The position numbers and the translations under genes were made by a program. Source: a virus (Duplodnaviria > Heunggongvirae > Uroviricota > Caudoviricetes). Taken from it: 9,989 nt of DNA. Positions 1 through 9,989 of this stretch are shown here, piece by piece (positions within the stretch are counted from its first letter, which is position 1; each line of letters opens with the position of its first letter). Location of the stretch: the IMG/VR virus record IMGVR_UViG_2562617151_000006. One strand, 5' to 3'. The notes beneath the pieces are model-generated. The model had not been told where the DNA came from and did no database searches. It was given only the letters and a program-made list of their open reading frames with translations.

Positions 1-1284
1 TTACAGACTTCTGGAAGGTTGCGCAGCTCTTACAACACGCGGTTGATCTTCCGCAGCGTCTTCCAGCGCACTTAAATCACGGTCTTTCACCTCTGGCATT
101 TTCAGCGCAGAGATTAAACCAATCACTGAATATGCCATGATCATAATGGCGATCGGATACCAGGATTCCGTCATGGTGCAGAAAATACCCGCCAGGATAG
201 GACCAAAACCGGAAGCGATAAGACCACCAATTTCTTTAGAAATAGCCATCCGGGTAAAGCGGTTTTTACAGCCGAACATTTCTGCCATGGTAATGTTTTC
301 CAGAGCAAATAATCCCAGCACCGCACAGTTATGAATCACAATCAGTGCAACCATAATGGTGCTCGGGGCATAGCTTTTATCTACAATGATAGAAAGCATT
401 GGCCATGCCAGCACAATCGCGGAGGTATTCATAATAATATACGGGATCCGGCGACCAATTTTATCGGATAACCAACCAAGGAACGGAATGGTCATAAAGC
501 CGAGAATCGAACTGATCATCAATGCATCTGTTGGAATTGCTTTGTTAAACAATAACGTCTGCACTAAATAGCCTGCAAGGAAAGTCTGAATTAACCCGGA
601 GTTACCCGCCTGACCAAAACGCAGCCCTGTTGCCAGCCAGAAGGATTTGCTCTGGAACATGCTACCAGCAGGTGCAGGTTTTGCTGTCGGTTGGTTACTG
701 TCGTTAACCTTCTCAAAGACCGGGCTTTCTTTCAGATTCATACGCAACCAGATAGCAAAGACCATCACGACAACACTCGCCAGGAACGGTATACGCCATC
801 CCCACGCCAGCAGTTCCTCTTTACTGAGAATGAAGAACATAAAGGCCCAGATTGCCGTTGCGCTCAAGGTTCCGCAGTTAGTTCCCATAGCCACAAATGA
901 GGAGATAATTCCGCGCTTACCTTTTGGCGCATATTCCGCCAGCATCGTACCGGCACCGGAAATTTCCGCACCTGCACCCAACCCCTGAATAATACGCAAC
1001 GTCACCAGCAAGATGGGTGCAAAAACACCAATCTGTGCATAGGTCGGTAACACACCAATTAAGGTGGTACAGATCCCCATCATGGTGATGGTAATAAAGA
1101 GCACTTTTTTACGCCCTATTCTGTCGCCCATTTTGCCGAAAATAAATGCTCCGACAATACGCGCCACATAACCTGCACCGTAGGTTCCCATTGCCAGAAT
1201 TAACGCCATTGCCGTTGATGATTCAGGAAAAAATATTTCATGAAACACTAACGCTGCGCCGAGCGAATATAACTGGAAATCCAT
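1..1284 (-). CDS. ydfJ: MFS metabolite:H+ symporter family transporter (YdfJ-like), complete at the 3' end but apparently lacking about 30 N-terminal residues
   Basis: 427-aa minus-strand ORF with multiple hydrophobic segments and MFS-type motifs (GDRIGRKK after TM2, WGWRIPF mid-protein). The N-terminus MDFQLYSLGAALVFHEIFFP aligns with the W[FY]DF..Y..FFP region that lies about 30 residues into paralogs ShiA/KgtP/ProP (recalled). Stop codon is at window positions 1-3. Confidence 0.85.
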   Translation of the reverse strand: MDFQLYSLGAALVFHEIFFPESSTAMALILAMGTYGAGYVARIVGAFIFGKMGDRIGRKKVLFITITMMGICTTLIGVLPTYAQIGVFAPILLVTLRIIQGLGAGAEISGAGTMLAEYAPKGKRGIISSFVAMGTNCGTLSATAIWAFMFFILSKEELLAWGWRIPFLASVVVMVFAIWLRMNLKESPVFEKVNDSNQPTAKPAPAGSMFQSKSFWLATGLRFGQAGNSGLIQTFLAGYLVQTLLFNKAIPTDALMISSILGFMTIPFLGWLSDKIGRRIPYIIMNTSAIVLAWPMLSIIVDKSYAPSTIMVALIVIHNCAVLGLFALENITMAEMFGCKNRFTRMAISKEIGGLIASGFGPILAGIFCTMTESWYPIAIMIMAYSVIGLISALKMPEVKDRDLSALEDAAEDQPRVVRAAQPSRSL

Positions 1285-1525
1285 AATTCACAGGTGTTTT
1301 TTCCCATCCTGTGGTTTCCTTGGCGTTTTCTAGGTTTTTTCAGATAGTTGCATTTTTTAAAAAGCATCCTAAGTTCGATCTCAGTGTCTATCTGGGGCCC
1401 ATTTCTGTCCCATATATGCCCCAAAAAAACTCCTCAACAGATAAGTAGTTTTTTCATGGAGTTACGCGTAAAATCAATAACGGCTGGAAATCATTCAATA
1501 CTCGCACTATCGAAAAATTTACCAG

Positions 1526-1568
1526 CCAACCGCAGCACGTTCTTGCATAAGGCGTGTCTGCGGTTTTT
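1526..1568 (+). terminator. Candidate intrinsic terminator-like hairpin in the ydfJ-ydfK intergenic region
   Basis: Imperfect stem ccgcagcacg (1530-1539) pairing with cgtgtctgcgg (1553-1563), one bulged base, 13-nt loop, followed by TTTTT (1564-1568). No annotated upstream gene on this strand. Confidence 0.35.
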
Positions 1569-1887
1569 CAACTATTCAGATACATCACTCCCATCACATT
1601 CATTCCTCCACATCAAAGGCATATAGGCTATATCACCTTGATATTTTTCTTCTTCAGATAAAAACTGTTATCTATGTATACTTTTAAACCCAATCCGTGT
1701 AGAGTCTCTGCATAAGATAGTTTGCAGTTGCCACTTCAGCTTGCGCCATAAACCGCCTGATTTTTGCCGCCATCTGTTAGCATTCCTGTATACCTGAAAC
1801 GACAATGTTTATCTACGAACTTTAAGAACACCCAGGATAAAAATTGTCAACTATATCATATATAACACATTACTAATTCGAGGCTAT

Positions 1888-2001
1888 ATGAACAGCATAC
1901 TGATAATCACTTCGCTCCTTATCATATTCAGCATTTTTAGTCATGCTCTAATAAAATTAGGGATTGGCATATCCAATAACCCAGACAAAACCGATGTATA
2001 A
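1888..2001 (+). CDS. Hypothetical 37-aa hydrophobic small protein ([37 protein letters not shown])
   Basis: ATG at 1888 preceded by GAGG (1880-1883), TAA at 1999-2001. One predicted transmembrane helix. Lies 68 bp upstream of ydfK on the same strand. Below the size cutoff of the ORF track. Confidence 0.3.
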
Positions 2002-2069
2002 GTCAACATATCCTGAATCAGACATACAATATCGCAATGAAAATCAATAATATTTTAAGGAATATATTC

Positions 2070-2303
2070 ATGAAATCAAAAGACACCCTAAAGTGGTTCC
2101 CTGCGCAGCTTCCTGAAGTCAGAATTATCCTAGGGGATGCTGTAGTGGAAGTAGCAAAACAGGGAAGACCTATCAATACCAGAACATTGCTTGATTACAT
2201 TGAAGGAAACATAAAGAAAAAATCATGGCTGGATAACAAAGAATTATTACAAACAGCGATATCAGTTCTTAAAGACAACCAAAATTTAAATGGTAAAATG
2301 TAA
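2070..2303 (+). CDS. ydfK: Cold-shock-inducible prophage protein YdfK/YnaE family (77 aa)
   Basis: ORF track 2037-2303. Preferred start is ATG 2070 (MKSKDTLKWF...) because it has an AAGGA Shine-Dalgarno 9 nt upstream, giving 77 aa. Sequence recalled as the YdfK/YnaE family of Qin/Rac prophages. Confidence 0.75.
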   Translation: MKSKDTLKWFPAQLPEVRIILGDAVVEVAKQGRPINTRTLLDYIEGNIKKKSWLDNKELLQTAISVLKDNQNLNGKM

Positions 2304-2619
2304 TATAATAAACTTACTTTTTTATCATTTTTCCACTTTAACAACATTTTGCTCCACTTTTCCACGACCAAACAACTTGAAATCTGGTTAAAATAACACG
2401 CAACACTATTCTTCTTCCTTGAGTCCGCCCGGAACTCGAAAAACAAACCGAGTTAAAGCCATTTTTCACAAAATCGATTTTGGGTCTCACCAAAGTTACG
2501 GGGTTGCATACGCATTCGTTTATTTTCGAACGTGTACATACAAATATGCACAAAAATAATCAAAATTATTTTCTGAGATGCATTATGATATGAACACCAA
2601 TTTCGTATAGAGTCTCACT

Positions 2620-3210
2620 ATGTCTCGAATTTTTGCTTACTGTCGGATATCAACGCTGGATCAGACCACCGAAAATCAACGCCGGGAAATCGAAAGTGCA
2701 GGTTTTAAAATCAAACCTCAGCAAATAATCGAAGAACACATTAGCGGCTCAGCAGCAACCAGTGAGCGTCCTGGTTTTAACCGGTTGCTTGCTCGCCTGA
2801 AATGTGGTGATCAATTGATTGTGACAAAACTGGATCGCCTTGGTTGTAATGCAATGGATATCAGGAAAACAGTGGAACAACTGACCGAAACAGGTATCAG
2901 AGTGCATTGCTTAGCATTGGGGGGCATTGACCTGACCAGTCCAACAGGAAAAATGATGATGCACGTAATTTCAGCAGTCGCTGAATTTGAACGAGACCTT
3001 TTACTTGAACGCACTCATTCCGGGATAGTAAGAGCCCGCGGCGCAGGGAAACGTTTTGGTCGACCACCTGTGTTAAATGAAGAACAGAAACAGGTGGTAT
3101 TCGAACGAATTAAGTCAGGTGTAAGTATAAGTGCCATTGCCCGGGAATTCAAAACCTCGCGGCAAACCATTTTAAGAGCCAAAGCAAAACTTCAGACACC
3201 TGACATATAA
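2620..3210 (+). CDS. pinQ: Serine recombinase, Gin/Hin/Pin-family DNA invertase (196 aa)
   Basis: N-terminal catalytic motif YCRISTLDQ (active-site Ser), resolvase-type catalytic domain and C-terminal HTH ([16 protein letters not shown]). Size and sequence are typical of Pin/Gin invertases. Confidence 0.9.
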
Positions 3211-3307
3211 AAAATAATCTCGGTGTGAGATGCTTTACGTCTTCCAAGCCCCCTTCCTTGCCGTAAATGGAGAGATACATCTAATTATAGAATTTATATG
3301 TTTTACC

Positions 3308-3883
3308 CTACGGCAGTGCTGGCCATTCAATATCCGGTGCAGTTGATGTATCAACACGGTTCAGCAACACCCGATACTTTTTCCAGGCTTCCAGCAACAA
3401 GGTTTCTTCCTCCGTTGCGATCTCCAGATCCACAGCATCCTGAAGCGGCGCTATATGCTCACTGGCTATCTGCATCAGGCTGTTTTTTGTTTCTTCCGCC
3501 TCCCGGATCCGGAACAGTTTTTCTGCTTCCGTATCCTTCACCCAGGCTGTGCCGTTCCACTTCTGATATTCCCCTCCCGGCGATAACCAGGTAACATTTT
3601 CCGGTAACGGACCGAGTTCAGAAATAAATAACGCGTCCCCTGATGCCACGTCATAAACCGTTTTACCCCGATGATCTTCAACGAGATGCCACGATGCCTC
3701 ATCACTGTTGAAAACAGCCACGAAGCCTGCCGGAATATCTGGCGGTGCAATATCGGTACTGTTTGCTGGCAGACCTGTATGAGGCGGAATATATGCGTCA
3801 CCTTCACCAATAAATTCATTAGTTCCGGCCAGCAGATTATAAATTTTTATGGTCCGTGGTTGTTCACTCATTCTGAATGCCAT
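3308..3883 (-). CDS. tfaQ: Tail fibre assembly protein (lambda Tfa-like, 191 aa)
   Basis: 191-aa ORF starting [18 protein letters not shown]..., recalled as near-identical to lambda Tfa. Its ATG overlaps the stop of the upstream stf remnant (TAATG), indicating translational coupling. Confidence 0.9.
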
Positions 3884-4191
3884 TACGCAAGCCTCACAAT
3901 ATAGTTAAATGCGATGTTTTTGACGGTGTTTTCCGCGTTACCAGCAGCGTTAACGGTGATGGTATGTCCATGTGAACCAATCGCAACGGAGTGCGTATGA
4001 GCACCAATACCGACAGTATGTGCGTGTGCACCTGCGCTTGCAGCAGTACCCGATACAGAGTGCGTATGAGCGCCTGCAGAAGAAGTGTTAACACTGTATT
4101 TAGAATAATCAGGTGATCCACTTCCCGGAGCACCACTGGAACCACCTGAAACAAATGTCATCGAATGGGTATGTGCACCGGCTGTCCCCAT
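3883..4191 (-). pseudogene. stfQ: Side tail fibre (Stf) C-terminal remnant, about 100 codons
   Basis: ORF ends ...[30 protein letters not shown], matching the recalled lambda Stf C-terminus. Contains repeated GAHTHS/GAHAHT His-rich motifs. No credible N-terminal part; the frame breaks near 4158-4191. Confidence 0.8.
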
Positions 4192-4445
4192 GCATTTACC
4201 GCCCGGACTGTCAGCCTGTAATTTCCCAGCGCCAGCTGCGTGAAGCGATATGTGGTTTCCGTCGTCCGGGCCGTGCTGACCAACCGCTCACTGCCGTCGT
4301 CCGCTGCCACGGTCAGGCGAAGCATAAAGCTCACCCCCTTCACCACCTTCGGCGTGTCCCAGCGCGCCAGCACCTGGTATTCCCCGCTGTCTGCGGTGAC
4401 TTCTGCGGTCAGGTGCTGAACTGCTGGCGGCGTGACACCATTCAC
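4158..4445 (-). pseudogene. Internal fragment of a lambda J-type tail tip/host specificity gene (FN3-like segment)
   Basis: 95-codon frame with ...[66 protein letters not shown], recalled as an internal segment of lambda gpJ. Starts at a GTG that overlaps the nohA stop (GTGA). Different frame from the stf remnant. No real start or full-length gene. Confidence 0.65.
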
Positions 4446-4987
4446 CGTGCCGCTCTGGTCACCGTCAAAGTGCGCCCCGTTATCAGTTCATCCAGCGCGG
4501 CTGCTTTGTTCATGGCTTTGATGATATCCCGTTTCAGGAAATCAACATGTCGGTTTTCCAGTTCCGGAAAACGCCGCTGCACCGACAGGGGGATCCCGTC
4601 GAGAATACTGGCAATTTCACCTGCGATCCGCGACAGCACGAAAGTACAGAATGCGGTTTCCACCACTTCAGCGGAGTCTCTGGCATTTTTCAGCTCCTGT
4701 GCGTCGGCCTGCGCACGCGTAAGTCGATGGCGTTCGTACTCAATAGTCCCTGGCTGGAGATCTGTCTCGCTGGCCTGCCGCAGTTCTTCAACTTCCCGGC
4801 GCAGCTTTTCGTTCTCAATTTCAGCATCCCTTTCGGCATACCATTTTATGACGGCGGCAGAATCATAAAGCACCTCATTACCCTTGCCACCGCCTCGCAG
4901 AACGGGCATTCCCTGTTCCTGCCAGTTCTGAATGGTACGGATACTCGCACCGAAAATGTCAGCCAGCTGCTTTTTGTTGACTTCCAT
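4442..4987 (-). CDS. nohA: Terminase small subunit, lambda Nu1 homologue (181 aa) with a divergent C-terminal tail
   Basis: MEVNKKQLADIFGASIRTIQNWQEQGMPVLRGGGKGNEVLYD... (winged-HTH DNA-binding N-domain) is recalled as essentially identical to lambda Nu1 until the last 13 residues or so, which diverge at a deletion junction. K-12 synonym nohQ. Confidence 0.9.
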   Translation of the reverse strand: MEVNKKQLADIFGASIRTIQNWQEQGMPVLRGGGKGNEVLYDSAAVIKWYAERDAEIENEKLRREVEELRQASETDLQPGTIEYERHRLTRAQADAQELKNARDSAEVVETAFCTFVLSRIAGEIASILDGIPLSVQRRFPELENRHVDFLKRDIIKAMNKAAALDELITGRTLTVTRAAR

Positions 4988-5230
4988 TGTTCATTCCACG
5001 GACAAAAACAGAGAAAGGAAACGACAAAGGCCAAAAAGCCCGCTTTCAGCACCTGTCGTTTCCTTTCTTTTCAGGGGGTATTTTAAATAAAAACATTAAG
5101 TTACGACGAAGAAGAACGGAAACACCTTAAACCGGAAAATTTTCATAAATAGCGAAAACCCGCGAGGTCGCCGCCCCGTAACCTGTCGGATCACCGGAAA
5201 GGACCCGTAAAGTGATAATGATTATCATCT
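4988..5230 (-). other. Lambda-type cohesive end site (cosB with R1/R2/R3 and I1, cosN, cosQ-side flank)
   Basis: Reverse complement of 5165-5176 is GGGCGGCGACCT, the lambda 12-nt cohesive end. Flanks read (rc) ...CCGACAGGTTACG|GGGCGGCGACCTCGCGGGTTTTCGCTATTTATGAAAATTTTCCGG..., matching the recalled lambda ends. Nu1-binding R elements at 5012-5026, 5053-5067 and 5110-5126 (CGTTTCC cores); AT-rich IHF-like segment at 5078-5100. Confidence 0.8.
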
Positions 5231-5375
5231 ACATATCACAACGTGCGTGGAGGCCATCAAACCACGTCAAATAATCAATTATGACGCAGGTATCGTATTA
5301 ATTGATCTGCATCAACTTAACGTAAAAACAACTTCAGACAATACAAATCAGCGACACTGAATACGGGGCAACCTC

Positions 5376-5609
5376 ATGTCAACGAAGAACAGAACCCGCA
5401 GAACAACAACCCGCAACATCCGCTTTCCTAACCAAATGATTGAACAAATTAACATCGCTCTTGAGCAAAAAGGGTCCGGGAATTTCTCAGCCTGGGTCAT
5501 TGAAGCCTGCCGCCGGAGACTGTGCTCAGAAAAAAGAGTTTCTTCTGAAGCAAACAAAGAAAAGAGTGACATTACTGAATTGCTCAGAAAACAGGTCAGA
5601 CCAGATTGA
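5376..5609 (+). CDS. ynfO: Small ribbon-helix-helix-like protein (YnfO/YlcI family, DUF3950), 77 aa
   Basis: Basic N-tail, then a beta-strand-like RNIRFP followed by two predicted helices (NQMIEQINIALEQ; NFSAWVIEACRRRL), the typical RHH pattern. Position between cos and the lysis cassette matches the recalled Qin ynfO. Confidence 0.7.
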   Translation: MSTKNRTRRTTTRNIRFPNQMIEQINIALEQKGSGNFSAWVIEACRRRLCSEKRVSSEANKEKSDITELLRKQVRPD

Positions 5610-5666
5610 AGCAATTTAGATAATCGTGCAGACTACGCCCCCTCATATCACATGGAAGGTTTATCT

Positions 5667-6077
5667 ATGGATCAGGTAGTCATTTTTAAACAAATATTTG
5701 ATAAAGTTCGAAACGATTTAAACTATCAATGGTTTTATTCTGAGCTAAAACGTCACAATGTCTCACATTACATTTACTATTTAGCCACAGAGAATGTTCA
5801 TATTGTATTAAAAAATGATAATACAGTGTTATTAAAGGGCCTAAAAAACATTGTGTCTGTCAAATTTTCAAAGGATAGGCATCTTATAGAAACGACCTCT
5901 AATAAGCTGAAATCCAGAGAGATCACATTTCAGGAATACAGAAGAAACCTTGCTAAAGCAGGAGTTTTTCGGTGGGTTACAAATATCCACGAACAAAAAA
6001 GATATTACTATACCTTTGATAATTCATTACTATTTACTGAAAGCATCCAGAAAACTACACAGATCTTACCACGCTAA
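5667..6077 (+). CDS. ydfO: DUF1398 family protein (YdfO/YbcV-like), 136 aa
   Basis: ORF track 5652-6077. Preferred start is ATG 5667 ([10 protein letters not shown]...) with GGAAGG 7 nt upstream. Lies 57 bp downstream of ynfO on the same strand. Recalled as YdfO. Confidence 0.8.
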
Positions 6078-6228
6078 ACCATAACGTCCGGCTTCTCTCA
6101 CTCCTGAGCCGGACTGCATTGGTTTAATAAAAACCATCAACAATTGTGATTTAGATATTCGGAACCATTCAAATATAACAAAACCCCGTAAAAACGAGGT
6201 TTATGGATAAATTTTATTATTGAATACA

Positions 6229-6402
6229 TCAGATTAAATTAATCTTGACATCATAGCTTTCAAGACCCGTCATTTTTTCCCGTGCGGTAAACTGAATACT
6301 GGTAACTTCTTTCCCGGTCTTTTTCTTAAGTTCAATAATTTTTTTTGTTATATATTCAGAAATATCTGCTTCTGCTTTTGTTTTTAAGTTTTCAATATTC
6401 AT
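6229..6402 (-). CDS. gnsB: GnsB, small protein (57 aa), multicopy suppressor of secG null (Gns family)
   Basis: Minus-strand ORF MNIENLKTKAEADISEYITKKIIELKKKTGKEVTSIQFTAREKMTGLESYDVKINLI, translated by hand. Below the ORF track size cutoff. Recalled as GnsA/GnsB family. Confidence 0.75.
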   Translation of the reverse strand: MNIENLKTKAEADISEYITKKIIELKKKTGKEVTSIQFTAREKMTGLESYDVKINLI

Positions 6403-6573
6403 CATTTCCTCTTTTAGTCTGTTATGACTTTCCAGTTACACAGTAAGTCGATTATATGGTGCAAACGTGTAAAAGATAAGATGAAACATCGCAATAATCA
6501 ACATACGATAGTCTAAATTTTACACAAACAGACAAAGAGAATTTTCCTGAATTATCAATGCAATAGCATCAAA

Positions 6574-6729
6574 TCAACTCAAGAGCCTTATTGCTGCTTC
6601 CAGAATTTCTTCTGAAGTAACATGTCGATCCGCGGCTACATAAATGACTTTATGATCTCCGGTCAGAGATGGAAACCCTGCGGCCATTACAGTAAGGTGT
6701 GTTTTTTCGCCATTTGGATATTCACGCAT
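6574..6729 (-). CDS. ynfN: Small cold-shock-inducible prophage protein YnfN (51 aa from the preferred start)
   Basis: ORF track gives 6574-6846 (90 codons). Preferred start is ATG 6727-6729 (MREYPNGEKTHLTV...) with GGAG upstream. A terminator T-tract overlaps the far-upstream start at 6846, arguing against the long form. Start is uncertain. Confidence 0.55.
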   Translation of the reverse strand: MREYPNGEKTHLTVMAAGFPSLTGDHKVIYVAADRHVTSEEILEAAIRLLS

Positions 6730-6845
6730 GATGGTGTTAACTCCAGTCATCGCTGGCACTACCACTGCTGGTTCAGAGTTAAAAAAAACTATGATTTTTT
6801 TCATGATGTTACCGTAGTATGTGAGTATCCATCGAATAGACACCA

Positions 6846-6868
6846 AGCAAAAAAGCTCCCGAAGGAGC
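6846..6868 (-). terminator. Rho-independent terminator downstream of cspI (minus strand)
   Basis: Stem GCTCC (6855-6859), loop CGAA (6860-6863), stem GGAGC (6864-6868). On the minus strand it is followed by a TTTTTTGC run (complement of 6846-6854). Confidence 0.6.
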
Positions 6869-7075
6869 CTTCATTTTCACTTTTTTAAATCCAACGACAG
6901 ACGGCTGGCATTTAAGTATTGTGAAATATTATCAAATGTAATCATCATTGATTTACAAAAGATACATTTTGCCCCGAAAGGATTCATGTCAGAAACATCA
7001 AAAGATGATGTTCTATACTGGGAACCATGACAACACGGGCATCTAAAGTGAATATGGTTTGTAATATTGTCTACC

Positions 7076-7288
7076 TCAAAGCGCCACTACATGAACAGCG
7101 GCAGGACCTTTAGGTCCGTTCTCAATACCAAATTCAACTTCCTGATTCTCAGTTAATGTTTTGAAATCGTTGCTCTGAATTGCTGAGAAATGGACAAACA
7201 CATCTTTGCTGCCATCTTTCGGCGTGATGAAACCAAAACCTTTTTCAGGGTTAAACCATTTCACTAAACCAGTCATTTTGTTAGACAT
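7076..7288 (-). CDS. cspI: Cold shock protein, CspA family (70 aa)
   Basis: [38 protein letters not shown]... carries the RNP1 (KGFGFI) and RNP2 (VFVHF) motifs of the cold-shock domain. AAGG Shine-Dalgarno upstream. Recalled as CspI of Qin. Confidence 0.9.
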
Positions 7289-7430
7289 AATTATTACCTT
7301 TTGAAGAAATTAGCCCTTGGGCAGAATGGTCCGAAAAAAAATATCAGAGAGAAAAACCAACAAGGAAATCTCAAGAGGTACAAATAATAAAATTATAACA
7401 ATGACTGCTTCAGATAAATTTGTAACAAAC
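7289..7430 (-). promoter_or_regulatory. Putative cspI promoter and long 5' UTR
   Basis: A perfect TATAAT on the minus strand (complement of 7392-7397) lies about 105 nt upstream of the cspI ATG, in an AT-rich region. CspA-family genes are known to have long structured 5' UTRs. Exact transcription start and any cold-box are not determined. Confidence 0.4.
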
Positions 7431-7650
7431 CAGAACACCATTAACGCATGATTAACCACCCATAGCAAGGATTACTTTTGTAAAGAAAAACACAGCAATG
7501 AAAGAATAGCTTTATTTATTAATAAAACGTGTCATTCTGATTAAGACCTTTTATCTTACCCTTAAGATTTCAGGAATTTTGGCTCATGGAAGAGTCCTTT
7601 TTATTTAAATTTTACATTCCGCGATGTAAATGTTCCGATTTAATATTACC

Positions 7651-8674
<1,024 letters not shown>

Positions 8675-8678
<4 letters not shown>

Positions 8679-8986
8679 AGATATTTATGATGAGGACGCT
8701 CGTGCTTATTGGCAGGATTTTCAATCTTAAAGGAGTACTGATGCTGCAGATAAGACTCAACTTTTTCTGACAATTTTTCTGCTACTTCCAGGAAGACTTG
8801 CCGGACGCTCCTTCTGGCTGCTGCCTCATAAAACTCCAGCGCAGCTCCTTCAACACGGTCCATGGCGACATCCAGGTCAAAAATTTCACCGTCAAAGCGT
8901 TCTTTGTCCTGTAAGGCTACAGTTACCGTAACTTTATTCTCAAAATTACGGACTCCTTTCACAACCAGTTCATAGTCTTGAGTCAT
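8675..8986 (-). CDS. ydfR: DUF1327 family protein of unknown function, located between holin and endolysin genes (103 aa)
   Basis: 103-aa ORF with no transmembrane segment, acidic and helical. Recalled as YdfR. Tightly packed: 4 bp after essQ, and its stop overlaps the rrrQ start. Confidence 0.8.
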
Positions 8987-8990
8987 TGGA

Positions 8991-9206
8991 TTACTCTCCT
9001 CTCGCAGCCTTACGCCTGTCTTCTTTAATCTTGAAATAAAGATTTGTCAGATACGTCAGCAGGCCAAAAACCAGGCTACCCAGCACACCGATTGCAGCCC
9101 ACTGTGACGGAGTTACTTTATCGAGTAACTGCAATGCCCAGAAACCAGCATTACCCGCCGATGTGCCATAGGCAACACCTGTTGTTAACTTATCCATTGA
9201 TTTCAT
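8991..9206 (-). CDS. essQ: Class II holin, phage 21 S21-like pinholin with dual-start motif (71 aa)
   Basis: [28 protein letters not shown]...[18 protein letters not shown] has two transmembrane domains, an MKSM dual start (Met1/Met4) and a charged C-terminus, matching the recalled S21 pinholin. The track's extension to 9281 adds an unlikely 25-aa N-terminal arm. Confidence 0.85.
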
Positions 9207-9425
9207 ATCCTCACCCCGATGTACACGGATGGTGCAATATGTTTGAAAAGATCGGAGTCTACGGGGTAGTTTTGACAGCACACGTTGTTCTCAACGGCGC
9301 TAAAAAAACATACACATTAAAAATGTGGGTAATTATTTTGAAAGAAAGTCATATATAAAATAATAATACGAGAAATGTTTTCATATTTAGTGTACTGTAT
9401 ACGGCCATTTATACAGGAAAAGCCT

Positions 9426-9596
9426 ATGTCAGAACGTAAAAACTCAAAATCACGCCGTAATTATCTCGTTAAATGTTCCTGCCCAAACTGCACCCAAGAG
9501 TCAGAACACAGTTTTTCAAGAGTACAAAAAGGTGCCCTTTTGATCTGCCCTCATTGCAACAAAGTATTCCAGACAAATCTTAAAGCTGTAGCCTGA
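9426..9596 (+). CDS. ynfU: Small zinc-ribbon protein (CxxC-x18-CxxC), 56 aa; possibly YnfU
   Basis: ATG 9426 with AGGAAA Shine-Dalgarno 6-7 nt upstream. MSERKNSKSRRNYLVKCSCPNCTQ...ICPHCNKVF has four Cys in two CxxC knuckles. Gene name is from uncertain recall. Confidence 0.5.
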   Translation: MSERKNSKSRRNYLVKCSCPNCTQESEHSFSRVQKGALLICPHCNKVFQTNLKAVA

Positions 9597-9655
9597 TTGA
9601 TTTTATTAGTAACAAGTATTTTTTATATTTTAATAATATATTTAAAGCAGATAAT

Positions 9656-9679
9656 AAAAAACCCGCCTGAGCGGGTTTG
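9656..9679. terminator. Bidirectional-looking intrinsic terminator hairpin
   Basis: AAAAACCCGC-CTGA-GCGGGTTT: a 6-8 bp GC-rich stem with 4-nt loop, flanked by an A-tract upstream and T-tract downstream. The T-run is stronger on the minus strand (TTTTTATTAT). Confidence 0.6.
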
Positions 9680-9744
9680 AGATTGTGGTGCTTTTTGTGG
9701 GAGTCATCCACTTACGCACTTTGTTTTGCCATGCCAGCAGTTAG

Positions 9745-9989
<245 letters not shown>

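Follow-up and report, generated by a model that had tools for sequence, protein, structure and literature searches.

The 37-codon open reading frame (ORF) found in the window, by which we mean the whole stretch of 9,989 nucleotides analysed here, is almost beyond doubt the known gene ynfT (b4748), a real protein-coding gene of a Qin-type cryptic prophage. Taking all the observations together, we consider it likely that ynfT and ydfK make up an accessory cassette of the prophage, with ynfT as the first of its two cistrons, and that ynfT encodes a stable small inner-membrane protein, one that may act through a bound partner.

A preliminary description of this DNA, made from the letters alone, had presented the ORF as unannotated, and in this respect it was wrong: RefSeq carries ynfT/b4748 at the same coordinates, the product has families of its own in Pfam, NCBIfam, and PHROG, and it was epitope-tagged in 2018. 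In other words, the ORF is a rediscovery of a gene already known from RefSeq, EcoCyc-derived lists, Pfam, NCBIfam, and PHROGs. When window positions 1700-2400 were compared by megablast with complete E. coli genomes, the entry “ynfT: YnaM/YnfT family protein” was found under the match, among the records listed. Strain 300709 is 100% identical to the window over this region, and the boundaries of its RefSeq coding sequence (WP_120795384.1) coincide exactly with those of the ORF. The counterpart in MG1655 is ynfT, located at 1632890-1633003 within the cryptic prophage Qin. The protein matches the Pfam family PF23676 (“YnaM”) with 96.2 bits against a cut-off of 27, over residues 1-37 of 37, the NCBIfam family NF041477 with 63.9 bits against a cut-off of 35, and phrog_35882 with 72.7 bits, which passes the threshold. 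The window itself is not of K-12 origin: positions 1-9744 are 100% identical to strains such as ML35 and H3, and its ynfT differs from that of MG1655 at three positions, all of them synonymous. It should be mentioned that the nomenclature is confusing. The small ORF between ydfJ and ydfK was called “ynfQ” in one study (PMC6001520) and is ynfT (b4748) in the current RefSeq, where ynfQ designates a different gene (b4724) adjoining cspI.

The preliminary description had read the letters themselves correctly. The ORF that it placed at 1888-2001 is exact to the base, from the ATG to the last letter of a TAA stop codon, and the GAGG ribosome-binding site and the 68 bp that it measured to ydfK on the same strand are likewise present as claimed (Table 1). 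A Shine-Dalgarno (SD) sequence precedes ynfT in all lineages: GAGG in the E. coli and Salmonella types, GGAG in the lineage designated L107, and AAGGA in L108. The single transmembrane (TM) helix is borne out both by hydrophobicity, the top 19-residue Kyte-Doolittle mean being 2.52, and by an AlphaFold2 model in which residues 2-30 form one unbroken helix (pLDDT 88.7). C-terminal to the hydrophobic helix lies a polar tail that is conserved, GIGISNNPD(K/R)TD. Such an ORF rarely arises by chance here: when the 785-nt gap between ydfJ and ydfK was shuffled 2000 times, an equally hydrophobic ORF of at least 37 codons starting with ATG appeared in only nine cases. The location at a prophage edge also stands, ynfT lying approximately 600 nt inside the annotated end of Qin, and the paralogous region anticipated in the prophage Rac was found there in the form of ynaM-ynaE.

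Table 1. Positions in the window of ynfT, ydfK, and their associated signals
Feature	Position	Strand	Remarks
Candidate promoter, sigma-E-like (GAACAC-N15-TCAAC)	1826..1851	+	block conserved in four lineages
ynfT Shine-Dalgarno sequence (GAGG)	1880..1883	+	4 nt before the ATG
ynfT coding sequence	1888..2001	+	37 codons plus stop; single-pass small membrane protein of the YnaM/YnfT family
ynfT-ydfK spacer	2002..2069	+	68 nt; includes the ydfK Shine-Dalgarno sequence AAGGA at 2057-2061
ydfK	2070..2303	+	77 amino acids; cold-shock protein gene, second cistron of the cassette

To follow the gene across genomes, 100 loci were collected; they come from E. coli genomes, from functional phages, and from IMG/VR contigs retrieved with the YdfK protein of a Salmonella phage. 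Exactly 37 codons are kept in 85 of the 87 loci that cover the ORF. The other two loci, L017 and L019, are prophage copies in decay, with frameshifts in both ynfT and ydfK, and the cassette is therefore dispensable. Conservation of the reading frame, a check that the preliminary description had itself named, thus speaks for the gene, with dN/dS values of 0.05-0.11. Among 15 intact DNA alleles of ynfT, the variable columns are distributed 8:6:19 over the three codon positions. Between the E. coli-type and Salmonella-type alleles, dN/dS is 0.05-0.09, and the comparison of the window with the Salmonella phage 118970_sal3 gives 13 synonymous and eight non-synonymous differences (dN/dS 0.11; Fisher p = 1e-5); the same comparison for ydfK gives 0.08. 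Two further lineages, L107 and L108/L109, were reached via divergent YdfK proteins. The L107 homologue, with a GTG start codon, is 39 amino acids long as translated and lies 32 nt before its ydfK, and the L108/L109 homologue, also of 39 amino acids, is separated from its ydfK by 27 nt. Between the window and L107 the synonymous sites are saturated (pS 0.79, pN 0.16, p = 6e-9). The sole indel within the ORF over all lineages measures 6 nt and is in frame; in the spacer and in the 5' flank, by contrast, indels are numerous. The hydrophobic core, SL(L/I)IIFSI, and the polar tail are the invariant parts of the peptide, and the swaps from K to R are conservative. Judged from these substitution patterns, selection acts on the YnfT peptide, beyond the mere act of translation, and the peptide is as constrained as ydfK. 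The distribution of the family is narrow: when 1.84 billion representatives were searched exhaustively with phmmer, four clusters were returned. Phages were searched for ynfT at the DNA level, as the low-complexity filter of tblastn masks the TM helix and leaves residues 23-37.

The pair of ynfT and ydfK is kept in four lineages (E. coli-type, Salmonella-type, L107, and L108/L109), and in every lineage that has ynfT, the gene is located on the same strand 27-74 nt upstream of a phage-type ydfK, with a spacer of 27, 32, 68, or 74 nt. The cassette is present in approximately half of the complete E. coli genomes (2807 of 5426), and both coding sequences are annotated in 59 of 60 evenly sampled genomes. 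It also occurs in functional temperate lambdoid phages, including Tritos, HannyBb, Turner, Kati, mEp460_ev081, 2H10, and the PhiR series, in which the pair is found at a site typical of accessory genes (“morons”), flanked on one side by int/attP or dinI and on the other by the pin invertase/tail-fibre genes. A holin or spanin role was considered for ynfT and rejected, its neighbours being int/attP or dinI and the pin invertase instead of a lysis cassette; in the Qin prophage of MG1655, the lysis genes essQ, rrrQ, and rzpQ lie several kb from ynfT. In the Salmonella phage 118970_sal3, homology to the window is limited to positions ~1839-2307, that is, to a short upstream block, ynfT, and ydfK, and the cassette therefore moves as a unit.

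The YdfK family (Pfam PF27475) is broader than that of YnfT. In Erwinia, Enterobacter, Limnobaculum, and some E. coli, a chromosomal subfamily of YdfK adjoins a GH94 gene or a divergent gene of the YnfU family, and no YnfT-like ORF was found at these chromosomal homologues. YdfK therefore does not need YnfT, and YnfT is an add-on of the phage-type ydfK. The distant ydfK genes (L103-L105) are often paired divergently, ~120-160 nt apart, with a small gene of the YnfU family (PF23499, zinc-binding). The Qin prophage of MG1655 also has ynfU, several kb from ydfK (at ~9800-9970 in the window), and the association of YnfU with YdfK may be ancestral. A second conserved small hydrophobic ORF, with the motif YMREYII(I/V)GLT.L.SLI.I..LF, is located ~320 nt 5' of the ydfK homologue in L107 (944-1024) and L108/L109 (410-514); it is confined to this lineage and has no counterpart in the window. 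In several clinical strains (e.g., NZ_CP045277.1 2331285-2332762), IS1 is inserted in the region homologous to window positions 1700-2400, and in the IS1-bearing match H1, ydfK is entered twice and so is perhaps split. A scan of genome contigs for YdfK returned mostly matches in Escherichia and Shigella. Contigs under the names “Caldithrix”, “Alistipes”, “Draconibacterium”, and “Chryseobacterium” (L008, L010, L013, and L016) carry sequences 99-100% identical to the ydfK of E. coli and almost certainly represent E. coli contamination of metagenome-assembled genomes or draft assemblies.

Several observations indicate that ynfT and ydfK probably form an operon. In one RNA-seq data set, ynfT is up 5.7-fold and ydfK 5.3-fold, along with cspI, cspG, cspB, deaD, and rhlE (PMC13058169), and both ydfK and its Rac paralogue ynaE are genes induced in the cold and in long-term stationary phase, whose proteins have been seen after refrigeration. 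The spacers of L107 and L108 are only 27-32 nt long, too short to hold a promoter for ydfK alone, from which we infer co-transcription. Between 1285 and 2620 in the window, no terminator-like site was found on either strand, and the number of promoter-like sites was not above chance (seven found, 5.1 expected). A weak sigma-70-like match in the spacer (2003-2030) is not conserved in the other lineages, and no sigma-70 promoter with sensible spacing is readable directly upstream of ynfT. Bilusic et al. (2014) reported that RNAs designated “ttcC-ynaE” and “5' UTR-ydfK”, earlier proposed to be riboswitch-like leaders, bind Hfq, the latter being short and abundant (PMC4152368). These transcripts cover ynaM and ynfT and are better read as the mRNA of this gene. 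The shortness of the “5' UTR-ydfK” RNA suggests that some transcripts may end or be processed between ynfT and ydfK, and co-transcription may therefore be only partial.

Sigma-E promoters have the general shape GGAACTT-N16-TCnAA. A block of this kind lies upstream of ynfT, reading GGAACTT-N16-TCTAA in L108, TGAACTT-N16-TCTAA in L107, TGAACTT-N16-TCAAA in the Salmonella phage, and AGAACAC-N15-TCAAC in the window; the equivalent in L005 lies at ~2990-3016. In the four upstream regions GAAC, AAAA, and TGTC.A are invariant and the flanks diverge. The block ends ~35 nt before the ATG of ynfT, so that the 5' end of a transcript from the candidate promoter would fall ~30 nt before the ATG. A loose sigma-E motif taken alone is not enriched in the window (three found, 1.4 expected). 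In genomic SELEX (gSELEX) experiments in vitro, the RpoE holoenzyme bound both of the K-12 spacers, and so did those of RpoS, RpoH, and RpoD. The conserved block may be regarded as a candidate sigma-E-type promoter, as a lead only. Promoters already proposed in the literature were also considered and set aside. Neither of the promoter strings published from gSELEX is located close to ynfT: the string for ydfK, TTCCCA-16-GATAAT, maps to 882-909 inside ydfJ, and that for ynaE, CTGACA-17-TACCAT, is absent from the window. The RegulonDB sigma-E promoter “ydfKp5” is purely computational, and its converted position (~1983) is off the conserved motif; it therefore gives the motif no independent support.

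Three Rfam observations concern other parts of the window. A sub-threshold match to CssrB, a chromosomal small RNA (sRNA) of Shigella, was found at 1531-1668 on the minus strand, with 28.7 bits (gathering score 76; E = 0.011). Its position coincides with the start of the segment that lambdoid phages have in common with Qin and Rac, on the strand opposite to ynfT and ~220 nt before that gene. Matches above the gathering score are those to IS009 inside tfaQ, at 3342-3540 on the minus strand, and to the cspA thermoregulator, at 7049-7434 on the minus strand. The latter comprises the leader and coding sequence of cspI, which lies at 7076-7288 on the same strand.

In 2018, VanOrsdel et al. placed SPA tags on the chromosomal 3' ends of 80 small ORFs (PMC6001520). 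The ORF at 1632890-1633003, with the same 37-amino-acid sequence as that in the window, and its Rac twin ynaM were both detected as SPA fusions by immunoblot, and both were positive in tetracycline ribosome profiling (PMC6001520). The level of YnaM-SPA was above that of most new small proteins (10.1101/511675). For YnaM, on the other hand, ribosome density at the start codon was reported to be absent, in an analysis of reads that “mapped uniquely” with two mismatches allowed (Weaver et al.). In MG1655, the sequences from -52 to +23 around the ATG are identical between ynfT (L002 1836-1910) and ynaM (L003, minus strand), and the two genes differ across the whole ORF at only three positions, all synonymous. 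The start footprints of ynfT and ynaM therefore cannot map uniquely, which accounts for the missing peak: the absent start-codon density published for YnaM is an artefact of unique mapping. The preliminary description had proposed that a lack of ribosome density at the start codon would refute the gene; because unique mapping loses precisely these footprints, this test is misleading in K-12 and gives a false negative. RNA-seq reads that are mapped uniquely are lost at the start of ynfT/ynaM in the same way as those of ribosome profiling, and the same loss probably affects other duplicates of Qin and Rac, namely ydfK/ynaE, pinQ/pinR, and tfaQ/tfaR. In other words, duplicated prophage genes are generally invisible to uniquely mapped profiling, and the lack of a start peak does not equal the absence of translation. 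Because the ynfT and ynaM loci of K-12 are nearly identical, SPA tagging via short homology arms may not have distinguished the two, and the locus specificity of the tagging may accordingly be doubtful.

The closest known relative of ynfT is ynaM (b4744) of the Rac prophage of K-12, which encodes an identical 37-amino-acid protein of the same Pfam/NCBIfam family. Its distance to the downstream ynaE is 68 nt, and pinR and tfaR come next, an arrangement that is the same as that of ynfT, and both loci belong to a 2.5-kb segment shared by Qin and Rac with 98.1% identity. They differ in the prophage and chromosomal site that they occupy and, in MG1655, at the three synonymous positions. Among characterized proteins, MgrB, SafA, AcrZ, MgtS, and PmrR are small single-pass inner-membrane regulators of E. 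coli. YnfT resembles them in being shorter than 50 amino acids, with a single TM helix, in being stably made, and in being stress-induced, and it presumably shares with them the binding of a partner. There is, however, no sequence relationship, and YnfT differs from these regulators in being prophage-borne and narrowly distributed, so that the likeness would be one of working principle only.

By this analogy, the following sequence of events can be proposed. The cassette would be driven by a promoter directly upstream of ynfT, possibly of the sigma-E type, and a single transcript would cover ynfT and ydfK, as a lysogenic-conversion cassette of two genes whose induction accompanies that of the cold-shock genes. 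YnfT would then insert into the inner membrane with its N-terminus outside and its C-terminus inside. This orientation is predicted because the two conserved basic residues, K/R23 and K/R34, both lie C-terminal of the hydrophobic core (the positive-inside rule), and there are none at the N-terminus. Once inserted, YnfT might bind and modulate a larger partner, as the characterized small single-pass proteins of E. coli do, and the likely contact surface would be its conserved cytoplasmic tail. We put forward this mode of action only tentatively, as a possibility somewhat short of even. The most economical candidate partner would be the co-expressed cytoplasmic YdfK, or a membrane sensor on which YdfK acts. 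Of the functions suggested in the preliminary description, that of a membrane modulator is still the most plausible; the part that is firm is that YnfT is a genuine single-TM protein of a prophage edge, and the modulation itself stays at the tentative level just given.

A role of a different kind, in which YnfT protects the lysogen independently of YdfK, by blocking the DNA entry of superinfecting phages or by other means, via a host membrane protein, seems unlikely to us. Small single-pass proteins encoded by morons, such as gp15 of HK97, act in this manner, and the position of ynfT in the accessory region of functional temperate phages, next to the tail-fibre/invertase genes and int/attP, would suit such a role, as would its expression from a cryptic prophage in uninfected cells. 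No PADLOC family matched YnfT or YdfK at E <= 1, however, the PHROG family carries no functional assignment, and the strict pairing with ydfK and the co-induction with cold-shock genes suggest a role in host physiology. A leader peptide or regulatory upstream ORF, the translation of which would control ydfK through shielding from Rho or RNase or through translational coupling, would agree with the position directly 5' of ydfK on the same strand and with the earlier cataloguing of the region as a riboswitch-like leader of ydfK/ynaE that gives a short Hfq-bound RNA (PMC4152368). This proposal of the preliminary description is not supported. The amino acid sequence is strongly conserved (dN/dS ~0.1), with conservative K-to-R swaps, so that constraint extends over the whole peptide and is not limited to translation or to a few regulatory codons; the tagged peptide accumulates; the spacer is of variable length (27-74 nt), and an SD sequence of its own precedes ydfK; and distant ydfK homologues occur without the ORF. 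Terminator and anti-terminator structures, as expected of an attenuator, are not seen between ynfT and ydfK: in addition to the lack of terminator-like sites, the predicted fold of the RNA between 1850 and 2110 is no more stable than those of its shuffles (z = +0.88), and RNAalifold on eight sequences gave a consensus of -4.0 kcal/mol, a covariation term of 0, and no conserved structure. Control of ydfK by the act of translating ynfT is thus improbable as the function of the gene, and a cis effect may exist alongside a protein function. The further step, in which the locus is a non-coding structured leader or Hfq-binding RNA and the ORF is incidental, starts from the same riboswitch-like classification and Hfq co-immunoprecipitation of “ttcC-ynaE” and “5' UTR-ydfK” (PMC4152368) and is scarcely credible. 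It is opposed by the coding-type substitutions with their third-position excess, by the reading frame kept in nearly all loci with a single in-frame indel, by the lack of conserved structure, and by the detection of the protein, which together with dN/dS effectively refutes an RNA as the sole explanation.

The suggestion that YnfT is like a type I toxin, that is, a membrane-depolarizing peptide whose translation an antisense or overlapping small RNA would normally repress, fares little better. YnfT shares with Hok, Ldr, TisB, Ibs, and PepG1 its size, its one hydrophobic helix, and the frequent prophage location. The best toxin-family HMM match, to the NCBIfam family PepG1, is faint (E = 0.055) and, at 13.1 bits, is far below the cut-off of 70, so that YnfT belongs to none of these families. 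On the minus strand, a promoter-like sequence at 2079-2052 would direct transcription antisense to ynfT, but it overlaps the conserved SD sequence and start codon of ydfK, which explains its conservation. No antisense RNA gene is detectable: no Rfam sRNA was matched at the locus even at E <= 1, and the sequence scans for terminator-like and promoter-like sites described above give no sign of one of the conventional type. Unlike these toxins, ynfT is probably operonic, standing always in tandem with a downstream protein gene, and its chromosomally tagged product is readily detected in growing cells, where it accumulates with no evident toxicity. We regard a toxin function as very improbable. 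Both the type I toxin and the leader-peptide readings of ynfT are disfavoured, and the reading that we prefer is that of a small inner-membrane protein encoded in an accessory cassette together with YdfK.

How the two proteins of this cassette might work together can be approached from the structure of YdfK. YdfK has an AriR/YmgB-like fold, as found in the “connector” proteins of two-component systems, and its similarity to the connector families is below their thresholds (for YcgZ, 15.9 bits against a cut-off of 80, with an hhalign probability of 18%). The ycgZ-ymgA-ariR connector operon differs from the cassette in being without a YnfT-like membrane peptide. It is conceivable, if quite unlikely, that YnfT and YdfK constitute a prophage signalling module for envelope stress and cold, with a sigma-E-type promoter and with YdfK as an AriR/YcgZ-like connector. 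In such a module, the cytoplasmic tail of YnfT would recruit YdfK to the inner membrane or, alternatively, the target of the two proteins would be a sensor kinase or phosphorelay of the host (e.g., Rcs).

YnfT/YnaM is a member of the y-ome, yet it is carried by approximately half of the complete E. coli genomes and by active lambdoid phages. Its selection as a protein and its tie to the phage-type ydfK lead to a concrete two-protein hypothesis. If the signalling module outlined above were true, temperate phages would rewire the envelope-stress or biofilm response of their lysogens at low temperature.

Follow-up and report, generated by a model that had tools for sequence, protein, structure and literature searches.

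We propose that pinQ, which like pinR is annotated and discussed among the 'Pin-like DNA invertases' of E. coli K-12, is probably the surviving tnpR of a decayed Tn3-family transposon that lies beside lambdoid-phage tail-fibre genes and whose catalytic arginine has been lost. The DNA analysed here (the window, a stretch of 9,989 nucleotides) is the Qin prophage of an E. coli strain other than MG1655, with 98.5% identity to MG1655 over positions 1-4071. The original prediction had measured this locus against the Gin, Cin and Pin systems and regarded pinQ as an invertase without its segment. Its account of the layout is confirmed: the coordinates of the open reading frames place pinQ and a single tfaQ in convergent orientation, their stops 97 bp apart, and the 5' side of pinQ faces ydfK and the host junction, where we find ydfK itself and a truncated ydfJ. 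The features on which the argument depends are the following.

1-1284, minus strand: ydfJ, truncated host gene on the 5' side of pinQ
2070-2303, plus strand: ydfK, on the 5' side of pinQ
2304-2506, no strand: spacer between ydfK and the res relic, prophage-specific; an intact element would have the start of tnpA at this place, but tnpA is missing
2507-2532, plus strand: relic of res site I (crossover site), whose register matches that of site I in 62 non-redundant relatives
2547-2578, plus strand: relic of res site II, made up of two half-sites in inverted orientation with 14 bp between them
2584-2589, plus strand: probable -10 hexamer of the tnpR/pinQ promoter, TATGAT (TATAAT in relatives), between sites II and III
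2587-2609, plus strand: relic of res site III, two direct half-sites
2620-3210, plus strand: pinQ, intact 196-aa ORF, small serine recombinase of tnpR type
2845-2847, plus strand: codon 76 of pinQ, TGT, which gives Cys where the catalytic Arg would be (R71 of Tn3/gamma-delta, motif DRLGR)
3211-3307: stop-to-stop gap between pinQ and tfaQ, 97 bp
3219-3253, minus strand: relic of the terminal inverted repeat (IR) of the tnpR-proximal end, a 38-bp repeat with a 3-bp deletion
3308-3883, minus strand: tfaQ, the sole tail-fibre assembly gene (Pfam Caudo_TAP, 2.4e-43), a neighbour of the relic and not part of it
3883-4191: C-terminal stub of stf, fused to a J fragment; no other part of stf is present

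The first line of evidence comes from the protein. PinQ has an N-terminal Resolvase domain (Pfam PF00239, 3.6e-36) and a C-terminal HTH_7 domain (PF02796, 3.8e-11), and it is 99% identical to PinR. It shares 38% identity with PinE overall, or 46, 41 and 23% in the catalytic, E-helix and DNA-binding parts, where Gin and PinE share 83, 83 and 66%. NCBIfam holds no equivalog for PinQ; the top match is the Mpi family, for which PinQ scores 86 bits where 272 are required. The close relatives of PinQ, at 78-85% identity, are instead TnpR proteins of a Tn3-family transposon; these relatives carry Arg76 and are found in many enterobacterial genomes as well as on some 1650 plasmids. Its DNA-binding domain is 82% identical to that of plasmid TnpR and 18-23% identical to those of Gin and PinE, and the recognition-helix residues R181, Q182, T183, I184, L185 and R186 are invariant across the PinQ/TnpR family. 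Judged by these relationships, PinQ is not an invertase of the Gin/Hin/Cin/Pin type in the functional sense but the TnpR of a Tn3-family transposon, and the frame of reference chosen by the original prediction has to be given up. The orientation of pinQ relative to tfa, which had seemed atypical, would thus be an accident of insertion rather than an unusual invertase layout.

The intact relatives show what has been lost. In the 22 loci that we fetched, the pinQ-like gene is divergently paired with the gene of a 994-aa transposase, TnpA (DDE_Tnp_Tn3/DUF4158). The terminal IRs are 38 bp long (GGGGTCCGCTTGGAAAACGGAAAWTATCCYACGCTAAG; GGGG...ACGCTAAG), and 5-bp target duplications flank five of the six elements having both ends. 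The smallest element spans 3814 bp. This 3.8-kb transposon is carried by IncI, IncK, IncF and Klebsiella plasmids, for example pRM10386-2 (locus L008, 1824-5637) and pECOED (L007). It is annotated there just as 'Tn3 family transposase', and a text search with its IR found no named element; it may be Tn5403-like. A literature search found no cointegrate-resolution experiment on the PinQ-type TnpR family. The 62 non-redundant upstream regions of the relatives describe a res of six half-sites with the consensus TGTMCGAAA, a model derived from conservation among relatives and not from footprints. Site I is nearest tnpA; 14 bp separate it from site II, and site III comes last, after a TATAAT hexamer. 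In intact relatives site I is a 26-bp palindrome, TGWCCGAAACCG-RY-CGGTTTCGTACA.

Upstream of pinQ the window aligns to this res without indels, but five of the six half-sites score under the 5th percentile of the family. In the family, the half-site pair of site I has a median score of 27.0 bits and a 5th percentile of 18.8; the pair of the relic, in which the palindromic core has disappeared, reaches 5.3 bits, and the best pair of this type in shuffled windows averages 3.0 +/- 3.6 bits. The relic is itself the best site-I-type pair both in the window and in the whole 46-kb genome of phage 2H10. The half-sites of site II score 3.5 and -3.6 bits (family medians 15.1 and 15.9) and site III-L scores 0.8 bits (12.3), which leaves the promoter-proximal site III-R (2600-2609, ATTTCGTATA), at 10.9 bits against 12.9, as the sole half-site at family grade. 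The hexamer at 2584-2589 is, by its place among these sites, probably the -10 element of the tnpR/pinQ promoter. A second site I of the family type was found neither in the window nor in K-12 Qin, Rac, e14 or the whole 2H10 genome. Taken together, these scores suggest that the res of the window is homologous to that of the relatives and very probably non-functional. A change of res specificity instead of decay was also considered, and rejected: the recognition helix is invariant and the six half-sites of the relic share no new consensus. A single family-grade half-site also occurs within pinQ (2882-2891); it has no partner and is probably due to chance.

On the other side of pinQ, the outer GGGG end of the IR relic lies 55 bp from the stop of tfaQ. 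When this relic is aligned locally with the 3814-bp plasmid copy, over the stop and IR of the latter, the score is 40; shuffles give 13.5 +/- 2.2 with a maximum of 26, which puts the relic about 12 SD higher. Without gaps, 25 of the 38 positions match by eye. The terminal repeat of the other end of the transposon has been lost from the window. Similarity to TnpA was not found in the window by tblastn, and the region 2200-2510 contains neither a remnant of tnpA nor nucleotide homology to the tnpA side of the plasmid copy above shuffles; in the plasmid collection, positions 2304-2506 match prophage-type sequences only. Since tnpA is absent here, while it is present and divergent in the relatives, the window holds a relic and not a transposon.

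The relic has also changed where the chemistry is done. The original prediction considered that the protein looks intact, yet the arginine equivalent to R71 of Tn3 and gamma-delta resolvase is replaced by cysteine. Compared with the catalytic set of Tn3 (Y6, R8, S10, D36, R68 and R71), PinQ has Y7, R9, S11 and R73, and position 39 is Glu throughout the PinQ/TnpR family. All the transposon copies that were examined have CGT as codon 76, and Qin, phage 2H10 and the P0009 lineage have TGT, so that Arg and Cys76 are separated by one transition. Cys76 is also found in translated PinR, in the protein of phage Turner and in K-12 PinQ, and Arg occupies this position in 66 of the 69 remaining relative loci, the other three genes being truncated or unreadable there. 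In our alignment Gin, PinE and the gamma-delta and Tn3 resolvases keep the arginine; within the family, cysteine at this place is confined to PinQ/PinR and the P0009 lineage, whose catalytic set is incomplete. In Tn3 resolvase, R71A and R71K reduce cleavage to about 0.0007-0.0009 of the parental rate and leave no recombination, whether in vivo or in vitro (PMC2794168). The same mutants are termed 'not inert' (PMC2794168), which counts against taking PinQ as inactive. We infer that PinQ has lost efficient strand cleavage or exchange and that it has no cognate site left. In summary, comparison with intact elements shows homology and collinearity, the loss of a recognisable crossover site, and an Arg-to-Cys change at the equivalent of R71.

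These results bear on the idea that PinQ is a working resolvase acting on its own upstream res-like region, for example in the resolution of phage or prophage multimers. The res relic is indeed collinear with a functional res and keeps one good half-site, and the ORF is conserved. However, site I is at background and without its palindromic core (5.3 bits, far under the 5th percentile of 18.8), the catalytic arginine is lost, and there is one such region per phage genome. Moreover, lambdoid phages are not known to need a resolvase. This idea thus appears very improbable.

Even less credit can be given to the view that PinQ is an invertase of the Gin/Cin/Pin type that has lost, by deletion, an adjacent segment carrying a second tfa and the alternative C-termini of stf. 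It draws on the position of pinQ, which adjoins stf and tfa as gin, cin and pinE do, on Gin being the best PDB sequence match of PinQ, and on the invertase gene of P1, which also points toward its segment. But the traces that such a history should leave are missing. The 26-bp consensus of Din crossover sites (TTNTCNNAAACCNNGGTTTNNGANAA, with half-sites TTNTCNNAAACC-NN-GGTTTNNGANAA) has no match anywhere in the window at up to 3 mismatches, whereas with the same pattern the two pix sites of e14 and the two gix sites of Mu were all recovered at up to 2 mismatches. Inverted repeats around tfa and stf do not rise above noise in either the window or the intact phage 2H10. The original prediction that pinQ has neither a gix/hix-like palindrome nor an invertible segment was therefore sound, and extends to the whole window; inverted crossover sites flanking tfaQ and stf, which would have indicated an overlooked segment, were looked for and none stood out from noise. 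Single Din half-sites (TTNTCNNAAACC, at most 1 mismatch) number 3 against 4.3 expected, none of them near pinQ. The 8-mer AAACCGAG, put forward as half-site-like, is present at 2445-2452 as described, but its occurrence is not significant (1 match against 0.28 expected, with at least one in 50 of 200 shuffles).

A further argument against a lost segment comes from intact phages. The window, Rac, 2H10 and Turner each have a single stf/tfa, whereas e14 and Mu have the layout with two tfa genes. Rac and the two phages place tfa at the identical distance of 97 bp, and the order stf>tfa><pin is common, together with Cys76, to Rac and the functional phages 2H10 and Turner. As functional phages share this layout, no invertible segment was lost, although a loss had been thought possible. 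In addition, relics of res and IR of a Tn3-family transposon flank pinQ, all its close relatives are TnpR genes accompanied by tnpA, and BLAST with the whole of Qin and Rac found natural inversions for e14 only and none for Qin or Rac (PMC12529663). The deletion of a segment is thus already contradicted and we find it hardly credible.

By analogy with gin, hin and cin, a Fis-dependent enhancer had been expected in the 5' coding region of pinQ. Resolvases rely on accessory res subsites and not on a Fis enhancer, and it is a relic of such subsites that lies upstream of pinQ. A degenerate Fis consensus picked out one site that gin and pinE have in common, centred at +78, and this is the sole shared control site of what is a weak scan. 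The same weak scan, with its one control site, gave no match in pinQ or in two TnpR homologues, and the enhancer is unsupported.

A published claim must be set against this picture. A 2025 paper in NAR concluded that PinQ inverts the P segment of e14 in trans (PMC12529663), in agreement with the original prediction of a trans action on that region, although catalysis by PinQ itself was not shown there. According to the published model, PinQ is an active invertase that is induced by T2 and directly recombines the pix sites of the e14 P segment; StfE2 is thereby formed and blocks T2 adsorption. Expression of PinQ from a plasmid brought inversion of P to 88%, while cells with the empty vector showed 26%; the 1797-bp inversion is present in survivors of T2, and infection by T2 raises pinQ/pinR mRNA 14-fold (PMC12529663). 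PinQ had no effect in delta-stfP, delta-stfE and delta-e14 hosts, and delta-pinQ lowered survival of T2 infection 400-fold, a defect that was complemented (PMC12529663). The cross-reactivity of Din enzymes (Pin on G or H segments) was cited as precedent (PMC12529663). The phenotypes of overproduction and deletion indicate that the PinQ protein does something. Yet the inversion assays were all made in pinE+ cells, and the paper lists no delta-pinE, catalytic-mutant or in-vitro test of PinQ (PMC12529663). In its Table S4, delta-pinE cells are locked at 1.5% inverted P though they are pinQ+ pinR+, and delta-pinQ cells still show 22% against 30% in the wild type (PMC12529663); the locked state makes direct catalysis by PinQ doubtful. 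Furthermore, a steady state of 88:12 is unexpected for a freely reversible invertase, and expression of PinE itself gave 49% inverted P (PMC12529663). To this must be added that PinQ is without the R71-equivalent arginine, that its DNA-binding domain is just 23% identical to that of PinE, and that the family half-site TGTMCGAAA is unlike pix: under the half-site model of the PinQ family pix and gix score -25 to -32 bits, and pix itself -30 to -32. Among the Din enzymes that cross-react, each domain is about 66-83% identical, and the precedent therefore does not reach a relative at 38%. We regard the published model as unlikely, while direct catalysis by PinQ might still take place at a low level.

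How, then, might the locus have arisen? We suggest that an ancestral lambdoid phage of the Rac/Qin type received a Tn3-family transposon about 55 bp downstream of tfa, and that this transposon subsequently decayed, with deletion of tnpA. The decay would have left collinear remnants, namely a degenerate res (2507-2609), tnpR in the form of pinQ and a degenerate terminal IR (3219-3253), and an invertible tail-fibre segment would never have been attached to pinQ. PinQ most likely still binds DNA of the TGTMCGAAA type. TnpR autorepresses in Tn3, and PinQ may do so by binding the retained promoter-proximal half-site of its own promoter. It may also bind the intact res of related transposons on incoming plasmids, and any effect on the orientation of the e14 P segment would most likely be indirect or dependent on PinE.

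The synonymous divergence between pinQ and the 3.8-kb plasmid copy is about 0.6, hence the relic is old. Nonsynonymous divergence (dN) is about 0.06 on the PinQ branch against 0.007-0.018 on the sister transposon branch, i.e. roughly 3-10 times faster, the partition being restricted to dN, without branch dN/dS, because synonymous sites are saturated to every outgroup. This faster amino-acid change fits relaxed constraint on the PinQ branch. Values of dN/dS are 0.37 among members of the Cys clade and 0.15 for the comparison with plasmid copies, though these estimates of selection are blurred by gene-conversion patches from plasmid copies, present in prophage relics (e.g. locus L089). The relic is found in 2868 of 5426 complete E. 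coli genomes, and in about half of complete genomes the ORF is intact and at least 99% conserved. An intact ORF with dN/dS below 1 argues that some function is maintained. A tentative proposal is that PinQ and PinR are exapted TnpR proteins, deficient in catalysis and kept by Rac/Qin-type phages as trans-acting DNA-binding proteins. The recognition helix being the same as in active transposon resolvases, PinQ could occupy the res of related transposons on incoming plasmids, and there it might repress tnpA and tnpR, or act as a dominant negative that poisons the resolution of cointegrates. As another option, it might bias P-segment inversion catalysed by PinE, or regulate host genes, without any chemistry of its own. 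Exaptation, if true, would explain a conserved ORF beside dead cis sites, as well as the reported phenotypes.

Reading pinQ and pinR as decayed tnpR genes of the Tn3 family removes the puzzle of the missing segment and illustrates how lambdoid phages can carry a piece of a transposon along in their gene pool. The sequence also offers a concrete ground for testing anew what was claimed in 2025, namely that PinQ itself inverts the P segment of e14 in defence against phage.

Among known systems, Tn3 and gamma-delta (Tn1000) provide a close parallel. Their TnpR is, like PinQ, a small serine recombinase with Resolvase and HTH_7 domains, and they share with the relatives of PinQ the divergent arrangement tnpA<res>tnpR with res between the genes, a DDE_Tnp_Tn3 transposase, a site I nearest tnpA and, as accessory sites, II and III, which overlap the promoter of tnpR, 38-bp GGGG...ACGCTAAG repeats and 5-bp target duplications. 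The half-site of Tn3 and gamma-delta is TGTCYG, and those of the PinQ family resemble it, beginning with TGTC or TGTA followed by CG. The differences are that PinQ is only about 30% identical to the gamma-delta and Tn3 resolvases, that site I of its family is a palindrome of 26 bp rather than 28 bp as in Tn3, and that the half-sites of site III are direct and not inverted. Relative to Tn3, the window has lost tnpA, five of six half-sites and the IR have decayed, and R71 is Cys. The 3.8-kb plasmid transposon is nearer still: its TnpR and PinQ share 84-85% identity, there is near identity over the promoter-proximal 65 bp, the stop-to-IR spacing is equal and the two recombine in nature (the L089 patch), but unlike the relic it has tnpA, res, both IRs, target duplications and Arg76 all intact. 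The Din invertases Gin (Mu), Pin (e14), Cin (P1) and Hin (Salmonella) share with PinQ the superfamily, the size and tail-fibre neighbours, and crossover sites of both groups are 26 bp long with AAACC...GGTTT. Yet the gap from AAACC to GGTTT is 4 bp in the PinQ family and 2 bp in Din sites, the outer bases of the half-sites are unrelated, identity is 36-39% overall and 18-23% in the DNA-binding domain, and the recognition helix reads RQTILR in PinQ against STLYK/R. PinQ, unlike these invertases, has no invertible segment, no paired sites and, in the weak scan for Fis, no Fis consensus in the gene. In contrast, PinR of Rac and the pin genes of 2H10, mEp460, Tritos and Turner are 99-99.5% identical to PinQ and, with the same Cys76, res relic and convergent tfa, show no difference of substance; by this resemblance they are copies of the same relic, some of them in fully functional phages.

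The pinQ locus is a relic of a known type of element, a Tn3-family tnpR with its res and inverted repeat (IR), and pinQ has been wrongly classed as a Pin-type invertase. The original prediction of an orphan invertase whose switchable segment was lost or never present is confirmed in its observations and supported in part in its interpretation. In the literature searched we found no mention of the transposon origin of pinQ or of the Arg-to-Cys change in its product.

The window corresponds to the left end of the Qin prophage from an E. coli strain near MG1655 but distinct from it. Identity to MG1655 is 98.5% over 1-4071 and 99.8% over 4475-9744, and the stfQ/J-fragment junction differs (~404 bp at 4071-4475 versus ~782 bp in MG1655 Qin, L001 5074-5856), so that this copy of Qin is mosaic and has an internal deletion of its own.

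Gene order in the window
1-1284 (-): ydfJ'
2070-2303 (+): ydfK
2620-3210 (+): pinQ
3308-3883 (-): tfaQ
3883-4191 (-): stf C-terminal stub, fused to the J fragment
after the stf stub/J fragment: nohA

Homology to MG1655 Qin ends at 9744, and the last 246 bp (9744-9989) show 86% identity to a portion of IS5Y, the stretch found on the opposite strand in Rac (L003 4551-4796), which suggests an IS5-family element at the right edge. Two Rfam matches lie on the minus strand: IS009 (RF02111), a candidate small RNA within the 3' part of tfaQ and on its strand (3342-3540; 221 bits, gathering score 117), and the cspA thermoregulator (7049-7434; 113 bits), which is the cspI 5' leader, cold-shock genes being several per Qin/2H10-type phage. 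A 15-bp perfect inverted repeat with a 27-nt loop (AGAAAGGAAACGACA at 5012-5026, TGTCGTTTCCTTTCT at 5054-5068) stands shortly upstream of the gene for the terminase small subunit, nohA, and may belong to the cos region.

Since 97 bp separate the stop codons of pinQ and a single tfaQ, and the 8-mer AAACCGAG lies at 2445-2452, both as predicted, the first description of the locus was accurate. The half-site resemblance of the 8-mer carries little meaning: its chance expectation is 0.28 and it is present in 25% of shuffles. The reported lack of a gix/hix-like palindrome extends to the whole window, where a 26-bp consensus from gix, hix and pix has no match at up to 3 mismatches; it recovered both e14 pix and both Mu gix controls at no more than 2. 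Inverted repeats flanking tfa/stf do not rise above noise in the window or in one intact relative. The Rac module (stfR>tfaR><pinR<ynaE) matches the Qin arrangement. The pin gene is 99.5% identical in phages 2H10 (a complete, lambdoid genome of 46 kb) and Turner, and likewise in the mEp460, Tritos and HannyBb records. In 2H10 and Turner, the two loci examined, it stands 97 bp from a single tfa, with a full-length stf behind. This is unlike e14 and Mu, where there are two opposed tfa genes and the invertase is divergent from the segment. The suggestion that a switchable segment was lost thus gives way to the single-tfa arrangement shared by 2H10, Turner and Rac: the layout is the native one and did not arise through decay, and no segment was lost beside pinQ.

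The real relatives of PinQ are transposon resolvases. Its close relatives (78-85% identical) are plentiful on enterobacterial plasmids, with 1858 plasmid records matching at E<=1e-40, ~1650 of these at 60-90% identity. We sampled 78 loci on contigs representing one genome per species, as well as two plasmid loci. Directly upstream, 22 sampled loci have a divergent 994-aa ORF with DUF4158 and DDE_Tnp_Tn3 domains, and in 8 others a Tn3-family transposase lies farther away. Inverted repeats of 38 bp (GGGGTCCGCTTGGAAAACGGAAAWTATCCYACGCTAAG) bound the elements, with perfect 5-bp target duplications in five of the six having both ends; the smallest, 3814 bp on an IncI/K plasmid, reads IR-tnpA<res>tnpR-IR. 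Across 62 non-redundant loci, the ~160-bp tnpA-tnpR spacer holds six half-sites of consensus TGTMCGAAA.

Organization of res in the family (sites I, II and III predicted from conservation)
Site I: nearest tnpA, 26-bp palindrome TGWCCGAAACCG-RY-CGGTTTCGTACA
Spacer after site I: 14 bp
Site II: inverted half-sites 14 bp apart
Between sites II and III: TATAAT hexamer
Site III: a direct pair of half-sites whose end is ~10 bp from the start codon

The res of Tn3/gamma-delta is arranged in the same way. Tn3 site I has a symmetric AT centre, unlike the asymmetric one of this family, which relative to tnpR reads either GT or AC depending on the locus (e.g. CCGGTCGG in L020 versus CCGACCGG in L023, two loci with relatives of pinQ).

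The 140 bp upstream of pinQ align without indels to the family res consensus, and only half-site III-R (2600-2609) is still of family grade.

Half-site scores in bits (window; family median; family 5th percentile)
I-L: -0.2; 12.1; 6.0
I-R: 5.6; 16.3; 8.6
II-L: 3.5; 15.1; 10.0
II-R: -3.6; 15.9; 9.9
III-L: 0.8; 12.3; 6.3
III-R: 10.9; 12.9; 7.7

The site I pair (2507-2532) scores 5.3 bits, against a family median of 27.0 and 3.0 +/- 3.6 for the best pair in shuffled windows, and there is no further site-I-type candidate in the window, K-12 Qin, Rac or the whole 2H10 genome. Just past the pinQ stop, 3219-3253 matches the IR at the tnpR end of the plasmid element, with a 3-bp deletion (alignment score 40, versus 13.5 +/- 2.2 in shuffles); 55 bp separate the outer end of the relic from the tfaQ stop. 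With a res relic upstream, an IR relic downstream and no detectable tnpA remnant upstream of the former, the relic reads res'-tnpR-IR'. The stretch 2304-2506 is specific to these prophages. In the spacer between ydfK and the res relic, the direct repeat CAYTTTTCCAC (2326-2336 and 2355-2365, 29 bp apart) is kept in Rac and 2H10. Inside pinQ (codons L-T-E-T), a family-grade half-site, TGACCGAAAC at 2882-2891 (+), scores 12.3 bits and is shared with 2H10; it lacks an inverted partner and probably arose by chance.

Between pinQ and the plasmid tnpR, dN is 0.09 and dS 0.6 (ratio 0.15), and within the clade carrying Cys at residue 76 dN/dS is 0.37. With outgroups, dN is ~0.06 on the PinQ branch versus 0.007-0.018 on the sister transposon branch, dS being saturated and not partitionable. 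Constraint on the PinQ branch appears relaxed, yet not absent. The relic (res', gene, IR') is present in 2868 of 5426 genomes and at least 99% identical in most carriers; recent spread adds to its apparent conservation. One prophage copy (L089, 7940-8560; E. coli GCA_910593615.1) has Arg76. This is a gene-conversion patch: DNA with 95-100% identity to the transposon of the IncI plasmid has taken the place of the promoter-proximal region and the greater part of the coding sequence, with relic sequence at both edges of the patch and site I and IR still decayed. The patch is evidence that the prophage relic and plasmid transposons continue to exchange sequence by gene conversion. Separately, Alistipes, Draconibacterium and Caldithrix MAG contigs (L011, L015, L016) carry 98-99% identical E. 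coli pinQ/pinR, almost certainly as bin contamination, and the 'trematode' PinQ matches cited in PMC12529663 call for equal caution.

PinQ had been thought intact from its active-site Ser and HTH. S11 is indeed present, as are Y7, R9 and R73, but codon 76 (2845-2847) is TGT, and CGT in every transposon copy examined. In alignments, residue 76 falls on R71 of gamma-delta/Tn3 resolvase and, in Gin and PinE, on the equivalent Arg (DRLGR motif). Among the 78 loci it is Arg in 66, Cys in 9 and truncated or unreadable in 3; in eight of the Cys76 loci the protein has at least 98% identity with PinQ of the window, and the ninth is a 2H10-like variant. Cys76 also occurs in the P0009 prophage lineage, only 84% identical and likewise convergent with tfa. 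In Tn3 resolvase, R71A and R71K reduce single-strand cleavage to ~0.0007-0.0009 of the parental rate (PMC2794168). By analogy, Cys76 would cripple PinQ.

PinQ had also been proposed to act in trans on the e14 P segment, and such an effect is published: PinQ gives protection from phage T2, survivors having a 1797-bp e14 P inversion and adsorption being blocked by the chimeric StfE2 (Kirigo et al., NAR 2025, PMC12529663). Direct catalysis by PinQ would fit the rise of inverted P from 26% to 88% on its overproduction. Yet all those inversion assays used pinE+ cells. PMC12529663 lists neither a catalytic mutant nor delta-pinE complementation nor an in-vitro assay, and pinE mutants are termed 'locked' in its text. 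In its Table S4, P is inverted in 30 +/- 2% of wild type, 22 +/- 3% of delta-pinQ and 1.5 +/- 0.2% of delta-pinE, so native PinQ and PinR give no detectable P inversion when PinE is absent. Given these values, Cys76, a DNA-binding domain 23% identical to that of PinE, and pix scores of -30 to -32 bits with the PinQ family's cognate half-site model, we consider direct catalysis unlikely; it is more likely that the effect is indirect or depends on PinE. A preprint reportedly ascribes transcriptional repression to PinR, which would be in keeping with a role in DNA binding.

PinQ does not belong to the Din invertases. Under a degenerate Fis consensus, a weak test, gin and pinE share a site at +78, and neither pinQ nor two TnpR genes have a match; resolvases rely on accessory res subsites, without a Fis enhancer. 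PinQ and PinE are 38% identical overall (46% in the catalytic domain, 41% in the E-helix and 23% in the DNA-binding domain), whereas Gin and PinE share 83%, 83% and 66%, respectively. The recognition helix carries the STLY[KR] motif in Din invertases and RQTILR in PinQ.

Follow-up and report, generated by a model that had tools for sequence, protein, structure and literature searches.

The closest described relative of this locus is the right arm of Qin in E. coli K-12 MG1655, a cryptic prophage in which nohA, stfQ, tfaQ and pinQ (b1545-b1548) lie at ydfJ. In MG1655, Nu1 is cut near its 3' end and is followed by a truncated stf and then by tfaQ and pinQ. This arrangement contains one scar, which joins Nu1 nt 529 to the middle of stf and encodes a 320-aa StfQ, without any J sequence. 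The other reference is phage lambda, of whose Nu1, J and Stf the DNA analysed here keeps fragments only, together with an identical cos. The junctions that we report are not described in the general papers on Qin and on defective prophages that we consulted.

We analysed a stretch of 9,989 nt (hereafter, the window). It belongs to Qin, a lambdoid cryptic prophage that sits in ydfJ of E. coli, and represents the right arm of this prophage in a decayed state (Table 1). The identity of the window is based on the match of its ORF map and sequence to the RefSeq annotation of the identical sequence of FORC 064 and to positions 1,630,000-1,652,000 of MG1655. From 5' to 3', we found ydfJ', ynfT, ydfK, pinQ, tfaQ, a tail-fibre remnant, a J remnant and nohA, past which come cos, ynfO, ydfO, gnsB, ynfN, cspI, rzpQ, rrrQ, ydfR and essQ. 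The features that define Qin are all present: the insertion in ydfJ, the right end made of ynfT-ydfK-pinQ-tfaQ, and ynfO-ydfO-gnsB-cspI with the lysis genes left of nohA. This gene order is shared, with near-identity of sequence, by the Qin of MG1655 and by 99 other genomes. The MG1655 prophage occupies the same ydfJ locus, has the same flanking and internal genes and an intact cos, and its flanks are more than 99% identical to those of the window. Positions 3300-5200 (1,901 nt) recur at 100% identity over the whole segment in no fewer than 30 complete genomes, independent of each other and from diverse hosts, which excludes an assembly artefact. The RefSeq/PGAP annotation already treats the J and stf pieces as pseudogenes (the former as a 'J-related protein' pseudogene) and names the Nu1 ORF nohA.

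Table 1. Coordinates of the features discussed in the text (positions within the 9,989-nt window).
Feature	Position	Strand	Basis or remark
ydfJ'	1-1284	-	then ynfT, ydfK
pinQ, serine invertase, intact, right end of Qin	2620..3210	+	ORF map, RefSeq annotation, Pfam
tfaQ, tail fibre assembly gene, intact	3308..3883	-	ORF map, RefSeq annotation, PF02413 (E = 2.4e-43)
stf remnant, 302 nt from the 3' end (codons 909-1007 and stop) of a side tail fibre gene encoding 1007 aa	3883..4184	-	
ATG ORF spanning junction 2, 102 aa	3883..4191	-	program ORF list; overlaps J frame by 34 nt
GTG ORF in J frame, 95 aa	4158..4445	-	program ORF list
Junction 2, J to stf	4181..4184	-	4-nt microhomology CAGC
J fragment, codons 600-700 of the lambda tail tip gene J, in essence a single Ig-like domain	4181..4484	-	
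nohA ORF, 181 aa	4442-4987	-	program ORF list
12-codon replacement tail of NohA, TGRTLTVTRAAR + stop	4442..4480	-	J sequence out of frame
Junction 1, Nu1 to J	4475..4484	-	crossover in GATA (4481-4484); C9 and lambda parents
Nu1-derived part of nohA, lambda Nu1 codons 1-169, 507 nt	4481..4987	-	lambda/MG1655 alignment, Pfam
cos, lambda-type, intact, upstream of nohA; cosN GGGCGGCGACCT at 5165-5176	5152..5176	-	

The three reading frames of the scarred region lie where a preliminary description of this DNA had placed them. At the DNA level, nohA is about 98.6% identical to the Nu1 gene of lambda through nt 507, with seven mismatches up to ...GATGAACTGATA (I169), and diverges beyond. The preliminary description was right that Nu1 is lambda-like and then diverges, but it put the limit at about residue 168, and the 13-residue tail that it called novel is a 12-residue tail encoded by the 39 nt that open the J fragment, in a frame other than that of J. 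The product retains a complete Nu1 domain (PF07471, positions 1-164 of 164; E = 3.9e-101), including the N-terminal cosB-binding region, as expected of a small terminase subunit. A functional terminase subunit is not what we found, however: the last 12 native Nu1 residues are replaced and the window contains no A gene. We considered dN/dS on Nu1 and set it aside, the seven differences from lambda (two of them non-synonymous) being too few and probably older than the decay.

The stop codon of nohA overlaps the start of the 95-codon frame as GTGA, which is visible in the sequence as had been stated. That this frame is an internal piece of a J-type protein also stands, yet the homology to J starts 39 nt upstream of the GTG, at position 4484. 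The translation from 4484 to 4158 (DNGAHFDGDQSGTVNGVTPP...RAVNAWGQ) corresponds to residues 600-700 of lambda J, with 90% amino acid identity (BLASTP E = 5e-66), and the frame extended to 4484 matches the Ig_J profile PF24421 (positions 1-90 of 104; E = 3.4e-36). The last eight codons of the GTG ORF (PVHIPIR and stop) are stf sequence read out of frame. Of a complete tail tip protein, which has about 1,132 aa and a receptor-binding domain at its C-terminus, these residues 600-700 are all that remains. Over its 302 nt, the stf remnant shows 100% identity to the 3' end of the intact 3,024-nt stf of strain C9. Its translation matches PF03335 and carries HxH-type fibre repeats, and the last 80 residues present 74% amino acid identity to lambda orf-314. 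A complete side tail fibre is composed of an N-terminal attachment domain, a shaft and an HxH tip, and only the last 99 of its 1007 codons are left here. The overlap of about 34 nt reported between the J frame and the frame for the end of Stf is indeed 34 nt. The ATG of the latter sits in J-derived DNA, and it exists only because the J allele of the window reads GCATGG, where C9 and lambda J read GCGTGG.

The search with the stf piece returned full-length stf genes as well as genomes with the J-stf junction behind longer J fragments. Strain C9 (NZ_CP010129) has the same attachment context and right end as the window (stf 3' end, tfaQ and pinQ), but unlike the window it carries the complete Nu1-to-stf block at this ydfJ/pinQ/tfaQ position, spanning 22.5 kb from the start of nohA to the start of tfaQ: nohA, A, W, B, C, D, E, FI, FII, Z, U, V, G, T, H, M, L, K, I, J (3,399 nt), lom, stf (3,024 nt), tfaQ and pinQ. 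We used C9 as a model of the parent rather than as the ancestor. Its J allele differs from that of the window at about 20 of 304 positions, so that the deletion sizes given below hold only approximately for the actual ancestor; C9 also differs in its early and Q regions.

At junction 1, the Nu1 parent reads ...GATGAACTGATA followed by CCGGGGTTG, the J parent ...CATCGTGGATA followed by ACGGGGCGC, and the window ...GATGAACTGATAACGGGGCGC. The microhomology around GATA extends to GATA[C/A]CGGGG (9 of 10 nt). In C9 (L007), the two parental sites are at 12157-12166 and 28781-28790, and 16,624 bp are lost relative to that block; in lambda, positions 694-697 are joined to 17302-17305, with 16,608 bp lost, and the J piece ends at 17602-17605. 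The deletion at junction 1 takes away the end of Nu1 (codons 170-181), all genes from A to I, and codons 1-599 of J. At junction 2, the J parent reads ...TGGGG(G/A)CAGC followed by AGGGCG, the stf parent ...GCTGCTTCAGC followed by CGGTGCACAT, and the window ...TGGGGACAGCCGGTGCACAT. A 60-mer centred on this junction matches J alleles identical to that of the window to position 4181 and intact stf alleles from position 4184, both at 100%. The parental sites in C9 are at 29081-29084 and 33835-33838, and the 4,754 bp lost comprise J codons 701-1132, lom, and stf codons 1-908 (90% of stf). The two losses add up to 21,378 bp, precisely the amount by which the C9 interval from the start of nohA to the start of tfaQ exceeds that of the window.

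The alignments to lambda and MG1655 proposed in the preliminary description were thus mapped to the nucleotide, and the microhomology that it suggested looking for was found at both breakpoints. Its two deletions, one from terminase A through most of J and one removing the rest of J, lom and the 5' part of stf, were recovered against the C9 block. They are, however, adjacent and serial, neither lying within the other, and the word 'nested' does not apply. No IS element or IS end was detected at either junction in the ORF map or the annotation, and searches for direct or inverted repeats linking the junctions returned only chance-level short matches and the HxH repeat units within stf.

The comparison with MG1655 agrees with the earlier suggestion that the K-12 stf remnant is longer and that the window represents a distinct state of decay. 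In contrast to the single scar of K-12, the window has two, and it contains 304 nt of J that are absent from MG1655. Conversely, the Nu1 of MG1655 runs through ...GGGGTTGCTGAGTGAATATA, which is 22 nt (508-529) more than in the window. The stf of MG1655 is a different allele that cannot be aligned with the window between about 4085 and 4184. Judged from their sequences, the window and K-12 states are independent deletion products, since neither can be derived from the other by deletion.

We then counted genomes containing junction-spanning 60-mers among 5,426 complete E. coli genomes. The Nu1-stfQ junction of K-12 was found in 365 genomes, junction 2 in 91 and junction 1 of the window in 52, whereas a Nu1-J junction at about Nu1 nt 252, as in strain JNQH498, was found in about 26, and the Nu1-A' junction of strain 300709 in five. 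The state of the window occurs in about 1% of the finished E. coli genomes. Junction 2 is common to at least three upstream states, those of the window, 300709 and JNQH498, and the latter two strains also share with the window the J allele, which differs from the J of C9 and lambda at about 20 positions, and the tfaQ haplotype. Unlike the window, 300709 has kept fragments of A, W, B, C, G, T and H and 1.9 kb of J, and JNQH498, with less Nu1 and more J, has kept 1.26 kb of J. Because junction 2 and the J allele are common to strains with differing upstream states, the J-stf deletion would be older and shared, and the Nu1-J deletions would be later and independent. This order is read from the nestedness of the counts and from shared alleles, and homologous recombination between strains could spread a scar and blur it. 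A further Qin state was observed in strain 21EVA (Nu1-portal'-C-D-E'-stf').

The Nu1 side of junction 1 falls in a region where breakpoints recur. Across Qin, DLP12 and other lambdoid prophages, we count no fewer than eight independent fusions whose Nu1 breakpoint lies in nt 505-530. In Qin, CTGATA is joined to J at aa 600 in the window and to an internal part of A in 300709, CTGA is joined to the portal gene (B) in 21EVA, and nt 529 is joined to stf in MG1655. In other prophages, CTGATA is joined to a tail fibre gene in ZY22049, EC27 and N427, and CTGATACCGG to a tail fibre gene in VTB96935v; CTGATACC is joined to J both in a DLP12-like prophage of AH21 and in the DLP12 of NEBExpress (E. coli B). 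Several of these fusions came from probes anchored at that very spot, which introduces an ascertainment bias. A less biased sample (a 1,147-nt Nu1+A query, with 60 matches spread over 4,148 records) yielded the endpoints 828, 723, 514, 509, 507, 427 and 46, three of the seven distinct endpoints lying within 8 nt. Matches of the Nu1 query of the type '1-33, 100%' were tried as further breakpoints and rejected: since strain 98223, which was among them, has an intact Nu1-A, such matches can be counted as fusions only after reading the sequence.

The recurrent site follows closely on the end of the Pfam Nu1 domain, and it falls at, or slightly upstream of, the presumed ribosome-binding site and GTG start of gpA (lambda 711). 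The clustered deletions always retain the whole Nu1 domain and cos, and they lose the gpA-binding tail and the gpA start. Since the C-terminal region of lambda TerS is the part that binds TerL (PMC9611059), these NohA variants should still bind cosB but be blind to gpA. Secondary structure was considered as a cause of the cluster and rejected, the DNA folding no better than shuffled sequences on both strands (z = 0.40 and 1.50). PICI Rpp, which reportedly interferes with TerS, offers a parallel for a selective reading in terms of domestication or interference, which we consider unlikely. More specifically, the recurrence could reflect either selection for a domesticated, gpA-blind NohA that poisons the packaging of superinfecting lambda-like phages via cosB, or a site-specific fragility, and to this pair of explanations we attach little probability.

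The explanation that very probably accounts for the whole region is an inert scar field of Qin produced by two serial microhomology deletions, with the K-12 state arising separately. The older event would have brought J codon 700/701 next to stf codon 908 through the shared CAGC, and a later, lineage-specific event would have linked codon 169 of Nu1 with codon 600 of J through the shared GATA (GATAxCGGGG). Head and tail genes totalling about 21.4 kb would thereby have been lost, leaving a NohA that is 12 native residues short at its C-terminus, two orphan ORFs (one for the Ig domain, one for the stf C-terminus) and intact tfaQ, pinQ and cos. The Qin of K-12 would stem from a deletion of its own, in a lineage whose stf allele differs. 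The prophage would be under no selection for morphogenesis, and the remnant ORFs would be by-products. As expected of microhomology deletions, the parents are unrelated beyond a few shared bases, and no mobile-element or recombinase site is found at the junctions. The 4-nt homologies point to RecA-independent slippage or illegitimate recombination as the possible mechanism; they are short, and slippage and end joining after a break would look alike in the sequence.

A possible, although somewhat doubtful, variant is that junction 1 formed by a secondary deletion of about 4.2 kb in a 300709-like intermediate and not by a single 16.6-kb step from intact Nu1. Strain 300709, which agrees with the window in junction 2, J allele and tfaQ haplotype, has its Nu1-A' junction at the same GATA (CTGATA joined to AAGGGGC; A parent at 13641 of the C9 locus). 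Between that junction (CTGATAAAGGGGC) and the J site (GATAACGGGGC), 10 of 11 positions agree, compared with 9 of 10 for native Nu1 (GATACCGGGG), so that junction 1 could be a secondary deletion from such an intermediate; the predicted deletion in 300709 (L004) runs from 15524 to 19717, or 4,193 bp. However, both routes lead to an identical product sequence, the 300709-type junction is rare, and 300709 carries extra IS insertions and one J SNP that are absent from the window. Reuse of the Nu1 site moreover needs no intermediate, because many other independent fusions use it directly. The idea that the window is collinear with MG1655, derives from the K-12 state or is an assembly chimera draws on the near-identity of the flanks and can be set aside almost completely: it is contradicted by the Nu1 and J segments each present on one side only, by the stf alleles that cannot be aligned, and by the identical sequence in the independent finished genomes.

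It is very unlikely that the remnants were domesticated and kept by selection, whether as an altered NohA, as a free J Ig-domain protein coupled through GTGA, or as a Stf C-terminal peptide acting with TfaQ. All three ORFs are open, nohA has its full Nu1 domain, Nu1 breakpoints recur just past that domain in many prophages, and the mapping of TerL binding to the lost C-terminal region would fit an altered function. The 100% conservation of the allele across diverse hosts is equally predicted by recent common descent, though, and the end of the J ORF and the start of the stf ORF consist of out-of-frame foreign sequence, in pieces that PGAP annotates as pseudogenes. Nor is Nu1 always kept, since other Qin states are cut to nt 252 and other prophages to nt 427 or 46. 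Deletion by PinQ acting on pseudo-sites, or an IS-mediated adjacent deletion, appears highly improbable. The invertase gene is intact and only 1 kb away, and IS elements are common in other Qin variants, but IS sequences and ends are absent from both junctions and the junctions are not linked by inverted or direct repeats. The Din-type core AAACCNNGGTTT, which we take to be the consensus of the crossover site, does not occur within 500 nt of either junction or anywhere between 2400 and 5030, where long inverted repeats were not found either, and its frequency in the whole window is at the chance level (6 found versus 6.6 expected). With a single tfa and a single stf tip, the region also differs from the invertible segments of the Din family (Mu G, P1 C and e14 P), where a pair of inverted crossover sites bounds alternative cassettes of stf C-terminus and tfa beside the invertase.

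Two serial microhomology deletions in Qin amount to ordinary prophage decay, and the window is another allele of a well-known cryptic prophage, routine on its own. Its value is modest and lies in the fact that a single locus presents the block whole, in several partly deleted forms and in two end states, with breakpoints resolved to the nucleotide, forming a decay series of prophage erosion by serial short-homology deletions. The recurrent breakpoint at the 3' end of Nu1 is the sole mildly surprising element and, if it results from selection, it bears on whether noh genes are domesticated. K-12, the reference, shows just one among several outcomes reached independently, and a Qin that was intact, or at least less decayed, must have survived in the species beyond the separation of these lineages.

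The left breakpoint of the truncation in Nu1 (nohA), the lambda small terminase gene, lies at a position that recurs among lambdoid prophages. Across Qin, DLP12-like and other lambdoid prophages, no fewer than eight deletion fusions of independent origin have a left breakpoint that falls in Nu1 nt 505–530. The sequences joined to it come from J (at three separate points), A, portal, stf and tail fibre (two cases). When sampling was less biased, nt 507–514 accounted for three of the seven distinct truncation endpoints among the matches listed. This clustering could reflect a hot spot, or it could mark a boundary set by selection.

Nu1 breakpoints and other features of Qin-locus and related prophages
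Feature	Sequence	Position	Strand	Remark
Nu1 breakpoint	window	4475–4510		Nu1 nt 505–530
Nu1 breakpoint	L002 (MG1655)	about 5840
Nu1 breakpoint	L004 (strain 300709)	15520–15535
Nu1 breakpoint	L008 (other genome)	4025–4040
Nu1 breakpoint	L009 (strain 21EVA)	6025–6040
Nu1 breakpoint	L010 (other genome)	5028–5040
Nu1 breakpoint	L012 (other genome)	3003–3015
Nu1 breakpoint	L013 (other genome)	3003–3015
ATG of 102-codon Stf' ORF	window	4186–4191	−	within J-derived sequence
Complete lambda-type cos	window	5152–5176	−	upstream of truncated nohA
Qin decay state	L009 (strain 21EVA)	5526–9083		Nu1-portal' fusion, C and D intact, E' joined to stf
Qin-locus prophage	L007 (strain C9)	NZ_CP010129 2322000–2358800

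The ATG of the Stf' ORF is specific to the J allele of the window, which reads GCATGG where the J genes of C9 and lambda read GCGTGG. Relative to stfQ of MG1655, the stf tip contains a mosaic boundary (window 4085–4184): upstream of about 4085 the stf allele shared by the window and C9 cannot be aligned with the K-12 gene, whereas downstream the identity is about 95% and then about 100%. The 3' third of tfaQ (window 3308–3560) carries a cluster of about 12 SNPs that is common to the window and strain 300709 but absent from C9 and MG1655, which suggests that this tfaQ haplotype is recombined. Elsewhere in the window, the PGAP annotation of the identical sequence in strain FORC 064 presents gnsB (about 6229–6403) as frameshifted and ynfN (about 6575–6805) as a gene of 231 nt; its MG1655 counterpart measures 156 nt.

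The cos site of the window has cosN (GGGCGGCGACCT), cosB and the right-end sequence of lambda (...CCGACAGGTTACG). Over 190 nt, it shows only about five mismatches to the left end of lambda. This near-identity indicates that the chromosome bears a potentially cleavable cos.

The Qin-locus prophage of strain C9 apparently retains a complete head-tail gene set; IS3 interrupts a lysis-region gene and the Q/blc region differs. In strain 21EVA, E' is fused to the final 132 nt of stf, and this Qin is a further independent decay state. Qin-locus prophages range from near-intact elements to K-12-like remnants.

Follow-up and report, generated by a model that had tools for sequence, protein, structure and literature searches.

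Genomic Setting of the cos–nohA Locus

The stretch of DNA analyzed here (9,989 nt in length, hereafter the window) carries a lambda-type cos site next to nohA (4442–4987, minus strand), which encodes a 181-aa homolog of Nu1, the small terminase subunit, and was assigned from the list of open reading frames, its translation, Pfam and RefSeq. Judged by its gene order and sequence, the locus is what is left of the cos–nohA region of Qin, a lambdoid cryptic prophage of E. coli, and the allele is not that of K-12. The gene order is that of Qin, with insertion in ydfJ followed by ydfK, pinQ and tfaQ, and further along nohA, cos, ynfO, ydfO, gnsB, cspI and the lysis genes. Both this order and near-identity of sequence are common to the Qin prophage of MG1655 and many other E. 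coli genomes. A RefSeq genome differs from window positions 1–9744 at only three positions and annotates the gene as "nohA: DNA-packaging protein". The locus itself is not new, since all records of E. coli K-12 annotate it as nohA and place it in cryptic prophage Qin.

The nohA–cos locus of K-12 MG1655 (b1548) shares with the window its chromosomal place and the order ydfJ, ydfK, pinQ, tfaQ, nohA, cos, ynfO, ydfO. Across window positions 5125–9744 a single indel is the only difference between the two, and cosQ, cosN and I2 of the MG1655 Qin are identical to those of the window. In contrast, there are seven differences between the cosB haplotypes (lambda 53–176), and between cos and the end of the prophage the two sequences have diverged by approximately 2%. 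The alleles also differ in where Nu1 is interrupted, as the window passes from lambda position 703 into gene J, whereas K-12 Qin departs at approximately lambda 719 into other sequence and stf, giving NohA proteins of 181 and 189 aa with different tails. Among 5426 complete genomes, the window-type Nu1 junction occurs in 89 and the K-12-type junction in 372.

From position 9745 the window continues into an IS5-family element with 86% identity to the IS5 of K-12, which is absent at the same place in MG1655 and FORC064. A second cos-like 12-mer, GGCCGGCGACCT (9963–9974, plus strand), matches the cohesive-end sequence at 11 of 12 bases but was rejected, as it lies inside the IS5-family transposase reading frame, with cosQ and cosB context both absent.

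Sequence and Subsites of cos

The lambda cohesive-end dodecamer, GGGCGGCGACCT, has one exact match in the window (5165–5176, minus strand), with approximately 0.01 matches expected by chance. The initial annotation had described this match on the complement strand, with lambda-like flanks, three R elements and an IHF-like site in the correct arrangement, and this description was upheld, with all subsites lying at lambda spacing. Alignment of window positions 5538..4475 (minus strand) to lambda 48141–48502 plus 1–703 gave 98.2% identity, lambda positions 48166–48502 and 1–52 being unchanged in the window.

The cosN subsite (5163–5178, minus strand), comprising the 12-nt cohesive-end sequence at 5165–5176 and 2 bp of flank on each side, is the same as that of lambda. 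So too is the cosQ heptamer GGGTCCT (5200–5206, minus strand), in both its sequence and its distance to cosN; we take it to correspond to lambda 48473–48479. The bent spacer I2 (5127–5159, minus strand; lambda bp 18–50), which is required for packaging initiation (PMC4856287), is identical to lambda without an indel. Beyond it, the order R3-I1-R2(inverted)-R1 and the spacing between cosN and cosB are as in lambda. R3 (5112–5127, minus strand; lambda 50–65) matches at 15 of 16 positions, the sole change being C53T, while R2, in inverted orientation (5053–5068, minus strand; lambda 109–124), matches at all 16. R1 (5012–5027, minus strand; lambda 151–166) matches at 15 of 16, with C151T at its outermost base, and R1 and R2 were also found independently as a 15-nt perfect inverted repeat. 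Within I1, the best match to the IHF consensus is a predicted site, AATAAAAACATTA (5086–5098, plus strand), with one mismatch to WATCAANNNNTTR and the same sequence as lambda 79–91; it sits between R3 and R2, as does the published IHF site of lambda cosB. The window cos is, on its sequence, a complete lambda-type packaging site (cosQ-cosN-I2-R3-I1-R2-R1).

It could be argued that C53T in R3, C151T in R1 and a shortened R2–R1 spacer have left this cos unable to work with lambda-type terminases, given that lambda has a C not only at position 53 of R3 but at the same base of R1 and R2, and that R3 is the most critical of the three (PMC9026076). We consider this unlikely. C53T lies two bp outside the R3 contact core mapped in that work (bp 55–63), and the core, including its critical bp 56, 58, and 59, is unchanged in the window. 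C53T was also found in phages 2H10, PhiR70_1 and Stx1_112808 and in prophage DLP12, and 2H10 and PhiR70_1, both isolated phages, have C151T and the same spacer length as well; over the whole of cosB, 2H10 differs from the window at one position. The R2–R1 spacer of the window is 1 bp shorter than that of lambda, but the shorter length occurs in every other aligned sequence, so that lambda itself is the outlier. Since all five cosB differences from lambda were seen in the alignment in isolated lambda-like phages, the site is probably competent for terminase. The phages sharing C53T may have matching changes in Nu1.

NohA and the Deletion Junction

Residues 1–169 of NohA are those of lambda Nu1 except for A75T and L132I, and over the same residues K-12 NohA differs from the window protein only by K48R. 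The whole N-terminal winged helix-turn-helix domain has been kept, as had been claimed from the sequence; residues 1–68 are 100% identical to PDB 1J9I, and the recognition helix (17–24) and wing (31–39), as these elements are defined in PMC9026076, are unchanged with respect to Nu1. NohA covers positions 1–164 of the 164 positions of the Pfam profile PF07471 (Phage_Nu1; E 4e-101; 336 bits, cut-off 30), and its structure matches are PDB 1J9I and 6HN7. Its end is different. Eleven of the 12 residues from 170 to 181 differ from Nu1, G171 alone being kept, so that NohA lacks the native terminus of the C-terminal region, the part of lambda Nu1 that binds gpA. The parts of Nu1 for DNA binding and oligomerization are thus kept in NohA, which ends in a foreign 12-residue tail.

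The replacement of the tail coincides with a deletion junction, in agreement with the initial annotation. Homology to lambda Nu1 stops at 4475 and homology to lambda J begins at 4484, the two meeting in a 10-bp microhomology, GATA(A/C)CGGGG (4475–4484, minus strand), between Nu1 (lambda 694–703) and J (lambda 17302–17311). What follows nohA is an internal fragment of the gene for tail-tip protein J (4178–4484, minus strand), which corresponds to lambda 17302–17608 with 91.9% identity by blastn, matches Pfam Ig_J and is annotated in RefSeq as a pseudogene, "J-related protein". The gpA gene had been reported as missing, and indeed none was found after nohA by blastn, Pfam or RefSeq annotation, nor is there a TerL-like ORF in the ORF list of the window. 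An internal deletion at the microhomology fused Nu1 codon 170–171 to the middle of J, taking out the gene for the large terminase subunit together with every head gene and most of the tail genes. The window allele, K-12 Qin and DLP12 have undergone independent deletions that each spared cos and nearly all of Nu1, which could hint at selection rather than passive decay.

Upstream Sites and Expression of nohA

Two regulatory sites lie upstream of nohA. Just beyond cosQ is a Fur box, GATAATGATTATCATC (5214–5229), also present in lambda, which is the published nohA -233 site and was positive in gel-shift assays (PMC2189734). Between cos and ynfO is an FNR site, TTGAT-N4-ATCAA (5297–5320), for which both a ChIP-chip peak and EMSA have been published (PMC1802558).

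The initial annotation had further suggested that a NohA able to bind DNA but defective for gpA might compete for cosB on incoming lambdoid genomes. More broadly, NohA (putatively unable to hold gpA) or the orphan cos might lower the yield of lambda-type phages through occupancy of cosB, poisoning of terminase oligomers or diversion into abortive packaging. The intact DNA-binding domain, the fully covered Nu1 profile and the replacement of the last 12 residues of the gpA-binding region are in keeping with this, and the Rpp proteins of phage-inducible chromosomal islands (PICIs) show that packaging of the lambda type can be redirected by a protein that binds TerS (PDB 6HN7). Against it, the cloned upstream region of nohA/nohB has low promoter activity (PMC1802558), a promoter scan between cos and nohA detected no sigma-70-like site, and a terminator-like hairpin is present on the late-transcript strand (6202–6181). 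NohA production is therefore probably very low, and the protein has no demonstrated role. Moreover, K-12 is the standard permissive host of lambda, which grows normally there, and it carries a near-identical NohA together with full-length NohD. We regard interference of this kind as highly improbable, and the suggestion of competition by NohA found no support.

Packaging Direction and the Search for a Terminal cos

Packaging from the window cos is directed towards nohA, that is, leftward to lower window coordinates; it had been called rightward, which holds on the lambda map only. In this direction, marRAB lies 16–17 kb and hipBA 44–45 kb downstream. When a lambda-type cos is cut, its cosB end remains protected, whereas its cosQ end becomes exposed (PMC4856287). 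Termination of lambda packaging requires a downstream cosQ-cosN-I2, and a search of the 90 kb that lie ahead in the direction of packaging found no second cosQ plus cosN, the lone cosN accompanied by cosQ being the site itself. The candidates for a terminal cos in these 90 kb were chance-level cosN matches with two mismatches, lacking cosQ or flank similarity, and were rejected. Given this and the cos-to-cos rule of lambda, the site is predicted to be cut, to stimulate recombination and to give one-ended, abortive packaging of the docL type rather than mature transducing particles.

These results bear on the proposal in the initial annotation that a superinfecting or co-resident lambdoid terminase could cut the site and mobilize adjacent genes. 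Cutting in trans is plausible, as the cosB variants occur in isolated phages and many E. coli genomes have a lambda-type Nu1 gene adjoining one for a large terminase subunit; efficient mobilization or transduction is not expected, there being no terminal cos within 90 kb. A stronger form of the proposal would hold that the orphan cos has been kept because helper lambdoid phages package the adjoining chromosome (ydfJ through marRAB and lsr to hipBA, within one lambda headful) into other cells, as a cos-phage counterpart of lateral transduction. Besides the intact sequence of cos, the frequency of lambda-type terminases and the position of marRAB and hipBA, this would fit with a highly divergent tract between two near-identical chromosomes, which stops 40–50 bp from cosN. 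However, lambda needs a terminal cosQ plus cosN to complete a head, and docL-type particles were reportedly defective in the work of Sternberg and Weisberg in 1975 and of Sternberg in 1986 if their protruding DNA had not been trimmed. The divergent tract also spans only approximately 4 kb and ends at the prophage end, the host DNA beyond showing no raised divergence. Any cos phage with a linear genome should show a loss of linkage precisely at cos, and the tract boundary is thus not specific evidence. We consider a retained start point for mobilization to be quite unlikely.

Two further readings of the divergent tract were rejected. Its boundary at cos was not accepted as proof of in situ cutting, because in the linear phage genome the sequences flanking cosN lie at opposite ends, and any crossover in the phage state would separate them. 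Simple gene conversion from the Rac paralog was discarded since, with Rac as outgroup, derived changes occur in runs in both lineages, indicating a mosaic history without a single donor.

Interpretation of the Orphan cos

The most likely reading of the sequence is that the locus is a passive relic which a terminase of lambda specificity would still recognize in trans. Taken as a whole, the interpretation of a Qin cos–nohA relic that is passive but recognizable in trans, and at which cutting would lead to abortive one-ended packaging, is given a probability of roughly 0.8. The terminase would come from a phage infecting the cell or from a co-resident prophage upon induction and, together with IHF, would bind cosB and nick cosN. 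It would then stay on the cosB/nohA end, leaving the cosQ end open to nucleases and recombination, and might translocate towards nohA, J′, tfaQ, pinQ, ydfK, ydfJ and onward. As there is no second cos downstream, packaging would end in an abortive, one-ended head of the docL type and not in a mature transducing particle.

We consider it improbable that the orphan cos is in regular use, that is, cut often enough where a phage of lambda specificity is present to give recombination a fixed point of entry at which alleles of the adjoining prophage arm are replaced, and to let one-ended packaging begin (approximately 48 kb of chromosome, with marRAB, the lsr operon and hipBA), or else to serve as a terminase sink that lowers phage yield. 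If it were, the three deletions that keep cos and nearly all of Nu1 while losing gpA (window allele, K-12 Qin and DLP12), as well as the divergent tract ending at cos, would be signs of use or retention and not of chance. The locus offers a clean, ready-made test case for a little-measured question, the fate of a solitary cos in the chromosome on encounter with the terminase of a cos phage, which might be breakage of the chromosome, a hot spot of recombination, abortive packaging or transduction at a low rate. The outcome would bear on whether cos phages are capable of something like lateral transduction and on the exchange of arms between defective prophages and active phages.

The functional consequences of such loci had been called poorly explored. 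This is partly so. For the Qin locus, a search of the accessible literature returned nothing on cutting or packaging at its cos nor on NohA function, only upstream Fur and FNR binding and work on DLP12. Among related loci, the DLP12 nohD–cos has been studied with lambda and packaging of Sp4 in trans through a shared cos has been reported.

Comparison with Known Systems

Besides Qin itself, a counterpart within E. coli K-12 is the nohD–cos locus of DLP12, which, like the window, has a lambda-type cos and a Nu1 homolog without a working large subunit. The two have C53T, A73G and T102C in common. Unlike the window, DLP12 retains a full-length Nu1 (181 aa) and a 309-bp fragment of gene A (aaaD), and its haplotype on the cosQ side is different. 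Recombinants between lambda and DLP12 have their junctions clustered at cos, and in lambda the DLP12 gene nohD can take the place of nu1.

The outcome predicted for the window is that of lambda docL, in which packaging proceeds from a chromosomal cos into host DNA without a terminal cos. Such particles were reportedly obtained from excision-defective lambda prophages by Little and Gottesman in 1971, Sternberg and Weisberg in 1975 and Sternberg in 1986. In docL, however, cos belongs to an induced, replicating prophage with its own terminase, whereas terminase would reach the window cos in trans and the locus is unamplified.

The cos–rpp module of PICIs resembles the window in having a chromosomal cosQ and cosN with an adjacent gene for a small winged-helix protein and in depending on the lambda-like terminase of a helper. 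It has no lambda-type cosB and Rpp is not a Nu1 ortholog, while in the window cosB is complete and NohA is Nu1 itself. PICIs also excise, replicate and are packaging-sized, whereas working excision and replication functions were not seen in the Qin remnant. Membership of the locus in the PICIs was rejected, given its complete cosB, its Nu1 protein and its neighbors, which are Qin remnants.

A precedent for packaging in trans is found in E. coli O157 Sakai, where prophage Sp4, in which nu1 is disrupted, is packaged, most likely by the terminase of Sp14 through a near-identical cos. Here, as is proposed for the window, a prophage without an intact terminase is served through the cos type of a co-resident prophage. 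Sp4 still undergoes excision and amplification and its genome is of unit length, none of which applies to the Qin remnant.

Identity of the Locus

The cos site and the Nu1 homologue nohA belong to the known nohA-cos locus of the cryptic E. coli prophage Qin, and the allele is of a known kind, new only in the particulars of its junction, tail and cosB haplotype. The gene order is as in Qin: ydfJ' (1–1284), ydfK, pinQ, tfaQ, fragments of J and stf (J' and stf'), nohA, cos, ynfO, ydfO, gnsB, cspI, rzpQ, rrrQ, ydfR, and essQ. Identity to K-12 MG1655 is 99.8% over window 4475–9744 and 98.5% over 1–4071, and the same comparison found no K-12 counterpart at the corresponding place for 4072–4474 and 9745–9989. 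The allele is not that of K-12. The genome of FORC 064 differs from window 1–9744 at 3 positions and is, as are other genomes, much closer than MG1655; in its RefSeq annotation the gene is named ‘nohA: DNA-packaging protein’ and a ‘J-related’ pseudogene comes next.

A number of other features were recorded in the region. Matches above the gathering score were obtained for the Rfam families IS009 (RF02111; 3342–3540, complement strand, inside tfaQ) and cspA thermoregulator (RF01766; 7049–7434, complement strand, ahead of cspI). In the window, the gnsB frame (6229–6405, complement strand) is open over 58 codons; its FORC 064 counterpart has one extra T at about window 6338, for which RefSeq calls the gene frameshifted. 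The left end of an IS5-family element (9745–9989; 86% identical to K-12 IS5 over 247 bp) follows ynfU and is absent at the corresponding place in MG1655 and FORC 064. A second cos-like dodecamer (9963–9974, plus strand, 11/12) lies inside the transposase reading frame of this element and was dismissed as a chance resemblance.

Sequence and Competence of the cos Site

The lambda cohesive-end dodecamer, GGGCGGCGACCT, has a single exact match in the window (5165–5176, complement strand), where about 0.01 matches would be expected by chance. It is part of a long lambda-like alignment and not a lone word, as lambda 48141–48502 followed by 1–703 aligns with window 5538 to 4475 (complement strand) at 98.2% identity. 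The window and lambda are identical between lambda 48166 and bp 52, across the cohesive end, and this span includes cosQ (GGGTCCT, 5200–5206), cosN (the dodecamer) and the entire I2 spacer (5127–5159; defined as in PMC4856287). The R sites of cosB, likewise on the complement strand, were placed by the site definitions of Murialdo and Feiss (PMC9026076). R2 (5053–5068) is identical to lambda, R3 (5112–5127) has one change, C53T, and R1 (5012–5027) has one change at its outermost base, C151T; R1 and R2 also emerged from an independent search, as an inverted repeat of 15 nt without mismatches. The best match to the IHF consensus, between R3 and R2 (5086–5098), is identical to lambda 79–91. The C53T change is outside the mapped contact core of R3 (bp 55–63) and off the critical bp 56, 58, and 59. 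With A73G, T102C and an R2–R1 spacer one base shorter, cosB differs from lambda in five places. The region has every sequence feature of a lambda-type cos, and the initial annotation, which had described such a site with R elements and an IHF-like site and had called for this alignment, was borne out.

The region was also aligned with those of K-12 Qin, K-12 DLP12 and seven isolated lambda-like phages. All five cosB differences recur in isolated phages: C53T in 2H10, PhiR70_1 and an Stx1 phage (and in DLP12), C151T in 2H10 and PhiR70_1, and the shorter spacer in every aligned sequence except lambda, which is one base longer. Phage 2H10 differs from the window cosB at one position. On these grounds, the window cos falls inside the variation seen naturally among lambda-type cos sites that work, and it is probably competent.

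NohA and the Deletion Junction

The nohA frame (4442–4987, complement strand) encodes 181 amino acids, and residues 1–169 are those of lambda Nu1, the small terminase subunit, except for A75T and L132I. The solved DNA-binding domain (PDB 1J9I) is matched without change by residues 1–68, confirming the proposal that this domain had been kept, and the Pfam Phage_Nu1 profile is covered end to end (positions 1–164 of 164). The native C-terminal end and an adjacent gene A are lacking: 11 of the last 12 residues are unlike Nu1, whose C-terminal region is the gpA-binding part. Nu1 homology ends at window 4475 (lambda 703), 8 bp short of the start of gene A, and homology to lambda J (17302–17608, 91.9%) begins at 4484; the junction is therefore a 10-bp microhomology, GATA(A/C)CGGGG. 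The equivalent of approximately 16.6 kb, from A through two thirds of J, was lost here, and at a second junction the J fragment meets the end of a side tail fiber gene. The replacement of the C-terminus at a deletion junction and the absence of a gene for gpA, the large terminase subunit, were thus both correctly anticipated; a J fragment follows nohA, and no large terminase gene was found in the window from the list of open reading frames or the RefSeq annotation.

Cutting in trans and Packaging

Cutting of the window cos in trans by a lambdoid terminase is plausible, since the site is intact and lambda-type pairs of Nu1 and large subunit are common in E. coli. The 3' end of Nu1 was matched in 4118 of 5426 genomes, and Nu1 adjoining a large subunit gene is common. 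There are precedents: in crosses of lambda with DLP12, half of the sequenced recombinant junctions adjoined cos and the authors proposed breaks at both cos sites; DLP12 nu1 is functional in lambda; and the O157 Sakai prophage Sp4 is packaged despite a disrupted nu1, most likely because the Sp14 terminase acts on it via a near-identical cos.

Terminase remains attached to the cosB end and begins packaging there (PMC4856287), so the first DNA into the head would be nohA, followed by J', tfaQ, pinQ, ydfK and ydfJ. Packaging would thus run toward lower window coordinates, away from the Qin lysis genes, and not rightward as first proposed. Lambda packaging terminates only at a downstream cosQ–cosN–I2. 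In FORC 064, 90 kb in the packaging direction held no cosN (≤2 mismatches) with cosQ or flank similarity, and by this rule the expected product would be a one-ended, docL-type head and not a mature transducing particle. The suggestion of cos-dependent transduction is partly supported: the cutting step is plausible, and efficient transduction of adjacent genes is not expected. Heads of the docL type were reportedly described from excision-defective lambda prophages by Sternberg and Weisberg in 1975 and Sternberg in 1986. One headful from the window cos would include, at 16–45 kb from cos in the packaging direction on FORC 064, dcp, dgcZ, marRAB (16–17 kb), the lsr operon, and hipBA (44–45 kb).

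Expression of nohA and Interference

The proposal that NohA interferes with incoming lambdoid genomes is unsupported. On the coding strand, no sigma-70-like site was found in the interval from cos to nohA, and a terminator-like hairpin is present upstream of nohA on that strand (6202–6181). K-12, the standard host of lambda, carries a NohA identical to that of the window over residues 1–169 except for K48R, and also the full-length DLP12 homologue NohD. When the nohA/nohB upstream fragment was cloned, its promoter activity was low. The Rpp proteins of PICIs are TerS-binding proteins able to redirect packaging, and interference by NohA under forced expression is possible.

Two regulator sites lie beyond the cosQ side of cos, and both are also found in lambda. 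A Fur box, GATAATGATTATCATC (5214–5229), identical in lambda, lies 8 bp outside cosQ, within the interval 4442–5260 of the initial annotation but unmentioned there, and is the published ‘nohA -233’ site (22.3 bits, gel-shift positive; Chen et al., 2007, PMC2189734). A perfect FNR half-site pair, TTGAT-N4-ATCAA, is found between cos and ynfO (5297–5320); in K-12 this site, assigned to nohA/nohB, is a published ChIP-chip peak supported by EMSA, and the weak promoter changed only marginally in activity when fnr was deleted (PMC1802558).

Haplotype Exchange at cos

When MG1655 and FORC 064 were compared over 102 kb, 71 of the 107 differences were concentrated in approximately 4 kb (MG1655 1,632,354–1,636,504; window ~1350–5124). 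This tract, limited just inside the Qin left end and at lambda bp 53/54 in R3, 40–50 bp from cosN, has a divergence of about 2% against about 0.04% in its flanks, and carries different deletions in the two chromosomes. With Rac as outgroup, derived changes occur in runs in both lineages, indicating a mosaic tract. In an alignment of lambda 48430–200 (window 4977–5250, loci L008–L015), all six combinations of two cosQ-side and three cosB-side haplotypes were seen among lambda, Qin alleles, DLP12 and isolated phages, with the exchange interval (lambda 48487 to bp 53) including cosN; reassortment across cosN is therefore frequent. The tract and haplotypes fit, weakly and indirectly, with cos-stimulated recombination. 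A linear cos genome predicts the same pattern, because the two sides of cosN are opposite genome ends.

Comparison with Other Deleted cos Loci

Three deletion endpoints were distinguished. In the window, lambda 703 is joined to J 17302; in K-12 Qin the endpoint is at about lambda 719 (~7848–7856 of its locus, L001), with a NohA of 189 amino acids that follows Nu1 to residue 176 before different DNA; and in DLP12 it is at about lambda 1019, with full Nu1 and 309 bp of gene A kept (5355–5663 of its locus, L015). These deletions are independent, and each keeps cos and nearly all of Nu1 while eliminating the functional part of gene A. At the Nu1/A boundary, two of the endpoints lie no more than 16 bp apart. 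Among 5426 complete E. coli genomes, the window-type junction was counted in 89 and the K-12 type in 372. The locus is not a member of the PICI cos-rpp module; as a lone chromosomal cos it keeps some value as a handy model for asking what happens when such a site meets a matching terminase.

Follow-up and report, generated by a model that had tools for sequence, protein, structure and literature searches.

The genes ynfO and ydfO are both already known, and their closest described counterparts are ylcI and ybcV of the cryptic prophage DLP12 and lambdap78 of phage lambda. Several published observations concern the DUF1398 family, to which ydfO, ybcV and lambdap78 belong. In Escherichia coli, the ionic liquid [C2mim]Cl raised ydfO expression 116-fold, and overexpression of YdfO is said to raise oxidative-stress resistance (PMC4077768). 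In the same work, a plasmid fusion with a cloned 'ydfO promoter' was inactive in the conditions used, which the authors attributed to growth-phase dependence. Genomic SELEX reported a PdhR site, AACAGGTCAGACCAGAT, at ynfO/ydfO, and the mRNA levels of ybcV and ybcW were about 10-fold lower in a pdhR mutant (PMC7660256). Overexpression of the T4 protein MotB raised ybcV and ybcW more than 1000-fold, an effect that the title of the study ascribes to altered H-NS-dependent repression (PMC7827196). The ASKA clone of ybcV was found to be viable and glycogen-deficient (PMC2853380), and a ybcV::Kan Keio strain is in use (PMC3945230). In K-12, ydfO was classed as 'essential' by TraDIS only (PMC5821084) and is not listed as essential in the Keio and PEC sets. 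The literature on the ydfO gene of Bacillus subtilis was considered and set aside as not relevant to E. coli ydfO. As for the other family, YlcI/YnfO proteins are listed in the capsid-forming PICIs of Enterobacter (PMC13612085). The pair ybcW-ylcI is found among the convergent overlapping transcript pairs present in at least 50% of MG1655 RNA-seq samples (PMC12288877), which indicates that ylcI is transcribed.

In lambda, the DUF1398 homologue is lambdap78 (47045-47452, complement; 79% identity to YdfO), and the YlcI/YnfO homologue is an intact ORF of 64 amino acids (48109-48303, complement) that carries no annotation in NC_001416. In DLP12, ylcI and ybcV are 656 bp apart, with ybcW between them on the opposite strand. 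The two families are thus separated by about 650 bp in both genomes, ybcW or lambdap79 lying between them on the opposite strand, and bor follows.

The corresponding pair in the Qin prophage had been put forward in an earlier note as a candidate regulatory, toxin-antitoxin or defence unit. The analysis described here leads to a different reading, which we consider more likely than not: ynfO and ydfO are neighbouring accessory genes of a lambdoid prophage that can occur apart from each other, and not one system.

Gene arrangement in Qin, DLP12 and lambda

The window, that is, the whole stretch of 9,989 nucleotides that was analysed (IMG/VR record IMGVR_UViG_2562617151_000006), is the E. coli Qin cryptic prophage, in which the two genes are annotated ynfO and ydfO. 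RefSeq chromosomes match a 1151-bp query around the pair at up to 100% identity and carry the features ynfO (YlcI/YnfO family), ydfO (DUF1398) and gnsB. The basic description given in the earlier note is borne out. Both reading frames, of 77 and 136 amino acids, lie where it had placed them (Table 1), with a gap of 57 bp. YnfO matches Pfam PF13132 (DUF3950) with an E-value of 2.7e-21 and 75.6 bits, above the cut-off of 25, and NCBIfam NF041551 (YlcI_YnfO_N) with 36.6 bits, above the cut-off of 30. YdfO matches Pfam DUF1398 above the gathering score (E 1.5e-46), and its gene has a Shine-Dalgarno sequence of its own, as had been noticed. The 136-amino-acid form of YdfO starts at the second in-frame ATG (5667), and the first, at 5652, would give a protein of 141 amino acids. 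The PDB entry 2HH8, named 'ydfO', is identical to the YdfO of the Qin stretch except for one residue. The flanking genes nohA (4442-4987, Phage_Nu1), gnsB, ynfN, cspI, rzpQ and rrrQ are all located on the minus strand, so that the pair does run opposite to nohA and the lysis genes. Positions 5160-5176 correspond to the reverse complement of the lambda left end. Since the lambda chromosome end aligns to 5176/5177, the ynfO start codon lies about 200 bp inside cos, and the mapped position of cosN places the pair between cos and the lysis cassette, in the zone of accessory genes, again as the note had claimed.

Table 1. Features of the ynfO-ydfO region of Qin, in coordinates of the window
Feature	Position	Strand	Basis
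cosN cohesive-end bases, virion chromosome end	5165..5176		blastn alignment to lambda ends: lambda base 48502 = window 5177
Inverted repeat ATCAATTATGACG / CGTATTAATTGAT, candidate operator	5274..5306		repeat search: 13-nt arms, 85% complementary, 7 nt apart; 70-100 bp upstream of ynfO
ynfO CDS, 77 aa, YlcI/YnfO family, DUF3950	5376..5609	+	ORF list, Pfam, NCBIfam, RefSeq annotation
YnfO conserved N-terminal domain: basic arm, predicted beta-strand NIRFP, helix A, GSGNFS turn, helix B; probable ribbon-helix-helix	5376..5525	+	variant alignment, AF2, hhalign, Foldseek
Qin-specific joint: 50 bp in place of the ~610-bp ylcI-tail and ybcW segment of lambda/DLP12; encodes most of the Qin-type YnfO C-tail	5539..5588	+	blastn blocks, alignment
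PdhR-box-like imperfect palindrome AACAGGTCAGACCAGAT	5590..5606	+	exact match to gSELEX-derived site; 60-77 bp upstream of ydfO ATG, overlaps ynfO 3' end
Shine-Dalgarno-like GGAAGG for ydfO	5654..5659	+	sequence; 7 nt before ATG; invariant in Qin, DLP12, lambda and locus L146
ydfO CDS, 136 aa, DUF1398, two tandem alpha2-beta3 repeats	5667..6077	+	ORF list, Pfam
Stable hairpin, possible transcript end, no clear U-tract	6086..6114	+	RNA fold of 6076-6135: -20.3 kcal/mol, z -6.4, 0/200 shuffles as stable; 9 nt after ydfO stop

Comparison by blastn shows that the close spacing in Qin is a derived state. Positions 4475-5538 of the window, covering nohA, cos and codons 1-54 of ynfO, are 97-98% identical to DLP12 and lambda. 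The homology breaks after 5538 and resumes at 5589/5593, from where it extends to 6096 at 84-85% identity. Between these two blocks, 50 bp of Qin replace the ybcW-containing segment of about 610 bp found in lambda and DLP12, and the spacing of 57 bp is therefore the product of a rearrangement. The final 20 nt of ynfO in Qin belong to the upstream block that is conserved in ybcV-type genes, of which they form the distal part. The base composition changes at about position 5600, from a GC content of 41-45% between cos and ynfO (41-57% on the cos-nohA side) to 30-36% in ydfO. The earlier note had mentioned an equivalent arrangement next to nohD in DLP12; this is correct in part, ylcI and ybcV being both near nohD, but 656 bp and an opposite-strand gene lie between them. 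As for its further argument, that recurrence in two independent prophages would speak for a functional unit, Qin and DLP12 are not independent: they share a nohA-cos-ynfO block of 1064 bp at 97% identity.

The gene ydfO has an upstream region of its own. About 75 bp before its ATG, comprising the PdhR box and the Shine-Dalgarno sequence, are conserved with ybcV and lambdap78, both of which have the homologous box. This block and the 3' hairpin may serve an independent expression of ydfO, although no clear sigma-70 match accompanies them: neither a promoter scanning tool nor our own weight matrix found a sigma-70 promoter above background upstream of ynfO or ydfO, the best candidates scoring at about the median of any 200-nt stretch of the window. 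The terminator scan predicted no terminator between the two genes and did not call the hairpin after ydfO. With its variable presence in otherwise syntenic prophages and its GC content of 30-36%, ydfO has the features of a moron, and it is a separate AT-rich accessory gene of the DUF1398 family with its own upstream region.

Co-occurrence of the two families

A census of 5426 complete E. coli genomes used three queries. The first, the conserved 150 nt at the 5' end of ynfO, identified ynfO-type genes at 9861 places (4184 genomes). The second, the 3' 278 nt of ydfO, does not cross-match ycgX and identified ydfO/ybcV-type genes at 3874 places (3019 genomes). The third, whole ydfO, matched 8903 places (5376 genomes); about 5029 of these, the surplus over the second query, are partial matches to ycgX, which adjoins bluR and iraM and has no DUF3950 gene there. 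Given 9861 against 3874 places, at most 39% of the ynfO-type genes can have a ydfO/ybcV-type neighbour and at least 61% are without one; from the whole-gene and 3' counts, about 56% of the DUF1398 genes (ycgX) are without ynfO. With thousands of copies, both are among the most widespread uncharacterised prophage genes of E. coli.

The same picture is given by phages and by individual loci. In the phage collection, a YnfO relative is present in 155 records and a YdfO relative in 43. All four combinations of presence and absence are seen in otherwise syntenic prophages. YnfO stands alone beside HNH-terS-terL in the Stx2a phage WGPS8 and in the O111:H8 and S12 prophages (L002, L143 and L144), and in L145 iss/bor comes immediately after ylcI on the same strand. 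In the Qin-like context gnsB-ynfN-cspI, one locus has YnfO without DUF1398 (L148) and another DUF1398 without YnfO (L147), both checked by tblastn. DUF1398 genes of 25-37% identity in Klebsiella, Raoultella, Kluyvera and Pseudocitrobacter are located among housekeeping genes, and within 5 kb of these chromosomal genes the YnfO HMM gave no match at E-values up to 10. The genome-contig scan for YdfO comprised 17 informative loci; most of the other matches were copies of the right end of lambda in short contigs assigned to unrelated taxa, and we read them as sequencing-control contamination. The search of the representative library for YdfO returned mostly fragments. A single-protein scan of viral contigs recovered only near-identical Qin-type loci.

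Within Qin-type loci the spacing of 56-59 bp is kept in 78 of 79. Eighty contigs possess a YnfO at least 96% identical, and among them YdfO is at least 99% identical in 41, 95-99% in 7, 73-77% in 31 and absent in one, in which an IS5 is inserted after ynfO. The two proteins do not co-evolve, because a YnfO that is at least 96% identical is combined with YdfO alleles that are only 73-77% identical. The functional unit put forward in the earlier note, whether toxin-antitoxin, defence or regulator with partner, is not upheld: the genes are more often apart than together, and their alleles do not co-vary. The neighbourhood analysis of DUF3950 and DUF1398 that it had recommended goes largely the other way, at least 61% of the ynfO-type copies having no partner.

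A lineage-specific operon is unlikely. It supposes that the YnfO of Qin-type prophages acts as a repressor on a promoter ahead of its own gene, and that ydfO, second on the transcript, has its dosage set by YnfO. The genes are on the same strand, their short gap is kept in nearly all Qin-type loci, and no terminator-like site separates them. The inactive 'ydfO promoter' fusion, for which its authors blamed growth-phase dependence, would also fit a main promoter further upstream (PMC4077768). However, the upstream block with the PdhR box is kept in ybcV and lambdap78, between which and ylcI a gene lies on the opposite strand; no DUF1398 gene follows most copies of ynfO, ynfO and ydfO alleles do not co-vary, and searches for a promoter and an operator gave none. 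Under the reading as two separable genes, Qin ynfO and ydfO are perhaps co-transcribed now, which would be a matter of circumstance and not of design.

It is very unlikely that the pair is a two-gene module for anti-phage defence or superinfection exclusion carried as prophage cargo. The position between the lysis genes and cos, where cargo varies, the anti-late strand as in bor, and the great abundance of both genes in E. coli prophages would suit such a role. Yet none of YnfO, YdfO and three neighbouring proteins matched a family of PADLOC-DB 2.0 at E-values up to 1, each of the two genes comes and goes independently of the other, neither product has an enzymatic or membrane-active domain, the fold of YdfO being an orphan, and the literature search gave no link of ynfO or ydfO to defence. 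The module is without positive evidence; YnfO or YdfO may have an exclusion role as a single gene.

The YnfO and YdfO proteins

In lambdoid genomes, lambda included, ynfO goes with the packaging (cos/terminase) end. Its place is just inside cos, divergent from nu1/nohA in phages of the lambda type and from HNH-terS-terL in the HK97-type Stx and O111 prophages. Homologues of about 40% identity were found in three other settings, each with its own Shine-Dalgarno sequence and in unrelated DNA: on an IncL/M plasmid-borne phage or satellite remnant, where the gene diverges from an Icd-like gene; in the 10.7-kb Pasteurella element Pmp7; and, as a protein of 175 amino acids, on a small Citrobacter plasmid. 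Across 15 variants, 36 of the 49 residues at the N-terminus are invariant, and the C-terminal tails are unrelated in sequence and length. Over these 49 codons, the Qin and Stx-phage genes differ by 11 synonymous and 5 non-synonymous changes, the latter mostly conservative. These figures, together with the different DNA that flanks the Stx-phage copy on both sides, indicate that selection acts on the protein and not on a DNA site, and that the N-terminal 50 or so residues of YnfO are under purifying selection.

The same evidence makes it highly improbable that ynfO is not a functional gene and that its conservation reflects a DNA-level role of cos-proximal sequence in packaging. The near identity of the nohA-cos-ynfO(1-54) block among Qin, DLP12 and lambda, and the lack of an annotated ynfO-type ORF in the lambda RefSeq record, could be taken that way, but the HK97-type prophages keep only the coding part between different flanks, synonymous changes outnumber the others, distant homologues have their own Shine-Dalgarno sequences in unrelated DNA, and ylcI is transcribed (PMC12288877). 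The lambda ylcI homologue is an intact, selected ORF missing from the reference annotation, and with a defined role it would be an extra gene for the best-studied phage.

The earlier note had ascribed a ribbon-helix-helix (RHH) signature to YnfO. As far as the pattern is concerned this stands: the N-tail is basic (MSTKNRTRRTTTRN), a strand/helix/helix succession is seen in the sequence, and NIRFP...KGSGNFS fits the strand and turn layout of RHH proteins. By hhalign, YnfO 12-33 was placed on Arc 9-30 with the strand and helix A in register (pairwise P 0.011, low probability) and on Mnt in the same register (P 0.15), compared with 6 columns and a P of 0.31 for the Cro control. In the AF2 monomer, residues 1-18 are extended and followed by helices at 19-32 and 34-50 (core pLDDT about 85, whole-model mean 69), the strand being unable to pair in a monomer. 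Foldseek gave three weak matches of this model in the PDB, two of which are RHH proteins, the ParD2 antitoxin (top) and the plasmid regulator Reg576, with E-values of about 7, which are not significant. Used as a profile against the PDB, the YnfO alignment gave no match, and Pfam at E-values up to 10 gave no second family and no RHH family. Statistical significance was thus reached by neither Foldseek, hhalign nor the PDB profile search. YnfO is probably an Arc-like RHH DNA binder whose similarity lies below significance, and its N-terminal domain would most likely act as an Arc/Mnt-like dimer.

Candidate operators point in the same direction for the distant relatives. In the IncL/M and Pmp7 homologues, two or three palindromes of the form GGTGT-N4-ACAC lie at most 100 bp upstream of the start codon and are the sole matches in each locus, and the Citrobacter locus has arrays of TGTGnATACA-like repeats. 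Such arrays are the layout expected of an autoregulated repressor. Near Qin ynfO there is no match to GGTGT-N4-ACAC, and a different inverted repeat is the candidate there (Table 1). Among the ATCAA repeats upstream of ynfO, no site fits the IHF consensus WATCAANNNNTTR on inspection by eye. Because distant relatives in satellite-like elements carry palindrome arrays over their own promoter region, YnfO is most likely a small repressor or autoregulator, which in lambdoid prophages would act on leftward, lysogen-expressed, anti-late transcription.

YdfO has an orphan fold, the same as that of the solved family member 2HH8. Structure comparison gave no toxin or nuclease similarity, in agreement with the earlier note, which had recognised no known toxin fold, and a search of BFVD gave no significant match. 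A type II toxin-antitoxin system, with YnfO as RHH antitoxin and YdfO as toxin, is scarcely credible, for although the locus is like a ParD/ParE-type one in the order and sizes of its genes and in the probable RHH protein encoded by the first, and few TraDIS insertions were recorded in ydfO (PMC5821084), about 5000 ycgX copies, the DUF1398 genes of other genera and locus L147 do without YnfO, YdfO has no toxin fold, overexpression of DUF1398 relatives is not lethal and YdfO itself has been made for NMR, the apparent essentiality falls on ydfO where the antitoxin and not the toxin should appear essential, the YnfO C-tail that would bind the toxin is identical across YdfO alleles 24% apart and hypervariable elsewhere, and a 57-bp gap with a GC step takes the place of translational coupling. 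It fails three testable defining features, namely conserved pairing, toxin fold and co-variation. The TraDIS essentiality of ydfO is the opposite of what is expected for a toxin gene. Since members of the family are stress-induced and their overexpression is tolerated in published data, it is more likely that YdfO modulates host physiology, perhaps by contacts with other proteins, than that it is a toxin. An attractive but mistaken candidate for a toxin-antitoxin or defence system is thereby dropped, and the YnfO and DUF1398 families are to be studied separately.

In lambda DNA, the right cohesive end is the tail-proximal end and the first to enter the cell. A bolder proposal, speculative and quite improbable as a whole, is that YlcI/YnfO is an overlooked core-adjacent lambda gene, common to PICI-like satellites, whose product, encoded about 200 bp inside that end, would act as an Arc-like repressor of its own expression. 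It might control leftward anti-late transcription or interfere with packaging or with helper-satellite interplay at cos. Separately, DUF1398 proteins could be prophage-borne modulators of host stress physiology, as the oxidative-stress and glycogen phenotypes and the position of ycgX beside iraM might suggest.

Comparison with known systems

Type II toxin-antitoxin systems such as ParD/ParE, RelB/RelE and CcdA/CcdB resemble the Qin locus in that a small, probably RHH-encoding gene is followed on the same strand by a gene for about 130 amino acids, and ParD2 is the top, though not significant, Foldseek match of YnfO. They differ from ynfO/ydfO in their conserved pairing, toxin fold and co-variation; moreover, the would-be toxin of Qin is tolerated, and its gene is set off by a gap of 57 bp with a step in composition.

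Arc and Mnt of phage P22 are closer to YnfO itself. The likeness comprises a small phage protein with an N-terminal arm, an N-hydrophobic-R-aromatic-P motif (NIRFP in YnfO, NLRWP in Arc), and thereafter helix A, a G-x-x-x-x-S turn and helix B. Upstream of their own genes, distant YnfO relatives also have palindromic repeats, a trait of autoregulated RHH repressors. YnfO differs in its hypervariable C-tail and in its location at the cos end and not in an immI-type region.

For YdfO, the nearest relatives are the DUF1398 paralogues, which share its fold: YbcV and lambdap78 are 79% and YcgX is 44% identical to it. The genes of YbcV and lambdap78 have the same upstream PdhR box as ydfO but are separated from ylcI by ybcW, whereas ycgX has neither a phage packaging context nor a YnfO neighbour. 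In its genomic setting, finally, ydfO resembles lambda bor and other lambdoid morons, being located between the lysis cassette and cos, against the late operon, with variable presence and deviant base composition. Bor is a lipoprotein with a serum-resistance phenotype, whereas YdfO is a soluble protein of cytoplasmic type.

YlcI/YnfO homologues in lambda and in distant elements

An intact homologue of the YlcI/YnfO family, 64 amino acids long and with 98% identity across residues 1-54, is encoded in phage lambda at 48109-48303 of the complementary strand of NC_001416 (3610-3804, minus strand, of the lambda locus L001). This ORF, located about 200 bp from the right cohesive end and on its inner side, carries no annotation in the RefSeq lambda record NC_001416.

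Distant homologues of the family are found in an IncL/M plasmid-borne phage or satellite remnant (L141), the Pasteurella element Pmp7 (L003) and a small Citrobacter plasmid (L140), and each is preceded, within about 100-150 bp 5' of its start codon, by a palindrome array. The motifs of these arrays are GGTGT-N4-ACAC or TGTGnATACA, and in L141 and L003 no motif matches were found in the whole locus other than in the upstream arrays. The arrays have the appearance of operator sites for a repressor that controls its own expression. The YnfO homologue of Pmp7 is antisense to, and overlaps, an annotated "transcriptional repressor" CDS, which may have been annotated on the wrong strand.

Features in the distant loci and in the window
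Feature	Location	Strand	Remark
Palindrome array	L141 3900-3988		upstream of distant YlcI/YnfO homologue
Palindrome array	L003 2891-2986		upstream of distant YlcI/YnfO homologue
Palindrome array	L140 526-679		upstream of distant YlcI/YnfO homologue
Annotated "transcriptional repressor"	L003 2583-3257	-	Pmp7; 224 aa
ORF, clear YnfO homologue	L003 3001-3180	+	Pmp7; 59 aa, own Shine-Dalgarno
cspA thermoregulator	window 7049-7434	-	Rfam match above gathering score; covers cspI 5' leader and gene
Candidate sRNA family IS009	window 3342-3540	-	Rfam match above gathering score; inside ORF 3308-3883 (-)
gnsB	window 6229-6405	-	Pfam "GnsA/GnsB toxin of bacterial toxin-antitoxin system", E 3.3e-35

Taxonomic range and naming of DUF1398 proteins

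Contigs of about 3.5 kb or 48.5 kb that represent the lambda right end turn up in entries labelled as "genomes" or "plasmids" from unrelated taxa, including Kitasatospora, Brevibacillus, Staphylococcus, Synechocystis and Xanthomonas. They comprise genome contigs (L089-L120), plasmids (H107, H111 and H115-H119) and many ENA contigs of about 3.5 kb. These sequences look like contamination by sequencing-control DNA, and they make DUF3950 and DUF1398 appear taxonomically more widespread than they are.

The DUF1398 protein (window 5667-6077; lambdap78 in lambda) is called "head protein" by PHROG 413 and RefSeq and "putative envelope protein" in older records; neither label found support in this analysis. 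The lambdap78 model (177 amino acids) starts 41 codons 5' of the point where the YdfO match begins. Distant DUF1398 members in Klebsiella, Raoultella, Kluyvera and Pseudocitrobacter (L122-L134) are single chromosomal genes with long intergenic regions upstream. Judged by ORF translations, some appear to adjoin icd or ttcA, the attachment sites of the E. coli prophages e14 and Rac, so these distant genes may be prophage leftovers.

Other genes of the window and the cos region

Since gnsB matches the Pfam GnsA/GnsB toxin family, it is the gene of the window with a toxin-antitoxin label, not the ynfO/ydfO pair, which the earlier note had considered a candidate for such a unit. The minus-strand ORF that contains the IS009 match is interpreted as tfaQ, a gene for tail-fibre assembly. 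On the minus strand, nohA encodes a full-length Nu1 homologue of 181 amino acids; within the region 4158-4987, this gene ends at 4442 and overlaps a minus-strand ORF at 4158-4445, beyond which lies pinQ. Neither a terminase large subunit gene nor head genes come after nohA, and therefore the Qin prophage seems to have lost them by deletion, along with most of its tail genes. The perfect palindrome TGATAAT-G-ATTATCA lies at 5213-5227, 37-51 bp from the chromosome end, and an identical palindrome is present in lambda, where this is presumably the position of cosQ.

Follow-up and report, generated by a model that had tools for sequence, protein, structure and literature searches.

The window, by which we mean the whole stretch of 9,989 nucleotides that was analysed, carries on its minus strand (7651-9206) a complete lambdoid late-lysis cassette, in which ydfR lies between the holin gene and the endolysin gene rrrQ (Table 1). 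The 103-residue product of ydfR is letter-for-letter identical to the UniProt entry YDFR_ECOLI. RefSeq names the same locus ydfR, with rrrQ and rzpQ adjoining it, and labels the holin "essD: phage lysis protein EssD"; the cassette is a Qin-type prophage lysis cassette. An IS5 element is also present in the window, upstream of the cassette.

Table 1. Coordinates of the lysis genes and of the ydfR features in the window
Feature	Position	Strand	Support and remarks
Holin gene: phage-21-type class II holin/pinholin, 71 aa, MKSM dual start	8991..9206	-	PF04971 "Bacteriophage P21 holin S", E=4e-34; phrog_20/9876 holin
Shine-Dalgarno sequence of ydfR (GCGAGAGGAGAG)	8994..9005	-	Anti-SD duplex; within the last holin codons
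ydfR: 103-aa DUF1327/YdfR-family protein	8675..8986	-	ATG-start ORF; PF07041 match; YDFR_ECOLI; RefSeq label
ydfR, N-terminal domain (codons 1-72)	8771..8986	-	Alignments, AF2, dN/dS; three beta strands and helix start; the sole family-wide part
ydfR, lineage-specific tail (codons 73-103)	8678..8770	-	Helix end and disordered basic stretch
rrrQ: 177-aa T4-lysozyme-family endolysin	8145..8678	-	PF00959; phrog_7 endolysin
rzpQ: Rz-like inner-membrane spanin	7651..8148	-	PF10721; phrog_312; start overlaps the endolysin stop
Rz1-like lipoprotein ORF embedded in rzpQ	7701-7973		phrog_11621

The N-terminus of RrrQ is weakly hydrophobic and rich in Gly and Ala, and inspection of the sequence revealed a triad E35-x8-D44-x5-T50. 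Both features would fit a SAR-type endolysin. Gene content, order and overlaps are those of the canonical phage 21/933W cassette (holin, lysozyme, Rz and Rz1), from which the present one differs by an extra ORF that takes the start slot and the Shine-Dalgarno sequence of the endolysin gene (hereafter R, with S for the holin gene), R itself being moved downstream.

The sequence-only reading had described a DUF1327 gene placed between holin and endolysin and tightly coupled to both, and we have confirmed the two points. The exact ORF was recovered, and its product matched PF07041 (DUF1327) with 179.9 bits (E=1e-53) over model positions 1-93 of 93, the gathering cut-off of this Pfam model being 25 bits. 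At the holin-ydfR junction (TAA-TCCA-ATG) a spacer of 4 nt separates the holin stop from the ydfR start, with GAGAGGAGAG contained in the 3' end of the holin gene. On the other side, the TGA of ydfR and the ATG of R share nucleotides in the sequence ATGA. The ydfR product is a full member of the YdfR/DUF1327 family (PF07041; PHROGs 34145, 2735, 2091, 406 and 1085), showing no difference from it, and carries the N-terminal motif set Y5-E-L-x-V-K, V21 and L50-E-F/Y-Y-E-A.

The same reading had called the protein acidic and helical, which held in part. YdfR is mildly acidic overall (pI 5.6; GRAVY -0.61) and more so in residues 1-72 (pI 4.6), but the tail is basic, with a pI of 8.1. The AF2 model predicts a long helix (residues 50-85), as well as three beta strands (5-14, 18-27 and 34-43) and a disordered tail. 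Its confidence was a mean pLDDT of 81, with values of 81-96 over residues 1-80 and above 87 over residues 11-80. The last ~12 nt of the ydfR tail are a remnant of a conserved leader of R, described below.

Position and distribution of ydfR

We have examined the position of the DUF1327 gene in eight annotated phages spanning 39-100% identity (PhiR42_1, 2H10, mEp460, Evi, PhiR12_2, Stx2-86, BP-4795 and YYZ-2008). In all eight, a spacer of 3-4 nt (4 nt in seven of them) separated it from the holin stop, and a 534-nt lysozyme gene lay downstream. Genes annotated as "YdfR family protein" in BP-4795 (ORF47), YYZ-2008, Stx2 phage 86, mEp460 and PhiR42_1 occupy the position that ydfR has in the window. 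In a first scripted survey, the 4-nt spacer was present at 167 of 169 redundant loci. The survey loci and those of two further clades were then de-replicated to 92 distinct configurations, with the scans taking the best 80 loci each, and the DUF1327 gene started 3-4 nt after an S21-type holin in 87 of them. The five exceptions comprised one mutated holin stop, three tail-cluster loci and the locus L326, where the gene lies 18 nt after a different, non-S21 holin of 101 residues. The downstream endolysin was RrrQ-type (85-100% identity) in all but one configuration.

In the Escherichia phages surveyed, the gene was never found away from the holin-endolysin junction. The positional conservation for which a survey had been proposed is therefore present within Escherichia phages, whereas the view of the position as unusual had to be given up: it is common among E. 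coli lambdoid phages and stands out solely against lambda and phage 21. At least 80% of window positions 7600-9989 is covered in about 1,609 of 5,426 complete E. coli genomes, and a YdfR-family gene was found in many Stx1a and Stx2c phage records. The 103-residue form itself occurs at 97-100% identity in the deposited phage genomes PhiR42_1, HannyBb and mEp460_ev081.

An obligatory partner of the holin and the endolysin would be present wherever the pair occurs, and ydfR is not. Searches by tblastn detected YdfR in 100 phage records, against 438 for the holin family. Likewise, an RrrQ-type endolysin of at least 80% identity was found in ~356 phage records, against the 100 with YdfR. About three quarters of the records with the same holin family thus lack ydfR, including many with an R product 88-90% identical to RrrQ, and on this comparison of cassettes ydfR appears dispensable for lysis. 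An example is the 933W-like VT2phi_272, which has the same holin family and an R product 90% identical to RrrQ. There, 4 nt separate the holin stop from the start of R, the very place at which ydfR begins in the cassettes that have it. When loci were sampled by their holin (80 loci), YdfR was encoded next in 49 and a different lysozyme (33% identity) abutted the holin in 27.

A small family with a conserved N-terminal domain

An exhaustive HMMER search of 1.84 billion representatives returned 57 proteins in total. A search with one genome per species recovered Escherichia coli, E. albertii, E. ruysiae and two metagenome bins; the latter, labelled Veillonella parvula and Bacillota, are probably mis-binned. 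A profile-based homologue search listed the Escherichia clade again at the top and gave no further distant lineages. The distant 76-aa homologues gave no match in scans of viral contigs, and their genomic context was taken from exact-protein look-ups. One candidate homologue, the 3,128-residue P0135, was rejected: it contains six near-identical repeats, each scoring ~30 bits, with 29-33% identity to YdfR residues 6-77, and its E-value is inflated because of this repetition.

Conservation in the family is limited to the ~72 N-terminal residues, and the remainder diverges completely. Among members down to 30% identity, Y5, E6, L7, V9, V21, L50, E51, Y53, E54 and A57 are invariant or nearly so. 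The family ORFs range from 72 to ~325 residues, with lengths including 72, 103, 104, 114, 116, 176, 183, 211, 268, 287, 296 and 325. In P0161, the N-terminal domain is tandemly duplicated, while versions of 72-76 residues that consist of this domain only exist independently in Evi, P0139, P0157 and P0159, which argues that the domain alone is the functional unit. A Pfam scan of nine long forms detected nothing beyond DUF1327, and the predicted structure of a 296-residue form had a pLDDT of 42, too low for assigning its C-terminal module. The functional unit is a cytoplasmic domain of ~72 residues, built of a three-stranded sheet and one helix.

Not all members reside in lysis cassettes. According to the PHROG assignments of the neighbouring genes, P0157 lies between gpM-like and gpL-like tail genes, P0159 (locus L260) between gpL-like and gpK-like ones, and P0152 between gpI-like and gpJ-like ones. 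P0139 follows immediately after the Rz spanin gene, and not between holin and endolysin. All four are on the late-gene strand, each with its own Shine-Dalgarno sequence, and the two tail-located members that were scanned exceeded the PF07041 cut-off, with 51.0 and 49.1 bits. The tail genes of L260 are closest to those of Morganella, Pasteurella and Salmonella phages (66-70% nucleotide identity). On whether DUF1327 genes occur mostly outside lysis cassettes, which would have counted against a lysis-linked role, the outcome was mixed: by count most lie inside, but the position of the deeper branches varies.

We have also compared the evolution of ydfR with that of its neighbours. The dN/dS values were 0.17-0.44 for the YdfR N-terminal domain, 0.05-0.23 for the holin S and 0.07-0.10 for the endolysin R. 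Between the Qin and Stx types, identity was 46-47%, 77-80% and 89-90%, respectively. At the protein level, the domain evolves 3-5 times faster than the neighbouring proteins, and one close pair reached a dN/dS of ~1.1. Alleles of YdfR reassort freely against those of the holin, as seen in Evi and BP-4795, whose holins are 97% identical and whose YdfR N-terminal domains are 43% identical. No sign of co-evolution of the domain with holin or endolysin was found in these identity and allele comparisons. The N-terminal domain is under purifying selection; ydfR is thus a real, selected protein-coding gene, belonging to a very small and phage-restricted family.

The endolysin Shine-Dalgarno sequence and the variable island

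Anti-SD pairing with the 16S rRNA was computed over the 22 nt upstream of each start codon. In the Qin cassette, the value was -11.7 kcal/mol for ydfR and -1.2 kcal/mol for R. The DUF1327 gene of BP-4795 gave -8.6 kcal/mol, and so did R of VT2phi_272, where ydfR is absent. In the ydfR-containing cassettes tested (7/7), pairing upstream of R was only -1.2 to -3.8 kcal/mol. The same Shine-Dalgarno sequence in the 3' end of the holin gene is therefore used by ydfR where this gene is present and by R in cassettes that lack it, and R was without a Shine-Dalgarno sequence in every ydfR-containing cassette checked. In types other than Qin, a conserved, AU-rich leader of ~50 nt lies in front of R. We have considered a regulatory RNA hairpin in this leader and rejected it: a CCAGGG/CCCTG stem is present, but the folding energy was no better than that of shuffled sequences (z +0.3 to +1.1).

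Since ydfR sits at the start slot of R and uses the same Shine-Dalgarno sequence, it should be made in the first burst of late translation. As R is left without such a sequence, ydfR probably affects endolysin translation in cis. From this arrangement we infer that ydfR would alter endolysin expression in cis, whatever the YdfR protein does. In the Qin type, with its ATGA overlap, translation of ydfR could set that of the endolysin through termination-reinitiation; such coupling is impossible in cassettes where the gap between the DUF1327 stop and R is 50-450 nt. Because the endolysin gene has been displaced from its Shine-Dalgarno sequence, deletions and insertions in ydfR, the Keio allele among them, will probably alter the expression of the endolysin in cis, and ydfR disruptions are likely polar on rrrQ. 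The Keio ydfR mutant was a hit in a CPRG screen for envelope leakiness (PMC3879167, supplement). A resistance cassette driving the translationally coupled rrrQ may be the simpler explanation of this phenotype.

The space between the DUF1327 stop and R was inspected in the 92 configurations. There was no room for a further gene in 40, a reverse-strand ORF of at least 60 residues in 46, and a gap without such an ORF in six. These reverse ORFs belong to at least seven unrelated PHROGs (2572, 25324, 1853, 2411, 18136, 18578 and 6806). The idea that they form one conserved partner family was discarded, as all-against-all BLASTP detected no similarity between them and their PHROGs differ. The tail-located and post-Rz homologues also have a reverse ORF downstream. 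The sole recurring pair is that of DUF1327 with a phrog_18578 ORF of 182-186 residues, found in two contexts with copies 42% identical (E=2e-49). The latter ORF also occurs without DUF1327, between Q and holin, in Mannheimia and Pasteurella phages. The layout of the island is thus holin, DUF1327 N-terminal domain, variable tail with or without a reverse ORF, conserved leader lacking a Shine-Dalgarno sequence, and endolysin. In Escherichia lambdoid phages, the DUF1327 N-terminal domain forms its fixed left edge and the R leader its conserved right edge.

Possible roles of YdfR

Searches for the function of YdfR by similarity gave no assignment. Foldseek against PDB and BFVD found no significant match to the YdfR model, and a PDB sequence search found none to the protein. 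No membrane segment was detected, and the Pfam scan returned PF07041 alone. NCBIfam gave no match for YdfR or its neighbours, nor did PADLOC for YdfR, one long form and seven neighbouring reverse ORFs, although PADLOC covers defence systems and not counter-defence. Similarity to known antiholins or releasins was not found, and our literature search encountered no discussion of DUF1327 in lysis. T4 Srd and T7 gp0.7 are phage-encoded RNase E modulators; no sequence or fold homology of YdfR to a known modulator of this enzyme was found.

The available experiments connect YdfR with RNA and RNase E. When RNase G served as bait in a genomic two-hybrid screen, ydfR codons 1-72 were retrieved (PMC13232886, RNA Biol 2026), a fragment that coincides exactly with the conserved N-terminal domain. 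In the same study, the catalytic, N-terminal half of RNase E was the preferred partner of both the fragment and the full-length protein, a two-hybrid signal was seen for full-length T25-YdfR solely with Rne 1-597, and Strep-YdfR co-purified Rne(1-598)-FLAG from lysate. DNase-resistant nucleic acid co-purified with YdfR (PMC13232886), and RNA could bridge the co-purification of the two proteins. The expressed protein was stable and bound partners, its overproduction altered few transcripts and left growth unaffected, and ydfR transcripts were almost absent in K-12 (PMC13232886). Like phiKZ Dip/gp37 (PMC4980113), YdfR is a small phage protein, for which binding to RNase E and co-purification of RNA have been reported (PMC13232886). 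As in the host adaptor RapZ, and unlike in Dip, the reported contact is to the catalytic N-terminal half of the enzyme.

The reading that we tentatively favour, while holding it at somewhat below even confidence, is that YdfR would be an accessory protein of the cytoplasm, expressed late and directed at host RNase E/RNA, with its gene in addition feeding the endolysin start in cis, rather than a core lysis component. In trans, the N-terminal domain would bind RNA, the catalytic N-terminal half of RNase E (and of RNase G), or both, and could modulate the decay or processing of transcripts in late infection, as other phage-encoded RNase E modulators do. Its target would then be host RNA metabolism and not the envelope, for which the apparent dispensability for lysis and the relatives in tail operons also argue. 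We infer this trans step from one interaction study. The location of ydfR would reflect a historical insertion slot common to other cargo.

The sequence-only reading had instead proposed a role in lysis timing or endolysin handling. What survives of it is the fixed position, the pairing with RrrQ-type endolysins and the link in cis through the Shine-Dalgarno sequence; the evidence does not back the protein itself as a lysis factor. In its explicit form, this proposal would make YdfR a trans-acting lysis regulator, a cytoplasmic partner of the basic C-tail of the pinholin or of the basic stub of the SAR endolysin that tunes triggering or release, and we consider it unlikely. The near-absolute position (87/92) speaks for it, including the one case behind a non-S21 holin (L326), and so does the RrrQ-type endolysin found downstream in all but one case. 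Charges would also be complementary, the N-terminal domain having a pI of 4.6 and the holin C-tail one of 10.3, while R begins with MNTKIR. A precedent comes from Mu gp22/gp25, where basic residues in the SAR endolysin stub lead to dependence on an accessory protein (PMC9239132). Mu gp25 releasin (DUF2730, PMC9239132) and the cytoplasmic antiholin T4 RIII are, like YdfR, small non-enzymatic proteins encoded in or next to a lysis cassette whose SAR endolysin carries basic residues in the cytoplasmic stub. YdfR departs from both in appearing dispensable in cassettes with a near-identical R and in having homologues outside lysis cassettes, and it has neither the N-terminal transmembrane anchor nor the DUF2730 that define a releasin (PMC9239132). 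Moreover, the gene is missing from most records with the same holin, among them those with an R 88-90% identical, and divergent members lie in tail operons or after Rz. N-terminal domains with 43-47% identity accompany holins of 79-97% and R products of 89-93%, with alleles reassorting, which also speaks against it. The Keio CPRG score would favour lysis regulation, but it is confounded by polarity on rrrQ and may follow more simply from the resistance cassette. The lack of a growth phenotype upon overexpression weighs against this regulator as well, although the Qin lysis genes were silent there.

The patchy distribution of ydfR among close phages would also suit a cargo gene of a hypervariable accessory island, for instance one for counter-defence or host manipulation, that is unrelated to RNase E and whose position is simply a tolerated slot. 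We regard this as rather doubtful. Like the morons and accessory islands of temperate phages, the family is found in several late-gene slots, at least five in number (S|R, post-Rz, M|L, L|K and I|J), and adjoins a slot filled by reverse-strand ORFs of at least seven unrelated kinds; its fast protein evolution, with the one pair at dN/dS ~1.1, and the pairing with phrog_18578 in two contexts agree with this. Unlike a classical moron expressed from the prophage, however, ydfR has no promoter-like site on the minus strand at 8986-9332, which includes the holin gene, and no terminator of its own was detected. Together with the 4-nt spacer within the late operon, this implies that ydfR is not expected to be expressed from a repressed prophage. 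The phrog_18578 ORF is also found alone in Mannheimia and Pasteurella phages, and the PADLOC and NCBIfam searches gave no match (subject to the defence-only scope of PADLOC). It is very unlikely, in turn, that ydfR in the window is a decaying, functionless remnant, truncated from an ancestor of ~296 residues and kept for feeding the endolysin start. Long modular forms of 176-325 residues do exist, the Qin form joins the N-terminal domain to an unrelated tail that extends into the final ~12 nt of this leader of R, and Qin is a defective prophage, with IS5 upstream of the cassette and almost no ydfR transcripts in K-12 (PMC13232886). Against decay stand the same 103-residue form in three deposited phages, the purifying selection on the N-terminal domain, the independent domain-only versions, and a protein that is stable and binds partners when expressed (PMC13232886).

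A further proposal, which we would call a long shot, builds on the favoured RNase E reading and takes YdfR for a RapZ-like RNA adaptor that acts on the processing or translation of the endolysin message, so that the holin:endolysin ratio and lysis timing would be set post-transcriptionally. If true, lysis in pinholin-SAR cassettes would be controlled at a new level, and the homologues in tail operons would do likewise for other late messages.

Annotation already covers the ydfR gene, its family and where it lies, and the sole functional lead has been published. What is added here is the quantified positional survey, the tail-operon members, the takeover of the endolysin Shine-Dalgarno sequence and the structure of the variable island. 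The payoff is modest. These additions refine experimental design and do not reveal a new kind of system; the cis and trans effects of ydfR need to be separated in every experiment. The gene belongs to the uncharacterised genes of E. coli K-12, and of 5,426 complete E. coli genomes, roughly 1,600 carry its cassette. Should the link to RNase E be true, YdfR would be a late-expressed RNase E binder of temperate phages that contacts the catalytic domain of the enzyme.

Variable content of the holin/endolysin junction

A reverse-strand ORF was present between the DUF1327 and endolysin genes in 46 of the 92 distinct DUF1327 cassettes. These ORFs fell into at least seven unrelated families, to which no function was assigned, and the holin/endolysin junction behaves as a slot for variable cargo.

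A convergent pair, made of a DUF1327 gene and a following reverse ORF of 182-186 aa (phrog_18578), was found in two different genomic contexts, one copy lying between two tail genes (L and K) and the other following Rz. The two reverse ORFs shared 42% identity. An ORF of the phrog_18578 family also occurred alone, between Q and the holin gene, in phages of Mannheimia and Pasteurella (L267, L268). On one IMG/VR contig (L326), the DUF1327 gene was placed behind a different, 101-aa non-S21 holin-like ORF, with an 18-nt spacer, and an RrrQ-type endolysin was still encoded downstream.

Coordinates of the cassette features, neighboring genes and YdfR-like repeats
Feature	Location	Strand
Reverse-strand ORFs	L002 3000-3260; L004 2744-3040; L006 3317-3631; L014 3311-3583; L139 3464-3739; L352 912-1544	minus strand of locus
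Endolysin start region/leader	window 8664-8690; L007 2846-2895; L005 3280-3329; L006 3710-3759; L002 3324-3373	
DUF1327 + phrog_18578 pair	L260 3001-3821; L265 503-1328	
DUF1327 gene behind non-S21 holin-like ORF	L326 2177-3016	
YnfU-like ORF	window 9375-9596 (probable start 9426)	+
Promoter-like site	window 9338-9367	
Cold-shock-protein-like ORF	window 7076-7288	-
P0135 YdfR-like repeats	residues 381-431, 791-861, 1201-1251, 1611-1681, 2021-2091, 2431-2481	

Unusual family members and neighboring genes

The DUF1327 long forms (268-325 aa) had extra modules in common, namely a SEKDDIESRIEKLE segment resembling a coiled coil and a region of ~110 aa at the C-terminus, which gave no Pfam match. 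In one family member (P0161, 207 aa), the DUF1327 N-domain was duplicated in tandem inside a single ORF. The giant repetitive protein P0135 (3,128 aa), with G2F-like repeats, gave six matches to YdfR residues 6-77, at 29-33% identity and ~30 bits each. This similarity may reflect distant homology, or else a match that arose by chance and was amplified by the repeats.

In the window, a small ORF of the zinc-ribbon type, which matched Pfam YnfU (PF23499, E=6e-31), lay between the holin gene and IS5, on the strand opposite to the lysis genes, with a promoter-like site nearby. A cold-shock-protein-like ORF was located just downstream of Rz; in the intact relative PhiR42_1, genes of the CSP family flank the same cassette on both sides. 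The presence of CSP-like genes by the cassette agrees with a report that this gene cluster is induced by cold.

Endolysin start region and the Keio ydfR phenotype

The endolysin gene lacked a Shine-Dalgarno sequence in every ydfR-containing cassette checked, with anti-SD pairing of -1.2 to -3.8 kcal/mol. In cassettes other than the Qin type, the gene followed a conserved leader, ~50 nt long and AU-rich, with the pattern …TTAACATATCCAGGGATT…CCCTGATAAATATCC directly before the ATG and a small inverted repeat. The leader hairpin was no more stable than those of shuffled sequences.

The Keio ydfR deletion is among the reported envelope-leakiness (CPRG) hits (PMC3879167, supplementary files 2 and 5). 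Because rrrQ has no Shine-Dalgarno sequence and its start overlaps the ydfR stop, this phenotype may be due to endolysin expression driven by the resistance cassette and not to the loss of YdfR.
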